A stretch of DNA of 63,574 bases, filler included, from Asterionella formosa (Eukaryota), in the NCBI GenBank assembly GCA_002256025.1. It is 23 parts of 23 records of this genome, joined end to end, with 100 filler letters (N's around TTAATTAATTAA, not from the genome) between each part and the next. Parts side by side here need not be neighbours in the genome. Positions count along the whole stretch, not along the records: positions 11,107 to 13,782 come from NKIB01014970.1; 22 more parts are not named here. The stretch is one strand, 5' to 3'. This document shows positions 1 through 63,574 of this stretch, piece after piece. Position 1 is the first letter of the stretch; each line of letters starts with the position of its first letter. A program made the translations under genes and the position numbers. The notes under the pieces were generated by a model. It had not been told where the DNA came from, did no database searches, and was given only the letters and a program-made list of their open reading frames with translations.

Positions 1-444
1 ATAGATAGCATTGTCAAATTTGATAGATAAATGACGATCCATTTCAATCTATTTTGAATAATGCTTGTGATTAGAATTATGATCATGTTTATGATAGATT
101 TACAATGAAACAATTCACATGATAGCAGAGAGTTGAGCTGATTTTAGGATGCGTTGTATTAATAATTTACATCGGATGATCACGAGAATTGAAAATAATA
201 TGAGAAGTTTTATGATGTTAATGAGTAATGTTGTTGATCAGTTGATATACATTGTGTGATGATAATGTTCTTATTATCATTATACTTCAAGTTCGGTAAA
301 ATATCAATAAATCGTTATAGTTACAGGATACCTTGATCATAGTTTTGATCGAAAAATTATCATGTATATGAAAATCCTCTGCCACTTAACAAACAATACC
401 CTTGATCCTATATGCATGATACTTTTTATTTGCAGACGCTGTCC
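1..444. repeat. AT-rich dispersed repeat (unclassified TE fragment), family A
   Basis: Diverged reverse-complement match to 47939..48383. Shared segments include AATGCTTGTGATTAGAATTATGATCAT, GAGTTGAGCTGATTTTAGGATGCGTTGTA and ATACCCTTGATCCTATATGCATGATACTTTTTATTT. Confidence 0.85.
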
Positions 445-1029
445 CACCTGTCATCCACCACTGATGATTTTGATGTAGCAGATGATTCCAAATGAAGGAA
501 AAATAATATAGATTACATGTCAATGCTAGTATGATTGATTAGAAAGCTATCACTCTAGCTAATTGGAAAAACGGAAGGTTTTTCTATTCTAGAATACCAA
601 TATACAAATGCATAGTCATTTTAGTTTTTGATGGGCAGTTTAGATAGGTTTAGTACTAGCTGCGTAAGAATAAAGAATTTACAGGAAACGTGGTTCTACT
701 AATATTAAAAAACCAGGTACAGACTACCGGTAGCTAAGCGACTTTCTATGATCCTCCACCAACTCCCTTGGTTGCCTTTCTCGTTTTCTTCCTGTATGTG
801 TTTAACCGGTATGTACGGAAGTGTACAAGCGGTCGTCATCTGATGAGTTGCTATTGTTGCTCATTTCATCAGGCAGATATGTATGGGTACCCTGGTACCA
901 CAAACCACAGTCCCATCATTTTCTTATTGGTAGTAATCGGGTTTATTAATATAATGATACACATGTAACAACATTCTAGTGCTATTTCTTTTTGCTAAAA
1001 GTTTTGGTGCAAGATTTGACTTTTCTAGG

Positions 1030-1162
1030 ATTTGGTTGATGCAGTGGGGAAAAAAAAAGGAAAAATTCGACTCTTTATAAAAAATTTCTCAACCAAGTGA
1101 TGTTTATTGATATGTTCAACTGCAATTGGCTTTGGTATTTGGTCGATGCAGTGGCGATGCTC
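1030..1162 (-). mobile_element. Possible PIF/Harbinger (Tourist-like) terminus
   Basis: The minus strand reads TAA|GAGCATCGCCA, resembling Tourist/PIF TIRs (GAGCATCTCCA) with a TAA target. TTTGGTYGATGCAGTGG occurs twice. No partner end was found. Confidence 0.3.
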
Positions 1163-1337
1163 TTATAGCCATTGATTCTATATTCTTGACATGAACAGAG
1201 GGTCTACTGGTACGACCAGTACTCTGTACAAGTTGTGGTCATTTTGCTTAAAGAAACAAAGTAATAAATATGGGATAAAGGTAGCAAAATGTTTACCGTA
1301 GCGTCAGCACAATTACAGCAGGAAAGAACAACTTGCT

Positions 1338-1429
1338 GGTACCTGCTGCCCTGGTACCAGGTTACCAGTGCTGTCTCCCGGTATGGTACCAGTACCAGGT
1401 ACCAGGTACCAGGGTACTATGGTACCTGG
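1338..1429. repeat. TA-CCWGG-TA footprint-like array
   Basis: Parses as TA-TGG-TA-CCAG-TA-CCAGG-TA-CCAGG-TA-CCAGGG-TA-C-TA-TGG-TA-CCTGG and abuts the gypsy LTR end. Confidence 0.85.
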
Positions 1430-1625
1430 TGAAGTATCTAACTAGAAGTAGTAGTATTTGTTGAATATATGAGCTTATTAATTAATCCTTATGTATAACT
1501 CATTTCCTGAACTGACATCAAAAGTATAGAATGGGTGTTAGTCGAGTTCTCTCATTATTGAATTCCGATATATTTGACATAACCCCAACTCTATATATAT
1601 CTGTATCGATGTGCAGGATTGCTCA
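1430..1625 (-). mobile_element. Ty3/gypsy 3' LTR, copy 1
   Basis: Follows the integrase stop and the purine tract GGGAGAG. It begins TGAG and ends TTCA. The same ~195-bp sequence occurs at 10182, 12159 and 30804. Confidence 0.85.
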
Positions 1626-1651
1626 CTCTCCCACACTTGAGGGAAAACCTT

Positions 1652-2677
1652 TTACCTATGAAAAGGTTTGATACGACGAATATTAATTCGTTCGGTAATA
1701 TGCATAGTGCGTTGAAAAGTAACTGTACCATTGGCATGTACTTGAATAATAGTATAAGGACCTCGTCCACGATCATCCAAAGTAGTAGGATTATCCAATA
1801 ATATTAAAATCTCGTCACCCACTTTGTAATCATAAGATCGACGACGGAAATTTGCACGACGTAAACGTTCGTCAATTATCACCTGTCGACGTTGATGTAT
1901 TAATTGTAAATCTGTAATCAAAGGAATATTTAATATCATATCACGTTGGAAAACCCATGCTCCTGGTGAAATACGTAATATACTATGAATAGTAGCTCGA
2001 GCTGCATATGACGCAGCTGCAAAACATGTATCCACAATATTTTGGGCTTGAAATTCATTGATTGGAGGATGAGCCTTTAACATAACTCGTAGACTATTGC
2101 TGATAGATTGATGGAAACGTTCACAGATAGCATTTGCTTGTGGATTCTTTACTGTGGTAGTCACATCTTTGATTCCATTCAATACTAACATGTGTAAGAA
2201 AGGAGCACCAGTAAATTCACCTCCATTGTCATGTATACAACGTTCTGGACGGGGATATCTGGCTAACCAATCATTTTCAAATTTCATTGCAATATATTCT
2301 GATGTTTTATTGATGATACGTGAAATTTCTGCTAAATTGGTGACTGTGTCAATACAAGTTAGAGCACGAAATTCAATCGTTTGAGCAGCCACTGTTATCT
2401 TCCATGGACCAATTAGATCTACTGCGACTTCTGACCATGGTAATAATAATGCATTCCTGGGTGGAAGTTCACCAAAACCAGTACCAGGTAATTTTGTACG
2501 TTGACATGCTTCACATACTCTTACAATATGTTCCACTCTTGTTTTTAATATAGGGTGATAAAAATGTGTAGCAATTGTAGCATTTAATCTTGTCATACCC
2601 ACATGAGCTAACATCTGATGATACCAATTAATAATAGGATCCAATAATGATGTAGGAATAGCAATACGCCAAGTATC
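1652..2677 (-). CDS. Ty3/gypsy pol C-terminus: integrase (partial, open frame)
   Basis: HHCC zinc finger (WYHQMLAH...CEAC), DDE core (VDLIGP, IHDNGGEF, NAICER) and GPY module (RGPYTI). Truncated by the contig end. Confidence 0.95.
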   Translation of the reverse strand, partial: DTWRIAIPTSLLDPIINWYHQMLAHVGMTRLNATIATHFYHPILKTRVEHIVRVCEACQRTKLPGTGFGELPPRNALLLPWSEVAVDLIGPWKITVAAQTIEFRALTCIDTVTNLAEISRIINKTSEYIAMKFENDWLARYPRPERCIHDNGGEFTGAPFLHMLVLNGIKDVTTTVKNPQANAICERFHQSISNSLRVMLKAHPPINEFQAQNIVDTCFAAASYAARATIHSILRISPGAWVFQRDMILNIPLITDLQLIHQRRQVIIDERLRRANFRRRSYDYKVGDEILILLDNPTTLDDRGRGPYTIIQVHANGTVTFQRTMHITERINIRRIKPFHR

Positions 2678-2777
2678 NNNNNNNNNNNNNNNNNNNNNNN
2701 NNNNNNNNNNNNNNNNNNNNNTTAATTAATTAANNNNNNNNNNNNNNNNNNNNNNNNNNNNNNNNNNNNNNNNNNNN
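2678..2777. other. Artificial contig-joining spacer N44-TTAATTAATTAA-N44 (six-frame stop linker); first of 22
   Basis: Identical 100-bp spacers start at 2678, 5455, 8231, 11007, 13783, 16557, 19330, 22104, 24876, 27648, 30419, 33181, 35949, 38717, 41483, 44248, 47012, 49775, 52537, 55299, 58058 and 60817. Contig lengths fall from about 2677 to 2658 bp. Confidence 0.99.
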
Positions 2778-3230
2778 ATCTTGAACCAGAAAAATTAGCA
2801 TAAGCGGCAGATGTTGCTCCACCATTGTCTTCACTCTCCCCAGAAATCGCTATAAAATCATCATCAACATTTGGCTCATCAATATTGGGCTCATTGGGCT
2901 CTCTATCTATTCCAAGATCAGTGGATTCAATCTCAGCACTTGCATCTGCTTGTTGCTCGATTCTTCGAAAAATTTGTTTGGCATATCTCACCTCAGCAGG
3001 GCATGTTGGGTCCCCAGTTGGTTTCTTAACTTTGTGCAGCTGTGAAAACTTTCGGCGAAGTGAAGGTCCTGTCCGTTCTTTGCTTGTCTGGGAAATTCTC
3101 GTTGTGCTGTGATGCAACAACTTCCCATTCATGGGACCCAATTGGCAGGTGAGTAGAAATGGTTTCCAGCAATGAGAGAATCTCATTGATCCTGAACTGT
3201 TGACCCCGACTCTGCATGCTTCGGCGAGCT
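2778..3230 (-). pseudogene. Myb/SANT-like (DUF6818-type) protein, frameshifted; often transposon (Harbinger)-associated
   Basis: LPIGSHEWEVVASQHNENFP..R in one frame continues as LRRKFSQLHKVKKPTGDPTCPAEVRYAKQI in another, with a frameshift near 3070. The family assignment is from motif recall. Confidence 0.6.
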
Positions 3231-4788
3231 CTTGGAAACGTTGGTGCTCGCCTGGCAGTTGCTGTTCTTGAAACTGAACTAGTAGGAGCACGTGAAAAAT
3301 CGTTTTTGTTCCTTGATGGGGACTGAGTAACCCAAGAAACACCTGGGACACCTATCCTACTGTCCTCATCGTCACTGGCAAACTTATCAGCAACAGTGTC
3401 ATCTTCATTGTTGTCGTCGTCGTCGTCCTCCTCCTCTTCTTCTGGTTGAGTCTGTTCTTGTTGTTCTTGTTGCTGGTGACGGCGACGTTCAAGCAGCCTT
3501 GGAGAGGAAGGGAAGCCCTCCCTGGCTGGCTGCTCTCCTTTGACCAGAAGAAGATGAAGACATGGCCGAAATCTAAAAGCGATGACGATCGATTTATTGA
3601 GGAGGTTGATTGATAGTATGTAACGATATGCATATGTATATGCATACCTATTTTGGCAAGAGCAAGCCATTTTGAGTATGAGCAAGCAAGTCTTGAAATA
3701 TTCCGGGAAATTCTATATACTCATTCATGTCTAAACATCTTTTTATATAATGCACTGTTATTTATAACTGTAAAAAATTTGTGTTTGTGTTGACCAAATT
3801 TGGTAATCCTGGTAAGCACCTGCAGGTAAGGAGAGGAAGGTGTGAGTGATATGACACCAACAGCAGGTGAAGGAGGGAAGTCTGAGCTGCCAGTTTGCTT
3901 TTGGAACTATATACTTGGGTTGCACTGCCTCCCAGCAGATCGAGATGCAATGTCACCTAGTTTTGAAACTAAGGTGGATGACATCAGCCAGCCAGTCAAC
4001 TCTCATCTTGAAGGAGTTTTGACTCTTGACTACTAGTATTATTGGTGGTAGCAGGAGTGACAAGTATGCAGAATGATGATTGAGAGTCCAGAAATGCCTC
4101 AAATGTGTTGTTTGAAGAAGTTTTCAACAATTAACAAGTTGATGAACCAACAGAAATGATGCAGGATGTGCGTCAAAGAGGTAGGAGGGAGGAAGCAATT
4201 CTTTCAGTATTGTAGCCTTTCTGTTACACCAAAAACTATTTGTTCTGTGGTAGGAATGCAAAGTTGGAATTAGGTTTGTAAGGTGGCTGAAAATGTTACA
4301 AGGGTTGGACAGGATAGAGTAAGGAAGGTGGAGTATTGTTACTTCTTGGCAAAGCGTTGTGTGGGATACTATGATGACTGCCCTACTTTGAGCTGCGTTT
4401 TTTTCACTGCCACATTGCAAATCGACAAAATGTATGAGGTATATATTCCAGATAGAAAAGTGCCACAGATTAGATTGCCAATGAATTGATATCTGCTGAT
4501 CATCATCACACTGGTGGTCATACACAGCTAGTATGTATTTAGGTTATCATTACAAAGATGCATGATTTCATACTACTGGAGCTACATTACTTTTTTCACT
4601 ATTTTTCATTAGCTATACATTGATTGTTTTCACTTCATTTCGGGTATATATGTATTATCCATATACATACCTACCAGTAATAGACTTGGTCCTCTATTTA
4701 CTGTAATGTAGTGCTATAGTATATGTACTCGTGGTGACTTCATATTAAGTACTCTAAATATATACAATGGTCTATTCCCCGAATACAC

Positions 4789-4892
4789 GTACCCTGGTAC
4801 CCTGGTACCAGGGTACCAGTCGATAGGAGCAATGGTACCAGTACCGGTATTGTCGCTAGCTTTGTGAACTGAACTGGAGTACTACCGGTAGT
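4789..4892. repeat. TA-CCCTGG/CCAGGG/CCAG/CCGG-TA footprint-like array
   Basis: GTACCCTGGTACCCTGGTACCAGGGTACCAG...GGTACCAGTACCGGTA...TACTACCGGTAGTA. Confidence 0.8.
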
Positions 4893-5554
4893 AAACCACT
4901 AGTGCTAGCTTCCACTACGGGTTTAACTGGGAGTTTTATTACCACTACGTTCCCAGTATGCTGAAACTAAAAGTTAACCTTCTTATTCACACCCTGAATT
5001 TTAGGTCAAACCGACACCTAAAAAATGGTCGGTGCAAAATGTACACACGAGAACGACTTCTACCTCGGGCGGACCACACCCATCCATACCTAATACAGAA
5101 AGTACTGATAATACGTTGCAGGGTGGAGCAGATGACAAAAAATATTGTAACTATAGCATACACACAATATGTAAATTACGACTCACTATCACTTCATTTC
5201 AACCTCAACCAAATGATAGAATGTAGATGAAATGAATATCTAGCTATGAGTAGTGTCAGTTCTACTTGTTCTGTTGAAAATTGTTGACAACATTCAACAA
5301 TCGTGGCCTGATTCTTCGGTTGACTGATTGAACCAAATTAATTCCTTTGTTCATTTCAATAACTACTAGTAGCAATTCATTAGCATCAAAGTTTCAAAAT
5401 CAGAGTTTCGATGTTAACATTGTATTCTTTAGTAGTAGATTTATCCATACTGCTNNNNNNNNNNNNNNNNNNNNNNNNNNNNNNNNNNNNNNNNNNNNTT
5501 AATTAATTAANNNNNNNNNNNNNNNNNNNNNNNNNNNNNNNNNNNNNNNNNNNN

Positions 5555-6129
5555 CCCTGTAGTCAATTTTAGGTTCGAGCAGGGACCATCGAGCAACGTC
5601 AGGAGTAGTAGTACATGAATAAAATTTTCATGGGAATGACGAACAAGTTTAAAAGCCACAACACATCAAGCATGAGGGAGCACCAAATATACACATGAAA
5701 AATGATCACACAAGAAAGGTTGTAACAAGAATCGAAAAAGTCAACATGATGTTTTGAAGCAACCTATCATGAAATGGAAATCAGGAGGTAAGAAGCAACA
5801 ATGATTAGCAAGGAGTAGAATGAATAATGAAAAAGAAAATGAGTAAGCTGAAAAGTTATGGGAAAATTTGTCAATGCATGTTCATTAGCTATTGTTAACT
5901 TACACTTTCTTCACATTGTGTTAATCTGCCAGATAAAGTTCGTTAGAGCAGAGCTAGAGAAACAATAGGATAACAAAAACAAAGGACATTCGATAAAAAT
6001 GAAAACTATAAAAGAGTGAGTTAAAATGCATTATCTAAAAAGGCATATTGACTGGTGTCAGAGGGGATGCAAGACGTGGCATAAGCTGATGTATGATGAG
6101 AATAAGACATGTATGACGAGAATTAGACA
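5555..6129 (-). mobile_element. Probable Ty1/copia 3' LTR (partial)
   Basis: Downstream of the RNase H stop, a G-rich PPT (GGGGGGAC) is followed by TGTC. Part of it (about 5705-5790) resembles the reverse complement of 47112-47215. Confidence 0.55.
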
Positions 6130-6175
6130 GTCCCCCCAAAGTGAATGACAGCAGGAACGATGAACTTTGTGGTCG

Positions 6176-6905
6176 TTAACGCCATAACATGTGGCAACAG
6201 AGCTCGAGATGTTTGTCTGGTGAAAACCATTTGGTTAAGACATCAGCCAAATTGGTGGATCCCGGTTCATGATGAACTCGCAAGGAGCATGTAGCAACAG
6301 ATTCACGAACATTACTATGGTAAGCAATGGAGTTATGTTTATTTGATAACGTAGACTCAGGCTTGGTTACATTAGGGACCACACTGTTGTTATCACATAA
6401 GGAATTAGCGGGTTTGTCAATAGGTATACCAAGCATTCATAGTTTGTATCGAAGTCCATCGTTCATTTCTGTGGAAATTTTCAAAGCAACAAACTCTGAA
6501 CCAAAAGTAAAGGATTCGATTGTGTTTTGTTGTTTAGAATACCATTTAACCGGGGTGCTGTAAAGGAATATAATGATACCACTTGTTGAGCGCAATGTCA
6601 TTAAGTCGGTAACATGTGATGCATCGCAAAACATGTTAATTTGATCTCAATTTCCACGTGCTTTAGGTGCATTGATAGGCATCTCTTCGTTTACGCTTGG
6701 GTAGAATTCCTTCCAATTCTCAGATATCCAGGAAAGGTTTGACCAATCTTATTCATGAGGATCAATAACAATGTGACACTTGAGGTATTTCTTTATGTAG
6801 GCAAAGACGTGTAATACTGCAACCATGTGCCGCTTTCATAGAGCGGCCATAAAATTTTCCAGTGTTGCGCCAGTATGATGTGCCAAGTCAATTCTTCCAA
6901 GCTCA
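6176..6905 (-). pseudogene. Ty1/copia RT C-terminus/RNase H, degenerate
   Basis: Motifs FCDASH, RSTSG, WYSKQQNTIE, GSEFVAL, CDNNSV, KHNSIAYH and NLADVLTK, with stops and frameshifts. Confidence 0.92.
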
Positions 6906-7984
6906 ATCAATAGCCCATTTTGGTCCATTACACTTTTTGCATAAAAGTGTCCGAAAATGCATAATGAGTTAGTCAGGGGAACTCGGGATTACTTTTTTTG
7001 ACTAAATTTGTAGCAAATCAATTATAAGCAGAAACTTTTCCTAACTAAATTTTCAATGACTCTTTTCACTTAGCATATTGAAAATCTAAAAATAAATAAA
7101 TATTTGTACTACTGTACATTTTGTCAAGAAATCGGATGCATAATGTATCAGATGTACCTAGCTTTTCTACATGGAACACATCATACATACCACAAACCTC
7201 GTATATACTTTGTACATTCTGTATGTACAGCGTCATATATTATACATGCTTGGTAGTACCAGATGCCATCAGGCAGTACTTCCATGTGTGTTTGTACAGC
7301 TGCCTGTGGTATGGGGTCAATGAAACAGCAACTCCATCTTGACCATGACGAAATTATGGAGTTGAATATCTTCATGAATATTGGCAATGAACAATTCCTA
7401 TATCGCACGTGTATGCAGACTAACGTAGACGATATTATCGTTCAATAATAAAATTTTTTGCACTAGTATTGACAACAAAAAGTTAAAATCAGCGCTGGAA
7501 GTTGTTTTTGGTCGTCATTTGCTCAGTTTTGAAGATATGACCAAAGTAGCTACAGTGTTGTTGCCATGGCTGTAGTTATGTTCGAACAGCACAAAGGATG
7601 TCCTGTTACGGGTTTCGATACCAGTACCCAAGTTGAGATTGATCGTTGTGGGTTAATTACGTGGAAATACTACAGATCATTTTCTACACATGCAGTGACA
7701 TAAAATTATAGCAAAAAAAGAAGGCCTGTTACCGTTATAAATTATTTTACTAGCGATGTACCGGAACCCACATTGATATACCGCTAAGCAAGGAAATTTT
7801 GGGTTGATATAAAGGAGAAAACTATATATTAACTTAAATTATAGACGCTCCTCCATGTTGAGACGAAACTTGCGTATAATGAGCGTGTTTAAAGGTATGC
7901 AAATGTTCAACTATGTATACATTTAAACTTCTTACAAATCTTTATATATATGTATTCATGGCTGAAACATTTGAAATCATGTTT

Positions 7985-8230
7985 TCATCATGTTCCTTGT
8001 CATGCATACACTTTGCTCCGGAATTGAAGGATTAACACAGATGATGACGCCGAAAACGAAAGTGATAATAAAGCACAATGATACTGGCGGCTTAGAAGAG
8101 AAAGGCGGAATCAATTGATGGTAAGTCAAGAGCAGATGCCTTTCATGTTCCTTGTCATGCTGCATCCACTTCCTCAAATGAAGGATCTCAAGCAACACAT
8201 GATGCGAAAAACTGAAGTGACAATACAGCA
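7985..8230. repeat. Diverged tandem repeat, period about 156 bp, running into the gap
   Basis: TCATGTTCCTTGTCATGC...GATG..GAAAA..GAAGTGA.AATA.AGCA occurs at about 7988 and about 8143. Confidence 0.7.
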
Positions 8231-10124
8231 NNNNNNNNNNNNNNNNNNNNNNNNNNNNNNNNNNNNNNNNNNNNTTAATTAATTAANNNNNNNNNNNNNN
8301 NNNNNNNNNNNNNNNNNNNNNNNNNNNNNNGCGGCATATATAATGCTGATTGTTACCATAATTTACAACCATTTTGTCTACTACTGCAGAGTATACTCTT
8401 GCCATCCAAGGATCGAGAAGCTCATCATCACTGCTCATCCTCAAAACCTGTTAAAAAGGGACAAAATCTCTTGTCTTGGTGATGGCCTTTAAACAACTAA
8501 TATTTTCAACAGCTGCATTGAATTGACATAAATACATTCCAAGTGCAAAGATTAGACAAATAACCATTGGATTGGGATAAGCAGGCCTTGAGAATCTTGA
8601 CTGGTCACCTTTTAAATATTTATCCCTCAAAAGTGCTTGTTTTTGGTCATCACAACGGCCATTGCAATGGCCATCACTTACCTTCTCTTATCTTTGTTCC
8701 TTAATGTGATCCTGTGGATTGCTTGTTCACTGCTGGTTCAAGAATTGGAACTATGAGATGATGGTTCCTCGAGGGCACTCATTCCAATTTAGTTTTGAGC
8801 GATTTTAACATTGGTTGTCAAGGCAAGGCAAAGCAAAGCAAACATTTTGAAATTACAAAGCAAAATGCACAGGACATTTGGTCTGAGAAGGAGGAATGAA
8901 CCATGACAAGTTTGATGAACCTCAAAACTGCCAAGGAAGATAGTTAATGCTAGAATATTATTAATAACATACATTAGTAAGTGGAAAGGATTAATAAGTT
9001 CAATTATATAGCAGCATTATGAATCATATGTGGTTGAGAACAAGTATGTTCATTGCTTTGGTCCATCTTTCTTTGTCTACTTCGCAACAATTATATTAAA
9101 GTATGTATGGCCGTTGGTTGAGACCAAAATGCAATGCATTCAAGATTTAGTTGCCTTTCTTTTTTCCTTCCTCCAAAGATGTTTACAAACAGAAATTATA
9201 GTGATACATCAAATATGTTGAGCCCACTCAATTTCAGAAATGAATTTGCGTGGGTAAATGTTCCTGTTTCAACAAACAATAAAGGAGGACCCACATTCCC
9301 CATAACATCAATCTTGTATCCTTGATTGATGCAAGGCATTCTCTTGTCACCACGAAAATCAATCCTCTCAATTCCAAGACTCTCTTATCAATTGCATCAT
9401 TTTAAATTACTTCGAAATGGATCAAATCCTTCTTGTTCTTTTCGTTGAAACCTGTAGATATCTTTCTCCTTTCCTTGTTTTTTGGTTGAAACTTGTAGAC
9501 AGAATTCACCACAGCAAGCTTTTGGCAATTCTGAGAAATCGCCTCTTCATGTTCAGACATGGGCATTGGATTTATGCTGACAGGCAAGGATTACCTTCAG
9601 TGCCTTGCTTGTTAGTATTGTTACCATTTGTCGTGTTTCTTTCTATTCGTTCTCCCTTGGTCACTGAAAATCAATTGCAAGTTTCCAACAAGCTCATGGA
9701 ACATGGAACGAATGGTACTACCTGTCACCAAGAACATCTGAGACTCAATGAGGATGGCATTGCTGGTCGATCATAGTTATAGCAAGGAGTTGATGGTGAA
9801 GATCAAACATTGACAAACAGAGGTATCATCATGGTGAGTGTAGCAATCAAGTGTGAGGCTGTGGCTCCTCAGTGTATGTGGCATGTATTTGTCAAGAGAT
9901 TCATGATGGTTTATTATTAAGAATTGGTATGTTCATTCATATATTTAATGAAGAGGAAATGAACGACATCAACTTGGACGACTCTACTTTTATGTATTCA
10001 AAACAAATATTAGGTTGTGCTAAAATTTACAAAAGTAGAACCAGCTACTGGTACGATGGGCCGGTTTGTACCTGATGTACTTTGGGGGGGGCCACCAAGC
10101 CATAATTTGGATCGAAGTGCTGTA

Positions 10125-10178
10125 TACTACCGGTAGGTACATGGTATGGTATGGTATGGTATGGTATGGTATGGTACC
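10125..10178. repeat. (TATGG)n / TA-CCGG-TA array
   Basis: TACTACCGGTAGGTAC followed by ATGGT x7 and ACC, directly beside the gypsy LTR end. Confidence 0.85.
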
Positions 10179-10181
10179 GAG

Positions 10182-11006
10182 TGAAGTATCTAACTAGAAG
10201 TAGTAGTATTTGTTGAATATATGAGCTTATTTGTTAATCCTTGTGTGTAACTCGTTCTCCAAGTCGACACCAAAGTATACAATGAGGGTTAGTCGAGTTC
10301 TCTCATTATTGAGTTCTTATACATACATGATATAACACTAACCCTATATACATCTGTATTGATGCGCAAGATCGCTCACTCTCCCACACCAAGGGAAAAC
10401 CTTTTACCTTTGAAAAGGTTTGATGTAATGGATATTAATTCAGTCCGTAGTATGCATAGTTTGTTGAAAAGTAACTGGACCATTGGCATATACTTGAATA
10501 AATAGAATAAGGACCTCGTCCATGGTTATCCAAGGTAGTAGGATTATCCGATAGGATTAAAACCTCATCAACAACCTTGTAATCGCAAGAACGACGACGG
10601 AAAGTATCACGACGTAGTCATTTGTCAATTATCACTTATCGACATTGATATCCCAATATCAATTACATATCTATAATCAAATCATGTTGTAAAACCCATG
10701 TTCCTGGTGAAAATACACAATGTACTATAAATAGTAGCTCGAGCTGCATATGATGCAGCAAACTGGTATCCACAATATTCTGAACTTGAAATTCCTTGAT
10801 TGGAGGATGAGCCTTTAACATGACTTGTACATAGGCTTTTAATGTGTATGAAAGGAATACCAGTAAATTGACCTCCATTGTCATGTATACAACCTTCTGG
10901 ACGGAGATATCCGTCCAACCAATCATTTTTAAATTTCATCGCAATATATTCTGATGTCTTATTATTGATATGTGAAATTTCTGGTAAATTGGTGACTGTG
11001 TTAACT
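10182..11006 (-). mobile_element. Older diverged copy of the same gypsy family: LTR (10182..10378) plus a decayed, internally deleted integrase
   Basis: Clear but diverged similarity to 1430-2350 (KFKNDWL, IHDNGGQF, AASYAARAT), with frameshifts. Confidence 0.92.
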
Positions 11007-11106
11007 NNNNNNNNNNNNNNNNNNNNNNNNNNNNNNNNNNNNNNNNNNNNTTAATTAATTAANNNNNNNNNNNNNNNNNNNNNNNNNNNNNNNNNNNNNN
11101 NNNNNN

Positions 11107-12132
11107 GATACTTGGCGTATTGCTATTCCTACATCATTATTGGATCCTATTATTAATTGGTATCATCAGATGTTAGCTCATGTGGGTATGACAAGATTAA
11201 ATGCTACAATTGCTACACATTTTTATCACCCTATATTAAAAACAAGAGTGGAACATATTGTAAGAGTATGTGAAGCATGTCAACGTACAAAATTACCTGG
11301 TACTGGTTTTGGTGAACTTCCACCCAGGAATGCATTATTATTACCATGGTCAGAAGTCGCAGTAGATCTAATTGGTCCATGGAAGATAACAGTGGCTGCT
11401 CAAACGATTGAATTTCGTGCTCTAACTTGTATTGACACAGTCACCAATTTAGCAGAAATTTCACGTATCATCAATAAAACATCAGAATATATTGCAATGA
11501 AATTTGAAAATGATTGGTTAGCCAGATATCCCCGTCCAGAACGTTGTATACATGACAATGGAGGTGAATTTACTGGTGCTCCTTTCTTACACATGTTAGT
11601 ATTGAATGGAATCAAAGATGTGACTACCACAGTAAAGAATCCACAAGCAAATGCTATCTGTGAACGTTTCCATCAATCTATCAGCAATAGTCTACGAGTT
11701 ATGTTAAAGGCTCATCCTCCAATCAATGAATTTCAAGCCCAAAATATTGTGGATACATGTTTTGCAGCTGCGTCATATGCAGCTCGAGCTACTATTTATA
11801 GTATATTACGTATTTCACCAGGAGCATGGGTTTTCCAACGTGATATGATATTAAATATTCCTTTGATTACAGATTTACAATTAATACATCAACGTCGACA
11901 GGTGATAATTGACGAACGTTTACGTCGTGCAAATTTCCGTCGTCGATCTTATGATTACAAAGTGGGTGACGAGATTTTAATATTATTGGATAATCCTACT
12001 ACTTTGGATGATCGTGGACGAGGTCCTTATACTATTATTCAAGTACATGCCAATGGTACAGTTACTTTTCAACGCACTATGCATATTACCGAACGAATTA
12101 ATATTCGTCGTATCAAACCTTTTCATAGGTAA
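11107..12132 (+). CDS. Ty3/gypsy integrase (partial), copy 2
   Basis: The protein is identical to the 1652..2644 ORF except for H->Y (ATIHS vs ATIYS). Confidence 0.95.
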   Translation, partial: DTWRIAIPTSLLDPIINWYHQMLAHVGMTRLNATIATHFYHPILKTRVEHIVRVCEACQRTKLPGTGFGELPPRNALLLPWSEVAVDLIGPWKITVAAQTIEFRALTCIDTVTNLAEISRIINKTSEYIAMKFENDWLARYPRPERCIHDNGGEFTGAPFLHMLVLNGIKDVTTTVKNPQANAICERFHQSISNSLRVMLKAHPPINEFQAQNIVDTCFAAASYAARATIYSILRISPGAWVFQRDMILNIPLITDLQLIHQRRQVIIDERLRRANFRRRSYDYKVGDEILILLDNPTTLDDRGRGPYTIIQVHANGTVTFQRTMHITERINIRRIKPFHR

Positions 12133-12158
12133 AAGGTTTTCCCTCAAGTGTGGGAGAG

Positions 12159-12353
12159 TGAGCAATCCTGCACATCGATACAGATATATATAGAGTTGGG
12201 GTTATGTCAAATATATCGGAATTCAATAATGAGAGAACTCGACTAACACCCATTCTATACTTTGATGTCAGTTCAGGAAATGAGTTATACATAAGGATTA
12301 ATTAATAAGCTCATATATTCAACAAATACTACTACTTCTAGTTAGATACTTCA
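12159..12353 (+). mobile_element. Ty3/gypsy 3' LTR, copy 2
   Basis: PPT GGGAGAG at 12152-12158, then TGAG...TTCA, followed by CCAGGTACC. Confidence 0.85.
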
Positions 12354-12498
12354 CCAGGTACCTGATGCCAGGAACATGGTATCAGCCTACCGGCGGTACC
12401 TGGTACCTGGTACCAGGTACCGGTAACTGAATTTGTGTGGAGCGATATACATACCGGTTCTGGTACCTGGTACCAGGTACCAGTACTGGTACCGGTAC
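12354..12498. repeat. TA-CCWGG/CCGG/CCAG/CTGG-TA footprint-like array
   Basis: GGTACCTGGTACCTGGTACCAGGTACCGGTA and GGTACCTGGTACCAGGTACCAGTACTGGTACCGGTACC. Confidence 0.85.
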
Positions 12499-12867
12499 CT
12501 TCCTTTGCGTCGTCATTCTTGCTCTATGACATGTGTATTTTAGTGCCGATGCAAGAAAAACAGTGCCGTCATGGTGGGCGATCTGTTCAAATGAATCTTC
12601 ACAAATCATCGTGATCAGTAGTCTAATAATACCGGTAATAATAATGAGAATATTATTTCCGGTACACTTTTGCACTTATGTTCATGAAATAAATAAATAA
12701 ACCTATAAAATGTAAAGTACAAACAAACCATCCACATGCGAAATCTTGATGCTTTTTTAAATATCGCATCTAACGCTTGTCTTATTGCGCGCTTGTTCGT
12801 ACAATCCCTCGTGATGAGCGATCCCCACCACATCTACGAAAAAAAGGCTGGCTCCCTGTGGTCCAAC

Positions 12868-13066
12868 CTCGATTAGCGTGTGAGTACCGGCATGTGCACT
12901 GTCGACTTTAGTACAATACAGGCGGAGTGACTTCGCTACTACCAAGACATCATAGAAAATTAATCAAGCAATCATAAAGTATGTTAATTAATATATGTGT
13001 TTGTCGTTTAATGTATACAGTTAAAGTCAACAGTTAGCTAATATGATAGTATTATACAGTGGATAG
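12868..13066. repeat. Dispersed repeat family B (deletion derivative of 25559..26050)
   Basis: 12870-12940 matches the reverse complement of about 25977-26046, and 12941-13066 matches the reverse complement of about 25559-25680. Confidence 0.85.
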
Positions 13067-13229
13067 CAAGTGTTGGCCGATCAATAGGCGAAATCACTGG
13101 AGAAACAGATGTAATAGGACCCTCTGTGATTGGGCTAGGAGAAGCGACTGGAGATACAGAAGAAACTGGGGGTGCATCAGGAGGAAGTGTAGCAAGTGTT
13201 GGTCGATCAATAGGCGAAATCACTGGAGA

Positions 13230-13782
13230 AAGCAATGAATTTACCAGGGAAGAGAAGCTCCTCTGTAATAAATTTAGATCCGGTGTAGAGGAACGGAGTG
13301 CCAATGAGGAGGAAGAACAACGGGTTGATTCTCAACACAGTCGACAAGAGTTCGAAACCAATACCAAGCCAAACACTTGTGAGAACAATAATGGCGGGAA
13401 GGTAGAGAAGATTTGATCTGAATTGGTCTTCTTTCAATGTGACAGTGCAAATTCCAGTGTCGATCTAGCATTTTGGAGATGTTGAGACTGCAAACTTCGA
13501 TCCAGTTTCCTTGAGCTCCGTCTTCAATGCGTCAAACTCAGCATCTGGCATCATCGGTTCACCTTTCAAGTATGCTTTCGGTTCATGACAACCATGTCAG
13601 ATCCGTTCCATTGCAAATCTTCCTTCAATAGGTCAAACTCGTCATCCTTGAGCATTTGCCTTCCAGTGGCATACCGGTAGTAGGACTGAAGCGCGTCCAG
13701 AAAGATACGCTCCTTTTCGGCTACTGTGAGACGAATGAGTTCCCCACTTTCCGGATCGACGACACAGTATTCCTCGTCAGGA
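13230..13782 (-). pseudogene. PGRL1: PGR5-like 1 (PGRL1) homologue, pseudogenised fragment
   Basis: EKERIFLDALQSYY..G..MLKDDEFDLLKEDLQWNGS...AYLKGEPMMPDAEFDALKTELKETGS..PKC followed by TM segments matches the PGRL1 tandem motif. It has a frameshift near 13575 and an in-frame TAG near 13467. Confidence 0.85.
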
Positions 13783-13882
13783 NNNNNNNNNNNNNNNNNN
13801 NNNNNNNNNNNNNNNNNNNNNNNNNNTTAATTAATTAANNNNNNNNNNNNNNNNNNNNNNNNNNNNNNNNNNNNNNNNNNNN

Positions 13883-13976
13883 ACGATTGGAAGACTTTCG
13901 TAAACGAAGATGCTACTTGGATCGTCTGAAGTAGTAAGACTACAACAGCCGCGACGGAACAGCGGTACGTTGCCAT
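13883..13976 (-). CDS. 5' end of a probable plastid-targeted protein
   Basis: MATYRCSVAAVVVLLLQTIQVASS|FTKVFQS: a signal peptide plus F at +1 (ASAFAP-like). Truncated by the gap. Confidence 0.55.
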
Positions 13977-14156
13977 GAGGATGAATTTATGCAAGTACCG
14001 GGTACATACCGGTACAATGAAAAAGACTGCTCTGAGATATGCACTCGCACCTTTGTTCATATTCCAGTACATACATAGGATGTGGTACCGGTAGGAGTAC
14101 ACAGAAGGACAAACAGTAAGGTTGCTGGCATGATACTAAAAATATAGCACCTGGTA

Positions 14157-16052
14157 CCAGTCAAAAACTGCTTAAGACCACTATATTACCCCGTTTTTGG
14201 GCTAAAATTAGAAAAATGTTCAGCCGACCCCATTTAAAACCCTTTGAACAGAGGTCAACTAATGCATGCAAGCACTAGATAAATGAATCATTTTAACAAT
14301 TGGAAGGATATATGTTGCGATATCGCACTTTTTAAATCGTTGATTTTGCACTTTAGTGGTCTAAAACAATTCATATACTTTTTATCATGTATATGTACTT
14401 TTTAATGGTAAATGGTTAAAAGATATTACCTCGTTTTCCATGATTTCTCCAATTTCTTATGTCAACTGACGTCGATTTATTGTGCAAACAACAACACATA
14501 AATCACTTTTCCATAATCACAACTTCATCCTCGTCATCCCCTGCAGCTGAGGCTGATGGTGGCAGTATTGCTACAGCAACTGGGACTGGTGCATCGCCAC
14601 CTCTGATTGTATCAACATACTCGGTAAGCAGTAGTTGTTTCGTTGCAGGTTATGCATGGTGCATCGCCAGTTCGTTTGTACCACAACACGATTGTCTTTG
14701 TTTGCGCCACCGTCCATTTTTGTGGCCGTTTGTTGAGAGCTCTGATCGCTTGCACCTCGTTCAATGTTGCTTTATAATCCATAACTTTCTTATTCGCTTT
14801 CTCACTCTCCTTCTACACTGCTCTTCTTTTCTCCTAGTCATGTCGTCCAGTGCTTCCGTTCCCAGTTTAAAGCGTCCAGTCGCCACACGAAGTCCTGCCA
14901 TATACCTTTTATTTTGTGCGATCGCCAATAGTGCCAACTGGCAAGCCATCTGATCAAGATTGATGCCGACCACATGCTTGCGGTGCTGGAGCAAGTTTCA
15001 TGGTCTCAATGGAATTTTTTGTTTATATTTGTCCCCCCCCCCCTTCTCACCGGAAAGTTGTGTTTGTTGAGTCTCATGCTGTTCCGGTCTATCGGCTAGA
15101 TTATTGTTTCTCACACTGCTGTGCTTATCTTCATTACATGTAACTGGTGTCAAAGTGGACGAAGCAGTAGTGGTGGCTCTGGTTCCAAAGGTAAGTGTAC
15201 TGCTAGTTTCGATTTGTTCTGCTGGGGAACAATCCAATAGCACTATAGAATTCAAACCCTCTACTACTAGATCTTTCTTGTCATTATTCAATTTCTTCAA
15301 AGGGTACTTCACCATGTCTTTTGTTTGCCACGTTATTGTGTCAACTTTGTCTGCTACTAATAATCTAGCTAGCAATAGCAAAACTTGGTAAATCAACTCC
15401 TCCACTGTTAGCCTTTCTAGCGTCTACTTCTCTGACATTGTTGTTTAGAACAAGCTTTACTTTATCCTTATCTAGAGACTTAAAAATAACTCTGTACTTG
15501 CTCAAGGTTTGGCACTTTTTCGGTACATTATACTAAGTTGTAAGATCCAGAGAAATGAAAATGTGATATATTGTGATGGTCTCAAGAGCATTTCAGGATG
15601 CATCGATGTTGACAGTACAAAATCACTAAATTGCTATGGTGCGAACTAGTGAGTATGTTTACATTGGGATGTTGCACACAATCGCGCCGTAATCATAAAA
15701 AATTCACCTCAAGAAAAGCGTTAAAGGAAGCTATGTTAATTTGGAGTATAAAATTATATATTATCGTATATTAAATATAAATGTCGGCCCAGCTAAACGA
15801 GGTAATTTTGTTTTCTTCCAATGTCGTGCCTCACTCAACATTTTCGAAGTCGTTTATCTCACGAACTGGAACACAACATCGATCGGGCTTTAAGACATCC
15901 TAAGATATATGTAGATGCGTGAAACAAATGACTTGTTTATAGTAAATATTTTCGTATTGCTAAAATTGAAAAAGTTTGTAGTACAAAATGTAAGATTACC
16001 CTGTCATAGTGGTCTAAGTAGTTCATAGTGGTCTAAAGCAGTTTTTAACTGG
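14157..16052. mobile_element. Complete non-autonomous TA-targeting TIR DNA transposon (Tc1/mariner/pogo-like), 1896 bp
   Basis: Left end TA|CCAGTCAAAAACTGCTTAAGACCACTAT; right end ATAGTGGTCTAAAGCAGTTTTTAACTGG|TA. The TIRs are 28 bp with 2 mismatches and TA lies on both sides. Extra TAGTGGTCTAA copies occur at about 14354 and 16007. Confidence 0.9.
14560..14960 (-). pseudogene. Decayed ORF inside the TIR element, possibly a transposase C-terminal region
   Basis: Frame-joined reading ...FKLGTEALDD..K-rich..VQAIRALNKRPQKWTVAQTKTIVLWYKRTGDAP.PATKQLLLTEY. The assignment is inference only. Confidence 0.35.
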
Positions 16053-16398
16053 TACCTGGTACCTGGTAACTGGTAAACGGTACCAGCACCGGGATAGTGG
16101 TGTCTATTTTATGTTTGGCTGATCTAACGGTTACCGGTGCGTATACTGGCGAAAATTTGCGTCCGTGTCATGTACCGGTACCAGGGTACTGGTACCAGGT
16201 CCTGTCCGTGAATGCGGTGTACCTGGTATGCTATTATCATGTGGCTGGTGGGTCAGTGATGTTTCCTTCGCTCATGATCATATATGCGGCCATTATTGTT
16301 TGGCAGAATGGTGATGGTCGTTATACATCATCGGCCTTGTCTTTTTTATAGAATACCTGGAGACTATACATAGGCTGTACTGCGTGCGCCGATTGACA

Positions 16399-16556
16399 AT
16401 GGTTGTGATTGCATCATCGCCTCTGCTAATAATGACAATGATTACACTGATTGGGATCCATTCAAGACGAGTGGCTGCGTTTTCGCCACATCAGAATGTT
16501 GCAGCAGCCAACGCCAGATCGATCCGCTTTGCCACGACGATTACTGCTGAACCCTC
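16399..16556 (+). CDS. 5' end of a plastid-targeted protein
   Basis: MVVIASSPLLIMTMITLIGIHSRRVAA|FSPHQ: a signal peptide with an AAFSP (ASAFAP) cleavage motif. Truncated by the gap. Confidence 0.65.
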
Positions 16557-16656
16557 NNNNNNNNNNNNNNNNNNNNNNNNNNNNNNNNNNNNNNNNNNNN
16601 TTAATTAATTAANNNNNNNNNNNNNNNNNNNNNNNNNNNNNNNNNNNNNNNNNNNN

Positions 16657-18022
16657 GGCCAGTGGCAGTACCTCCTGGAATGGGCGACAATAAAATTGGG
16701 CAATCAATCATGTCAACGCCCACCACATGTATCCCCGTAGGCAAGCATTTGCAAAGAAGGTAGCCGTATGCTGAAAAGTCTCGATGGTATCAAAGGAAAT
16801 CCATACTGTGATGTCATTCCCTGAAAGTACAAGTTCAGGAGAGCCCGTGATTCTGTTTAATACCAACAAGCTGTAGTTTCCACTCTCAGTGAACTCGGAT
16901 ATGGTAAGTAGAGGCATAAAGTTGTCCTCTCCAGCACATCCACCAGGTCCAGCACTGGTAAAAGCACATCCAGGAGAATGACAAGACAAGTTGGCCAATA
17001 TATAAGACCGACCATATGCTGCCAACCCAAGAACAATTTGGTCATTAGGAACATTGCAGTCAAATAAATATTGAAGGATATCATGAATGAATCTCAGGTC
17101 TGTATGTGATCCTATGATTTTAGGATCATCCCAAGAACCATGAATGTCATAGGCCATGATGTTCAAAGAGTCTAATTGCTGAGAAAGAACAGTCAAATTA
17201 AACCCAATCTCCACATTGTATCGACTCACAGGAACTGCCATTGTTATTGTGTATTTTTCAAAAACATTATTGAACTCGTTGCATATAGTCGTGACCAAGA
17301 GGCCATAGTTGGTAAAGTCTGCTGTACTACCACCTCGATCAAAATCTCCAGGGAATTCCCAGTCCAAGTCAATCCCATCAAATTTGTATGTTTGCAAGAA
17401 CTCAATCACTGCCTCCGCAAATTTCTTTCTAGATACAGATGTGGCGGCCACAGTGCTGAAACGAGAGCTTGTGCCCTCGGCAGGGTTGTTGAATGACCAC
17501 CCACCTACAGAAATGATAGTTTTCAAATTAGGATACCGCATCTTGAGACCATTGAATTGGTCATACAAAATGACTTCATTGACATAATCATCTCCGTACG
17601 TAGCAATTTTTCCCGAAACATTCTTGAGCCAGGCAAAACTGTATGACAAATGGGTGAATCCATTTCCACTCACGTCAATATCAGAGGGAGTGACAGTGAC
17701 ACATCACTCCTTACTAGCCGCCCAACTCTGATAGTAGTAGCCGAAATTTACCGTCATGGTATCTTTGGATTTACATGTTGGACCAGTGTTGGCATATGAC
17801 GGAGACTGAGTGGTAGGCGTCGCCTGGGAATTGGTGTAATCTGGGCCCGATTATCGCAGTATTCAGCGGCGTCTCCACAATGGCCAAATGCGGAGCAACA
17901 TTGAGTCTATTGGAACATTGACCATTTCCTGTGATTCCATTTCTGCATGTGAAGTTTTCAGAATCTACTGACTGCACAAGTATGATGATGCTCGCAAGCA
18001 AGATTCTGTTGGAAATCAGCAT
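16657..18022 (-). pseudogene. Secreted GH18 chitinase with an N-terminal hevein/CBM18-like domain, disrupted
   Basis: Signal peptide, Cys-rich C..G..GNG.C...CCSAFGHCG..AEYC, GYY.QSW, THL.YSFA, ISVGGW, FDGIDLDWEFP, MAYD and GYMWWA. Frameshifts near 17900 and 16715, and a TGA near 17705. Confidence 0.88.
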
Positions 18023-18669
18023 GCTTCATAAAAATTGAAACAAATCAAAGAAAATGCTTAATTTTGTGAGGCCTCCTCCTCGGCCATGGAAAATAATGGG
18101 ACTAAAGCAACCTTAACACTACTCATCTCATGCGTCTAATAGATATTCTTGAATAGTTTTTTGGTAGTCCTAAATGCTGCTGCTGAATTTTCCGTCCCCA
18201 CCATGATGGTGTCTTCGGACAAGGCAGCATGCGCTGCTGCCCCTCCGAGCTACCCTCCTATGGAAAACAATAACCGCTTCGCTCCTGTCGACACTCCACA
18301 AAAATTAAAAAGCGCCCGAATGTGCTAACAAGAAGTCAAAGATTGACATCTGTACATGAATGCCTACTATATTACTAGGTGCCTACTTCCAGCACCATCC
18401 CACCTCCTTCCCTCTCTCATTGCACTCATCCCTCTCTCTGTTGCTACCATGCAAAACAAGAATAAGTTCTCCTTCCAACTACAATCACCCGCTCCCCCCA
18501 TCACAGTGACATGTCTTATTCATTTTCTCCACCCACATATCTTTGCTGATCTTACTACCTCGACTTACTCTGCATGGTCTCTGGCCAATGGATTCCATTG
18601 GATGTGCTCCAACCTTGTTCTGCCTACTACATTTCATCCTGGCAATCGACTACCAGGCTCTAAATTCAA

Positions 18670-19329
18670 ATTAACCGAGGAATCAAGAACATGGTAAGCC
18701 AACATGTACTGGCAAGCTTGTCGAGAAAATTTCCTTATTTGGGCTCATGCAATCACTTCTGCTGACAAACATGTTCTAACACTTGCAGTGAAAATAGATT
18801 TTCCCTTCTTCTCCTTCAGTGCCAGGTTCCGGTATGTGCCTTTGGCACATGCCCTCATGTATTCCACACCTTCCCCAGCTATCGGCAGCTTACTCATCTG
18901 CATAACCTGCTCCAAGTCTATGAGCATTGACCGTTGCAAGAAAATTGTCATAGATTTCTTGTATCAAACCATGCTCTTGAGTGAGAAATGAACTGATAAT
19001 TACTCCAGCACACTCATCTTTTGGTAGTAGGGGTCTCTCACCATTCGGACCTGTCCACCACATCTTGGAATTCAACAAGAATTGTTTGTTTGAATATTGC
19101 TTCATCCTGTCCAACAATCATAACAGTTTTTCTTTTTATTGCTTGTTATTTAGCACACTGCAATTTTCTCCCATTGGAAGATCTGGCCAGTGAGGTATCA
19201 AAGGTGTCCGCATGAAATTCTACCCCAGGGATTCCATCATCATCACTGTAATGAAATCCAGTATTCTTGACAACTAAACCTTGTGACTCTTGAAAAATAG
19301 ATTATTCTGTTGTAAAATGTGACCAACTT
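18670..19329 (-). pseudogene. IS630/Tc1-like DDE transposase relic, internally deleted
   Basis: VEFH.D, VMIVGQDEAIFKQ, KMW..PNGERPLLPKDE.AG..ISSF, AGEGVEY..AK..YR, and IRKFSRQA.QYMLAY in shifting frames. Confidence 0.7.
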
Positions 19330-19429
19330 NNNNNNNNNNNNNNNNNNNNNNNNNNNNNNNNNNNNNNNNNNNNTTAATTAATTAANNNNNNNNNNNNNNN
19401 NNNNNNNNNNNNNNNNNNNNNNNNNNNNN

Positions 19430-21806
19430 GTATCAACTGTGAACAATTTATCTGTCCATGGGAATTTTCCAACACCTTCAAGTTTCACTGGAAAATCATC
19501 AATCATTGATTTCACATATTTGGTCATATCCACCCTCAACACTCCTGGAAGAGAGTAATCTAGTGTCATCGCCAAATAATCATGTTTCTTTCCACGCATG
19601 ACCTTGACTTCACCAATTTCGTCAGAAGCGTATTTCTGTTTGAGCCATTCCAAAAATTGATCATTCACTTTGCTGTCCACGTGACTTGATTTCAAATCGT
19701 CTACATGCCAAGTAACTGTGTGCTGTTTGCCATTAACAATGCAATTTTGCAACACATGGATCATATGGGTTGACCTTGAATCCAATTGACTCAATATCCT
19801 TCCGAAATTTCTTGTATTATAATAATGATGACTGTAACATGCCATATAATGCCTTGATCATCCTAACATATAGGATCTTATTGTTTTCTTCATAAACAAC
19901 ATATTTTTCATAAGTCTCGGGGCTTAGTTCCGTCAACATATTGACAAGTAAAACTCTAATCTTCATAATGATTCGTTCCCCTTTTTCTTTCTCATCGATA
20001 TCCACTTGCTCAAATGCATTGGGTATATCTGCAGTCATAACATCGCGATTTTGCTTCGCATCAATTGTTGCTGTTATCATAACAGATTCAGTCATGGTAG
20101 TCGGACTAGCTGCTTCATCTCTTTCCATGTATTCACGTTGCGAACTGCTATTGGCACATGCTCTGCCTTTAATGCTCTTGTCTCTCTTTTCAACAAAAAA
20201 ATAGACTTTCCATTGCACGTCGCTTTTCGATATCGGTTAGGTCTTCAATCCTGATTGGTTCAAATACAGCTCTATCATGTAGTTGTTTCATTTCCTTATA
20301 AGCAGCGTCTCTTCCTTTCTGGCCAAATTTCTTGAGGCCTTTCCTTAAGCTGTGTGACTGAACAAAGTGAAATGCTTCTTTATTGATACACATCTCATTC
20401 ATATAACACATTGTCTTGTGATCACTTTCGCATTATCAGTCGTGTATTCTTCTCAACAGTGTGCTTGGGTATGCAAATGATTTTGGACCATAGTTAGTTT
20501 TGATGGTGGTCTTGAGACTCTTCCAGACCTTGTAGTTCTAACATTTGGGTCTGAGTCATCCTGAGTGCTTGGATTGACTTCTAACAATGCCTCTTTATTT
20601 TCAGTTTCATTTGCTGGCTCTTCATCCTCATCTTGGATTTCGTCTGAATTCATTTCAATATTATTCTCATTGTTGTTTAATTCGAGCTGTTCTGCTTCAT
20701 ATATTTTATCTGGAGTCATTTCATCATAGTCTTCTTCTCCGAGAATTTCATCATTGCTTTCGTTGTCACTAGCGTCTTGATCTTCATAATCTTCATCTTG
20801 TGCATCTTCAAATGCTTCATTATCATGATCCACTCCTGCAATCCAAGCACTATCATAAAATATTTGTCCCGTTCGATTTGATATCTTGAGACCATCTGGC
20901 ATATTTTCCTGCACAGCAAGGGCGTGTACTTGATTCATGATTGCTGGGGTAAGTGGTAGAGGAGTAATTGTTCGTCTAGTGATCAATGAATTTGTAGGTA
21001 GGTGTAACAATTCATGACCTCCTTGCATGTTGCCATTGTAGCGTAGATAAATGCAATCTAGGCTGCGTGGTGCATTAGTGTTTGAAAACACAGGTTCTTC
21101 ATGTGCTTGGACATAAGTGCCAAATGTGTACTGGCAATGTCGAGCATAGTCCAGGTTTCGTTGATGTAGAATCATATGAGGACTGTAATACGGGGATATC
21201 CTGTTCTTTGCCGGAAAGAAATTCATTTTCTTTGCAGATTCTGTCACTAGAATCTTAATCATCAGTTGTGGCAAATGTTTGAAAGGTAATCAATGATAAG
21301 CTTCGCGCACGCGTTCTTTAATCACTTGATTATTTCGCTCCGCTTCGGGAACATGTTCTTGTGGGTTTGCGTAGTTCATAGTGACTTGAAAAAAAAAACA
21401 CGGAATACTTGAATCAAAGCATCTCGATAGACTTCAGCTGTCTGATTCTTTACCCATCGCGCTGTCCTATACATAATGTTTCGAGAAATTATTGTGAGAA
21501 ATGATTGTCCATTGACTTTCATTCCATCCATGCAAAGAGTCACTTCGCGTTGAGCTTGGAAAGGCTCCTTAGGAATCTCGATGCAGTTGTTCACGACTGG
21601 CAGCGGCTTGCGACGAGTTGTCTTGCCTTTTAGTGTTCCGATGTCAGGTCCAAAAATTTTCTCTGCAATTTTGATATCATCGGTAGTCACTGGATTATTG
21701 TTGATCGTATTCATACGAATTATTGCCTTGAAATCGTTAATTGATGGTGTACCCAAGGCATGAAATAGATCATGAGCTCGCTTAGCTCTCTGAAATTGTC
21801 GTTCAG
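19430..21806 (-). mobile_element. Ty1/copia (CoDi-like) pol: integrase + RT, degenerate
   Basis: ALGTPS..DF, EHVPEAERNN, FGTYVQ, KGRACAN, TADIPNAF, KALYG and WHVDDLKSSH, with many stops and frameshifts. Confidence 0.93.
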
Positions 21807-22103
21807 CATCTACAACGCCGATTATTGGTACAGCCACCACAAAAAAAACGCTAGTCAAATATGATCACCCAAATTAAAATTTTGGGTGGCCCACTATGAC
21901 AAATTGGGCTATATACATAATTTAAGGGTATGATATAAAATATAAAATGTGATGCATCATAGAATATATATGATGCGAGTGAACTAAGATATTTTCGACA
22001 ACTTCCTAAATTTTTTATAAACCCACATAAATTTTGGGGCAAACTAACAATATTTTTTTATGGCCGATCATATAATTTCTGTATCGACAACCGCAATTAT
22101 TGT
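21807..22103 (+). mobile_element. Terminus of an unclassified element (family C) inserted into copia pol
   Basis: Begins CATCTACAACGCCGATTA. The same sequence with the same start occurs at 43860 in a different flank. Confidence 0.8.
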
Positions 22104-22203
22104 NNNNNNNNNNNNNNNNNNNNNNNNNNNNNNNNNNNNNNNNNNNNTTAATTAATTAANNNNNNNNNNNNNNNNNNNNNNNNNNNNNNNNNNNNNNNNN
22201 NNN

Positions 22204-24875
22204 GCATATCCGCAAACACTTCGTCTCCTATCCGGATCCTTGGCATAATCTGAATCCGACATGCCTGAAATTACGAACTCATAATTTGGATCACCATTCC
22301 ATCTACCACTTGGTTTTAACTTTAAACCACAATCAGGAGTTCCAATGCAATATTTCATGACTCTATTCATTGCTTGAATATGTGCACCTAATGCCTCCAT
22401 CATAAAACATGACAACTCTCTAACGCAATTCATGATCTCTGGTCTAGATCATTTCATCAAATGCAACAATTTTCCCACACCAGACCTATATTTTGTCATT
22501 TCTTTGACAGATAACATTTCGGTCGATTTTCCTTTCCTCAAAACATCACCTGGCACCGCGGGAGTAATTGGATTGTCACCTTTGGGTAACTCAAACTCAT
22601 CAGCAAAGCTTTGCAACAACACCGGTTGAGTCAGTTGCACATAGCCCTCATCAGGATTGTAATCCACTTTACATCCAATATATTCCTTCAACGGTCCAAC
22701 TTCATCACAATCAAATCTTCTCATCATTTTCTTCTTAGCCTTAAATCTTCCTCTTTCTTACCCACCACCAAGCAATCATCAACCCAAGATAACCACAAAA
22801 TTAATCCATTAGTAGTCCACACAAAGTATAAACATGGATCTGCTTTGCTCCTCATATATCCCATATCAAAAAATGCTTTCACAAGTTCCCTCCAGAATGC
22901 ATATGCTGCCTGAACTAACCCATAGATGGTTTGCTTCAACAACAATACATCATTCCTTTTATAATGCCTATCAAAACCTTGAGGTACCTCCATATAAATT
23001 GATTCTCCATTAGCAAATTCCTCTCCTTTGAGAAAAGCACCTTGAACATCCAATAATTCAGCATACAGCCTTCCCATTACCATCAAAATGAATAAAATTC
23101 TAATTGTAATTTCATTTGTGACTGGAGCTGATTTTGTATTTTTTCACAATGAATACCATCTACTTGTTCAAATCCTCTTGCATTCAGCCTAGCTCGAAAT
23201 TTTCCGCTTGCTTTCTTCTTCATTGCCCACGTTGAAGTCAGTACTTTTGAATTATTTGGAATCTTTGCTCTGTCAATAGGTTTCCAAACATTATTGTTCA
23301 CCATACGATCATGTTCTTCATCTACAGCAACTTTCCATGCAGCCACATCCTTTGTCTTCATTGCTGCATCATATTTCATCACATGTAGTTCTGCTGTGTT
23401 TTCAAATCCACCACCAAGTCCAGCACCTACAAATCCAAATTCATGTTGAACTTTTTCTAATTCTTTCATTGCTTCATAATATTTCACTTCTGCATCAGTC
23501 AAACAAATCTGATAGTCGCTCACAAAAGCACCCATTTCTTCAATCAATCTTGACAGATTTTTAATACGCCTTCCAGTCCTTGTCATCACTTGTGTTTCTG
23601 TATTCGGACTTTCAGCTGCTTCACCACCAGTGTCATTATCATCATCTTGTGGTAGCTGGTCTTCTTGCTCGTCATATTCATCTAATCCCTCCCCAACTTT
23701 AATGGTAGGTTCTTTTTCAACTTCATAATCATCATCAATCACAGGTGCAATTGCCAGATCCTGATTGATGATTGGCTTCTCAAAATACATTTGGCGCAAC
23801 CAAATGATATCTCGTGTTTCATGCACTCGATTTGTATTTTTGTCCCACATTCTGTATGTATCTCCAGCATGGTTCAGAGCGTATCCCACCATCATACAAT
23901 GTACACCTCTGTGTTTCACCTTTGTGTTCATATTTGATTTAATTGTGACTGTTCCAGCTTCTCCCCACACCCTCAAATGTGCAGTAAAATCTGGGTTCTT
24001 GCCACACCAATGTTCATATCTTGTTGCTTCTTTTCCATCAATTGTTATTACAACTAAACCATCCAACAATGTTGCTGTTTTAAATACTTCTTTGAACAGT
24101 TTGCACCTATCAGCCAATGGTACATTTGCTCTGTGCATCATAGCACGACCACGGTTTGCAATTACTGCAAAACCCAACTCAGCCAAATGGTTACGTTGCG
24201 GAGTGGCTCTTCCTGTAAATTCAAACTGCACATTTAACTTCCAATCACTGCTATCTGCACAAATCTTAAGCAGTTGGTTCTCTCCTGAATTATCGAGCCT
24301 TATGAACTTCACTGGTAATTCCACTTGCCTTCCATTTAAACAACTGCTCACATGTTAGTTCAACCATTCCATTCTTTGTCTCAAAAAAATCTGTGAATTT
24401 CATTTGAGTCCTTTCATCTACCATTATTCTCCAATTTGCTCAAGTTTCTTTTATGCCTTTATAATTGTCATTGTCCTGTATTTTCACTGTTGCAATGTGC
24501 AAATAAATTCGTTAATTGTTTTCTTTTGCTTCTTCATGTTCACTTTCCTTTGGAAAATTCTTTTGCTTTGCCTTACCTGCAGCGCAAGTTTCACATGGTC
24601 TCATGCCACCTACAGTCAAGTTACAGCCAATAGCTTTGGCTGCCTTCCTTGCCATATCTTCATTTACATGTCCAAGTTTATTCATGTATTTCTGTAATAG
24701 ATAATTTGGCACCACAATCTGCGCCTGCACCAGCAACTTCTGTCACCGCCCTCTTCATGTACATGGCATACAACAGACCCTTTGGAGTTGGAATTTTGAT
24801 GTCAAATGTTATTGTTTTATCATTCATTGTCAACACAATTGCATCATCATCACCACTTAATTTCCATCCCTTTTC
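22204..24875 (-). mobile_element. Ty1/copia pol (GAG-pre-integrase, integrase, RT, RNase H start), lightly degenerate
   Basis: LGH..CETC..GKAK, IRLDNSGEN, TPQRNHLAE, RARLNARGF, DVQGAFL, IYGLVQAA, WVDDCL and SDSD.AKD. Confidence 0.94.
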
Positions 24876-25193
24876 NNNNNNNNNNNNNNNNNNNNNNNNN
24901 NNNNNNNNNNNNNNNNNNNTTAATTAATTAANNNNNNNNNNNNNNNNNNNNNNNNNNNNNNNNNNNNNNNNNNNNAACGACGAATCAAACGGGTTTCGAA
25001 TATGAGGAGTGGTTGGAGCGAAGAGACTTGTCATAAACATGACACTTCTGTCTGACTCGGTCGATGGAGCAAAAGAAACGACACCAGCATCCGGTTATTT
25101 GCTAATGGCTGTACTTGATTAAAAACAAATAACCATTTTGTTAGTAACTATTTATGAGTAAATAAAAATTCTTACTTCCATCTTTCCCCATAG

Positions 25194-25400
25194 GAATCAA
25201 GCAAAAACGAAACTAGTCCTGATGAGGAATACTGTGTCGTCGATCCGGAAAGTGGGGAACTCATTCGTCTCACAGTAGCCGAAAAGGAGCGTATCTTTCT
25301 GGACGCGCTTCAGTCCTACGTTGCCACTGGAAGGCAAATGCTCAAGGATGACGAGTTTGACCTATTGAAGGAAGATTTGCAATGAAAGAACGGATCTGAG
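25194..25400 (+). pseudogene. PGRL1: Second PGRL1 fragment, preceded by an intron-like acceptor
   Basis: PDEEYCVVDPESGELIRLTVAEKERIFLDALQSYVATGRQMLKDDEFDLLKEDLQ*. Near-identical to the reverse complement of 13597-13782. A pyrimidine tract plus TAG lies at 25191-25193. Confidence 0.85.
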
Positions 25401-25558
25401 CATATACCGGTATATAGCTAAAACAAGGAAAGACGACACAACAATGAACGTGATGGCTGGTTGTTGAGGATACCTGTAGTATGTGATATGCATCAATCCA
25501 TCATGTCACAAATCATATTATAGTGATGTACATATCAACGCATCTGTATACTTAGATC

Positions 25559-26050
25559 CTATCCACTGTATAATACTATCATATTAACTGTTGACTTTAA
25601 CTGTATACATTAAACGACATACACATATATTAATTAACATACTTTGTGATTGCTTGATTTATTTTCTATGATGTCTTGGTAACACTTGCGTACATATTTT
25701 ATCGTATTTTATTGTCATTGTATTATTTTTGCATGATCATATTTTGATCAAAATTATATCATAAACATTCTATAAAATCATCATAGTTTTAGGATCAATG
25801 TATCATAGCTATGTGATGTACTTTATTCAATATTATGTATTATACTTTGGTGATGTATGCATCGATGTAACCTTATCATGATATCACAGTATCATCTTAT
25901 CAATCATGATGAGATGATTGGGAAGCAACTGTATTCTGCATCGTGCTACAGGGTATATTATTATATCACGCAATTTAGTAGCGCAGTCACTCCGCCTGTG
26001 ATGTACAAAAGTCGACTGTGCAGGTACCGGTACTCAAACGCTAATCAGGC
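25559..26050. repeat. Dispersed repeat family B (longer form)
   Basis: Both ends match the reverse complement of 12868-13066. Confidence 0.8.
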
Positions 26051-26893
26051 TTGAGGCAACGGACAGTGGTTCCAACGAGCGAATGATGATACCACGAGTA
26101 CCAATTTTTCCAACGAAAGAACTTGTCTCTCTTTTGATGAGGATGACACGGAGACGGACACCGACTTTTCCAGGAGCAAACAACAATGAAGAGACCTACT
26201 TGTCGCTCTATTGATGGTAACAAAGATGCGGACAAGTTCAACAGTGAATACAAGAACAACATACCAATGAAAACAAGTCGACAGTGGCTGTGTGTACGCA
26301 AACGCCAAGCAGGTTTGAAGCAACGGACAATTCCAACAAGCAAATGACGATACAGATATCAAATTCTTCCTACGAGCAAACAACAATGAAAAGAGCCACT
26401 TGCTTTCGCTCTCTTGCTTGATGGTATCAAAGATGCGGACAAGTTCAATAGTTAATTCAAGTACAGTATGCCAAATGCAGAAACGAGCGAGCGATATGAA
26501 AATGAAGTGCATTCTAATCAGAATCATTCTATAACTATAGCTATGTGGACAGTAGTCTGTTACGCACATTTTCGTATCTCCTTCTATGCTAAATCGAAAT
26601 AGTAGATGTAGTATCATGTGAGAATTGAAAATTTCAACGAGAACAAGTACCGGTAGAATGTGTTTGTTTACGGGTTGATTGGCGAGATTGTCATGCTGAA
26701 GTGGACGAAACGGATATACTTTGTGCGCAAAATCGGAAGTTAGTAGGGTTTATAATGTCGTTTTTTTTCTCCGTTCTGAATGATTGGACCATTAATAGCA
26801 GCAGCATCATGATCTACTAAACTATCAAGGAATAAACCATTATCATAGTCATCGGCATCAAAACAAACTGTTTGAATGAAATCGATTGAACTT

Positions 26894-27291
26894 TCAAATG
26901 AATTATTTGAAACATCAACTAATTCAGTCTCACGTTCAAAATTCAATGTGAAAACTTCACATGAAACAGTTAAAACTTCACATGAAACCGTTAAAAGTAA
27001 TCTTTTTTACATGAAGAGTGGCATTAATGCATGTGAAGTACCACATAATTAACACTCGTACGTAGACGAAATTTCGAAAAGTCAAATGAATTATTTGAAA
27101 CATCAACTAATTCAGTCTCGCGTTCAAAATTCATTGTGAAAACTTCACATGAAACAGTTAAAACTTCACATGAAACCGTTAAATGTAATTTTTTTACGTG
27201 AAGAGTGGCATTAATGCATGTGAAGTACCACATAATTAACACTCATACACAGACGAAATTTCGAAAAGTGGTGTATTTCGCGGCTTAGATG
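26894..27291. repeat. 188-bp tandem duplication ending in the terminus-like motif CGCGGCTTAGATG
   Basis: Units 26894-27081 and 27082-27268 are near-identical. The same 13-mer closes the AT-rich repeat at 28596-28608. Confidence 0.85.
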
Positions 27292-28299
27292 TATGGCGCT
27301 GTAATTCGATGATACAGAGCGCATTTGCGCTCTTTGAACAATTAGTTATCAGCATTTACTCAGCATACTACATGATCATGTCAAGGCGTGATTATTGTGG
27401 ACCTCATCATCTTTGCTGGCTTCCATAAAAAGCAGGCCAACAGAGAGAAAGCGACGGTACCTCCCAACAAGGTTGTCATGTCAACTCAGGGTCAATCTTT
27501 GGGAAGCTAAGCAATGCAACAAATGGAATCATCAATGGATCTGATGCTGCTCAGCCAGCTCGCAGTTCAAATGGAACATTTTTTGTAGTGTGATATACAG
27601 AAATATAGAGTGTCTAAACTGCAAACTGCAATTTTTGAAAGCCCAAANNNNNNNNNNNNNNNNNNNNNNNNNNNNNNNNNNNNNNNNNNNNTTAATTAAT
27701 TAANNNNNNNNNNNNNNNNNNNNNNNNNNNNNNNNNNNNNNNNNNNNATTCAGTAGAAATACAGCAGCAGCTGGCAGCATGACAAACATCACGCCAAGGC
27801 ACACTAACAACTCATGATTTACGGAGCCCTGTTATCATATGACATTAACACAGAATCAGAAAGCATCAATACTCAATCCTGGATTCCATCCGAATGCTCC
27901 TGAATTGAAAGGGTTTGCTGCAATGTCAATTGAATCCTCGACTCAAATAAAAGAACTCTGCAATACAGTTGAATGGTGAGTGTGTTCTTGTTGTTTACCT
28001 AAATGCTAGTATGGCTTGTCAGCTCACGCATTGTTGTTGACAACAGGCAGGGACAATGAGGTCCGGAATGAAAGTTGTTCTGGTAAGATTACTGCGCTAT
28101 TTTGACGGCTATATAAGCAACGCTACTGATAACTCACACTGATCTTCCTCTACATTCAATTGACATTGCAGCAAACCCTTTCAGTGCAGGAGCATTCGCA
28201 TGCCGTTCCGAATGAGCAGGCTTTATTTCATTAATGAAACTCTTCAATTTAGTTGAATGAGCTCCAGAAAATTACGTAAACAAATTTAACATATTAAGT

Positions 28300-28608
28300 G
28301 AACTTTATTCTAGAATTATGTGAACGAAATTACAGAATTACGTGAAGGATTTCAAATAATTATGTGAAGTATTTCAAATAATTATGTGAAGTATTTCAAA
28401 TAATTATGTGAAGGTGATCACATAATATAGTGATGATCAGGAATGCATGCATGATACTTTGATCAAATATTCAACGTGATGTATTCAAATAATATATAGA
28501 CATGTTCAACTACGTATTTTGATGTATTCAACTAATTCATGTGATGCATTCAAAATCAACTAGGCTTATTTACGTGATGGTCACTTCACGTAATACGCGG
28601 CTTAGATG
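28300..28608. repeat. AT-rich subterminal-type repeat (22-bp AATTATGTGAAGTATTTCAAAT units) ending CGCGGCTTAGATG
   Basis: Three to four tandem units at 28336-28412, plus scattered T(A/C)GTGA motifs. Confidence 0.7.
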
Positions 28609-30803
28609 ATAGATAGGGAACAGGAATTCCGACGTTTTCTTTCTTGGCTTGGCAAAGGATGACTATCAGAATAGGGGTTCCATATTCAGTACTTCAGATC
28701 TCTCAGAGTAAAGGTTCCAATTTTAGTACTTTGGAGGCCACATGAACCTCTTTCATCAGGACATTCATTTTTGACGGGTTTTGAAAGGCAAGCTTGTAGC
28801 TGCAGCAGTGTGGCACAGCAAGCAGTATTGTAATGAACGATGATTATGATAGGATTTTTTGGTTCTTGGTGCTGTGCAATTGCGAGCCTCAGCCCTCAAA
28901 TAGCCCATACACACATGATACTTAGGGAAATTTCATCAAAGTGCATAAATATAGATTCCATCAGGGTGATGACTATCTGTGTATAATGCCACGAGAAAAC
29001 AACTACCAGGAAAAAATGGCTGTTTGTCCAATACTACCCTCAAATGATCAAACTTCACTCCAAGTTCAACCTAGAAGTGCTATGTCTGGATGCAATTTTT
29101 GGGGCCACCGGGTAGACCCTGTAGGACTAGCATTAGCATAAACCCTAGACCTATGGTATATAATATTTTGCGCCTGGATTGGCATGTTATAATCACGTCC
29201 ACCATGTTGTTAGTATTATTCTGTTGCTTTACTCAACAATAGTAGAACATCCTCCTGTGCTGCTTCAAATAGCTTTCTTTCCTTCATGAGTTGCTAGCGC
29301 TACTATTAAACACCGGAAGCGGCATGGGACGACACAATTTGCTTTATATCTGAACTTTTTGTGTTGGGCACGGAGATCCACACCTACATGACCAATGGTT
29401 TCATGCTCTTGAGCTTGATAGTGGGCAAGCTGGAGTTGAAACTGTACAGGAATGTCTCAAATAAGATCATATAGTAGTTGCAATGAAGATACAACAACGA
29501 TTTCACTCCCATTGCTGCGCAGAGGACTTCGATTTCATGTTCATCATGAATGAATGCAACGATGGTAACAACGAGATTGCGGATGCATGTGTACATAAAC
29601 TTTATTCATATGTGTGTTATTTGTATATTTTGTACTGGTAGCCAGAATTATTTTGTACCGGTAGCTACGATGGCTACCCAATGTAGTTTCATGATGTATC
29701 CAGCCATATGTAGGGATACGGTGTTAAATTATAAACTGGGAATGAGCTGAAGTTAGACTTTTGCCGAAATACCGGCCTACTGTCCGTAAATTTCTACGAA
29801 AATCAGCGTAAGTGTCCGGTAGATATCTGATGTTGACGACTCCAACCCACGAACCGTTATTACCCGGTACTGTATTGATCACGGTTCTCGTGTCTCCGTG
29901 TGAGCCAACGACGACTCGATATGCAGTCACGCGGCTCGTTTACCTTGTAGTGGGCAATAGCAAATTACATGCACGGGACTAATAACAATACCGGCATACT
30001 TGATGGCTCAACGCAGGCTTTCGCGGCACCAAATTGGGGTCATGCAAAGAACGGCGTACGTTTGGAAATAGTTCTGTCACGCTGCACTTTAGGAAGCATT
30101 TTGAAAGAAACCCAGGAGGACTAAAGTTACAGTATATATATCATCAATGTACATACCGTTTATGTTTATGTACTATGGTACCTGGTACGTGGAAGCACAA
30201 ACAACGGCGCATGGCTATGCTGCCATTGAAAATTCATTTAGCTGGCGGTAACTAGCGCTACCTGCTACATGCTGGTACTTTGTGCACTGTGCCTGCATCT
30301 ACATTCTTCAACGGCCGATGACGAGGAGGGGAACACGGATTGCACGCTTACGTTCCCATTGCTATCTCTTATGTATACGTCATATCAGCTATCAGGTGTC
30401 ACACTTTACTCTCGTATANNNNNNNNNNNNNNNNNNNNNNNNNNNNNNNNNNNNNNNNNNNNTTAATTAATTAANNNNNNNNNNNNNNNNNNNNNNNNNN
30501 NNNNNNNNNNNNNNNNNNTGGGACGACGAGCGACAGCAGAGCTGACGAAAGTAATGGACGAGCCTCCCACTGTAGCGATTTGCGGCCTCTTGGGATCGCA
30601 CCTGGAAGGCATGAGGTATTTAGCTTTGGACACAACGGAACACTGCGATTTCGGATAGCACTTACAGCTACAACGACAAGCGGCGATCCTCGCCTCTGCC
30701 TTGGCACGGGGTTGTCAGCGACAAGAGCTTCATTTTCATTCAAACTAAAATTCACATTGGTGGCACTAGAAGCATCAGGGGATGTCATTGTCATGGTACC
30801 TGG

Positions 30804-33180
30804 TGAAGTATCTAACTAGAAGTAGTAGTATTTGTTGAATACCGGGTATATGAGCTTATTAATTAATCCTTATGTATAACTCATTTCCTGAACTGACATC
30901 AAGTACAGAATGGGTGTTACCGGGTAGTCGAATCCTCTCATTATTGAATTCCGATATATTTGACAAAACCCTAACTCTATATATATCTGTATCGATGTGC
31001 AGGATTGCTCACTCTCCCACACTTGGGGGAAAACCTTTTACCTATGAAAAGGTTTGATACGACGAATATTAATTCGTTCGGTAATATGCGTAGTGCGTTG
31101 AAAAGTAACTGTACCATTGGCATGTACTTGAATAATAGTATAAGGACCTCGTCCACGATCATCCAAAGTAGTAGGATTATCCAATAATATTAAAATCTCG
31201 TCACCCACTTTGTAATCATAAGATCGACGACGGAAATTAGCACGACGTAAATGTTCGTCAATTATCACTTGTCGACGTTGATGTATTAATTGTAAATCTG
31301 TAATCAAAGGAATATTTAATATCAAATCACGTTGAAAAACCCATGCTCCTGGTGAAATACGTAATATACTATGAATAGTACTAGCTCGAGCTGCATATGA
31401 CGCAGCTGCAAAACATATATCCACAATATTTTGGGCTTGAAATTCATTGATTGGAGGATGAGCCTTTAACATAACTCGTAGACTATTGCTGATAGATTGA
31501 TGTACCGGTAAACGTTCACAGATAGCATTTGCTTGTGGATTCTTTGCTTACTGTGGTAGTCACATCTTTGATTCCATTCAATACTAACATGTGTAAGAAA
31601 GGAGCACCAGTAAATTCACCTCCATTGTCATGTATACAACGTTCTGGATGGGGATATCTGGCTAACCTATCATTTTCAAATTTCATTGCAATATATTCTG
31701 ATGTTTTATTGGTGATACGTGAAATTTCTGCTAAATTGCTTGGGGACTGTGTCAATACAAGTTAGAGCACGAAATTCAATCGTTTGAGCAGCCACTGTTA
31801 TCTTCCATGGACCAATTAGATCTACTGCGACTTCTGACCATGGTAATAATAATGCATTCCTGGGTGGAAGTTCACCAAAACCAGTACCAGGTAATTTTGT
31901 ACGCTGACATGCTTCACATACTCTTACAATATGTTCCACTCTTGCTTTTAATGTAGGGTGATAAAAATGTGTAGCAATTGTAGCATTTAATCTTGTCATA
32001 CCCACATGAGCTAACATCTGATGATACCAATTAATAATAGGATCCAATAATGATGTAGGAATAGCAATACGCCAAGTATCTCCTGGATTCTTCACAAAAC
32101 ATATTGAAAATATATCATGAAAATTGATAGAAGGAAATTTTAATGGATGTGTTTGTTGATTGAGAATCAATTGTATATCCAGCAATTGTCTATCATGCAT
32201 TAAATGATAATCCAGAGGATATTGAATATTGTCTGTCAAGATGGGATGATTAAGGAAACATGTAAGCAGAGGTTCATCATCTAATTCAATTGAAAAAGTA
32301 GAAGAAGAAAATGATGTTGGAGATTTCGGTCCAATATCAATATCATCCTCCACCAAAGACTCAAGCCTCGGGAGGCGAGAGATGGAATCTGCAATAGCAT
32401 TGTCAGTCCCTTTCACATAGTGAAAAGTAGGATGATATTCTTCAATATAAAGTCTCCATCTTAGAACACGTTGATTATGTAAAGTATTATAAATAAGATT
32501 TCGATGATCAGTGTGAACATGTAGAACTGCGCCCAATAACATAGAGCGAAATTCTTTGAAAGTTTCTACCACAGAAAGTAATTCTTTTTCAATAGTAGTA
32601 TAATTCTTTTGAGCAGCAGATAATTTGCGAGAATAATAAGCAACTGGGAGATCATTTTGAGATCATTTTGCATAATGACCGACCCTAGCTAATTGATAAT
32701 CAGAGGCTGTGTATTAAAAAAAAGGTCATATAGCATGACACTGGCATGAGATGAATAAGTACCAGCTATGGTATGTATTAATTGGGAAGTCTCATCAGAC
32801 AAAGAAATACTTTGAGGCATAACCCGTTCATGTATTAAGGATAATGATCCTCCACTATCGAATAAAACTCGTAGTATTTTATGTATCGGTATATTATCCA
32901 CCAATTTTGGCGCTAAAAGGGACATCGGAATCAAATCAATTGATGCTAATATATCCTTAGAAGTAAAACAGGAAACCGGAATTGGTCCCTGATATGTATG
33001 TGGAACATCATGTCCATCAATACAGTTATATAAATCCCGCGTTACATTAACAGCGGTATCCATAGTGTATTCAACCTGTAAATAAACAATATTATTCAGG
33101 TGATGACTAACGTGAGATATACTCAACGAGTCATTATAACGCTATTATCGCACATACCTCTGTAATGGCGATCAGCAATC
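30804..33180 (-). mobile_element. Gypsy copy 4: protease region, RNase H, integrase, 3' LTR (30804..31011); RT deleted; frameshifted
   Basis: Protease motif VLFDSGG; RNase H motifs EKELLSVVETFKEF, HTDHRNL and NAIADSISRL. Integrase and LTR are about 98% identical to copy 1 by manual comparison. Confidence 0.93.
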
Positions 33181-33280
33181 NNNNNNNNNNNNNNNNNNNN
33201 NNNNNNNNNNNNNNNNNNNNNNNNTTAATTAATTAANNNNNNNNNNNNNNNNNNNNNNNNNNNNNNNNNNNNNNNNNNNN

Positions 33281-34665
33281 ACGATCTCCTGTCCGCAATG
33301 GAGGGCTGTCGTGTCATCGCCGGTACCACGGGTGGTGATCTTCGCGTCTGGTCTGTAAAGGACGTCTACGCAGCGACGGTGGTTGCCAGAAAAGGAAGCG
33401 AAGCTTTGTCAAGTGTCGTAGATGTCATCAATCCACTCAATGAGATGAGAATCTCCCATGTACAAGACAGTTCGACATCAAGCTACATCTCACAAACAAA
33501 TCGGGGTATTACAGAAATTGCTGCAGGTAGCGCCTTCAGTCGACTAAAGTTTTCGCTTCGTGGCCGCGCATTGTCTGGTCACCGTGGCGGTGTCACTTGC
33601 ATTGATGTCCCGTCTCATATATACCGACCCGACGCCCTCGTTACCGGGGGAGCCGATGGTTTCATCAAATTATGGTCTCTTCGAACCCCAACAGGAAGGA
33701 GGACAAGCGGCGAGTTGCTTTCGGGAGGATCTAGTACTCCTTTATTCAATACTTCTGGTCTGGCTGGTGGTGCAACTGGGAGTAGTTCCGATCCAATGGG
33801 TAGCAACGGAAGGAAGGGCGGCAGAGGGGGGGATGCTCTCAGCATTCTCTCTGGTCACACTGGACGAGTGCTTTGTGTGAAGACAGCTTGGCATGGCGAT
33901 CGTCTTCTCAGTGGTGGAGCAGATCGCACCGTTCGTATTTGGGACCTTGCTGGTCCTGGCGGAGGGGGTAAATGTCTACATGCACTTACTGGTCACCTTG
34001 GTTGGGTTACCCATACCCACTATTGGGGACCCAACACTATTGTGTCAGCATCGACTGACCGCGCTATAGCATTGTGGGATGCCCGCGTTAGGATATCCCC
34101 TCTCTTTGTTCTTCGATACCATCAGTCGCCCATCTCTGATCTCCTTGTTGGCTCAAGAACTGATCCATTGATGGTTAGTGCGGCGGCTGACGGGACCGTC
34201 GCTACGTGGGACTTCCGAATGCTATCTGGTGGTGATACTGAAAACGGAAGCTCATCTGGTTTAAAACCTGAAAAAATGTCCGTCAAGAAAGATTCGAAAC
34301 TTGAGGAGAAGCATTGCAAATCGATTCGTGATCCTCCTGCTACCATGTTGCATGCATCCCGCGGCAGTTCAAGCAAGCAAGCGGGCGCCGTCCTCTTGTC
34401 AAGGGGTGCGGGCAAGGTTCGAAGGACAGTTATTACTGTCGGCAGCGACGCAGTTGCTAGAGAGTGGGATATTTCGACTGGTCAAAGTATTCGCGAAGAA
34501 AGCACGGGTCATTGTGATGTTGTTTCTAGTCTGCTCACCTTTTCGGATGGAACAATGGGTGCATCTTCTGGAGTGGAGCCTAGCGATGTTAATTTAAACT
34601 TTGGTGGAACCATATCGAGTTCCTGGGATGGAACAATCCGGATGAAGAAACTAGTGCGACGTTGA
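33281..34665 (+). CDS. WD40-repeat protein, C-terminal part
   Basis: Multiple GH...WD/WS repeats (GHRGGVTC..IKLWS, GHTGRVLC..VRIWD, GHLGWVT..IALWD) in a 455-codon open frame. Confidence 0.93.
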
Positions 34666-34925
34666 AGAGAACCTAGTTATCTGATGAATGTTAAAAACTG
34701 TTGATTCCAATTTACGTCATTCAACCACTGCGAAGGATGTCGCCGACTAAATCATTTAATTGAGTGTAACATACCAGAGTGGCCTAAAATATTCCACTCC
34801 TATAGTTTAAGAATGAAGCGACATACATGCCAGTTCTGAAATTTTATGTGAGATGGGATTATTCTAGCTTACAGATATAACATTGATTCCCAATTGTTGG
34901 TAGTAATTAATGATGTGATGGTTTG

Positions 34926-35096
34926 TGTTGAGAGGGAGAAACGCTTGCAACGGGTGCCAGCGGCAGCTACATTAACAAGGAACTGAGATTCTAAAGTAGT
35001 ATTTAACTAGCTGTAGAGGGACCAGTACTCACGGGAATTAAGCACTTACAGGAATCTTGGTAGGATATACGGAGTAACCGGTATATGGTACCAACA
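34926..35096 (-). mobile_element. Ty1/copia 3' LTR, 171 bp
   Basis: PPT GAGGGGG, then TGTTG...CAACA inverted termini. Confidence 0.8.
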
Positions 35097-35102
35097 CCCC
35101 CC

Positions 35103-35948
35103 TCAAGTGAGAAAATTCCCATGAGACGGGACAATAATATTGCGGAGGCGGAGAAAATGGGCATCATCTTTATGTTCTTTGGTGAACAGATCAGCAACAT
35201 TGGTATCCCCTGGGAGGTGGGTGACAAAGATTTCGGAAAAACAGTGAGCGTTGCGCACAGCCATGTTGCGGATATTAATATGCCGCATCTTTTTGTTAGC
35301 ACAGTTGTGGGACCAGTCCACAGCACCTCGGTTGTCATTCCAAAGAGGGGTGGGGAGAGTGACATCAGGCATGTGGAGGTCACTAAGGATATGGCGGGTG
35401 AATTGGATAACCTTGGTGCCCTCATCTGCAGATTTGATTTCAGATTCGCAGGTACTGCGGCTCACACGAGGTTCACGAATGACATGCCAGGCAATGGGGT
35501 CACCTGTACGTGTACTGATGGAACCAAGAAGGGAGCAACACTCGGCAAGAGAGATGATGTCGGTGGGGTTGGGTTTGGAAGCATCTTGGGGGCCCCAGTT
35601 GGCATCGGTGTAAGTGGTGAGAGTGGGAGTGTCCTTGGGCCAGCCAAAGGTGGTGGAGAGGTATGAGGAAGCAAATTGCGAGGTAAAGGCAATGCCATGA
35701 TCGGCAGAGCCAGCCAGGTATCGTAACACATACTTGGCACCTAAAAGGTGAGCAGGGGTGGCATAGGAGTTGTGCTGAGCCAGGAGAGTGAGGGCCACAG
35801 AGACATCAGGACGTGTGCTGACAGCCAGCCAATTGAGAGCCCCAATGAGTGACTGGTATTGTGTAATAATGGCCGCGCGAGCTTTGGGGGAAAGTTCAGC
35901 ACCATCAGGCACAATGCGGTCATAGACCAGGCCAGAGCGATAAGGGGT
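35103..35948 (-). CDS. Ty1/copia RT C-terminus/RNase H (open frame, partial)
   Basis: YQSLIGALNW..TRPD, YTDANW, STCESE, DNRGA and NVADLFTKE. Confidence 0.93.
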   Translation of the reverse strand, partial: TPYRSGLVYDRIVPDGAELSPKARAAIITQYQSLIGALNWLAVSTRPDVSVALTLLAQHNSYATPAHLLGAKYVLRYLAGSADHGIAFTSQFASSYLSTTFGWPKDTPTLTTYTDANWGPQDASKPNPTDIISLAECCSLLGSISTRTGDPIAWHVIREPRVSRSTCESEIKSADEGTKVIQFTRHILSDLHMPDVTLPTPLWNDNRGAVDWSHNCANKKMRHINIRNMAVRNAHCFSEIFVTHLPGDTNVADLFTKEHKDDAHFLRLRNIIVPSHGNFLT

Positions 35949-37240
35949 NNNNNNNNNNNNNNNNNNNNNNNNNNNNNNNNNNNNNNNNNNNNTTAATTAA
36001 TTAANNNNNNNNNNNNNNNNNNNNNNNNNNNNNNNNNNNNNNNNNNNNTCGATGTTCCATACATGCCATCAAGACTAGTCTTGTTCTTATGTTTGCGATC
36101 GTCTTATCAGCTAAAGCAGATGTTGTTGATCAGTTGGCTGGTTGACAGCGGTTGAGTCTCCTCATGAAATGACAGGAATGTCAATATGTATACCCGGTAA
36201 ACTGTACGTGCCGGTAGCTAATGGACAACAGAAATCATCCAGATTCTTCCTCCTTCTTGCTTGGGCTGACACCTGAAAATGGTGCCGCGTCTCAAATTTT
36301 GTCATCATACCGGTAGTAGGAGTGTGGTACGGTACTTACTAACTATGTAGGGACGAGCATCATTTACATAATGTATTTTATATTATTATTAATTAAGAAC
36401 GTACCGGTAAATAGCACCGGTGCGGTACTCCGAGTACCGTAGGACCGGTAAGTATGTTGAAGCAATGCTAACAAACACAAACTGGTCACCTGCTATACCA
36501 CCTGATTACCATGTACCATATTGTGTACTTACAGACAAGCAATCCTTTGCCACATGCCTCCTCGTTGTTCTACCTGGGCACGTTTGCACGAATGGGAGAC
36601 CTGGCTGTTGATTGGCATTGTCGATCAACACACAAGGACACCTAACAATCCAGCGGACTGCTTAAACCTGGTACCAGGTATGGTTCCAGTACTCTATTGT
36701 ACATCGATACGCGATACCAGGGAACTCCTTCTGTGGTACCAGGTACAATAAAATAACACTTGCATCGATGATTCAAACTTCTCCGTGGCCATTTTCACTC
36801 TTGCGACTTTTTCCGGCTAAATTGCCCTATTGTGTGGCTTGCTATAAGCTATTGACGCATGAATATATTAAATACTATATACAAGCAAAAAAAAAAATTG
36901 GCAACTACATCTCAAATTTTTTTAGAGCTTTTTCGATTTCACCCTACATATGGCTTCTACGGGTATCTCGAACAAAACGCAGATCATGACCCATTTTTCT
37001 TCGAATCACAAACTAGTGTACCGGTATTCTCAACAAGTAGGATATAACGTCATCAATTCTATCACGACTTGATAATGACGTAGGTATGCTAATTATTTCG
37101 CATAAAAAATGTTGATGTTTAATTTAATTAATGATATGTTTTACCAGCACATAAGTAATATTGTCCCTCAACATAACATCACACATCAGTATCATACACC
37201 GGTACAGGTAGCATGAGTCGCACGTACTCAACGGTACTCA

Positions 37241-37335
37241 CCAGCAAGTTGCGGTCATTTTGCTTCACTAACATTTTAATCTGCGATAAAAATAGCTAAA
37301 TCTTTAGTTTCAGCAAAATTACCGCAACTTGCAGG
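37241..37335. mobile_element. 95-bp MITE-like hairpin
   Basis: CCAGCAAGTTGCGGTCATTTTGCT ... AGCAAAATTACCGCAACTTGCAGG|TA: 24-bp arms with 2 mismatches. The left flank is CA rather than TA. Confidence 0.7.
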
Positions 37336-37554
37336 TAGGTACACCTGCCTGGAAGGTCCGGTGATCAGCGAATTGCGCGCACTATATACTAAAAATTCCA
37401 CGTAGCGGTTTCAACCTACCGGTACTTCATTAGAAGTCTGTCCGGCTCACCAATTCCGAAATGATGAAAATCTCAAATTATTTCAATTTATTTAGATTAC
37501 CTGTAATTGTTACAAACTTTCAAACGGAAAAGCGCTGCCACCTTTCACCGCAGA

Positions 37555-37990
37555 ATCGCTGACTACCAACTTCAACTTGCTGACTGCAGACTTCTTGTTG
37601 CTAACTGCTGACTTGATTTGCTGAAAATTTGAAATATTCACTGACTGCTGACTTTGTTTGCTGACTGCTAACTTCGACATGCTGACATAGGAAGAGACTG
37701 ACTACCGTTACTGGTGTACTAATCGTGTCTACTTTTCATATTAGAATAATGATGGAAATGCATCATCTGGTTGTTGTTGGGATACTAAAAGTGACATTGA
37801 TGCCAAAAAAAAATTCATTGCTATCTACTTTGTGATATTGCTACTACCATGTACTGGCACTATCATAAAATGCTGACTTCAACTTGCTGACTTCAACTTG
37901 CTAACTACTGACTGCTGACTTCATTCGCTGAAAATTTGAAAAAATTGCTGACTGCTGACATGAAATCGTTGACTGCTGACTTCAAGTTCA
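37555..37990. repeat. Two clusters of (GCTGACT)-based degenerate repeats
   Basis: TGCTGACT/ACTTCAACTTGCT units at about 37558-37690 and 37870-37988, each containing GCTGAAAATTTGAAA. Confidence 0.75.
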
Positions 37991-38816
37991 TTTTGACAAT
38001 GAAATGAGTAACGGCTTAATGTCTATGTAAATGACTATTTAAAGAATATCGGAGTGGCACAAAATTTAGGGGTTCGACAATTTTTGGGGTATACCCCTTC
38101 CTTTTTCTCGTATGTGAATCAATGAACAGAAAACGAGCAACCTGCACGCTATGTGCACTGATTACCGGACCTTCCTGGTCCTGTACCCTGGTACATGGTG
38201 GAATTTCTTGGACGACACCACCGTATGCTGCAAGGTTCCATTGCTCCGTTGGTAATCATTCTACCAAAATTTGGCAGTACCGGGACTACCGGTATACTAC
38301 GTTTTAGAATTTTTGTCTTTCTCCATACCATATTTTCATCACGGTCAAGGAAGGAATACCGGACAGTACTGACCTGTCCAGAGTACCGGTAGAACACTCC
38401 CGGAGCCCTATCTTAAAGGAAAATACTACATTATCCAATAATGTACTGGTATATTTTGCTAAATTGGTTGGTAGGGAATAGTTGGAATCATGGAATCAAG
38501 AATTACGGAAGCATTCAACCCAACAAATATCTGTGGGGTGCATGATATCATAAAATATGATGAGAGAGATGACTTCTCGATTCTTGTTGATTTCCTTCTC
38601 ACACTTATCTTGACAACAGGATCGTTTTTGTCCCTGTTTACTGATCCACCATGTTCTCCATCCTTTCCCGTCGTGCTCTCTCCAATCCTACGGCTTTGGT
38701 CTTCACGTTCCGCACTNNNNNNNNNNNNNNNNNNNNNNNNNNNNNNNNNNNNNNNNNNNNTTAATTAATTAANNNNNNNNNNNNNNNNNNNNNNNNNNNN
38801 NNNNNNNNNNNNNNNN

Positions 38817-41149
38817 CAATCTTTGTGGGAAGTGTACCAGTAAAAGTATTGGAATACAAATATAGATAATTGAGACTTGCCAAGAGTCCAATCTCTGTGG
38901 GAATTGTGCCAGTGAAAATATTTGCAGACAAAACTAGATAATTGAGACTTGTCAAGAGTCCAATCTCTGTGGGAAGTGTGCCAGTGAAAGTATTGAAAGA
39001 CAAATCTTGATTATTGAGACTTGTCAAGAAACCAATCTCTGTGGGAAGTGTGCCATTGAAAGTATTGGAATACAAATGTAGATCAATGAGATTTGTTAAG
39101 AGACCAATCTCAGTCGGAAGTTTGCCAGTAAAAGTATTGGAATACAGATATAGATAATTGAGACTTGTCATGAGTCCAATCTCTGTTGGAAGTGTACCGC
39201 TTAACTTATTAGGACCCAATGATAAGAATGTTAAGCTTGACAAGGGTCCCAGCTCAGTTGGAATATTTCCAGTCAGATCATTACCATTTCGAAAGTTTAA
39301 ATGTCCTGTTATCAAAAAGTCTGTCAATCATTTGCTGAATTCCTTTGTCAATCAATTTTTTCCATTTACTTACGTAGTTTTGTCACTTTAGGCCAAATTG
39401 AAGTGATATTTCCTGACAATAAAACATTGTCACCAAAGTCCAATGTAGCTGGCTCAGTAGGAAAAATCAAAAATTAAAAATTCAAGTTTCAATAATTCAC
39501 ACTGATCCATCACAACAATTCTTATCCTGAACTTACAAAGATTGCTCATTTTCTCAAAAAAAGATGGTAAATTTTCAATGAAATCTGCAGAGCAATTTAA
39601 GCTCTCTTTCAAAAAGAAATTAAGAAACAGAGAAGGTTATAAAATATCTTAAAGACCTTTTTTCCGTTTTACATGTCACTTACCAATGTTTGTTAGCTGA
39701 CTGAAGCTTATAGGTAGTTCAAAAATTGAATTGTTGCTAAAGTCAATGTGGACTGTTTTTTGAAAACACAGTAAAATCAAAGGGTCAGATTGCATGGATG
39801 TTTTGGCAAAATTTGTTTTCAGTAGATCTGTGCTTACTCAATCTTTCACTTAGGACTGCTATTTCTGGAGGAATGGATCCAATAAGTCCTTCTCCACTAA
39901 GTTGCAATGAGGTTACGACTGTTCCATTGCAGCCAATCCCTTTCCAATCACAAAAGTTGTAGTTGCCATATTCATTTGGGCTAATCCATTGCTCATTTGA
40001 CCGAGACAGAGTACTCAGCCATACTTCACCAAATGCTTCATAATAGATTACCGCCAAAACATAGAATTGAAGCAAGTTGAAATCAATTTCAGTACTTTCC
40101 AACCGTGGTATGAGATCTGTTTCTAACCATAACATGGCCCTATTCTGAGATGTGCCAGCAGTTTCAAGTGCTGCACCATCATCAAATGTATGAAAAGCCA
40201 AGAAACCAAACAAGTTTGAAGAAGGGCTTTGTGATGGAGTTTCTGATGGAGTCATTGATGGAATAAGAGATCGTGTAGGTGTTGTTGTGGGTGGGCTAGG
40301 GATTGGTTTAAGTTTCTCCAGCTGGATACCAATAAAGAAACCAATGATGGCAATAAGGCAGCTTATAACGAAAATTACCACAGTTTTGGCCAAGACTCTC
40401 AACAGCTGATGTCGACAATAGGCTTTTCCAATTGCGTCTTGGTCAAAAATAGTAGCACTGGCAATTTCAGGATCAACAACAAGTTCAGCATTGAAGAGTG
40501 CTGCACCTTCCTGCTGGCCTTGTTCATTCCTCATCTCATTGGTGTCAAAATCAGCACTACCATTCGCAAAGGAAAATGTCCTCAATCCCTGTACTGGAAA
40601 CGCACCAGGAAGTGGTGGTGGTGTCACAGCTTCTTGAGCCGGAACTATTGATGAGAGTCCCGTGACAAAGAAACCAGAAGTAAGGTTGTCTTCGTGAGGC
40701 ACCACTGGTATCTCGTGGAAAGTATTGGCTTTTTGGTCTTGTTGTTCAACTTTTGCTGTCTTTGGAAAATTGGTTTCATTGCTGTAGTCAACAGACTTCT
40801 TGGAAACTTTAGGCACTGCTGCCAGATATTCCAATAAATTAGTCCCTTCCAACTTTTCCTCCTTTGCTATTTCTGCAAAAGGGTGGGAATGATATTGTTC
40901 AGCGGTAGCAGGAGAAGCAGCAACTGCATGTGAACTTTGGTCAATAATGTTTTGCAAGTCTTGGAGAGTTAGGATGTCTGATTTTGACATATTGGCAGAG
41001 GTTACATATCTGCTGGAATCATGGTCATCCTTTTCTGAAGATGTGGGTGTCAACTTCTTTTCCATTTGCATTTTGGCACGACTTCTCTCAGCATTTAGGT
41101 GCTTCTTTACGGTGAACGTCAATGCTTCTTCGTCACAATGAGTCAACAA
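38817..41149 (-). CDS. Multi-exon type-II-membrane LRR receptor-like protein (partial)
   Basis: Long N-terminal exon with PGAF motif, a TM helix, a P/T/S linker and an LRRNT cap (FCDWKGIGC). Short ~70-bp exons lie at 39370-39760, followed by plant-type LxxNxFTGTLPTEIG repeats. Confidence 0.88.
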
Positions 41150-41225
41150 AGCGGGGGGTTTCTTCTCATCAAAGGTGTCAGTGGGCTCTATCTTCTTGCC
41201 TTGACCGTCATCATTCTTCTTTTTG

Positions 41226-41267
41226 TTAGGGTTAGGGTTAGGGTTAGGGTTAGGGTTAGGGTTAGGG
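41226..41267 (+). repeat. Interstitial telomeric repeat (TTAGGG)7
   Basis: Seven perfect units plus a degenerate TAAAGGG, with unique sequence on both sides. Confidence 0.95.
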
Positions 41268-41582
41268 TAAAGGGAAGACGCCTCTAGGCGTCATCCCTAT
41301 AGAGCATCCAGCCCTCTAGGGCTGGACATGTAACTGTAGTACGCAGTATGACTAATCCTACAGATGGAAACTGGTATGGGAATGAATATGTAAGTACTGG
41401 TTGTTTGTTTTTGATATGAATATGTAGAAGGGCACTGTTTTTGTACTTACCAGAGTGATTGTCATGTAAAATGTTACACATTNNNNNNNNNNNNNNNNNN
41501 NNNNNNNNNNNNNNNNNNNNNNNNNNTTAATTAATTAANNNNNNNNNNNNNNNNNNNNNNNNNNNNNNNNNNNNNNNNNNNN

Positions 41583-41686
41583 TAGGATTATGATCATCTG
41601 ATCATAATTTTTCGTTATATCATCTAATAATTGTGATAAATGCCCTCGTAATTTAAATAGTAACCCTTTTGACTATGGAAATTTAA
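41583..41686. repeat. AT-rich dispersed repeat, inverted copy at 44348..44450
   Basis: GATAAATGCCCTCGTAATTTAAATAGTAACCCTTTTGACTATGGAAATTTAA matches the reverse complement of 44348-44399. Both copies sit at contig starts. Confidence 0.85.
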
Positions 41687-43859
41687 TTATTATATGTATT
41701 GTTTCTTTTAGGTTCCTTTATTTAAATTTCTTGGTAGGAGAATGTACCAGTGAAAGTAATGTGGTTTGGCTCATCATCCTCTCCAGTCCTCACTCTGATT
41801 CTTGCAACAACGACAAAGCAGCCATGTCGAGAGGAACGAGATTTTGTGATAAAATCTTCATTTGTCGTTCAAGTCATCATATGTCTTCGATGAATCATCA
41901 TCTACATTGCACAGTATGTTCGTACTATGCAATCCGTTAAGAGCTTGAAAAGAAATCCAATGAAAACGAAATGGCTCATCACACAAGACGAATATTTCCG
42001 GTTTGTCACCAGAGCATCGGTCAGTGTTACAACCTCAATCATAGCTAGTAAACAACATCCATTATAGAACAGCACAATCTACTTCTCCGTAACATCGTCT
42101 CTCTAACAAGAACGTAATACATCTACAATTGAAACGCAGCATAGCAGGCGATATGCACAAAGAAGCATTAGACTGCCTGTGCCGTCTATTTATAGTAAGA
42201 GAGTGATTCTGGTTTCGTAATTTTCATGTCTCATTAGATTTTCTTTGTCATCGTACTAGTTGCTTCCTTACCTTTGAAGACAGGAGCGTAGCTATTCTTT
42301 GATGTATCTGGAATATTTCAATGGATGGCAGCAGTTGTATTTAGACACAAACCTCGACAAAAGCACTAGTACCTTGTCGATGTTCATGAAAAGCGAGACA
42401 CTTTGCTTGGCCTATCGCCCACCAGCCAGTCTATACTGCAAAAATGCAAGAAGCAAGCACAATTTGAATGCCCATTTATGGATTCAAGTTTCAGTAGTGC
42501 AACAATGTAAAATATTAGAAACCGGAAGTCACATTTCATCTAATTACGGTTTTCATTAGCTATACTAGTATTGATTGAGAGGAAGCAATGGTAGAATGGC
42601 TGCCAAACGGGCGGGGGCAAACACAGAGAATCCTACTAATTTTTCTTCCCAATGATCCCAGTCCCTTCTTGAATGTCACTTGCTACAGAAAATGTAGAAC
42701 AGCCGCCATGATCTGTTGATTGTTGCTTTATGGTGCCACTGACCAAAACCTCTAGAAATCTCAATGAGTTGCTTGTTTCTTGACTTGAATGCAAAAGGGG
42801 TCGAAACCAGTGGAAAAATCAAAACAAGGGAACTAAAAATGCTCTGCAAACATCATCAGGACAATTGTGAAAGAGAAATGAAGGTTCTTGGGAGGAGAAG
42901 TAAAGGGATAATTGCTTCTGGTCTCCTTGCGGGAACAAGAATAGATTGACCCAAACAATGTTGACAAATAGGTACCTACGGGAAAAGGAAGCAATGCTTT
43001 CAGCATCATCAATCTATACACAAGCCTGCGCCACCTGATGTTGTCAGTATAGCTACCTCGACTTCATCAATGAAGAAGCAAGTCAATGGGTGGAGCATGT
43101 GAGGAAAATCGGGGTTGAGGTTTTCTTGACGCCAACGTGGGCCTGCTTGGCTGAACTCCTTGCAGATGAAGGCATTGAGTAACCTGGGCCTGTGAAGCCA
43201 AAGGATAAAGAAAAATCTATGACAAGCGTGGCGAGATAGTGTTTAGGAGGGGGGAGCAAAAGATATCATAGCTGAACGCATTCGAAACTTGTATAGACAA
43301 TAAATGGTGACATGCCATGGCTGCTCTTGGCTGACAGCTGCCAAGTCAAGTACAAACACAACGAGCGAGGGTGCACAAAAGACAGTCCAATTTTAATCGA
43401 CTGCTGGCTGATACTTAGTTGTGAGACTCACCATTCTGCAATGGGGTGGACTTTGATCATTGCTTTGTTCAAAGCACAATCAATTCGAATGCTGTCCAGT
43501 GAAACAGCCAATGAAAACAATTGTGGCGAAAAAGCGCAGAACAGATCAAGAGATTTCATAGGAATTAAAATAACAGGGCATATATGATGCACTGCTCCTT
43601 GTGTAGACTAGCTTTATTTGATCATTTCCATATTTCATACTATACAGGTGCATGGATGACTCCTCCTGCCCTTTTATTAGATATGCAGCCATGTTGCGAT
43701 AATTCTACAGGACCTATAGGATTGGTAGTCTGGTGGTCATCATTTCCGCATTGTATATACCAGTAGGAGTCACCAGCATGTATGCATGCATGCTGCGATA
43801 ATTCTTACAAGACATAAAAATTTGGTAGCTTGGGGGTTATCACTTCCGTACTGTATACA

Positions 43860-44110
43860 CATCTACAACGCCGATTACTGGTACAGCCGCCACAAAAAAA
43901 ACGCTAGTCAAATATGATCACCCAAATTAATTATTTGGGTGGCCCAATATGACGAATTTAGCTACGTACATAATTTAAGGGTATGACATCACAAAAAAAT
44001 ATGATGCATCATACAATATATATGGACGGAGTGAACTTAAATAGTTTCGACAACTTCCATAATTATTTTAGAAACCCACATAATTTTTGGGGCCAACTGA
44101 CAATATTTTC
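43860..44110 (+). mobile_element. Family C terminus, second copy
   Basis: Colinear with 21807-22055, starting at CATCTACAACGCCG. Confidence 0.8.
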
Positions 44111-44715
44111 TGGCGACACGAAGAAAAATTTGTTCAGTAATAATCTCTATAATACGGTACTTTTCTCGACAATTCGCAACATTTCCGTTCACAAATATTC
44201 TTCACTCTGACTACCATTAATTCTGTTAGTTTGCTCCCATTTTATCTNNNNNNNNNNNNNNNNNNNNNNNNNNNNNNNNNNNNNNNNNNNNTTAATTAAT
44301 TAANNNNNNNNNNNNNNNNNNNNNNNNNNNNNNNNNNNNNNNNNNNNTTAAATTTCCATAGTCAAAAGGGTTACTATTTAAATTACGAGGGCATTTATCA
44401 AAATAATTAGATGATATAACGAAAAATTACAATCAGATGGTCATAACCCAATGATTGATGATAGGAATATGATGCTTTTTATTTGCAAACGAAAGTTCCT
44501 TTCTGCAGTTTCTCGCCAGATCCAATGATATACTGACGTTGTATAGAGTTGTACTATACCCCTACTTTGATCAATTTCTGCATCTAAGCATATGGAAAGT
44601 GTGTGTGAAGCTTCGTTAAAAGTAACTGAGTGTCTGTTTTATTATAGATACGAATATTGTACCAGGCCTACAGGGACTTTAGTACTTACATACATTTTAT
44701 CCAATGCATGCTGTA

Positions 44716-46081
44716 CCTTGTATTGGGTTTAATATTTCGCATCCACCTTGTATTGGTTAAGCAATCAGATCATCAGTTCCAATTTTAGGTAGTATACCTT
44801 GTTTCGAACATGCCACGAACATGCCAATACAAGGTGTACTTTGATTTGGATGGCCCAATGCAAAGTGTACCTTGATTTGGATGACCAAATACAAGCAACA
44901 AGGTAACCCTTGATTGGGACCAAATAACTCATTTGCGAAACCCATTACAGTACAAGGATAATCATTTTAAGGTTAAAAGCTTAAAAGCAAGCTAATCTCA
45001 ATAATAATATATTCGTTTACCAATGTATATCTATTTATTTTAATATTTTAAGAAGAAACGAATACATAATTGAGTCCTACAGCAATATTGAATTTCTGAA
45101 AATGTTTGAATCATCTGTTGTTTGGGAAATGAACCCAAGCATTGCAATCATCATCGCAAGAATTCACCATTCCTTTACCAGTCAATGCAAATTGGAGCAC
45201 TCTGAACAATGTTGACAGCGAAGAACTTCAATAACAGAAGCAAGTTCCCTTTACAATCATTCAACAATTCACTGATCAGTCAATTGCATCGAAAGGAACA
45301 TTGAGACAGATGGCGTTTCTGAAGCAATCCTGAAATGAACAGAATCACAATGATAGGTGAGAAATAATGCACAGACAAGTTTTTGTGATGTCCATCATAA
45401 GCCATCCAGAAAAAGAAAAAATTGAAAGTATATTTTGCTTACTGTATGATCATATGAAACAAAAATGAAGGTTTTATATGATCAATATGCTTGCAGACAC
45501 ATAGCCGAATTTTGAAAATGTTGACAGTATACATTGCTGAATGATTATATAAATCAAAAAACAACGGTTATATTTTATTAATATGCATTGCTATGATATC
45601 ATATGTACACTTTACCAGCACTATAGACCAATACAGGGTTGATCTTGAATTGCAAAATATTGTCACCTTGTTTTGGGATGTGATGTAGTACCATCACAGG
45701 GTCACCTTGAATTGAAATTACTGTCACGCTGACTTGTTTTGGAACTCATGACTTTGTATTGGGATGTGACATAGTACAGCAGCCTAAACCCAATATAGGG
45801 GCAACCTTGAATTGCAAAATGCCGCCACCCTTGTATTGGGAAATAAACAGTGCCCAGTACAGGGAATACCTTTTATTGGATGATATGCTCATGGCAAATA
45901 AAGGAACACCTTGAAATGGAGTGATACTCGGATATTTTGTCACCTTGTATTGGACTCGACATACAGACCTTTTGCCAATAAAAGGTGAATCTTGTATTGG
46001 AATGGTTTATCACCCTGTATTGGAAAAGAATCAAATGACCAATACCTTGCATTTGAAAGCGTTGCGATGCTCAACACAGGG
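44716..46081. mobile_element. Probable TA-flanked TIR element with CCTTGTATTGG subterminal repeats
   Basis: Left TA|CCTTGTATTGGG; right CTCAACACAGGG|TA (9/12 inverted match). Many CC(T/C)TG(T/A)ATTG copies in both orientations cluster at 44716-44960 and 45620-46081. Confidence 0.55.
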
Positions 46082-47348
46082 TACCTGGTACTATGCCTGG
46101 ATTTGGAGGACGAAAACCGGTTGAAAACGTACCAAAAATTGCGAATGCAGGGTACTTCAAAATGTTAGCTTTCTTTATCCCATATTAAATTGTTTATTTA
46201 AGCCAAAGGACCGCAAGTTGCATGTATTGGTAGAGGATATAACGGTACCAGGGTACCAGTTACCCTAGTGAGCTGCTGCCTTGTGCAGCACCACTTCTTT
46301 ATGATTTGTAAAAAAGCTTCTTTCAAGCATGAATACCATTATGTTATCGTGAAAATCAACGGAAAGTCGGCCAGGTTTAACATAATTTCTTTTCGTTTTG
46401 AAAGCTTTTCTTATGATATTATACCCTAGGACCAACTGGCATACCGGTAGTCAACGTTTCTCTCGTACCGACTCCACCACGCACATCTTCGAGCATTGAT
46501 TTACAAACTATATACATATGTAGGTATGTACATTGATCCTGCCTATAAGATTGATTTCCTAACATGAGTGATGTTGACGTTGTCCTGTCACAGGCAGGGC
46601 CTCGGCCTGCCTCAGCTCCCGCCATCCACCTCGCCGCCTGATGCATTTGATTTAATTTCGATATTTTCTCATTGCCCAAGGTATATGTAGTTCCTGGTAT
46701 GTGGCAAGCTTTACTTCGTAGCTGCCAGGTTCTACACCACATAAATCACGACAGACCACTGGCCCCCCAACGTGAGCATAAATTTCAAACCTTCCATTTT
46801 CAACTGTGAGCACTCCGTACTCATTTCGTCAGTCGAAACACGAAACAAAACGCATTGAACTCGCCGTGCCTGTTGGTGGGACAAACTTCTGCAAACTAGC
46901 TACGTCGAATTCAACAAGGACAAGACTCATCCGCACCCCAGCTCAATGTCAAGCGCAGTTGTTGAATCCCAGAGCGTTGGAATGAAGCTGGACAGCCTGC
47001 TTCAGCATGTTNNNNNNNNNNNNNNNNNNNNNNNNNNNNNNNNNNNNNNNNNNNNTTAATTAATTAANNNNNNNNNNNNNNNNNNNNNNNNNNNNNNNNN
47101 NNNNNNNNNNNATTTGATGCTACTTATTACATCGCATTTCATACTTTGGTTGCTCCAAACATCATGTTCAATTTTCATTGATGTTGCATGTTACAATCAT
47201 TCTCGTGTGTTTTACGCTTGTTGTACCATCTCTATGCATATTACCGATATTCTGGTTGTCATGCTAAATTCGGCAATTTTATTGCCGAAAAATTCGATGT
47301 GCCCCATATTGCCCTTAAATAAAAATTACTTAGGAAATTACTTAGAGC

Positions 47349-47938
47349 CTAAAAATTACTTAGAAGTACCCGAATGGCGAGACGATAGCTGGAGCGGGAA
47401 TTGCTATGTGAGCCGCCTCCACGAAAACCAAAATGTCCTCGTCTACCGAAACTGTAGGAACGGCCATGTCCATTAGGACGACCAGCCATGCGACCTGCTC
47501 GACCACCTTGAGTACGAGGATTCTGAAAACAATTGCCCCAAGTATGTACACCTCCAGGATGTACCGGGCAAGGACCGCGATAATCCTGGTACGTACGACT
47601 GGCTTGTGGAGCTTGATGACGAACAGTTGCCTGACGATCCCATGCGCGTCCGGCTGCATTGACAATAGCAAGCGCTCTTCCACGACCACTTGGGGTAAAA
47701 TTATCGTTGTAGAATTGACGACTGACACGCTCGTTTTCTTGACGCATCACACGATTGCCTTCAGCAATGCGAAGACGATTTTGTGTGACTGTTTGAAAAC
47801 TGTTCTTGGGAAGATGCTTGTTTCGGTCCTTAAACGATTGTTGACTCTAGGAGTAAGCGAGAACCGAGCGAATCGATTGGTCTGAAGTCTACGCATGATT
47901 TAATTCAAACTCTTGTTGCCACTCATTGGGCATAGAAC
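47349..47938 (-). pseudogene. Ty3/gypsy gag relic
   Basis: SMPNEWQQEF..., a CPVHPGGVHTWGNC (C-x2-H-x4-H-x4-C) knuckle and an RG-rich tail. Two in-frame stops. Confidence 0.65.
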
Positions 47939-48383
47939 GGATAACGTCTGTAAATAAAAAGTATCATGCATATAGGATCAAGGGTATCGTACGCTAAGTG
48001 GCACAGGATTTTCGTATATATGATAATTTTTGGATCAAAAATATGATCAAGGTATCTTGTATCTATGATGATTTATTAATATGTTACCGACCTTGAAGTA
48101 TAATGATAATAAGAGCATTAACATAACACAATGTATATAGACTGATCAACAACTTTTTTCGTCAATATCATAAACCTTCTCATATTATTTTCACTTCTCG
48201 TGATCGCCCGATGTAAATCATTACTACAACGCATCCTAAAATCAGCTCAACTCTATGCTATCATGTGAATTTTTTAATCGTAAATCTATCTTAAATATGA
48301 TCATAATTCTAATCACAAGCATTGCTCAAAAGGATTGGAATAGATCGTAATTTAATTAACAAATTTAACAATGATATTTCTGT
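47939..48383. repeat. Dispersed repeat family A, second copy, abutting the gag relic
   Basis: Reverse-complement match to 1..444. Confidence 0.85.
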
Positions 48384-49874
48384 TTCGACAGCTACCCGAG
48401 GAATGTTTCTCACCTCTTCACTCCTCTCAATGGATATTCCTTTCTTGCTCTTTCTTCCTCTGTTCTGAATTGTGTGCGAGGCAGTGCCTTACTGATGCTG
48501 CGTCTCTTTCCCTGCTGTAAGTGTCATTCTGAACTTGCCGACTATTCCGTTGTTTGATTGTTTTTATTGTCCTATGCATGCAGTTACAGTTACAATGAGA
48601 AGGATGATTTGTTAGCTAGTCATGTTACATTGACACAAGAACACGCAATTCCATCGTATCCTCTTGCTTCACTTACCACAAATCAATGCAACTGAGGATG
48701 CATAAGTCTGTAATAGTAACTTGTCAGTAAGACAAATTCTTGAATAAGTAAGTTTCGGGTATCCAATGTTGTCGAATAAAACTTATTGGTTCATTTTTGT
48801 CATCTTAACTTTGAGAGAAGGTAAACGTTTTGTCAGTTTTGTTCCAACAGAATTGAATATGTCCAACAAGCGACAAGAGCACTTACGCAATTTGGTTTGG
48901 TTTTGTTTTACATTGGTGCTCCCCAACAAGCGAAACGAGCTGTTGAATGAGCATCAACTGAGAAAAAAAGGAAATGTGGCTGCGTTTAGTTAACAATTTG
49001 TTGTTGTTCTGCCTGCCTCCCAACGATTGTCATCCAAGTACCACATTGATGACTTCAATACCTCAATCATTCTCCATCCTTCGAATGCGCAATGTGTCGA
49101 AGCCACAATGTTTTTCGTTATGTATTGCGTAAACTTTCTTTGCTTGTCATGTGCTTTACTGCGACCTATCTTTTCATGAAGCAGCAGGCATTGTTTGTTA
49201 ACATGACAGAACGATTTCCAAAATATATATGCCATGAATATAGTAATAAAATTTGTAAATATATATATATATATATAAATGTTATACATTTATAAAATTC
49301 AAAGGCGCTCTCGATATGGAACATCTGATATGGTTGGGATGATCATACTTGCATATACATAATTCGAAAATACTCAATGCAGTATATGTCCATTGTTTTC
49401 CACGACTACGTGTACCGGTATTGTTTCTGAAATTTGTTTGCATCGATATTTTCTATGTCCATTGAAACTAATTATTTAGACCGTTCAATTGCCGCAATGG
49501 TTTTGGTAGCAAATTGTTTAAGCCCCTTTTTTGGTTGGGAGCTCTTCATGTGTACCGGTACATCATATGACAATAACGATATATCATACCGGTATATATA
49601 TACAGAGTACCAGTAGCAGGTAGTAAGTGATATACTGGGGGTAGTCAGAGTAGTAAACTAGCAACAGAACACCATATGTTCAGGACTGTTGCTACTGCAG
49701 TGGGACAGTAAATCATCATAGTTTTAGGATCGTATGATCGTAAAACTAAAAACCAAAAGAACACCATATGTTCANNNNNNNNNNNNNNNNNNNNNNNNNN
49801 NNNNNNNNNNNNNNNNNNTTAATTAATTAANNNNNNNNNNNNNNNNNNNNNNNNNNNNNNNNNNNNNNNNNNNN

Positions 49875-50221
49875 TTCCTAGCCCTACCCTAACCAACCAA
49901 GCTGGGCCACAGCACCAGATGTTGCAACATGGAGTCCCCCCTCCCCCTGTTTACCAGCCCCAGGCCCTCCAACAGATGTCTCACCAACAATTCAATCAGC
50001 AATACGCCCAAGCACCTCCTCAGCAGCAGAGTATGCAACAACCTCCTCAACAACAGATGCAGCAACAGTACATGCAACAGCCTCCTCAACAACAAATGCA
50101 GCAACAGTACATGCAGCAGCCTCAAAATCAGATGCAACCACAGTATATTCAACAGGTACCTCCTGTTCCCGGACAAGGAGCGCCTCTTTCTCCAAAGGGC
50201 AACCCGTTTGACATGTATTAG
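49875..50221 (+). CDS. C-terminus of a Q/P-rich protein ending NPFDMY
   Basis: MQQPPQQQ repeats and a terminal NPF motif (EH-domain ligand, endocytic adaptor-like). The 5' end is truncated. Confidence 0.7.
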
Positions 50222-51016
50222 CTTCCATTATTTATTGTGTGTCTGTGTGTGGGTTTATTCATCACTACCAGTCGACCTTTTCTGGCCGTACTTGCAATAA
50301 ACGAAGATGATTATCATAAATTCTTGACGAAATTTACTTAAGTCACTCGTTAATTCGTTCGTGAATCGTATGAGTGAGTATAGGCTATATGGACTACATG
50401 AGAGAGTGTAAAAATGGTTTAATTTGAAAGACACGTCCTTGTGTTATGAACGCTTTTTTAGAGCGAATTATGACACGTTGAGGGGCGTGCCTCACCCTTC
50501 GAACGCCCCGAAAATTGGGTACTTTTCTTTGCCCATTGTTGTAGCTGGACAGCGATATCAAAAATGGCCCAGAATGCAGCCATTGAAGATTTTCCTTTCA
50601 TAGTGCCTCTGGGACTGATTATTGCTGGTTTTCTCTACAGTAGAAACTGTTGTTTTTGGAAGCGAGGGTTACCCGTTAAAACTTCAATGTTCGTACCAAG
50701 AACCGCCGATCAACGAAAGGGCGGGCAGATGAATAACTATCATCAGCAGAACCTTTCGAGCCTGGGGGTTAAGAAGAATCTTGGTCCAAGGCTCCTGAAG
50801 TTACTATTGTTTAAGGACAATTGTCTAAAGGAACTGGGAGTTGATTTTTGCATTGTTGGGAGTATTTGTGGCTTCGCATGAAAGTTGATTTGCTTGTGAA
50901 CGAGTCAAAAACAGCAAAAATATGCAAATAAATCCGATGGGTACACGCTGTTAGAAAAGCTGCTACATTCCACTCCATAGGCAACAAAAGCAGCCAGATA
51001 ATACATTCTATAAGTG

Positions 51017-52129
51017 TCAACTGAAGTTAATATTTTCCTTGGTCCATTCATAGACGACAAACATGGTGCCTACCATTGGAATCACCTTTAATAACTCTGG
51101 CGTCAGACCTCGATACATGCTCAGAAACCCCTCCCTTTCTAACATGGCAACTGCCTGTTGCCTCGCTGTAAGACGCTCGCCTTCAGGAATGTGAAGATTC
51201 TGTATCTGCATTCGACGGCGAATAGTATCGGCGGGAAAAGTTATCAGTGTAGAAAAGGCTCCACTGCAGGCTCCACAATACAGCGTCAACATCAAGCCCA
51301 GCTTCGTTTCTCCAGACTCGGCATCCACTCGGCGCATATTATAGAAAAGTTCGTCGTCCAAAACGTGTTCTTTCAAGGTCCCATACACAGTGTAGGAAAT
51401 AGCAAAATTTGGGACGGCAACTAGTAGTGTCGGTCCAATTCCAGAATAAAAACCAGTCAGCCCTTCCGTTTTTGCAATTTTTCTAAATGCATCTCTGATT
51501 CCTCGGTAATGCTCCTTTCCTTCTAGCTGCGTAGTTAGACGCGTTCGAACCAAATCGAGGGGATAGCATGCAATGCATGCCGAACTTCCAGCAACGGCAC
51601 CAGCCAGAAATTTGGTGCCCACCGTAGTATTGTTGTTGCTGTTGCTGTCTGGCTTGTTGCTTCTTGTGACATTTCTAGTGACTCGACGCGCCAGTTGCGA
51701 GCTAGTTTCATTGCGCTCCTCTTCCTTCGCTTCATGATTGGCTCTAAGTATGTGGAGCATATTCTCGTACACGAAAAAGTTAATCGCCGAGTACGGAAAG
51801 CGATGCAACACAGAAGTTCCGTTTCCTTTCCACAAGGACATGATTCCTCCACGTTCCACAATTTTCCGGAAGCCTCCAACAAACGACATGGCGAACCTGG
51901 GGCGGTTTGGAGTAGTTGTTACCATGGAATGAACTTGGAACAAAATGGTTAATCTGGAAAATGGTGCTGTCAATGTTTTGGCAGCGGATCCAGCGATTCC
52001 ACCACATAAGAGTTGCTTCACTGCTTCTGATGTCCTAGAATCGTTCATCGGCGATGCAGGCTTTTCCTTGTGTCTACCACTTTCCTTCGTTAGTGTGCTA
52101 GTCACTTCAGCGTTTGTGTTGTTACTCAT
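51017..52129 (-). CDS. Mitochondrial carrier family (SLC25) protein
   Basis: Three carrier repeats with Px[D/E]xx[K/R] signatures (PFSRLTI, PLDLVRTR, PADTIRRR) and [W/Y][K/R]G motifs. Complete and intronless. Confidence 0.95.
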   Translation of the reverse strand: MSNNTNAEVTSTLTKESGRHKEKPASPMNDSRTSEAVKQLLCGGIAGSAAKTLTAPFSRLTILFQVHSMVTTTPNRPRFAMSFVGGFRKIVERGGIMSLWKGNGTSVLHRFPYSAINFFVYENMLHILRANHEAKEEERNETSSQLARRVTRNVTRSNKPDSNSNNNTTVGTKFLAGAVAGSSACIACYPLDLVRTRLTTQLEGKEHYRGIRDAFRKIAKTEGLTGFYSGIGPTLLVAVPNFAISYTVYGTLKEHVLDDELFYNMRRVDAESGETKLGLMLTLYCGACSGAFSTLITFPADTIRRRMQIQNLHIPEGERLTARQQAVAMLEREGFLSMYRGLTPELLKVIPMVGTMFVVYEWTKENINFS

Positions 52130-52636
52130 TCTTTCTTAGTGGTTGAATCGGGGTTTTGCAGTAAGAAAATTTGCGTCGCTTCCTCCTCTCGCTTCCCTTC
52201 TCGATTCCCAATCAATCAATAACAGGTTGCCACCTTCGTCAACAAGCTCGATAAGAAAGATTACAGCACTACACAATGCACTACACAATTTGTTATTGGC
52301 GAACGGTCTGGTTCTTGCAGTTTGTTGCTCAAGTTGCCTTGTGACGATCTGATGAGAATGGAGCCAATGGAAGTACTGGTAAACTTCCTCATGGTCTGGA
52401 ATCTATATTAGGAGGTTGGGGTGCAACTCTTGTAGCTACTTTGCACATGATGCTAGTACCAGGGCATCTGGAACGGTTGGCAGGCAGTGTGGGGGGAGGG
52501 AAGTGCAAATACTTAATTGATAATGCATTAATAGCCNNNNNNNNNNNNNNNNNNNNNNNNNNNNNNNNNNNNNNNNNNNNTTAATTAATTAANNNNNNNN
52601 NNNNNNNNNNNNNNNNNNNNNNNNNNNNNNNNNNNN

Positions 52637-52733
52637 AAATCACGGCCTCGTTCGCTAGCACAGAGGTGCTGGTTACTAGAAGTGTGGCCACGAGCAACAA
52701 CGATCGAAGTAGTTCCACAATCTTCATTGTCAT
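52637..52733 (-). CDS. 5' end of a secreted protein
   Basis: MTMKIVELLRSLLLVATLLVTSTSVLA|NEAVI signal peptide. Truncated by the gap. Confidence 0.55.
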
Positions 52734-53406
52734 TGTTTTCTGATCTCCAAAATGCGAACCCGCGATATTGTTACTTACGATCGTATTTTTGCTATTGATT
52801 CTATTATCTGTTGGCGTACTGGTATCACGATATGTTGAATCTTTCTTGTCAATGATTATCATACCGTTAGTCCAGTAAATCATGATGGCAGCCAGCCCGA
52901 CAGCTATTATATCCCTTCCTCCGGTGTTGGCCAGGTATCCTCGTTTTCTATATCGGGAATGTGTATCCTCAATGTGTAGTTTCCAGATAGTACTCGTACT
53001 CTGATACCATACCAAGTACCTGGTACCATAAAGCTTTGGGATACATGTAGAGTGCTACAACACTACTAACGTACTATTAGCAACGAAAGAACACTAATTT
53101 TATCGAAACGGACACAACGGAAGCTAGGCTTGCTTGTGAGTGTAGCAACAGGCATTCATAGATGGCTGACCTTTTGAATTGAACGACCGGGACAAGTTCA
53201 GACCCTGGTACCGGTAACCCGGAAACTTTTTGACTTAAAGTTACCCGTTTTGGTTTTTCAAGAATTTATGGGGCCGTATGTAAGGTACCTAACCCTAGCA
53301 GGAACCAGGTATTTGGGCGAATGGTGCCGCGATAGCTTTTCAATCGTCAATCTTTGTATTTCAGGATGCTCGCAGTCTCAAAGCTCGTAAATTTTTTTAT
53401 TGGGCC

Positions 53407-53577
53407 TGATCAAACTGCCAATTGAAAACGGAACATTGGTGCTGGCCTTCTGATAGTTACTGGGAAGTTAGGGGGGGAGCGCGGGGGGGGGGTGGTTCAT
53501 CGATGGTGCCCCCAGAGCTACCAGTAACTATCAGAAGGCCAGCACCAATGTTCCGTTTTCAATTGGCAGTTTGATCA
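53407..53577. repeat. Perfect 57-bp inverted repeat with a 57-bp G-rich spacer
   Basis: 53407-53463 is the exact reverse complement of 53521-53577. Confidence 0.95.
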
Positions 53578-53817
53578 TTCTTTGATTGTGTCCTTCTTCC
53601 TTGTTGGCCTGAAAATTCGAATTGTGCATCATTTGTTCGTTTAGATGCAGTCTCCATCTACAGATCGTTACTGTGCGCAGGGACCTGTTTATGTACCGGT
53701 TGTCTACACAGAGTCTCAAATGTCTGTAAGTATTACATGTGTGAATAATTAATAAATATGCATACATATATACCAATTGAACAAGATATTATGCCGAATT
53801 GTCCACAAATCTTCACA

Positions 53818-55278
53818 ATGCATTGTATTTTCCCAAACCTCCTCCTTTCTGCTCTTCTACTAGCTGGAGAGCTATGTATGAAGCAGACTATCGGCCATGA
53901 GCAGGGGTATGAGTCACTGTCCAGGAGCAGAAGGAGAGAAGATCAAGTTATCTCGCCGGCCAACATTACCAAACTCCAGCAAGCTCTTCGCACGCAAGGA
54001 GAGGTCAAGTGCGACGAGACCACTGGTATGGCACTTGACCTATTCAAGTGCTCAAAGATCAACATTGTTGGATTCATGAGCATCAAAGACCTGGGCAGCA
54101 ACCTGACGAGTCCAAATGTTCCCTTTGGTTTCGCTAGCGACGTTTGGGGCTGGACAGACTCCTCGACGAAAAAAGAATATGCCCTGGCTGGTGTGTGGGA
54201 TGGGGTTTCTGTTGTTGATATCACCAAGCCTTCCAAACCGAAATTGGTTGGTTTCTTACCCACCACAGTGCCACCTGTGAGTGGCTACTGGTCCGAGATG
54301 AAGACCTTCGGCAATGTCGCCTACATTGTTCACGAAGAGAAGGATCATGGTGTTCAGGTACTCAACATGGCACGGGTAGTCAAGACGAAGTCTGTCGCTG
54401 GTACTACTCCCATTTTGAAAGCTGATGTGGTCCTTAACGAGGTTGGAAATGTTCACAATCTCGTTGTGGCGGCCAAGATGGGATATCTTTTGGCTGTGGG
54501 AATGAGCAGCACATACACAACGAATCCTTTATGTGTTAGCGGCATGGCAGCGTGGAATATAAAAGGAGCGAAGAGTGTAGCCCCTGAGTACGTAGGATGT
54601 CTCTTCCCTGAAATCCCGTATGTTCATGATGCCGTATGTGATCAATATAAAGGCCCTGATAAAGATCATTATGGCCAGCACATCTGTGTCTTGTCAGCTG
54701 TCACAGAGATTATTTTTGTGAACTTGGGTTCCAGGAAAATCATTAGCCGCGGACTTAGTTATCCTGGTGTGGGATTCGTTCATCAGAGTTGGATGAGTGA
54801 AGACCAAACGCAGCTCTTTCATAACGACGAGGAAGATGAGTTGCTGCGTACAAATGGTTTAAATGGAGAATCTGTGAACTACATCTTTGACATTCGAGAC
54901 TTGGACAAACCTGTTCTCTTAACCACAGTTGTCAACAAATTCAAGAGTATCGATCACAACAACTTTGTCAAGGGAAACTACATCTATCACGCCAACTACG
55001 GCGCCGGGATTCAAATCCGCCGTATCTTGGGATTGGGTAAAGTGGAGGAGGTATCCTTCATTGACTTAGATGACTCCTGCCCTGACGTGTGCGACTTTTC
55101 GACGTGCGAGATTGAACCAACTCCAGATAGCTGTGAATGCTACTCGAATCCTAAATACTTCTGTGATGTATTTTCAGGCACCTGGGGCATCTTCCCTTAC
55201 TTCGAATCTGGCACTCTAGTCACTTCCACAAGCTACGATGGCCTCTTCCTTCTCAAGTCTGCTGAAAAGCTCAAATGA
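53818..55278 (+). CDS. Secreted choice-of-anchor B / LVIVD-repeat beta-propeller-like protein
   Basis: Signal peptide; SDVWGWTD..KEYA, VHN, YVHDA.C..Y.GPD, VHQ.W, NDEEDE, IDHN, ANY.AG and W..FPYFESG motifs. Intronless. Confidence 0.8.
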   Translation: MHCIFPNLLLSALLLAGELCMKQTIGHEQGYESLSRSRRREDQVISPANITKLQQALRTQGEVKCDETTGMALDLFKCSKINIVGFMSIKDLGSNLTSPNVPFGFASDVWGWTDSSTKKEYALAGVWDGVSVVDITKPSKPKLVGFLPTTVPPVSGYWSEMKTFGNVAYIVHEEKDHGVQVLNMARVVKTKSVAGTTPILKADVVLNEVGNVHNLVVAAKMGYLLAVGMSSTYTTNPLCVSGMAAWNIKGAKSVAPEYVGCLFPEIPYVHDAVCDQYKGPDKDHYGQHICVLSAVTEIIFVNLGSRKIISRGLSYPGVGFVHQSWMSEDQTQLFHNDEEDELLRTNGLNGESVNYIFDIRDLDKPVLLTTVVNKFKSIDHNNFVKGNYIYHANYGAGIQIRRILGLGKVEEVSFIDLDDSCPDVCDFSTCEIEPTPDSCECYSNPKYFCDVFSGTWGIFPYFESGTLVTSTSYDGLFLLKSAEKLK

Positions 55279-55398
55279 TGAGGAGAGAAGCAGCTTACNN
55301 NNNNNNNNNNNNNNNNNNNNNNNNNNNNNNNNNNNNNNNNNNTTAATTAATTAANNNNNNNNNNNNNNNNNNNNNNNNNNNNNNNNNNNNNNNNNNNN

Positions 55399-55634
55399 TC
55401 TGCTAGCACATATTCCTTGTATAGATGCGAATGATACTGTTGCACCATGCGGTCTTGCCATTTGTCTATCTGATATTTCTTGGGTAAGAAAGTGTAGTGT
55501 CTCTCTAATTTGGCTCTGTCCGCGCTGTTGGACACAATGTGCTTGACTTTACGAGTCTTCTTGTAAGAGGCAACAACTCGATGAGAGAAGCTTGACAATG
55601 GTGGCGATCTGTTGATTTCTTGGCGATGAGACAT
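55399..55634 (-). CDS. FRA10AC1: FRA10AC1-like protein, N-terminal part
   Basis: LERHYTF....WQDRMVQQYHSHLYKEYVLA matches the FRA10AC1 W..R..K.Y..KL.KEY..AD motif. Confidence 0.7.
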
Positions 55635-55927
55635 GATGGCCAGGTGTCACAATGACGACCGCATGGTTGATAAGATGCTATCTAAAGACGAATTGGCCTG
55701 TTAGTAGTGCCCTGCTGTAATGCTAGGTCCAACAAGTTGGGACTTGAGGCCGTTCCAGCAGTACTTTTTACTAGGTTAGTATGTATCTACGTAGATGGAC
55801 AACCACGTTGTACCAGTACCCATCAAGTACTGTGGATATCTGATTCATCAAAACACACCACGAAAAATAAAGCGTTCTTTCATAAATCGGTGCTTCATTC
55901 GACCGCCATAAGCATGACGCTCCAATT

Positions 55928-58057
55928 TTGAATGAGCATGGCGTACAAGCAGAGTACGCAAGGAATGGACTCTGTCCTTATCATCCAGACATTCAGCTTC
56001 GCAAAAAGACGAGATTTGGAGGTTGGAAGACTGTGAAAGAGAGCTGCCCTAAATGCGATAGCATGCAGTCTCCTTCTTTGCCAGCAACACAATCTCAGCC
56101 TTCAACCCAAATTCCAACCACTTCAATTCAATCTCCGATTGCTGCAATTCTTTCAAAGATGAGAATGAATGAACGGAATGCTAACATTCAAACAGAAGGT
56201 TGTTCAGAACTTAGGAATTTGGCTTATGATAATGAAAACAACCAAGTGACAATTGCTAAAGCAGGAGGTATCACTACGATTCTGTCTGCAATAAAGACTC
56301 ATTCCTCAAATGCTAAGGTGCAAGAAAATGGTTGTGGAGCACTTGCAAACTTGGCTTTGAATGAAAACAATAGGGTGACGATTGCTGCAGCAGGAGGTAT
56401 CACTATGATTCTGTCTGCTATGAATGAGCATTCCTCCATTGCTGATGTGCAACACCAAGATTGTGAAGCACTTCAGAACTTAGCTATGAATAATAACATC
56501 AAGATGATGATTGTCAATGCTGATGGAAAAGCAGTTATTGAGTCTTCTATGCGAGATCACCAATCCAATGCTGGTGTTCAAGAATTTGGTAAAGCAGCTC
56601 TTCGCAATTTGACCCATTGTGGGAAATGTTCATCTCGGATTTAATTCAATTGGTGATGACGGAGCCAAGGCCATTGCAGAGGCTCTCAAGGTCAATACTG
56701 TCTTGACTACACTTGATCTCAGATATAATTCAATTGATAGTAATTTACTAAATGATATTCAAAAAATGGTTGATGGAAACAAGAACCGCAAACCAACAGC
56801 AGCCAACACAATTCAGCACACATTATCAACAACAACAACAAATGCAGCACATCCTTCTTCCCCAACCACTCCAACATCAAGCAGTAACAATCCAACTGAT
56901 CCCATTGTCGAAGATAGGTTTTTAACTTATCAACAACAGGAAGGCACCAATACAAAAGGAGACAATGAGCACATTGTACATGAGAATCTGGTCAAGCTAA
57001 TGGCAAAGACGCAAAAAGACAATGAACGTATTAAGATTCTCATTGAATCTTTTGAAGACAAGAAGTCAAATCAAGCATCTAGTTTTCAACTCACTACCAA
57101 GCATCAGGAAATATTGAATATATTATTTGAAAAATCAAGCCAGGACTCTGACGATCAGGAGGAACAAAAGGCAATCCTTTCTTGTATGAAATACAGTGAG
57201 TTCTATCTAGAACTTTTTGGCAAACTAAACTGTATGATTGGAGCTTGTGAGGGTCTTTCCTCAAACATGCTGGCAGCTGGTAGCAATGGTTCTGTACGTT
57301 CTTTTATCATCCAACTTCTTAGAAATAATAAAGTTGAGCAGATCAAGAATACCAAAATTGGTGCACTTGTTGCTAATGCCATCGGGGTTGTTAAGAATGA
57401 AATAAAATTACCTGGTGCGCATACAATTGGTTCTTTCTTTCAGATGATTGTTCAACTCAAAGAGAGTCGAGATCAGTGGCTGGGTGTTGCTAATGTTGCA
57501 GATTTTGCCACTCTAGCTTCCATACAAATATGATGTGGAGAGCTTTGCTAGAATAATGGTACGGGCATTGCATGCTCACCAAACATTTGGCACCATTGAT
57601 GACAAGTTTGGGAAATTCAAGACACGCATGCTGCAGTTGCTGGCTGAGAGAGTAAACTCACCAGCAAGGGAAAAAGGATGTGCAGTTGCTAACTGTGCTC
57701 TTGCTCACTTAATGAAGCCAGGAGTAGATACTCCTCTCTACAATCTTTTTGATAGTTTCAATTTCGAGATAAACCTGCATGAATGTCTTGCTGCAAATAC
57801 CTTGAACATGTCTATTGATGAAGTTAAGAAACTACCAAAGATTCAACTACCAAATACAGTCACTACCATGAATGCAAATAATGGTTCTGTTTTGAATCAA
57901 GTCATCAAATACTGTGTAACTGACAAAACGAAAGTGGTCAGTGATAAAGACGCCTTGATCATCCAAGGATCCAGTGGAGTTGATGTGGGTTTTCTTTTCA
58001 AGGAACTGGAAAACTTGAAAGTTTCCCAAGCTGAAGAAGTGCAGAGATTGAAAGATT
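55928..58057 (+). pseudogene. ARM-repeat + RI-type LRR + helical domain protein, disrupted
   Basis: N-terminal CPYHPDIQLR..GGWK..CPKC, ARM repeats (GGITTILSAM..H...VQE.GCGAL.NLA), and one LRR (NSIGDDGAKAIAEALKVN). Frame change near 56620 and a stop at 57531. Confidence 0.75.
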
Positions 58058-60226
58058 NNNNNNNNNNNNNNNNNNNNNNNNNNNNNNNNNNNNNNNNNNN
58101 NTTAATTAATTAANNNNNNNNNNNNNNNNNNNNNNNNNNNNNNNNNNNNNNNNNNNNATATAAGTTTAAGAAAGGCAAAGTGAAGGCTTTATTCAGTGCC
58201 AATGAGCGACGATGCAATGCAAAACCCTTTTTGGAAAAACTTCGACAGGAAATTGGTGCCATCACCACAATTGATTCTGAAGAAAAAGAAAGCAATGATG
58301 AGCGATGTGGAGGACAAAACTTTGGCTTGCTTGTTGCTACATCATCTCATGATTGTAGAATATTGAAAAATCTACTAGCTAGTAGTAGTATATATATTTT
58401 TGTGTTAATGATAGTCAATGTATTGTTATTTCCAGGAAACTAAACATGTAGAAGTGGATGCCCACCATTGCAACAATCCTTCATCATTTGGTTGATTAGC
58501 TAGCTATCTGGGAGACTGTTTTGCCAACACCATATGCTTCACTCATAAATGCGGTCAATAGCTACATGAGCAGTAAAGCTATCCAGCTCGAACTAAGCAT
58601 GCCACTGCTTCCCACAAGACCTTGCGCCAAGCGACAATATTGGCACTTTACATGCCCCCTTTCGACCCTTGTAAATAGACTAGCCTATCAGGCTTTCGAC
58701 CACCAATTCCCACTTCAAACTCCTGTCAGAGTACACAGAGTGTCTTTGGGGTCTTACTAAGAAGACTGTCGTGGTGGTATTCTGGCTCCACAACCAGCCC
58801 ACCATTACACCCACGTCAAATCCGAATTCATTTTCAAGTTGTTGTTCATTGTCGTTTTGATCGTTGCTTATTCACTCTTGGAGCCTGAAATTAAAATCGA
58901 AATTTGTATCATTGAAAGTTGGGGGCGCAGCTGCAGGGGCGACAGGTCGAAGGAAGCGTATGCAAATTGTTACCAAAGTGGTGCACAACTAACTTTGTTC
59001 TTTAGGGGAAGGTAGCTACGTGCAGAGTATTCTGTAATGTTGAGTACAATAAATAAGTTTTTGAACTGATAATCGAAACATGCGGCCCATCCAGCAAATC
59101 GTTGTTGTCACAAATAGTACTTTCCAGAAAAATGCGCTTGCCTTTAATGTTTGCTTCCGTTAGGGTTAAGCTTAGGCTTGTGTAAAAAACAGTCTGAGCG
59201 AACTTCCAACTCTTGCCATGCTTTGCTTGCCTACTCCCTGCAAAAGCATCATTTTCATCTGTTTTCTGTAAAGGAATGCATTGTTTGCATTGCTTGCATT
59301 GCTTGTCAAAAAATCGAAAGCTCTGCAATATCGGTATCGGTAAGGAATTGCATGCAGGTCATCACTGATATCTTGCTTATCATCCACTTTTGCTAAATTT
59401 CTTTCTGTTGCCAGCCAGCACCATGAGGAAAAAAAACCGGGAATCTACAGTCTACATTACGGGCTTTGACAGGCTTGCTTCGATTTATCGCTTAATGAGC
59501 ATGCTGGTTTTCCACGCCAAAGCCATACCAACATGAATCGCAGTTTAGCAACATGTAACAAGCACAATATAGCTACCTCATCTGGAAAGTGTGTGAGTCG
59601 ATTTTGCGAGAAAATAGACAAGTTGCTTCAACTGGAGCAACAATGACATCACTTCTCAGGGAGTGACACCAAATCACAATTACTGAAATCCTGAAATCAA
59701 GAGCGATGCATGCTTTCGGACTGGAAGCAAATTAAACCACCAACGCATCTGAAATCCCTGTGAGTCGATTTCCAGCCAAAGATAGCTAGTACCTAGTTTA
59801 TGCATAGAATTTGCTTCCCAATGCTGTGCATGACCATCAAGTCCTTCATAAGAATGTTAGTGTGTAGTGTGCAGCAGCCAAATTTTCTAGACAGCAGAGC
59901 TTTCTTTCAAAGGAAAAGCGGATGGATCACATTGCACTGGTCCAACAATAATTTATTTTAACTAGCTAATTTAACTAATTAACTTTATTGAGTTGTTTCC
60001 AGAGCTTGAAAGCAGCTGATTCCGAAGCTTGCTTCTTTAACAGGAACTTCGACACCACCAGTGGGGAAGGGAAAATCAAGAAGGAGGACATTCCTACTAT
60101 CATCAAGACCCCATTCCTTGGTAAAAGCGCTTTGTTACAAATTCCATACTGGTCCGATACGCACGCCTCTAGAAATTCCATACTGGTCCAATGCGCACGC
60201 CTCTGGACAAGAATGATCCAACTGTA

Positions 60227-60445
60227 CTAGTAGGTTGTGGTATGCATGATGCTAGTGATACCTCCTGCATCAGCAATCGTCACCTGGTTCTTGTCATTAT
60301 TATCAGCCAAGGACAGAAGTGCTCCACAACCTTTTTTTTGCACAGTAGCATTGGAGGAATGAGTTTTCATTGTAGACAGAATCGTAGTGATACCTCCTGC
60401 TTCAACAATTGATGCCTTCTTGGTGTCATTCAAAGCCAAGTTGCT
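60227..60445 (-). pseudogene. ARM-repeat fragment paralogous to 56200-56420
   Basis: NLALND.KKASIVEAGGITTILSTMKTHSSNATVQKKGCGALLSLA..NQVTIADAGGIT. Confidence 0.8.
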
Positions 60446-61072
60446 AATTGCAACCACAACCATTTTCTTGCACCTTAGGCCCTTGCTAACCATTGACCCA
60501 AACCAAAACCCAAAAACTTATTTTTGGATTGGTTTTGGTTTTGGTCAACTGACGCAAAAACGATGCTATCGGTTTTTGGTAAATCCTAAATGCTGTCAAC
60601 CACCCATCTACTGTGACGTAGGATGACAAAACCATTATAAAAAAAGTAAAATATTTCTATTAGACTACCGTATACTTCATTGTCCTGGACCCCCCCTATG
60701 GTTGCTGGACCCCCCTGTACATTTTTCTCGAGGTGGAACCAAACACCCAATAATTTTCTTGTCATAGACAAAGTAACGTGCCATAATTCTTTTTGTCCTC
60801 GTAGGCACTAGTATGTNNNNNNNNNNNNNNNNNNNNNNNNNNNNNNNNNNNNNNNNNNNNTTAATTAATTAANNNNNNNNNNNNNNNNNNNNNNNNNNNN
60901 NNNNNNNNNNNNNNNNATACTTTTGTGTTCAACGACGAGCAATACATGTTACTACAGTGTATGCAACAGCAACGATCGAATACACAACGCACAATATCTA
61001 GGAGCAGAGTAGCACTACAAAACAGGCTGCAGCTTTAACGCTCATCAACACCAGATTTACAACTCACTGACA

Positions 61073-63039
61073 ATGGACCCAGAAAACGAATCCAGCTTTG
61101 GGATTGGTAGTTCGAGCGATGGCGGAAAAGGTGCTACTGCCGCCAAATCGGCAGAAGAAGTTGACGCTAGAGCCCGAACCGCTTTTGTAAGTGATTCGGG
61201 GGATTCTCGAGAAATATGAATGCATTATTTTTCCACTAACGCAGTAAATATACACCCTTGCAGCTTCGATCGAAAGATGAGATTGGAGCCATGGGCGCTG
61301 GAATGAGGTTCAGAACTAGGTTGCGAAACATGTTTGGTCGCATCTGTTGTCTAGCTCGTTCAGGCACGAATACCGAAGTTGTAGATGGAGATCTGGAAGA
61401 AGGAAAAGATAAGCAATATCGACTGGCATCCATCAATCGAGTGAGTGTTGAAACACCAAAGTTACACACGCTGTGCTGCACGATTCATTGGCTAACCAAC
61501 ATAACTAAACTATTCACAGGAGCAATATTCAGGGGCTCTCCATCGTTTTCTATGCTGTTCCAACACTCAGTCTACTATGGGTGGCATTGGAGTATCCCCC
61601 AATCAAGCCCTTGCCATGTATCTGCATTGGATGTTCCGTGTAAACTTCTTCATTCTCTTTTCCCTATCCTGCTTTTTCTTTTTTGGCATGGTGATCTTTT
61701 TCTCTGCCTTCATTGTTATTGCTGGAACAATTGACAGTGACTGTGTGAGGATTGGCTCAAAGTCTTTTGGAGAAGCGGATTCTCCCTTCGCAGACGCCTT
61801 TGCTCTTAGTTGGACAACTTTGAGCACAGTGGTGAGTGGACTGGGAATTCCTTTCGTCACGAAAGATGTCACCTTCGCTAATCTCCTTACTCGTACAACT
61901 CACAGGGATATGGAAGTACGTATCCAGCCCTGGCTCATGAAAATGATAATCCTACCAACTGCGCTTTCATCACTATAATTTGCTCTTTGGAATCCTTTGT
62001 TGGGGTGCTTTATTCTGGTTTTTGTGGTGCTATTCTCTTCGGAAAAATATTGAGAATTCAGTCGCATGCCCAGGTCATCTTTAGTGATCCCATTGTGATC
62101 CGTTACGGAACTGGGGTCGAAACGAATTCTGATCCAGACGAAGATGAAGATCACTCCGACGACGGTGAATGGGACCAAAAAAAGCAGAGTACAATTAAGA
62201 AGATTGCTTGTCCTGTTTTGGAGTTTCGCATTGTAAATCGCTTATTCGACGAAATCAGCGGTGAAATTATGGATGCTAGTCTTAATGTAGTGGCAAACGT
62301 CGATGCCAATGATGCCGATCCAGTTCACGATATGGATATGTCACAGAGTAATCATCGGAGTGCCCAAGGTGAGTCCGAGGCCTCGGTTGTTTCCACATCC
62401 GCAACAGAAACGTCCGCGGAAACCTCGGGCTGGAATGTGGTCCGTTCAAGCATCAAGGCAAAAATGTTCCAAAATGCTTTTATCAAAGCCCTGGAAAAGC
62501 CCATGGTTGACGTCGAAACAATGTCTCGTCACGGGCGTGCTGTGTTCCCTGGAAGTTTTCGTGGCCCGACGGATACTATCTTTGTCGAGAACCATCCGAC
62601 GGCGAATTTTGTGTCGAAGCACATCTTTTCCAAAATGATTATTGAAGCAAGCGAGCATCCTTTCTTCAAACGTGTGTGGTTGGCCCGGCATGTCTTGGAT
62701 GATTCGTCGCCTCTTTTATCACCACAGGTCCGTCGGCTTATTCGTAGGAATCAAGGGTTCTGGCCAGAAAATTTAAATTCGCACGATGGAGTTCGTGAGT
62801 CGCTGAAATTCAATCAGATTTTGGTGAGCTTGAACGGAGTGTCCAACGTGAGTGCAGCAGATGTATACGCACAAAAGATTTATGATTTTATCGATGTTAA
62901 CATTGGGTACCAATTCGTGAATTTGCTCTACCGAGGTGACAATGGCCAACTAAAGGTCGACATGGATTTAATCAATGATGTTCGTGAACAGACAGGTGGA
63001 GGGGGAGAGCCGCTTACCTTTGGTGAGGATGACTATTAG
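61073..63039 (+). CDS. Inward-rectifier (Kir/KirBac-like) K+ channel, 4 exons
   Basis: Exons 61073-61186, 61264-61440, 61520-61831 and 61906-63039 splice in frame through GT-AG introns. They give M1, pore FALSWTTLSTV|GYG, M2 (ESFVG..), IFSD..VI and LEFRIVN. Confidence 0.88.
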
Positions 63040-63574
63040 CTTTTCCGGATCAAGTTTCGGCGTAGTTCGTTTTCTGGCTTTATACTTTTAGTTGCGTTAG
63101 GGTTCGTTTAAATAGCGATTGATTTTCTATATTGCTTTTAATCCAAAGTAATACTTTGAGACTCTAGAACAAACACAAGCTTAACATACCAGAAGTTACA
63201 GTTGACGTGATATACACCTTACGACTGGGTTCTGAATCTACCTTATCACTATGTTACTCTCCATGTAGTATCGTAGCAAGTTTTCTACATATGTCTCATA
63301 AGGGGTGGGGATCACTTCCACTTAAAAGTATCACATGAACGACAGTGAAAAAAATGTTTAGACGACAGTGACAGTGGTGAACATCATAGGTGTATACTCT
63401 CGGTCTAGTATGTTTACCCCATTACTTGCGAGCTTGTGAGCATATTCCTATGGTCCAAAGAACTACCTAGTAGTGACACTACAGACTGATTGCAGAGTCA
63501 TAAAACTGTAAGAGGACTTGACCTTGTCAGGATCAATATTGGGGGCCCTTAAACTTTTCCTCTCCTCCTTCATG

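Follow-up and report, generated by a model that had tools for sequence, protein, structure and literature searches.

The window (the whole stretch of 63,574 nucleotides analysed here, filler included) carries eukaryotic DNA of ~39% G+C, interrupted every ~2.8 kb (~2,776 bases, for instance at 2678-2777) by mask filler consisting of 44 N, TTAATTAATTAA and again 44 N. The 12 real-looking letters of this mask falsely enrich TAATTAATTA (22 copies) and TTAATT-type words in k-mer counts, and an excess of TA-ATTAAT-TA (22 versus 0.1) was rejected as biology since it is the mask cassette between N runs. Host genes code for a GH18 chitinase, a WD40 protein, a mitochondrial carrier and ARM and LRR proteins, and both copia-like and gypsy-like retroelement remains are present. 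The best named relatives of the complete mitochondrial-carrier ORF belong to pennate diatoms (~60-73% identity), one further protein being 99% identical. Parts of the queried stretch were found in 20 runs from 14 studies, the majority labelled as freshwater metagenomes. Rfam and tRNA scans of the window gave no matches. A 72-bp tandem repeat at 38817-39263 (5.3 copies, 84% matches), lying within an LRR-coding frame (38818-39327, minus strand), is simply ordinary LRR units at the DNA level. An interstitial telomere-type run, (GTTAGG)7.3 with 100% matches, occupies 41225-41268 at the upstream end of a 501-codon minus-strand open frame (39785-41290) that has no Pfam family.

A gypsy-like retroelement is represented by three integrase ends: copy 1 (1430-2677, minus strand), copy 2 (11107-12353, plus strand), 99.9% identical to copy 1, and copy 3 (30804-32080, minus strand), 98.3% identical to copy 1 over 1,279 columns. 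An older gypsy-like fragment (10179-11004) is inverted relative to copy 2, which abuts it. Copies 1 and 2 are mutually inverted, 8.4 kb apart in the window, and the mask cuts them at nearly equal distances from their ends (1,248 and 1,247 bp), hiding the sequence beyond. An ORF carrying Pfam DUF6818 (2779-3351, minus strand, E 4.4e-11) adjoins copy 1; several minus-strand ORFs of unknown family are located in 2778-4789, a region which ends in the repeat array at 4789-4892 and may be another mobile element.

Fifteen intergenic arrays had been described in an earlier note as TA dinucleotides separated by a small vocabulary of words, and all fifteen were recovered at their coordinates with the composition given there. 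The array at 1338-1429 abuts the end of gypsy-like copy 1 and parses partly as TGG-CCAG-CCAGG-CCAGG-CCAGGG. Upstream of it, two small groups lie within 712-900, one with TACCGGTA (712-735) and one with TA-CCCTGG-TA (887-900). The array at 4789-4892 reads CCCTGG-CCCTGG-CCAGGG, then a 20-nt TA-bounded insert which starts CCAGTC and ends TGG, then CCAG-CCGG and further TACCGGTA. At 10125-10178, abutting the end of the older gypsy-like fragment, TACCGGTA is followed by a perfect (ATGGT)7 run, that is TA-TGG repeated, which probably grew by slippage after seeding. The largest array (12354-12498) abuts the end of gypsy-like copy 2 and contains two chains, CCTGG-CCTGG-CCAGG-CCGG and CCTGG-CCAGG-CCAG-CTGG-CCGG, separated by filler that does not parse. 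Two arrays lie close together further on: 16053-16085 (CCTGG-CCTGG, then TA-ACTGG-TA and TA-AACGG-TA), which directly adjoins the inverted-repeat element at 14157-16052 considered below, and 16172-16228 (CCGG-CCAGGG-CTGG and further TACCTGGTA). The remaining sites comprise two loose groups within 36400-36746 (36400-36455 and 36667-36746), with TACCGGTA and TACCAGGTA (twice) and much unparsed sequence between; two isolated TACCGGTA words at 38287-38294 and 38384-38391 (within 38278-38391); a group at 46082-46262, with TACCTGGTA at 46082-46090 and TA-CCAGGG-TA at 46246-46255, then CCAGTT at 46256; and a small chain, CCTGG-CCA, at 53000-53030 between two divergent ORFs. The decomposition into TA and a small vocabulary thus held for words and composition but is not exhaustive: unparsed stretches are also present in arrays such as 12354-12498, 36400-36455 and 36667-36746.

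The enrichment predicted for TACCWGGTA, TACCGGTA and GGTACC was borne out, all three being strongly above Markov or shuffle expectation. The four most over-represented hexamers of the window were TACCGG, CCGGTA, GGTACC and ACCGGT. GGTACC was observed 48 times, against 6.3 expected under an order-1 and 12.1 under an order-2 Markov model; in 100 dinucleotide shuffles it averaged 6.36 with a largest value of 13. By the same shuffling, TACCGGTA (27 copies) gave a mean of 0.35 and a maximum of 2, and TACCWGGTA (18 copies) a mean of 0.32 and a maximum of 3. We then counted TA-X-TA for all X of 1-6 bases. The most frequent X within their own length classes were CCGG (27, 0.5 expected), CCTGG (10, 0.3 expected) and CCAGG (8, 0.3 expected), and enrichment extended to CCAG (11 versus 1.4), CTGG (9 versus 1.4), CCAGGG and CCCTGG (4 versus 0.1 each). 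A grammar of 14 such words identified 102 units, where 100 order-3 Markov simulations gave 26.7 +/- 5.2, and 10 chains of at least two units, where the simulations gave 0.21. Since 68 of the 102 units were isolated, the arrays form the visible, dense end of a dispersed motif. The isolated units are mostly CCGG and the chains mostly CCWGG, a difference that speaks against the footprint reading proposed below.

Comparison of near-identical paralogs revealed how such units arise. Six insertions of at least 3 bp distinguish gypsy-like copy 3 from copy 1, and four of them are clean conversions of TA to TA-X-TA, with X being CCGGG, CCGGG, C and CCGG. The first TA-CCGGG-TA (30840-30848) is missing in copies 1 and 2 and in the old fragment; the second lies at 30918-30926, TA-C-TA at 31379-31383, and TA-CCGG-TA at 31503-31510, inside the integrase reading frame, at a TA that had been created beforehand by a G-to-T change. 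The remaining two insertions are TT-GC-TT. In a second repeat pair (94-95% identical), compared by BLAST segments because a global alignment is meaningless across its non-homologous middle, we found a complex indel containing TACCGGTA, a TA-GC-TA and a TTT. Altogether, paralogs at least 94% identical differed by nine indels of at least 3 bp, five of which carry CC/GG words (four clean scars and the complex one containing TACCGGTA). Scars that arose in dead elements, at plain TA without a repeat nearby, are mutations and not conserved motifs.

A second kind of scar was seen in the same comparisons, TT-GC-TT twice in copy 3 (31539-31553 and 31731-31745) and TA-GC-TA once (13030-13045). The corresponding words are also frequent in the window (TAGCTA 32 observed versus 11.2 expected, TTGCTT 57 versus 35.5), and a further transposon family, one that duplicates 2 bp, may have left these GC-type scars.

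Logan contigs of four public runs from four studies (X1, X2, X3 and X7) were aligned to 13883-16556. The unique flanks showed only 0-1 letter differences in the four runs. At 14007-14014, the TACCGGTA scar was present in X1, X2 and X3; in the flank contig of X7, bases 14007-14012 (TACCGG) are missing and TACCGGTA is reduced to TA, the depth of this contig (169) being that of its flank. In the arrays right of 16053, 21 letters were gapped in X7 contigs and 14 in X3 contigs; X7 carried an array-length variant, and a minor form of X3 and X7 had 16069-16176 replaced by 34 other letters. The arrays thus vary within the species while the flanks remain nearly constant. A one-base difference in the G-run at 16184 of X1 suggests that CCAGGG arises from CCAGG by a one-base slip. 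CCGGTA-type insertions were also found at 15648 in other copies of the element family described next. Accordingly, the proposal that the units are insertion scars at TA, neither conserved motifs nor simple satellites, is supported twice, TA to TA-X-TA changes separating near-identical paralogs and one scar being polymorphic.

We searched for an agent among TA-bounded inverted repeats starting with CC (TACC...GGTA required). The only clear case outside the arrays was a 1,896-bp element at 14157-16052, flanked by TA on its left (14155-14156) and on its right (16053-16054), as expected for the two copies of a target duplication. Its 28-bp terminal inverted repeats, the left at 14157-14184 (plus strand, starting CCAGTC) and the right at 16025-16052 (minus strand, starting CCAGTT), agree at 26 of 28 bases (CCAGTCAAAAACTGCTTAAGACCACTAT and CCAGTTAAAAACTGCTTTAGACCACTAT), and 36-nt arms including flank bases are 92% complementary. 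The pattern had no other match in the window and none in 100 shuffles. The 11-base word TAGTGGTCTAA occurs at 14173 (in the left repeat), 14354, 16007 and 16026 (in the right repeat). Once the element and one TA are removed, the site reads CCTGG-TA-CCTGG-TA-CCTGG, the joint falling between array units: the resident copy landed on a scar-type TA.

In each of the four runs, contig depth summed over the element was ~100-900 times that of the flanks, with the step located within the depth bins of the inverted repeats, and 5,390 contigs of X1 fell on the element; as summed contig depth is not copy number, we conclude only that copies are many. Flank contigs of X1, X3 and X7 enter the inverted repeats by ~20 bases at either end of the element; those of X2 do so at the left end, the right-hand contig listed for this run starting at 16070. 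These contigs indicate that the insertion is real and common to the runs. Most of the depth disagrees with the window copy at dozens of positions (40 listed and 61 more), so the window copy has diverged from the sequence that clearly predominates in its family. One contig of about flank depth in all four runs joins 14175 to 14269, skipping 93 bases of the left subterminal part of the element, the shorter side of the joint being only 22 letters; this may be a shorter copy at the locus in those samples or an assembly-graph effect.

Four ORFs of the element (141, 169, 66 and 78 aa) gave no Pfam match at E <= 0.01. The 141-aa ORF matched only 17 short unnamed proteins, with low recognition in Atlas, and eight relatives that were scanned had no Pfam family. 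A six-frame search of the element against the remaining window sequence yielded no meaningful match. No transposase, including the DD(E/D) type with helix-turn-helix domains, was detected in the element or among the 38 window ORFs scanned, which showed only retroelement domains, DUF6818 and host genes. Membership of Tc1/mariner, superfamily and cut chemistry are thus read from structure only: the element probably works like Tc1/mariner, although we do not file it as a member, and this copy is probably non-autonomous.

Relatives of the element ends were looked for in metagenomes with a 17-base end pattern, too short to be specific. Among the 117 loci obtained, 113 look like chance matches, none having a longer terminus; this call is based on 25 listed loci which differ from the window repeat at 5 or more of the 11 bases after the pattern. 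The other four loci, all in one group of assemblies, share the longer terminus CCAGTYAAAAACTGCTTTGACCCAYG, preceded by TA in 4/4. Two of them, L060 and L110, resemble each other past the boundary, whereas their preceding sequences are unrelated, as a transposon end would predict. A third, L020, carries TACCGGTA twice within 30 bases outside the end. The 1-800 part of L020 also contains the C-terminal portion of a non-LTR retrotransposon-like ORF and then a (TAAC)n tail just upstream of these TACCGGTA scars.

A 2-bp TA target-site duplication is borne out by both sides of the window element and by the one visible end of each of the four related metagenome termini. Other sizes were considered and rejected. 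The 3-bp duplication of PIF/Harbinger (TAA/TTA) disagrees with the flanks, which read GTA|element|TAC. A 4-bp GTAC duplication fits the window copy but is contradicted by L060 (ATAC), by L020 (TTAC) and by scars at non-GTAC sites. A 5-bp CCTGG duplication, with TA inside the element, is ruled out because new scars duplicate TA and not five flank bases.

A simple scheme of excision makes a prediction for the scar words: if up to three end bases are kept on each side, X is drawn from {CCA, CC, C, nothing} followed by {TGG, GG, G, nothing}. Nine of the 11 words of the original vocabulary are such combinations of a prefix of CCA and a suffix of TGG. Tc1 cuts with a 2-base stagger, mariner and Sleeping Beauty with 3; TA-CC-GG-TA, the commonest word, is the one that a two-base stagger would leave. 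As a control for circularity, each possible inverted terminus was scored by the TA-X-TA excess it explains. CC ranked 1st of 16, CCA 1st of 64 (65 observed versus 4.2 expected), CCAG 1st of 256 and CCAGT 1st of 1,024; since the element search had imposed CC, the independent part of the match begins at the third base. Longer remnants, although too few for statistics, point in the same direction: TA-ACTGG-TA (16066), where ACTGG is the last five bases of the element, TA-CCAGTC...TGG-TA (4814-4837), and CCAGTT (46256), the first six bases of its right inverted repeat. TA followed by six end bases occurs eight times outside the element versus roughly three expected, a rough estimate too weak to count as evidence.

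Insertions at TA, recent and polymorphic, and a high-copy TA-flanked element with matching ends are thus both present. We consider it likely, though well short of certain, that a family of cut-and-paste DNA transposons left the arrays, and likewise the numerous solitary TACCGGTA-type words, as footprints of its excision. The responsible family probably includes the element at 14157-16052 as a resident, non-autonomous member. We infer that this family, and not another with the same ends, was responsible, that its cuts were staggered and that scar TAs are preferred. The scar idea of the earlier note, which named no agent, was thus essentially right, and a candidate agent can now be proposed.

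Footprints of transposons are textbook material. The process envisaged here would run as follows. The element would insert at TA and duplicate it; excision would leave a few bases of each inverted end on the donor DNA, and end joining would seal TA, CC or CCA, GG or TGG, and TA. Trimming would give the shorter forms and one-base slips in G-runs the longer ones, each event adding one TA. Repeated insertion and excision at or beside earlier scars would build up GGTACC-rich arrays whose units differ in length and orientation, and ordinary slippage would later lengthen some of these arrays. In its general form the mechanism is well established: after excision of a TIR transposon the break ends in short 3′ overhangs that come from the inverted repeats, its repair is variable, and Mariner targets TA (PMC4423477), while Stowaway and Mariner leave a small duplication and end bases (PMC4561436).

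Real TA-specific insertions could also have been made by another agent, either a different family with CC...GG ends or a TA-directed break filled with fixed letters, with the element merely having landed in an array. We regard this as unlikely, although several observations speak for it. No site both occupied and scarred was observed; loss of the resident copy was absent from the contig joints listed for the four runs (18 more joints lie outside the listing), which weighs neither way. Thirteen of the 102 units are not a simple prefix plus suffix and need an extra G or C (CCGGG 3, CCCGG 2, CCAGGG 4, CCCTGG 4); CCAGT ends do not predict CCGGG, CCAGGG or CCCTGG, and both best-documented new scars are CCGGG. 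The match past base 3 is marginal, the leading termini scoring 73 versus 74, 71 and 66 at base 4 and 76 versus 74, 73 and 73 at base 5. The GC-type scars (TT-GC-TT twice, TA-GC-TA once, and the excess of TAGCTA) further imply that more than one process leaves scars. Against another agent, precisely these ends are found on the only TA-flanked inverted-repeat element of the window, which lies within an array and is very high-copy; its relatives from another assembly likewise have flanking TA and adjoin TACCGGTA; and the remnants at 16066 and 4814 extend the match to 5-6 end bases.

A link with the gypsy-like retroelement, the arrays being part of it or its favoured integration target, appears very unlikely. 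All four of its copies and fragments end in GGTACC(T/G)(G/A)G directly before TGAAGTATC, and an array lies beyond the end in three of the four. Copy 3, by contrast, is followed by GGTACCTGG only once, with unrelated sequence beyond; the arrays adjoining copies 1 and 2 cannot be aligned with each other despite the 99.9% internal identity of these copies; and most arrays and all isolated scars are far from this retroelement. These ends suggest that a pre-existing GGTACC can seed an array, and it is more likely that the terminal GGTACC of the retroelement offers a favoured TA than that the arrays belong to the retroelement.

Still slightly less credible is an origin as ordinary micro- or minisatellites of a 7-bp unit, GGTACCW, made by replication slippage and blurred by point mutations. 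Tandem Repeats Finder did assign a period of 7 to arrays at 1385-1430, 12395-12429 and 12460-12500, and at 10141-10176 it reported a perfect (ATGGT)7.2 run, the only one that shows tandem like neighbours. Slippage had been dismissed in the earlier note because units of both orientations mix within a run; this argument is weak, as CCAGG and CCTGG differ at one central base only. The heterogeneity of unit length and the low identity of neighbours do oppose slippage. Lengths of 3 to 6 are mixed within one chain, and a hand count found identical neighbours at 9 of 24 chain junctions and, with the perfect (ATGGT)7 run left out, at 4 of 19, where independent draws predict ~13%; the chains thus resemble repeated independent events, not copied units. 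In addition, two thirds of the units stand alone (68/102), and new single units appeared at plain TA with no repeat nearby. Slippage of single units, by which the arrays could have been explained away, therefore fails as the sole cause; it is likely a secondary lengthening process.

Transcription-factor sites on the palindromes TACCGGTA and GGTACC, held by selection near genes, are the least probable source: the words are palindromic, none of 65 falls in nine long non-transposon ORFs (16.6% of non-N bases) and one group (53000-53030) lies between divergent ORFs, but the words arise as insertions in dead retroelement copies, once inside an integrase reading frame, they are present or absent and vary in array among the four runs while the flanks do not, five of ~10 array loci abut transposon ends, and a purge of frame-breaking scars would leave ORFs equally free of them. 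A frequent position near gene starts, as had been suggested, was not confirmed: among ~10 array loci, four abut gypsy-like ends, one adjoins the DNA element and a single one, 53000-53030, has divergent ORFs on either side, most loci abutting transposon ends or sitting downstream of ORFs.

Returning to excision footprints, their distribution is clearly clustered. Chains contain 24 neighbour junctions (19 without the ATGGT run) versus ~2.5 expected for 102 scars on 4,168 random TAs, and sequence within 2 kb of the resident element, 6.5% of the window, holds 20 of 78 units, the element itself holding none. GG is next to TA in three of six visible flanks of family members. Self-amplifying re-targeting, in which each event makes a new target, had been put forward; scar clustering and the resident copy on a scar-type TA favour it, but it is plausible rather than proven, as local hopping and slippage also cluster scars, and clustering plausibly fits a preference for scar TAs, local hopping or both. 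Going further, one may tentatively imagine, with the odds somewhat against it, that the footprints recreate and multiply a favoured target (TA in GGTACC), each jump favouring the next at the same spot; the arrays would then be self-growing landing pads that divert insertions from genes, natural freshwater populations would still harbour active members of the family, and no other process would contribute as many small insertions to the genome as its footprints do.

If the footprint reading is true, each scar stands for one excision, and 102 scars in 62 kb imply that cut-and-paste transposition in a freshwater diatom has been very intense in the past and probably continues. The scars would be a natural catalogue of double-strand break repair in diatoms and would account for a set of hypervariable loci that can serve as population markers, and a TA-targeting element could be developed for insertional mutagenesis in diatoms. 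The feedback by which footprints make the next target, if true, would be a new route to the birth of simple repeats. There is also a warning here: palindromic words that are enriched above all others in a genome can be debris left by mutation and not regulatory sites.

Tc1 and Sleeping Beauty are Tc1/mariner-superfamily transposons with excision footprints, and cut-and-paste transposons show local hopping and target-site preference. As in Tc1/mariner elements and plant Mariner/Stowaway (PMC4561436, PMC4423477), the element studied here has a TA target duplication and terminal inverted repeats (~20-30 bp or longer being typical, 28 bp here). The scar words would also suit Tc1/mariner footprints, in which the resealed donor carries TA, a few end bases (2-3) per side and TA, with variable trimming, and, similarly, non-autonomous copies far outnumber any autonomous one. 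Unlike Tc1/mariner, no transposase was found here, so that the likeness is structural only, and the footprints are stacked up to 5-6 units and, with the isolated ones, make up the most over-represented hexamers. We know of no description of footprints stacked in arrays that give the most over-represented hexamers, and none of stacked-footprint arrays was found for diatoms or, searched more generally, for any organism in a search of the literature outside subscription journals and closed supplements; stacked footprints that supply the most enriched words of a genome are thus an unusual variant of a known mutation type. With slippage micro- and minisatellites the arrays share short tandem units, length polymorphism among populations and detection by Tandem Repeats Finder, and (ATGGT)7 behaves in this way; they differ from them in mixed unit length and orientation per run, in mostly solitary units and in new units at non-repeat TA. 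Finally, scars that cluster around the resident copy, itself on a scar-type TA, recall local hopping and target preference, with the difference that the preferred context would here plausibly come from the element's own earlier footprints.

What the first reader, a model, noticed from the sequence alone, without database searches (positions are those of the whole stretch)
12340..12365. Gypsy retrotransposon appears sequence-targeted to the CCWGG-TACC scar motif
Seen: the four independent 3' LTR ends (element strand) are followed by CCAGGTACCAT (1429 downward), CCAGGTACCTG (12354), CCAGGTACCAT (30803 downward) and CTCGGTACCAT (10181 downward). The flanks are unrelated beyond that point, and three of the four lie in scar arrays. 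Inference: the integrase prefers a palindromic GGTA-CCWGG-TACC site with a 5-bp TSD. That would be a retroelement exploiting DNA-transposon footprints as a safe harbour, linking two TE classes.
Basis: partly seen in the sequence, partly recalled or inferred. Interest (0 to 1): 0.8.

Follow-up and report, generated by a model that had tools for sequence, protein, structure and literature searches.

The report
Gypsy retrotransposon landing on transposon scars
In a diatom, a recently active Gypsy-type jumping gene inserts about two times in three at one short palindromic DNA word, which is common in this genome apparently because a different, cut-and-paste type of element leaves it behind as a scar; whether this is an evolved safe-landing strategy is not shown.

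Summary
Confirmed, genome-wide. The four window LTR ends are real but lie on four unlinked short contigs. In the genome, 199 of 326 non-5' LTR ends are followed by CCWGGTA (about 950 times background) and 180 LTR starts are preceded by GTACCWGG; 213 5' LTRs continue into the internal leader instead, so the motif is flank, not LTR. In 111 sampled junctions the consensus is GGTA-CCWGG-TACC (77 exact cores), in exact register. The 5-bp duplication is shown by 5 of 6 same-contig pairs, by rare TSD words matched at both ends, and by an empty copy of the 12354 site with one CCAGG. A copia control gives 2 of 29. The word is about 100-fold over-represented, behaves as an insertion at TA, matches the tips of a resident TA-flanked miniature element and avoids long ORFs. 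Best reading: intrinsic integrase preference, made near site-specific by scar abundance. Off-consensus sites show it reads sequence, not scars as such; adaptation to a safe harbour is untested. This scan noted such targeting before on other DNA of this genome (e1-7617215, e1-7563312).

The parts
12159..12353 (+). 3' LTR (195 bp, TG...CA) of the young Gypsy subfamily
   Evidence: 40 of 40 scored genome candidates 100% identical, out of 929 candidates
12146..12158 (+). polypurine tract
   Evidence: sequence; shared by all 3' LTRs
11107..12132 (+). integrase frame (HHCC zinc domain, D87/D150/E186, GPY motif; no chromodomain hit), cut 5' by a contig end
   Evidence: Pfam Integrase_H2C2 E 2e-10; invariant columns
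12354..12358 (+). right copy of the 5-bp target-site duplication, CCAGG
   Evidence: empty homologous site in L252-L254 holds one CCAGG; matching 5' junction in L038
12359..12500 (+). right target flank TACC and the surrounding array of TA-CCWGG / TA-CCGG units, inside a multi-copy repeat
1430..1625 (-). 3' LTR of a second young copy; flank CCAGG-TACC at 1429 downward in a scar array; integrase frame 1652-2677
10182..10378 (-). 3' LTR of the older B subfamily (169 identical bases); flank CTCGG-TACC
   Evidence: five unoccupied homologous copies read GGTA-CCTGG-TACC at this place
30804..31011 (-). 3' LTR of an intermediate copy; flank CCAGG-TACC; carries two later TA-to-TA-CCGGG-TA insertions (30840-30848, 30918-30926)
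31503..31510 (.). TA-to-TA-CCGG-TA insertion in the integrase region of the same copy
31706..32662 (-). RNase H followed by integrase zinc domain: Gypsy order RT-RH-IN
   Evidence: Pfam RT_RNaseH E 5e-20, Integrase_H2C2 E 3e-11
37241..37335 (+). 95-bp miniature inverted-repeat element with CCA...AGG tips, candidate source of the scars
   Evidence: 328 exact TA-bounded ends in the genome
34920..35093 (-). copia LTR used as control (not part of the finding; lower bound approximate)

Best explanation
A multi-subfamily, recently active diatom Ty3/Gypsy family integrates with a 5-bp stagger into a palindromic site, consensus GGTA-[CCWGG]-TACC. Shown: target, TSD length, exact register, family specificity. 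Inferred: the two-fold symmetric intasome itself reads four bases on each side of the cut plus the C/G pairs of the duplicated core, about 2- to 6-fold per base. Separately, a TA-targeting cut-and-paste element with CC(A/T)G tips has littered non-coding DNA with TA-CCWGG-TA footprints that chain into arrays (footprint origin inferred; insertion at TA shown for related units). A footprint with neighbours is a perfect integrase site, so a moderately degenerate preference becomes near site-specific: about two thirds of insertions split a scar. Because 7-bp scars rarely persist in reading frames, the element is steered out of coding DNA as a by-product, whether or not this was selected.
For: 199 of 326 3'/solo ends and 180 starts carry the motif. 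77 of 111 half-sites have a CCWGG core, 96 of 111 have TA next to it. Register: 49 of 70 at offset 0, 18 at +7, 0-3 at offsets 1-6. TSD: 5 of 6 same-contig pairs match; 6 rare 5-mers recur at both ends; empty site with one CCAGG, left flank 100/100 and right flank 1343/1348 identical. Likelihood model: core adds to flanks (LRT 71 genome background, 48 local), flanks add to core (297, 134), outer GG/CC adds beyond the bare scar (67, 42). 68% of predicted target weight falls on TACCWGGTA, 0.8% in a simulated scar-free genome. Copia control 2 of 29 although its flanks are scar-rich. The equally common 6-nt TACCGGTA scar is touched by 1 of 111 half-sites. Motif 17,928 vs 166 reversed control; 5 of 170 scars in ORFs of 250 aa or more that cover 27.7% of DNA.
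Against: Gypsy flanks are also regionally scar-rich (0.7-2.9 per kb vs 0.42), so a regional step exists and inflates the per-base weights. Among local GGTA-N5-TACC sites 74 of 92 are CCWGG, the same share as 60 of 77 junctions with TACC, so core reading is partly confounded with flank reading. 34 of 111 half-sites lack an exact core and 9 differ at 3 or more bases; pair L062 has no matching TSD. Only 1 of the 7 clean scar insertions seen inside old copies is CCWGG; the rest are CCGG or CCSGG. No transposase identified; no biochemistry. Insertions are survivors, not de novo events.
Confidence: 0.75

Rival explanations
1. Tethered targeting: a host protein, or the scar-making transposase, binds the scar arrays and positions the intasome, as TFIIIB does for Ty3; the integrase itself is only weakly selective.
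For: Flanks are scar-dense over hundreds of bases; the scar resembles the tips of the miniature element; Ty3, the best structural relative (7q5b, E 2e-96), is tethered and makes a 5-bp TSD (bioRxiv 2021.07.27.453949, passages).
Against: Symmetric consensus centred exactly on the cut; non-scar cores flanked by GTA/TAC are used; CCGG scars are not used; no chromodomain hit.
Confidence: 0.15
2. Flank-only reading: integrase reads only GGTA...TACC outside the duplication (as described for rice Tos17) within open, scar-rich regions; the CCWGG core follows from what such sites usually contain here.
For: 45% of background GTA-N5-TAC and 126 of 174 GGTA-N5-TACC sites are CCWGG; locally 74 of 92.
Against: Core terms improve the fit under both backgrounds (p 3e-15, 2e-10); only 2 of 21 non-CCWGG cores with TAC differ at 3 or more bases, against 178 of 278 in background and 30 of 66 locally.
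Confidence: 0.2
3. Adaptive safe harbour: the preference evolved in this lineage because scars mark DNA that has already tolerated insertions.
For: The 13-bp consensus equals a scar with neighbours; scars avoid long ORFs; 2 of 3 window flanks searched are themselves multi-copy repeats; the preference is kept across subfamilies (27 of 41, 28 of 36, 5 of 11).
Against: No junction from a relative in a scar-free host could be read; palindromic target motifs are general in LTR elements (PMC3276498, passages); earlier unchecked notes place the scars upstream of genes, which need not be safe for a 4-5 kb insert.
Confidence: 0.3
4. Artefact or survival bias: the motif is part of the LTR, arose later at LTR ends, reflects collapsed assembly, or insertions were random and survived only in scar-rich DNA.
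For: Fragmented assembly with some duplicate contigs (74 to 71 and 45 to 41 rows on de-duplication); regional enrichment.
Against: 5' LTRs lack the motif downstream; no TA lies between LTR and CCWGG, so it is not a later scar; 100%-identical LTRs have distinct flanks; selection cannot give base-exact register; copia does not show it; empty site found; a junction from another sample shows the same site (L183).
Confidence: 0.02

Closest known systems
Drosophila errantiviruses and two-ORF derivatives (gypsy, ZAM, Idefix groups)
   Same: Ty3/Gypsy elements with sequence-specific, palindromic targets; PMC5408687 (abstract and passages) calls this their exclusive property among LTR elements; motifs extend beyond the TSD (PMC3276498, passages).
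   Different: 4-bp TSDs TATA, CGCG or ATAT; insect lineage. Here 5-bp CCWGG in a 13-bp GC-rich palindrome, in a diatom, and the site coincides with another element's scar.
Rice Tos17 (Ty1/copia)
   Same: Palindromic consensus ANGTT-TSD-AACNT around a 5-bp TSD (as cited in PMC6911290, passages): flank reading around a 5-bp cut.
   Different: Copia; no fixed core in the cited consensus; not described as tied to transposon footprints.
Yeast Ty3
   Same: Best solved relative of the family profile (7q5b); 5-bp TSD.
   Different: Position set by tethering to TFIIIB at Pol III genes, not by a recurring DNA word.
GyDi (Gypsy from diatoms) and unnamed diatom Gypsy proteins
   Same: Order RT-RH-IN; integrase 52% identical to proteins labelled Nitzschia inconspicua and Amphora coffeaeformis.
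   Different: No target preference in the passages of PMC2806351 that I read; its supplement with TSDs could not be read; not placed on a tree with GyDi1/2.
Tc1/mariner excision footprints (Sleeping Beauty TACAGTA/TACTGTA)
   Same: TA duplicated around a few terminal bases, two variants of the central base (PMC6943129, passages).
   Different: Five bases (CCWGG), also CCGG and CCSGG, instead of three; transposase not identified here.

Membership tests
Ty3/Gypsy LTR retrotransposon | pol order RT-RNase H-integrase | tested here: met
   RVT_1 (E 6e-6, below the curated cut-off) in L061 upstream; RT_RNaseH then Integrase_H2C2 in one window frame; homologues share the order
Ty3/Gypsy LTR retrotransposon | TG...CA LTRs, polypurine tract, fixed TSD | tested here: met
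   L063 is 4476 bp with 189 identical LTR bases and CCAGG on both sides
Ty3/Gypsy LTR retrotransposon | DDE integrase with HHCC domain | tested here: met
   H20, H25, C55, C58, D87, D150, E186 invariant in 16 sequences
Ty3/Gypsy LTR retrotransposon | primer-binding site complementary to a tRNA 3' end, or self-priming site | tested here: inconclusive
   leader does not start with TGG; an 8-nt match to LTR 61-68 has a mismatch in the B subfamily; no tRNA set was searched
Chromovirus | chromodomain after integrase | tested here: not met
   no chromo hit at E 0.01 and the frame ends 26 bases before the LTR; a vestigial domain as in Ty3 is not excluded
Errantivirus | 4-bp TATA/CGCG/ATAT target; env gene or descent from env-bearing elements | tested here: not met
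   5-bp CCWGG TSD; no room for an env frame between integrase and LTR
GyDi clade | RT clusters with GyDi1/GyDi2 | not tested
   no GyDi sequence at hand; only diatom-labelled homologues
Tc1/mariner footprint (the target word) | arises as an insertion with TA duplicated | tested here: met
   7 of 26 insertions of 4 or more bases in older copies are TA-CC(N0-1)GG-TA, 1 of them CCAGG
Tc1/mariner footprint (the target word) | inserted bases match the tips of a resident TA-flanked element | tested here: met
   328 ends TA-CCNG-CAAGTTGCGGTCA, 97 of the first 100 with A/T; 8 of 10 rows with both ends have TA after the right tip
Tc1/mariner footprint (the target word) | DD(D/E) transposase of the Tc1/mariner type with these ends; observed excision | not tested
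   no transposase search was run; excision cannot be observed with these tools

The most novel reading that the evidence does not exclude
A Gypsy integrase has evolved to recognise the excision footprint of a DNA transposon: a target that another element manufactures and renews, that marks DNA already proven tolerant of frameshifting insertion, and whose arrays offer fresh sites every 7 bp. One TE class would thus write the landing map of another.
Probability: 0.3. Interest if true: 0.85.

Novelty: new variant of a known kind. Interest (0 to 1): 0.64.

Why it matters
Strong sequence-directed integration is rare among LTR elements and a review ties it to insect errantiviruses (PMC5408687). This family shows a 13-bp, GC-rich consensus with hundreds of natural sites, a good system for asking how an intasome reads target DNA. 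It also shows, whether adaptive or not, that the footprints of one transposon class determine where another class lands, and hence where 4-5 kb inserts accumulate in this genome. The adaptive question is testable by comparing relatives in diatoms with and without the scars.

Tried and rejected
Relatives from other hosts: the metagenome scan gave 8 loci; the close ones are the same family, mostly collapsed LTR-leader contigs, and only L183 has a host junction (CCTGG-TGCC). Viral collection: nothing with P0053, one distant locus with the profile; genome collection: 14 loci; of 12 distant loci inspected none gave a definable junction. A Pfam search for other Gypsy families returned mostly this family among its 30 loci. 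Laying contigs of 4 public runs showed the family and the leader as a loose end at 12354 but no usable empty allele. The 1430 flank has no empty copy in the assembly. Self-priming: best LTR-leader match is 8 nt and not kept in the older subfamily. No tRNA gene in the window; the inverted-repeat scan was dominated by spacers. Literature searches for an LTR element targeting excision footprints or for diatom LTR target motifs listed nothing of the kind; the library lacks most subscription papers, and the supplement of PMC2806351 could not be read. Rows dropped: duplicates (3 and 4) and one degenerate 5' leader among 3' rows; in the copia 3' count L121 (variant end) and the duplicate L149.

Full report
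Observation. The four junctions are as described. The window is a concatenation of 23 contigs of about 2.7 kb, so the copies are unlinked and truncated at contig ends. The LTR is 195 bp (12159-12353, TG...CA) behind a polypurine tract and an integrase frame with HHCC, D-D-E and GPY residues; RNase H precedes integrase, which is the Gypsy order. Named homologues are diatom proteins at 52% identity; the best solved relative is the Ty3 intasome.

Genome-wide counts. A 19-base LTR end occurs 539 times in the 68.4 Mb assembly. 213 continue into the internal leader and are 5' LTRs. Of the other 326, 199 (61%) are followed by CCWGGTA, whose background rate is 0.00064 per strand position (399 kb in 40 stretches). 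180 LTR starts are preceded by GTACCWGG (no matching denominator was counted). The family is young: 40 of 40 scored candidates, of 929, are 100% identical, beside subfamilies at 93-96%, 82-86% and under 82%.

Target logo. From loci L001-L120 (the 30 best DNA hits plus places from the first 100 of 539 pattern hits; chosen by contig order, not by flank) I took 74 3' and 45 5' junctions, 71 and 41 after de-duplication, 111 half-sites after dropping one degenerate leader. Read outward, the consensus is CCWGG-TACC with 85-101 of 111 at each fixed position; 77 have an exact core, 96 have TA beside it. CCWGG starts at offset 0 in 49 of 70 3' flanks, at +7 in 18, and at offsets 1-6 in 0-2: base-exact register. 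All subfamilies show it (27 of 41, 4 of 6, 28 of 36, 5 of 11; 13 of 17 unclassed).

TSD. Solo LTRs L035, L057, L088, L118 and the full copy L063 have the same CCWGG on both sides; L062 does not. Six uncommon 5-mers (GACCT, CATGC, CATAC, GGTGG, CCCTG, CCAGT) occur at both a 5' and a 3' junction, most simply two ends of one insertion. For the finding's own junction, L252-L254 hold the unoccupied site, an array with a single CCAGG at the junction; L038 holds the matching 5' junction (100 of 100 bases identical to the empty left flank; right flank 1343 of 1348). The flank is multi-copy, so the empty copy may be an allele or a paralogue. At the off-consensus 10181 junction five unoccupied copies read GGTA-CCTGG-TACC, so it probably was a consensus site. 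In L065 two elements sit 7 bp apart in neighbouring array units.

Controls. A copia family from the same window has CCWGG at 1 of 15 5' and 1 of 14 3' junctions (3' side counted by eye; probably one insertion; Fisher p 6e-10), although its flanks are at least as scar-rich (2.98 per kb vs 0.42). TACCGGTA is as common as TACCWGGTA (362 vs 340) but only 1 of 111 half-sites overlaps it, as expected if TA-N5-TA geometry matters.

What the target is. GTACCNGGTAC occurs at 17,928 sites against 166 for the reversed control. Of 26 insertions of 4 or more bases in older copies relative to the young one, 7 are TA-to-TA-CC(N0-1)GG-TA, three of them in the window's 30804 copy; only one is CCAGG. A miniature element of about 95 bp has TA-bounded CC(A/T)G tips (328 exact ends; window 37241-37335). 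This parallels Sleeping Beauty's TACAGTA/TACTGTA footprints (PMC6943129, passages), so a Tc1/mariner-type footprint is the likely origin (inference; transposase not sought). 5 of 170 TACCWGGTA lie in stop-free frames of 250 aa or more, which cover 27.7% of the background (20 of 170 vs 34.9% at 150 aa).

How it works. A symmetric per-base model fitted to the half-sites needs both the four flanking bases and the core, with weights of about 2- to 6-fold per base and none for the central base. The outer GG/CC adds beyond the bare scar, and non-scar cores between GTA and TAC are used, so the integrase reads sequence rather than scars as such. With these weights 68% of target weight falls on TACCWGGTA in this genome but 0.8% in a simulated scar-free one: the scars turn a degenerate preference into near site-specificity. 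Against: flanks are regionally scar-rich, which lowers the weights under a local background and leaves core and flank reading partly confounded (74 of 92 local GGTA-N5-TACC sites are CCWGG vs 60 of 77 junctions); tethering is not excluded; all sites are survivors.

Comparison. Palindromic target motifs extending past the TSD are general in Drosophila LTR families (PMC3276498, passages) and weak in plants (PMC6911290, passages, which cites Tos17's ANGTT-TSD-AACNT). Strong specificity is described for errantiviruses (PMC5408687, passages). Ty3 is tethered (bioRxiv 2021.07.27.453949, passages). For diatom Gypsy elements I read passages of PMC2806351 without a target motif; its supplement was unavailable. 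Searches listed no LTR element whose target is another element's excision footprint. Unchecked earlier notes of this scan report the scars (e1-7564111, e1-7576080) and Gypsy targeting (e1-7617215, e1-7563312) on other DNA of this genome; I saw them after my own counts, did not test whether they concern the same family, and do not count them as support.

Verdict. Sequence-directed integration with a 5-bp TSD: about 0.95. Direct readout of flank and core by integrase, amplified by scar abundance: 0.75. Footprint origin of the word: about 0.8. Evolved safe-harbour use: 0.3, untested. A new variant of a known kind; interest 0.64.

Noticed in passing
L230-L245; window 37241-37335: The miniature element's tips are asymmetric: in 9 of 10 rows with both ends the third base repeats directly (CCA...AGG or CCT...TGG). 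Joining two 3-base overhangs through that one base would give CCAGG or CCTGG by orientation; alternatively the element inserts into the centre of CCWGG with a 1-bp duplication.
   Followed up: partly
L005 and all 5' LTRs: No TGG-type primer site: the leader starts with a 12-base palindrome inside a predicted U5-leader stem. Priming mechanism unexplained.
   Followed up: partly
L065 (G000 C1361), L064, L066, L073: Clustered insertions of different subfamilies: two elements 7 bp apart in one array, and others within 140-370 bp of each other.
   Followed up: partly
window 34920-35996: Copia 3' end and LTR of a family with about 82 candidates; 5-bp TSDs of mixed sequence, flanks scar-rich; the base after its LTR leader starts GGTTAC, not TGG.
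   Followed up: partly
whole window: 23 contigs of about 2.7 kb joined by 100-base spacers with TTAATTAATTAA; adjacency in the window means nothing.
   Followed up: yes
window 10137-10176: (TACCA)n microsatellite beside the 10182 LTR, longer than in five unoccupied copies.
   Followed up: no
L181-L186: The same Gypsy family occurs in public metagenome contigs, two labelled marine, at 86-97% protein identity, while runs holding the host flank are labelled freshwater or algal.
   Followed up: no
window 16708-17703, 51017-52135, 33229-34665: Host genes: GH18 chitinase-like and mitochondrial carrier; a WD40-like frame recognised by eye only.
   Followed up: no

Follow-up and report, generated by a model that had tools for sequence, protein, structure and literature searches.

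Transposons of the Tc1/mariner type are characterized by a 2-bp TA duplication and short terminal inverted repeats to which the transposase binds; autonomous members encode a DDE/D transposase. Their textbook excision footprint consists of TA, a few letters of the element tips (2–3 nt from each end) and a second TA. In the canonical footprints of Sleeping Beauty, Tc1 and Tc3, this gives TA-CAG-TA or TA-CTG-TA, and also TACATGTA. A CCAG-type tip is known from Mos1, and in mariner proper (DD34D) a spacing of 34 residues separates the third catalytic aspartate from the second. Microsatellite-targeting MITEs are a further point of comparison, for example Micron, which is found in (TA)n in rice. 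Excision footprints are usually rare curiosities at single loci, and we know of no described Tc1/mariner family with the scar density, scar arrays or insertion beside scars that we report here. A search of titles and abstracts, outside subscription journals and Repbase, returned no account of such scar density, of scar arrays, of insertion beside scars or of TACCGGTA as a footprint, and a term search of one preprint on diatom transposable elements gave no hits for mariner, footprint or excision.

Here we analysed a 63,574-nt stretch of the Asterionella formosa assembly GCA_002256025.1 (hereafter, the window), in which N44-TTAATTAATTAA-N44 linkers join 23 contigs, unrelated to one another and each about 2.67 kb long, some 61 kb of sequence in all. 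Because these are small unplaced and probably repeat-rich contigs, the scar density given below may not hold genome-wide. A single 2,674-bp contig (13883–16556) carries a 1,896-bp element together with its scar arrays (Table 1). The locus resembles mariner/Mos1 and Tc1/mariner elements in having TA on both sides, inverted ends of about 28 nt and scars of the same form, and differs from mariner/Mos1 in that the element has no transposase.

Element family and insertion sites

The preliminary description had proposed a 1,896-bp element with 28-bp inverted ends and TA on both sides, preceded by CCTGG-TA and followed by TA-CCTGG-TA-CCTGG-TA. All of this was borne out: the two ends, of which the left reads CCAGTCAAAAACTGCTTAAGACCACTAT, are reverse complements with 2 mismatches over 28 nt, and the downstream array continues with ACTGG-TA, where ACTGG equals the final 5 nt of the element. 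A 27-nt end pattern with up to 3 mismatches matched the window twice, against 0.00 matches expected from 100 shuffles. With 1,896 bp, the element lies outside the size range of MITEs (less than about 800 bp, as in Stowaway-like elements). It shares with Micron-type MITEs the position of a non-autonomous element within short tandem arrays, but at 1.9 kb it is not miniature, and the units of the arrays correspond to its own tips and form de novo at individual TA sites. The second of the two CATAGTGGTCTAA copies at the right end falls within the inverted repeat. No Pfam domain was found in the ORFs of the element, the sole homologue found for a 156-aa frame of the L001 copy was another element copy (P0001), and the Atlas model of P0001 had a pLDDT of 0.39 and was without a meaningful neighbour; on these grounds, the internal frames were rejected as a functional gene.

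Table 1 Features of the element and the scar units around it (positions in the window).
Feature	Position	Strand	Basis
Upstream scar cluster TA-CCGGG-TA-CA-TA-CCGG-TA	13996..14014	.	Sequence; TACCGGTA at 14007
Isolated scar TACCGGTA	14086..14093	.	Motif count
Scar-like unit CCTGG, immediately 5′ of the left TA	14150..14154	.	Sequence
Left TA, target-site duplication copy	14155..14156	.	Sequence; inter-copy homology stops here
Non-autonomous transposon copy, 1,896 bp	14157..16052	+	Inverted ends; 92–93% identity to other copies
Left terminal inverted repeat, 28 nt, tip CCAGTCAAAAACTG	14157..14184	+	Repeat and pattern search
Extra internal AGACCACTA motif, presumed transposase binding site	14354..14371	-	Repeat search
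Broken orphan reading frames, probably no real protein	14503..15423	-	ORF and homologue searches
Two direct CATAGTGGTCTAA copies at the right end (subterminal repeat)	16005..16036	+	Sequence, alignment
Right terminal inverted repeat, 28 nt	16025..16052	-	Repeat and pattern search
Right TA, target-site duplication copy	16053..16054	.	Sequence; inter-copy alignment
Scar array TA-CCTGG-TA-CCTGG-TA-ACTGG-TA	16053..16075	.	Sequence, array survey
Second scar array TA-CCGG-TA-CCAGGG-TA-CTGG-TA-CCAGG	16173..16203	.	Sequence, motif count, array survey

Four of the five loci obtained by scanning metagenome contigs (L001, L002, L004 and L005) carry further copies of the family; the fifth, L003, was discarded, as it looks like a chance 20-nt match within unrelated DNA. 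The window copy is 92–93% identical to the copies in L001, L004 and L005 and, at about 7% divergence from the others, looks old. L004 holds a complete copy, flanked by TA at either end, whose tips are perfect across the 18 nt that were compared; when copies are aligned, their homology breaks off exactly at TA. L002 and some read-contig joints represent shorter, deleted forms of the element. In four public runs, the summed contig depth within the element was 1–3 orders of magnitude above that of the flanks, and flank contigs ended about 20 nt inside the element. The family is high-copy and non-autonomous. The metagenome runs that contain parts of the element's contig are labelled freshwater or algae metagenome. 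The window insertion site was occupied in all four runs (left junction shown in 4/4, right junction in 3/4), and the excised joint 14156→16053 was absent among the 15 joints listed of 33, which come from assembled contigs where rare alleles are invisible. Neither the end pattern nor the array pattern had a match in viral contigs, and the prokaryotic genome collection yielded one relative (L006), decayed and truncated, with unreadable ends.

The flanks of the other copies agreed with the window copy: all seven visible family ends, which represent five insertion sites, are flanked by TA and adjoined by a scar unit. The TA is preceded by G at 7/7 ends and by GG at 6/7, and 5/7 have TA plus a unit; the background shares, taken over all 4,070 TA sites in the window, are 26%, 7% and 1.6%, respectively. 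The G-TA-C context, present at all seven ends, equals a GTAC duplication when read as a string. TA-ACTGG-TA units lie directly beside two copies, those of the window and of L002, and in the window and loci this family provides the only complete element found that begins with CC next to TA.

Scar units in the window

Against 100 shuffles of the 61-kb window, TACCGGTA was found at 27 sites (0.35 expected), TACCWGGTA at 18 (0.32 expected) and TACCAGTA at 20 (1.55 expected). An unbiased 8-mer screen placed TACCGGTA second by ratio, behind a telomere-repeat word, and the control palindromes TAGGCCTA, TACGCGTA and TAGCGCTA occurred 0, 0 and 2 times. TA-X-TA units were also counted without preset words and compared with 300 second-order Markov simulations. 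CCGG ranked top in this screen (27 versus 0.58 expected), and CCAGG/CCTGG (18 versus 0.66) and CCAG/CTGG (20 versus 2.85) were enriched as well. These words belong to the vocabulary that had been derived beforehand by joining left-end remnants (C, CC, CCA) to right-end remnants (G, GG, TGG). Part of that vocabulary (TGG, GG) was not above chance expectation. CCA/TGG was not clearly enriched (19 versus 13.7, with six from one (TATGG)6 run), nor were CC/GG (21 versus 26.6) and CCG/CGG (5 versus 4.9), and the full 3+3 product CCATGG had no site among the TA-X-TA units of the window. Outside the vocabulary, enrichment was further seen for CCAGGG/CCCTGG (8 versus 0.12) and CCCGG/CCGGG (5 versus 0.20), both of which need an extra C or G beyond the simple remnant scheme. 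ACTGG/CCAGT, diagnostic for CCAGT tips, reached just 3 versus 0.56 expected, and scars of up to five letters fit any family with CCA...TGG tips.

Like the footprints of Sleeping Beauty, Tc1 and Tc3, the scars have a duplicated TA around 2–5 letters from two tips, palindromic or nearly so, but here the letters are CC..GG. Sleeping Beauty-like TACAGTA/TACTGTA (9 sites) and Tc1-like TACATGTA (2 sites) are not enriched in the window. In contrast to mariner/Tc1, no single canonical scar dominates, as the element tips lack microhomology. The LTR of a Ty3-type retroelement itself starts with TGGTACCTGG in four copies, and some motif copies therefore travel with repeats.

Comparison of paralogous copies indicates how the units arise. 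The third copy of the Ty3-type retroelement has TA+CCGGG+TA at ~30840 and ~30918 and TA+C+TA at ~31379; at the equivalent positions, only one TA stands in two or three of the sister copies. These three clean cases stand in the contexts A-TA-T, T-TA-G and G-TA-G and show TA duplicated together with C..G letters, so that the target duplicated is TA rather than GTAC. TA also stands on both sides of the window copy and of the complete L004 copy. A base change (TC or AC for TA) has to be assumed as well in the remaining two of five paralogue cases: TACCGGTA at 31503 in the third retroelement copy faces TC in two sister copies, and TACCGGTA at 13672 faces AC in its paralogue. Between the first and third retroelement copies, 4 of the 6 indels of at least 3 nt are scars. 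Judged from these alignments, the scar units are mutational insertions that duplicate TA and add C..G filler.

A candidate transposase

No transposase was found within the element or elsewhere in the window, where the scan covered 55 of the 98 ORFs of at least 90 aa (overlapping opposite-strand frames were left out) and three locus frames; apart from host genes and a single DUF6818, its hits were all retroelement domains. A candidate is a gene family with a predicted Mos1-like fold, found beside the end of a sister element that shares only the tip plan. The L005 metagenome contig contains a 640-aa frame, open at its 3′ end, that starts 570 nt from this sister end. Read inward, the sister end consists of CCACCTAAAAACTG, two motif copies and AACGGGGTAATC, and the right end of the window element of CCAGTCAAAAACTG, two motif copies and AACGGGGTAATC. 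The two ends share 11 of 14 nt at the tip and differ in their binding motifs, and the L005 gene would therefore serve a sister family; its link to the element rests on one contig and on this end architecture. The sister end does not occur in the window, and no copy combining exact ends with a transposase was found in the window or loci.

The L005-type protein is about 900 aa long and belongs to a family with 229 hits at E ≤ 1e-3 and, by profile, 9,123 representative clusters. It had no match in Pfam or PDB sequence searches, in which it differs from mariner/Mos1, and the family had none in viral contigs. Most of the core of the AlphaFold model has a pLDDT exceeding 90. In VIA-align comparisons, the model was closest to the catalytic domain of Mos1 (Z 12.3; 191/201 residues at an rmsd of 3.2), Metnase (Z 12.0) and Sleeping Beauty (Z 11.0), with retroviral integrases at 8.7 or below; Foldseek alone gave an E value of just 0.03. 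Conservation singles out D463, D612 and D650 (P0004 numbering) as putative catalytic residues, and the second and third of these acidic residues would have a spacing of 37 residues rather than the 34 of mariner proper. On the strength of the model, this family, which has no Pfam model, probably represents Tc1/mariner-fold transposases, and such proteins may mobilise the family of the 1,896-bp element.

Discussion

We consider it probable that the 1,896-bp element is an old, fixed, non-autonomous copy of a high-copy, TA-targeting cut-and-paste family of the Tc1/mariner type, the excision of which would leave scars. A transposase provided in trans would bind the repeated AGACCACTA motifs together with the inverted ends of 28 nt, and staggered cuts, 2–3 (perhaps 4) nt by our reading of the scars, would leave as many letters of each tip on the flanking TA, CC or CCA on the left and GG or TGG on the right. 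As no microhomology would guide the joining of these ends, TA-CCGG-TA, TA-CC(A/T)GG-TA, TA-CCAG-TA and similar scars would result. Each cycle of insertion and excision would add one TA and one unit, and because the family would insert at a TA beside an older scar, in the G-TA-C context, scars would pile up as arrays. The preference for scars may be a property of the enzyme. The preliminary description had cast the element as a candidate footprint maker and its family or relatives as the source of the arrays. Since the element encodes no enzyme, it could serve as a substrate at best, but not as the maker; the origin of the arrays in the family or its relatives fits the TA-duplicating insertions and their CC..GG letters. 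With no excised allele seen in the contigs of four runs, we only infer that the scars stem from the element's own family and not just from relatives whose tips are the same.

An unlikely alternative accepts the scars as true Tc1/mariner-type footprints and assigns essentially all of them to other CC...GG-tipped families, with the element's family being a resident that prefers G-TA-C. Short scars do not separate families, the sister end in L005 also begins with CCA, CCAGT-diagnostic units are few, the window copy is old and fixed, and the units CCCTGG and CCGGG point to possible tips with CCC as their first letters; yet no other complete element of this kind was found in the window and loci, the family is highly repeated, TA-ACTGG-TA stands beside two of its copies, and the excess of CCAG/CTGG fits a fourth base G. 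Replication slippage, by which the arrays would be an ordinary (GGTACCW)n microsatellite that the element merely targets, with no footprints involved, is in our judgement improbable. Simple microsatellites have homogeneous units in one orientation, whereas 10 of the 12 arrays mix unit types and orientations and most TACCGGTA sites are single, within unique sequence; moreover, the paralogues show TA-duplicating scars where no repeat stood, and slippage leaves the match between units and tips unexplained. Slippage would suit the perfect (TATGG)6 run at 10145–10176, a true microsatellite, and the identity of 4 of the 6 neighbouring CCWGG pairs, and the close GTAC pairs (50 versus 7.3 expected) could reflect any tandem repeat.

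The same GTAC pairs bear on a third reading, in which the element has CAG...CTG ends and a 4-bp GTAC duplication, belongs to a superfamily other than Tc1/mariner and leaves arrays of GTAC plus CAG/CTG footprints. It would account for G-TA-C at all seven family ends and for the commonest spacers between close GTAC sites (window: CTG, 7, and CAG, 5; loci: CAG, 7, and CTG, 3), which are footprints of the Sleeping Beauty type. As no empty site of a family copy was seen, the choice between TA and GTAC for the element's family rests on the scars, and the clean paralogue cases duplicate TA alone. G precedes TACCGGTA at just 23 of 54 strand-sites (A at 16, C at 15; 8-mer counts), and the candidate enzyme family has a predicted Mos1-like fold; we thus regard a GTAC duplication as very improbable. 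A literature search for GTAC duplication found nothing relevant, and the terms searched in PMC5751038 gave nothing on Sola duplication lengths. A 101-bp inverted-repeat element at 37238–37338 is also flanked by GTAC, but its relatives show other flanks, and it lends no support to a GTAC duplication.

Under the Tc1/mariner-type reading that we favour, footprints appear here as a dominant, countable mutational signature: the small contigs, 61 kb in total, hold about 78 units of the strongly enriched kinds. With a scar signature that can be read from a genome, one could quantify past cut-and-paste activity, test targeting preferences and trace how transposition leads to tandem arrays and in-frame indels. 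That a family of 9,123 representative clusters without a Pfam model probably consists of Tc1/mariner-fold transposases also matters for the annotation of diatom genomes and metagenomes. More tentatively, we suggest that a diatom transposon lineage may build its own landing pads: scars would create G-TA-C targets preferred by the enzyme that made them, new insertions would follow, and GGTACC-rich arrays would build up throughout the genome, with the large and as yet unannotated Mos1-fold branch of about 900 aa as the engine. If so, sequence data from diatoms and other aquatic sources would contain this transposase branch widely, and many of the short indels of these algae, often 6 bp long and in frame, as well as much of their microsatellite-like DNA, would go back to its scars.

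Scar words and TA-duplicating insertions

Short CC..GG-type letter groups between two TA dinucleotides (scars, or units where they stand in series as arrays) are real and specific features of the window. In an unbiased screen of 8-mers, only a telomere-repeat word had a higher ratio than TACCGGTA, and related words came next. CCGG was the top unit of the TA-X-TA screen, and control palindromes were rare (TAGGCCTA, 0; TACGCGTA, 0; TAGCGCTA, 2). Most of the TACCGGTA sites are solitary, in surroundings that are otherwise unique. From the scar vocabulary of the preliminary description, CCGG, CCAGG/CCTGG and CCAG/CTGG proved enriched, whereas CCA/TGG was not clearly enriched.

Table. Scar words in the window, with expectations from 100 shuffles (word rows) or 300 second-order Markov simulations (TA-X-TA rows)
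Word	Observed	Expected
TACCGGTA	27	0.35
TACCWGGTA	18	0.32
TACCAGTA	20	1.55
TA-X-TA, X=CCGG	27	0.58
X=CCAGG/CCTGG	18	0.66
X=CCAG/CTGG	20	2.85
X=CCAGGG/CCCTGG	8	0.12
X=CCCGG/CCGGG	5	0.20
X=CCA/TGG	19	13.7
X=CC/GG	21	26.6
X=CCG/CGG	5	4.9
X=CAG/CTG	9	11.2
X=CCATGG	0	0.15

Four copies of one Ty3-type retroelement in the window allowed paralogues to be compared, and copy 3 (95.8% identity to copy 1) carries scars at sites where its sisters have a single TA; scar-type changes make up four of the six indels of at least 3 nt between copies 1 and 3. The three clean cases stand in A-TA-T, T-TA-G and G-TA-G contexts, so that the target duplicated at these scars is TA and not GTAC. The cases at 31503 and 13672 are weaker because an extra base change is needed. 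Scars arise inside elements too, since 16 contig pieces of one public run (X1), from other element copies, carry CCGGTACCTGGTA at a position whose letters in the window copy are unrelated.

Slippage would be another way to build arrays, and it acts on scar-like units as well, as a perfect (TATGG)6 microsatellite adjoining a TACCGGTA scar and a retroelement LTR indicates. Independent events nevertheless fit the mixed arrays better than slippage: unit types are mixed in 10 of the 12 arrays of at least two units (window and loci), and CCAGG and CCTGG adjoin each other within them.

Some further observations concern the same regions. Compared with its sisters, copy 3 has gained TTGC at two separate TT sites (TT-GC-TT), and TA-GC-TA is also raised in the window (32 against 11.3 expected); an element of another type may have left these as a further class of footprint. 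The Ty3-type LTR starts with TGGTACCTGG, or TGGTACCGAG in one copy; scar arrays directly adjoin the LTR in two of the four copies, a third copy has them no more than about 40 nt away, and arrays may be seeded at the LTR tip. Two GTAC sites flank a 101-bp inverted-repeat element (ends ..CAGCAAGTTGCGGTCATTTTGC), a relative of which adjoins the family element at L001, a metagenome locus.

Table. Coordinates of features (window positions unless a locus is named)
Feature	Position	Description
Linkers	2678-2777, 5455-5554 and so on	44 N + TTAATTAATTAA + 44 N
Element	14157-16052	1,896 bp; left end CCAGTCAAAAACTGCTTAAGACCACTAT, right end its reverse complement with 2 mismatches in 28 nt
Contig of element and its arrays	13883-16556	
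CATAGTGGTCTAA, inverted copy	14354	
Second downstream array	16173-16203	
CCGGTACCTGGTA in other element copies	15648	
Contig with copy 3	30519-33180	
Copy 3 scar	~30840	GAA-TA-CCGGG-TA-TATG; three sisters GAA-TA-TATG
Copy 3 scar	~30918	TGT-TA-CCGGG-TA-GTCG; two sisters TGT-TA-GTCG
Copy 3 scar	~31379	TAG-TA-C-TA-GCTC; sisters TAG-TA-GCTC
Copy 3 scar	31503	TACCGGTA; two sisters TC
TTGC insertions	~31544-31547	second site on contig 30519-33180
Other paralogue case	13672	TACCGGTA; AC in paralogue 25310-25328
(TATGG)6	10145-10176	
Ty3-type LTR starts	1419-1431, 10171-10183, 30793-30805, 12352-12364 (-)	
101-bp element	37238-37338	
Relative of 101-bp element	L001:63-152	
Deleted family derivative	L002:192-459	left 100 nt fused to 14546-14709 region
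93-nt deletion form	14175->14269	
Paired arrays	L002:820-1397, 12397-12497	
MITE-like repeat	38196-38410	also the L002 segment between paired arrays
Candidate transposase frame	L005:1-1920 (-)	640 aa, 3' open
(TTAGGG)7	41226-41267	
ORF matching DUF6818	2779-3351 (-)	E 4e-11
Arrays on the same contig	4790-4849	

A TA-flanked element beside the scars

The window is a series of 23 unrelated contigs, each about 2.67 kb and ordered from longest to shortest, so features adjacent across linkers are not linked; the element and its arrays lie wholly inside one contig. The other contigs hold long intron-free ORFs (mitochondrial carrier, WD40 protein, GH18 chitinase), LRR proteins, and retroelements of Ty3 and copia type. 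An interstitial (TTAGGG)7 lies within a long open frame of the opposite strand, there reading PNPNPN, and an ORF with a DUF6818 match shares its contig with scar arrays.

Read from the sequence, the element is as the preliminary description had it, with 28-bp inverted repeats, TA on each side and flanking CCTGG arrays. On the left, CCTGG stands before the TA; on the right, the element is followed by TA-CCTGG-TA-CCTGG-TA-ACTGG-TA. CATAGTGGTCTAA occurs as two direct copies at the right end and one at the left, besides its inverted copy. The element encodes no enzyme. Its internal frames have no Pfam matches, and the longest matches only a protein of another element copy (P0001), whose predicted structure is poor (pLDDT 0.39) and lacks any credible neighbour. 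No DNA transposase was found among the 55 window ORFs scanned of 98 (at least 90 aa; overlapping antisense frames dropped).

Seven ends of the family are visible, from five insertion sites, and we compared their flanks with all 4,070 TA sites of the window. G precedes TA at 7/7 ends (26% of window sites), GG at 6/7 (7%), and TA plus a unit flanks 5/7 (1.6%). On locus L005, a sister element of the same terminal plan ends and is followed by TA-CCAGGGG-TA.

A 20-nt pattern from the inner part of the end, scanned against metagenome contigs, yielded five loci, four of which hold family copies (L001, L002, L004 and L005); L003 was rejected as a chance match in unrelated DNA. The L004 copy is complete with perfect tips. 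Identity of these copies to the window copy is 92-93%, and among themselves it is 98-99%; homology between copies stops exactly at TA on both sides (alignment A1). The runs containing the element's contig bear the label of freshwater or algae metagenomes. When contigs of four public runs (X1, X2, X3 and X7) were mapped onto it, flank depths were 492-1,235, 3.6-5.8, 161-206 and 86-281, against summed interior bins of 77,000-683,000, 22-484, 2,100-44,000 and 1,300-40,000, respectively, with the step in the bins containing the two ends; the interior is highly repeated, summed depth not being copy number. Flank contigs enter the left end for about 20 nt and then stop in 4/4 runs, the right junction is present in 3/4 among the rows listed, and the window site is occupied in all four, with no excised allele among the joints listed. 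Majority letters in the run contigs match the metagenome-locus copies rather than the window copy (for example 14201 G>A, 14314 G>C and 14326 C>A), and the latter looks like an old, diverged member.

Deleted forms were also seen: L002 carries an internally deleted family derivative, and a 93-nt deletion form occurs in 4/4 runs at depth like single-copy. Scar arrays are often paired in inverted orientation around a segment of 40-560 bp; elements with internal deletions, stranded between scars, could account for these segments.

A candidate transposase family

L005 carries a family copy and, about 500 bp away, the sister end ...CAGTTTTTAGGTGG|TA. Inward, this end reads CCACCTAAAAACTG, the AGTCATA motif twice and then AACGGGGTAATC; the right end of our element follows the same plan with CCAGTCAAAAACTG, AGACCACTAT twice and AACGGGGTAATC (alignment A4). 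An open frame starts about 570 nt inside the sister end. It has no Pfam match and no PDB sequence match, and a word-index search returned 229 relatives at E <= 1e-3, typically 800-1,000 aa (family about 900 aa; P0002-P0268), some labelled hypothetical proteins of a freshwater diatom. Judging from this naming and from the labels of the runs, the host is probably a diatom-like alga. A profile search gave 9,123 representative clusters, 1,417 at 1e-30, and FVDEVG, LLLDGHGSR and WQVGDS are conserved motifs of the family.

An AlphaFold model of the relative P0004 (39 sequences) had a mean pLDDT of 77, with values exceeding 90 for the greater part of residues 400-730. Foldseek placed Mos1 transpososome chains first, weakly (E 0.03, probability 0.94). 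VIA-align scored the Mos1 catalytic domain at Z 12.3 (rmsd 3.2 over 191/201 residues), Metnase at 12.0, Sleeping Beauty at 11.0 and full-length Mos1 at 11.3-12.0 (253-313 residues aligned, into the N-terminal DNA-binding region), against at most 8.7 for retroviral integrases. As modelled, the L005-type proteins probably form a long and so far unannotated branch of Tc1/mariner-fold transposases that is common in diatom-type data. The putative ties between candidate enzyme and element family are end architecture and co-residence on one contig. Because the binding motifs differ between the sister end and our element, the L005 gene would serve the sister family. No autonomous partner with the element's exact ends was found in the 61 kb of small window contigs and about 10 kb of related contigs.

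Discussion

Transposases of the Tc1/mariner type duplicate the TA at which they insert, and on excision their cuts, staggered by 2-3 nt, leave nucleotides of the tips at the donor site. With CCA... and ...TGG as tips, the excision overhangs would lack complementarity and joining would therefore be heterogeneous (CC+GG, CCA+GG, CC+TGG, CCA+G and C+TGG), and since the overhangs do not overlap, full CCATGG would be rare. The counts of CCGG (27), CCWGG (18), CCAG/CTGG (20) and CCATGG (0) match this scheme, and the extra-C/G units fall outside it. Every cycle of insertion and excision would add a TA and create GG-TA or TA-CC contexts, two adjacent scars giving GG-TA-CC; an enzyme favouring such sites, as the 7/7 flanks suggest, would make arrays grow.

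The proposal that this family or its relatives make the arrays and re-insert into them is partly supported: the scars duplicate TA and most family ends lie at TA plus a unit, but the element lacks an enzyme. The scar letters would be common to families sharing the same tips and would not tell the maker among them apart. The element itself is probably a variant within a known kind, Tc1/mariner-type cut-and-paste; what is unusual is a testable consequence for the genome, the scar arrays, of which we found no description in the open-access full text and bioRxiv material searched. The analysis also yielded, as a by-product, the large and unannotated family of probable transposases.

Follow-up and report, generated by a model that had tools for sequence, protein, structure and literature searches.

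TA-flanked CCGG micro-insertions in Asterionella formosa as candidate footprints of transposon excision

Micro-insertions in a gypsy element and in PGRL1

The DNA analyzed here (the window, 63,574 nucleotides from Asterionella formosa, assembly GCA_002256025.1) consists of 23 unplaced contigs of 2677 to 2658 bases, joined by N44-TTAATTAATTAA-N44 spacers; the gypsy "copies" compared below are therefore separate small contigs and belong to no single stretch of chromosome. With about 61 kb of small unplaced contigs, the sample is a biased one, whose repeat content may exceed that of the genome.

Gypsy copy 4 (30793-32080) has the minus strand as its coding strand. Its LTR (30803-31012, minus strand; GTGAAG...GCTCAC as read on the plus strand) was delimited by the ends of similarity to metagenome contigs, which diverge on both sides, and by loose ends at 30803 in run contigs; the RNase H and integrase zinc finger domains of pol were found within 31709-32662. 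Aligned with copy 1 (1419-2677) over 1290 columns, copy 4 differed by 20 mismatches and 8 gap openings, in agreement with the roughly 20 substitutions counted in the first-pass annotation of this DNA. Copies 1 and 2 (12362-11107, reverse) are 99.8% identical to each other, and copy 3 is more distant.

Copy 4 carries four micro-insertions packed within 670 bases, each exactly where the first-pass annotation had placed it. Two TA-CCGGG-TA words (TACCGGGTA) occur in the LTR, at 30840-30848 (a net gain of 7 bases at a plain TA) and at 30918-30926, 78 bases away and in identical orientation. The integrase-coding part contains TA-C-TA (TACTA, 31379-31383), an in-frame addition of 3 bases and the weakest example of its kind, as well as TA-CCGG-TA (TACCGGTA, 31503-31510), with a net gain of 6 bases.

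The insertions at 30840, 30918 and 31379 are missing from gypsy copies 1, 2 and 3. Among metagenome copies, both LTR insertions were absent from all 15, the TAC insertion at 31379 from all 8 and the CCGG insertion at 31503 from all 6, each of the latter reading GATG-TA-AACG. Being missing from the other gypsy copies and from the informative metagenome copies, the four insertions are derived. The six metagenome copies also imply an ancestral TA at 31503, meaning that copy 4 has a clean TA-CCGG-TA there and that the GA reported earlier for copy 1, which we confirmed, reflects a T>G change that copies 1 and 2 underwent on their own. A formerly single TA was thus duplicated in all four events (at 31503 as polarized by the six metagenome copies). 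The flanks vary (GAA-TA-TAT, TGT-TA-GTC, ATG-TA-AAC) and the inserted word is constant; CCGG was not found at the empty sites, the duplication being limited to TA.

At 31379 both states were seen in run contigs. The form shorter by three letters made up 38% of the summed depth in run X1, 39% in X2, 95% in X6 and 100% in X7, figures that indicate presence and rough proportion only and are not copy numbers; the TAC insertion may therefore be common to several copies. One X7 contig, covering 31447-31638, is 10 letters shorter than the window over that span, as would be the case for a close copy that has neither the 31503 insert nor TTGC. The latter is an insertion of another kind (TT-GC-TT, 31544-31547): it lies outside the TA class and puts the pol ORF out of frame. 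TTGC was found in none of 5 metagenome copies and is absent from copies 1 and 2 (copy 3 is without that stretch), with both states present in all four runs. A second, identical TTGC insertion, likewise outside the TA class, lies at 31736-31739; the two may have arisen by slippage or tandem duplication.

A further TA-CCGG-TA (TACCGGTA) lies at 13672-13679 within the minus-strand coding sequence of PGRL1, where its 6 bases add YR in frame. PGRL1 in the window reads LQSYYRYATGRQ, where the diatom orthologues read LQSY--YATGRQ in 11 of 11 aligned (one of them at 96% identity), so that the two-residue gain is present in none of the 11. As the earlier annotation had stated, the insertion is missing near 25320: the matching site of a second PGRL1-like contig (25315-25330), whose copy is a fragment of 190 bases interrupted by an in-frame stop, is without it and has AC in place of the plain TA expected. 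Polarization against the other gypsy and metagenome copies and against the PGRL1 orthologues bears out that these inserts are derived and not ancestral, all five events having a duplicated TA and a constant insert.

Abundance, clustering and rate

The most over-represented 8-mer of the sample is TACCGGTA, with 27 sites in 61 kb (mean 0.35 and largest 2 in 100 dinucleotide-preserving shuffles), or 52 times the order-2 Markov expectation. Related words are also abundant: TACC[AT]GGTA (18 sites, 28 times expectation), TACCAGGGTA or its reverse complement (8 sites, 70 times), TACC[CG]GGTA (5 sites, 27 times) and TACCAGTA/TACTGGTA (20 sites, 7 times). Exact CCGG accounts for 27 of 78 sites, and the site density is about 1.3 per kb of sample. 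A search of full text for TACCGGTA returned, among the matches listed, what looked like primer or construct sequences, the diatom-linked match being unrelated work on a Phytophthora promoter.

The sites are clustered. With arrays collapsed, 29 of 64 have a neighbor at most 100 bases away, compared with 12.9 on average, and 28 at most, when TAs were placed at random (2000 trials). Dense GGTACC-type arrays (TACCGGCGGTA, TACCTGGTA twice, TACCAGGTA, TACCGGTA and TACCAGTACTGGTA) adjoin gypsy copy 2 at 12385-12500; here TACCAGTACTGGTA can be read as five letters of each end of the inverted-repeat element at 14155-16054 described below, or as two adjacent half scars. In the most scar-rich contig (36049-38716), 2.7 kb hold 13 motif sites, and no ORF reaches 150 aa. 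Only 5 sites fall inside ORFs of that length, which span about 24 kb (overlaps counted); this scarcity fits indels under selection. An ORF at 26048-26749 that carries TACCGGTA was considered as a second coding example and set aside, as it does not resemble a real protein. Enriched CCCTAAC words had suggested a telomere at 49875, where the sequence is coding-like and contains CCCTAACC just once; the words derive mostly from the gypsy LTR, and consequently the telomere reading was dropped.

The first-pass annotation had likened the frequency of these events, in order of magnitude, to that of point mutation, which would make them a dominant mutational force. Our counts do not support this as stated: over all alignable pairs there were 5 events against about 212 mismatches, or about 2%. 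They make up 5 of 28 listed indels, all in the two youngest pairs. The copy 4 lineage has 4 TA-duplication events against 13 polarized substitutions and the copy 1/2 lineage 0 against 7, and because the events are strongly clustered, a single copy overstates the genome-wide rate. From motif density, a steady-state rate of roughly 1% of the substitution rate may be estimated.

An inverted-repeat element with matching termini

A 1.9-kb inverted-repeat element, TA-CCAGTCAAAAACTGCTTAAGACCACTAT...ACTGG-TA, lies at 14155-16054 (plus strand). Its terminal inverted repeats are about 28 bases long, 26 of 28 bases agree (2 matches, 0 expected), and TA is found at both sides. We regard it as a candidate source of the scars, or a relative of the source. 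It appears to be non-autonomous, and no Pfam transposase was detected inside it. Its inner ORF has 14 + 2 relatives in public assemblies, at 66-91% identity, which places the element in a diverged repeated family; the two longer relatives (260-281 aa), examined as possible transposases, were rejected as low-complexity sequences with no Pfam domain and no resemblance to a transposase. Likewise, no transposase domain was found among 98 window ORFs of at least 90 aa (all but a few overlapping antisense frames) or in 15 of the 21 ORFs of at least 90 aa from 8 of 17 metagenome loci (37 kb). One copy of the element is known, since neither the window nor the 17 metagenome loci contained further copies of its ends. 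A unique 24-mer of contig 14, chosen for allele comparison, had 0 matches in the metagenome scan, and a filled allele opposite a scar was seen at no locus of the sample.

The array TA-CCTGG-TA-CCTGG-TA-ACTGG-TA-AACGG-TA (16053-16080) directly adjoins the element on its right, and every unit in it finishes with letters from the right terminus (...ACTGG). Because the element sits within this CCTGGTA array, its target duplication is ambiguous: a 5-base duplication, CCTGG-TACCAGT...ACTGGTA-CCTGG, reads as well as TA.

Comparing the insert spectrum with the termini of resident families, as the first-pass annotation had proposed, revealed a match of letters with this CCAGT...ACTGG element. CCGG, CC[AT]GG, CCAGGG/CCCTGG and CCAG/CTGG all fit termini of the form CCAG... 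and ...CTGG. Words composed of a CCAGT start and an ACTGG end (both strands, at least three letters kept) were observed 278 times against 54 expected; three control termini showed no excess (16 observed against 23.5 expected, 70 against 65.7, and 24 against 27.0). Three letters from each end (CCATGG) gave 0 sites, and four from each end none. At five CCGGG/CCCGG sites the extra G or C is not supplied by CCAG/CTGG termini, so that an additional untemplated letter, or a different family, has to be invoked for them.

A further TA-flanked inverted-repeat unit, 107 bases long, lies at 37235-37341. Another inverted repeat, at 37348-38178 (CCTGGAAGG...), was set aside because its flanks are not TA.

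Excision footprints and the alternatives

Judging from the inserted letters and the resident termini, we consider it probable (about 0.65) that the TA-CCGG(G)-TA insertions mark donor sites vacated by a TA-targeting cut-and-paste transposon with 5'-CC(AG)...(CT)GG-3' termini. Excision footprints were the reading offered in the first-pass annotation, and that part of it holds up, given the derived state, the duplicated TA and the matching termini; the claims about rate are not supported as they stand. Most likely these are canonical Tc1/mariner-type footprints, for which the mechanism is textbook and the density of scars unusual.

On such a model, the element would insert at a TA and duplicate it, and the transposase would later cut the non-transferred strand some two bases in from either terminus, leaving TA + CC on one flank and GG + TA on the other. 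Since these two overhangs could not pair, end joining would fill and ligate them, yielding TA-CC-GG-TA. Other positions of cutting or trimming could give TA-CCA/GG-TA, TA-CC/TGG-TA, TA-CCAG/GG-TA, TA-CCAG-TA and TA-C-TA. Every scar would provide two new TA targets and, as cut-and-paste elements tend to land close by, scars would be expected to cluster and grow into GGTACC-type arrays. The excisional origin, the two-base stagger and the local hopping are what we infer from these patterns.

We read TACCGGTA as the counterpart, with two letters from each end, of the Tc1 scar TACATGTA, although to our knowledge no Tc1/mariner family shows scars at a density like that of the diatom sample. In Tc1/mariner elements, according to a published account (PMC6943129), the non-transferred strand is cut a few bases inside the element and end joining then keeps 2-4 bases from the start or the end of the transposon between the TAs, as in the Sleeping Beauty scars TACAGTA or TACTGTA. 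The diatom insertions share with Tc1, Tc3, Sleeping Beauty and mariner the TA duplication and a scar made of TA, 2-4 end bases and TA; they differ in having CC...GG rather than CA...TG termini and in building tandem arrays. For rice, Roffler and Wicker (2015, PMC4423477) argue that excision is a major force for sequence diversity, with mariner-type (TA) elements among the active families and a clean duplicated target in only 8 of 94 excisions, most of the others having deletions or filler DNA. Set against the rice excisions, the diatom scars stand out for how uniform and canonical they are.

Stowaway-like MITEs are TA-flanked and mobilized by Tc1/mariner-type transposases; the 107-base unit at 37235-37341 resembles them, whereas the micro-insertions, at 1-6 bases, are too short to be elements. 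Footprints of the hairpin type (hAT, Transib, RAG) contain palindromic P nucleotides that mirror the local flank. They too are short palindromic additions at a repaired break, but the diatom word is identical at sites with different flanks and its letters are not the inverted complement of the flank, and this origin was rejected.

A fixed short word (CCGG and its variants) might instead be added directly, by a transposase or repair enzyme nicking TA, with no full cycle of insertion and excision; this could happen, for instance, when transposition is aborted or single-ended, or when a staggered cut at TA is filled in. The lack of a filled allele in the sample and of a transposase in the scanned ORFs would agree with this, as would the marked uniformity of the inserted word (exactly CCGG at over a third of the sites) and the odd CCGGG that two neighboring copy 4 events share in the same orientation. 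However, the longer variants (CCAGG, CCAGGG, CCAG, ACTGG) follow the end sequences of an element actually present in the window, which excision predicts and a fixed-word inserter does not. We know of no enzyme that adds a fixed tetranucleotide, and we consider direct micro-insertion unlikely.

We give slightly less credence still to scars or by-products of a mobile family other than that of the 14155-16054 element, either one with CCC...GGG or CCGG ends or some activity tied to the high-copy gypsy family, whose own ends lie in these words. The CCGGG/CCCGG words that CCAG/CTGG ends leave unexplained point in this direction, as do the second TA-flanked inverted-repeat unit and the GTACC[TA]GG-like sequence in which 9 of 9 flanks of gypsy LTRs are embedded. 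Yet the LTR ends here are TG...CA, not CC...GG, and the micro-insertions duplicate 2 bases, as against the approximately 5 expected of a gypsy integrase. LTR elements, moreover, are not known to us to excise.

Independent data bear on whether the inserts exist at all. The 30840 insert is found in assembled contigs from three out of four runs (X1, X2 and X6, the last two from two further studies besides that of X1), being one letter shorter in X2 and X6; contigs with the uninserted form numbered 135 in X1, 24 in X2 and 5 in X7. X1 shows three length states at the G run at 30844 and, as this run varies between the window and X2/X6, the exact CCGG(G) length there is uncertain. In metagenome contigs that others assembled, TACCGGTA occurs 8 times in 10.2 kb of non-gypsy flanks (L003, L010, L015 and L017). 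Recovery of the insert in other studies' runs, together with this dense word family, argues against a polishing artefact, a doubt raised in the first-pass annotation itself. Thus, for all that the window is built of small unplaced contigs and the G run differs in length, an assembly, polishing or sequencing artefact is very improbable, and so is ordinary slippage or tandem duplication, since CCGG does not adjoin the empty sites and no local duplication can have produced it.

Going beyond excision footprints as such, we tentatively entertain a broader possibility: a single low-copy TA-targeting family would hop, mostly locally, so often that its scars have become the most over-represented word of the genome, a leading source of small indels and the preferred landing site of the dominant gypsy family. 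Under this tentative reading, excision may also have produced in-frame two-residue insertions in conserved proteins, as in PGRL1, and the ends of the gypsy LTRs would lie within TA-CC[AT]GG-TA with an apparent 5-base CC[AT]GG duplication. In the full-text literature covered, largely outside subscription journals, we found no prior description of such scars.

If the broader reading were true, one mobile element would be building the integration sites of another. If the scars do come from excision, in-frame protein insertions in a photosynthesis gene would have been created by a departing transposon, and an LTR retrotransposon with a sequence-specific target would be suggested. Tens of thousands of cut-and-paste events would be recorded as uniform, recognizable scars, making transposition rate, local hopping and end-joining fidelity measurable from sequence alone. 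For annotators, TACCGGTA-type words in such genomes would then be mutational scars, not regulatory motifs.

Micro-insertions in one gypsy copy

The window (63,574 bases, G+C ~38%) is not one chromosome stretch but a pseudo-molecule made up of small unplaced contigs: 23 contigs stand in descending order of length, from 2677 down to 2658 bases, separated by 22 spacers (N44-TTAATTAATTAA-N44, the first at 2678–2777, then every ~2770 bases) in which TTAATTAATTAA gives a stop codon in all six frames. Adjoining segments are not genome neighbours. The long uninterrupted ORFs encode GH18 chitinase-like, mitochondrial carrier, WD40, LRR and armadillo-repeat proteins, as well as gypsy and copia polyproteins. 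Several other repeats were seen: a 21-base tandem-like repeat (TTGCTGACTGC...) in non-coding contig 14 (37550–37990), a 72-base periodic repeat that codes for leucine-rich repeats at the beginning of contig 15 (38817–39195), and a 107-base unit (37235–37341) that, judging from its 31-base inverted arms (87% complementary) and the GTAC at both flanks, looks like a Stowaway-type MITE; a further end copy of this unit adjoins gypsy copy 1 (1230–1248).

Self-comparison of the window found four copies of one gypsy element: copy 1 (1419–2677), copy 2 (12362–11107, reversed; 99.8% identical to copy 1), copy 3 (10170–11004; about 82% identity) and copy 4 (30793–32080), which differs from copy 1 by 20 mismatches and 8 gap openings over 1290 columns. 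In the four-way alignment, only copy 4 carries TACCGGG before TA (two times), TAC before TA, six additional bases at 31503, and two TTGC insertions. The first-pass annotation had placed the four TA-bounded motifs correctly to the base.

A metagenome scan with 26 bases from the LTR start returned 17 loci. The two LTR-site insertions were found in none of 15 informative metagenome copies, the TAC insertion in none of 8, the 31503 insertion in none of 6, and each TTGC insertion in none of 5. Sixteen of these loci (L001–L016) mostly read internal region–LTR–internal region, as expected if both LTRs of a high-copy element are merged during assembly, and they represent family consensus states, not single copies. 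At 31503, all six metagenome copies read GATG-TA-AACG, so the ancestral target was TA and copy 4 is a clean TA-CCGG-TA; the GA previously noted in copy 1 thus reflects a G that is a change of copies 1 and 2 themselves.

The TTGC insertions (31544–31547 and 31736–31739) are identical (TT-GC-TT), and the pol frame is shifted between the two. Copies 1 and 2 also lack both, and copy 3 lacks the one at 31736; both states of each site occur in all four sequencing runs examined (X1, X2, X6 and X7). Similar words a few bases upstream of each make an origin by templated repair possible.

The micro-insertions are not an artefact, a possibility that the first-pass annotation had asked to be checked. When Logan contigs from the four runs were aligned to contig 12 (present in 20 public runs from 12 studies, with freshwater or lake metagenome as a frequent label), the unique flank plus LTR start (30519–30823) matched X6 without differences and X2 with 3, and the 30840 insert was borne by contigs in X1, X2 and X6. 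X2 and X6 come from studies other than that of X1, which may be the source sample. The insert reads CCGG in X2 and X6, one letter less than CCGGG, and has three length states in X1. The uninserted continuation is far commoner, with 135 (X1), 24 (X2) and 5 (X7) loose ends at 30841. Summed word depth is higher in the element part than in the flank by hundreds to thousands of times, which fits a very high-copy gypsy family, although depth is not copy number. Independently, the non-gypsy parts of metagenome loci L003, L010, L015 and L017 (10.2 kb in total) contain eight copies of TACCGGTA, the TA-CCGG-TA word, together with further variants and arrays.

Abundance and location of the inserted words

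The word TACCGGTA occurs 27 times in the window, versus a mean of 0.35 and a maximum of 2 in 100 shuffles, and is its most over-represented 8-mer (52x an order-2 Markov expectation); TA stands on both sides of 27 of the 95 CCGG. Its relatives are enriched too: TACC[AT]GGTA (18 sites, 28x), TACCAGGGTA or its reverse complement (8 sites, 70x), TACC[CG]GGTA (5 sites, 27x) and TACCAGTA/TACTGGTA (20 sites, 7x). The family totals 78 sites in 61 kb, or 84 with a wider pattern. Five of the 23 contigs have none, and contig 14 has 13. Only five sites lie inside ORFs of at least 150 aa, and three of these are a single conserved word, shared in position by gypsy copies 1, 2 and 4. With arrays collapsed, 29 of 64 sites lie no more than 100 bases from another site (random placement at TA, 2000 trials: mean 12.9, maximum 28); the difference between coding and non-coding DNA must account for part of this clustering.

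One insertion lies in a conserved gene, PGRL1, whose matches identify the organism as a diatom. The PGRL1 fragment, which matches diatom proteins, the named ones being from Pseudo-nitzschia, Seminavis ('PGR5-like protein 1A'), Cylindrotheca, Epithemia and Minutocellus, carries TACCGGTA at 13672 and reads LQSYYRYATGRQ on the coding strand, versus LQSY--YATGRQ in 11 of 11 aligned diatom orthologues, the 96% identical one included. By this comparison, the insertion is derived, in-frame and two residues long. A second PGRL1-like stretch (25217–25403, ~190 bases), probably a pseudogene fragment, contains a 3-base insertion as well as an in-frame stop codon, and its homology breaks off directly beside another TACCGGTA (25405). 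The word is indeed missing there, as had been proposed, but the corresponding site (25315–25330) has AC, not TA.

The gypsy LTRs (GTGAAG to GCTCAC, 30803–31012 in copy 4) are themselves flanked by such sequence. Each of the five left flanks ends in GTACC[TG][GA] (...TACCTG in copies 1, 2, 4 and L017, ...TACCGA in copy 3), and the four right flanks start with CTGGTACC, CAGGTAAC, CTTGTACCAGG and CAAGTTG. Overall, 9 of 9 flanks lie in GTACC[TA]GG-like sequence (30794–30803, 1419–1429, 12352–12362, 10170–10180, and L003, L010, L014, L015 and L017), and in X1, loose ends (32 + 27 contigs, 30794/30795) carry GGTACC repeats immediately beyond the LTR. If TG...CA is assumed for the LTR, insertion would have produced a 5-base CC[AT]GG duplication inside TA-CC[AT]GG-TA. 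It thus appears that the dominant gypsy family lands in scar palindromes, which suggests a target-specific LTR retrotransposon; as no element was observed with both of its flanks, this is a lead, not a result. A (TGGTA)7 run, an array of the half-scar TGG-TA, abuts the LTR end of copy 3 (10137–10172).

A candidate source element

A search for inverted repeats starting right after TA gave one strong case, at 14155–16054 (TA|CCAGTCAAAAACTGCTTAAGACCACTAT ... ATAGTGGTCTAAAGCAGTTTTTAACTGG|TA), directly followed by TA-CCTGG-TA-CCTGG-TA-ACTGG-TA-AACGG-TA. We then counted words made of TA, the first i letters of CCAGT, the last j letters of ACTGG, and TA. Exactly the 2+2, 3+2/2+3, 4+2/2+4 and 4+0/0+4 cells were enriched, and the 3+3 and 4+4 words did not occur in the window. 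The total was 278 observed versus 54 expected (both-strand counts, at least 3 letters kept), whereas three control termini gave no excess (16 vs 23.5, 70 vs 65.7 and 24 vs 27.0); the comparison with resident termini suggested by the first-pass annotation thus came out in favor of a match.

These words follow the known grammar of Tc1/mariner scars. As described in PMC6943129, cleavage of the non-transferred strand occurs a few bases within the element, so that after end joining 2–4 bases from the beginning or end of the transposon stay between TA copies. For ends of the CC...GG type cut with a stagger of two bases, the overhangs would be unable to pair and both would be kept, giving TACCGGTA, which is the commonest word.

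Excision footprints are, in our estimate, the best supported explanation of the micro-insertions, with a probability of roughly two in three. The extra letter of CCGGG/CCCGG is not accounted for by this reading, and the absence of 3+3 and 4+4 words also counts against it. Only one copy of the 14155–16054 element with flanks was obtained; because it sits in a CCTGGTA array (CCTGG|TACCAGT...ACTGGTA|CCTGG), the sequence can be read equally well as a duplication of 5 bases or of TA. A locus-specific metagenome scan gave no match, and no pair of filled and scar alleles was obtained. Scans of almost every one of the 98 window ORFs of at least 90 aa and of 15 ORFs of the metagenome loci found no transposase, and there is no transposase domain inside the element. 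Public assemblies contain 16 relatives of its inner ORF (66–91% identity), 14 similar to it in length and 2 longer, none of them with a domain; the element therefore belongs to a diverged, repeated and probably non-autonomous family.

Rate and significance

The first-pass reading of the insertions as excision footprints holds up best, but the rate it proposed, of the same order as point mutation, was too high. Over 1247 columns polarised with the other copies, the copy 4 lineage gained 13 substitutions and 4 TA-type events, versus 7 and 0 in the copy 1/2 lineage. Across all independent alignable pairs, there were 5 TA-type events versus 212 mismatches (~2%). BLAST mismatches numbered 20 for copies 4 and 1, 1 for copies 1 and 2, 94 + 16 for copies 3 and 1, 53 for contigs 1 and 18, 27 for contigs 8 and 16, and 1 for the PGRL1 pair. 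TA-type events made up 5 of the 28 indels tabulated, all in the two youngest pairs, versus 0 of 13 in three older pairs. If a perfect 8–10-base word decays at ~8–10x the per-base rate, a rough steady-state input for 78 sites in 61 kb would be near 1% of the per-base substitution rate. Both figures imply that, in this small sample of unplaced contigs, the process is a notable indel class and not of point-mutation order genome-wide; it may represent a burst that is recent or local.

The proposed mechanism is the one that produces Tc1, Tc3, Sleeping Beauty and mariner scars. A study of rice argues that excision is a force for diversity, but only 8 of 94 excisions were clean in that case (PMC4423477). 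Full-text searches, with most subscription journals outside their scope, yielded nothing on TACCGGTA scars or diatom transposon footprints. What is new is the diatom as the setting, and the scale and uniformity of the phenomenon: the top 8-mer, ~1.3 sites per kb sampled, tandem arrays, and a PGRL1 insertion that is in frame.
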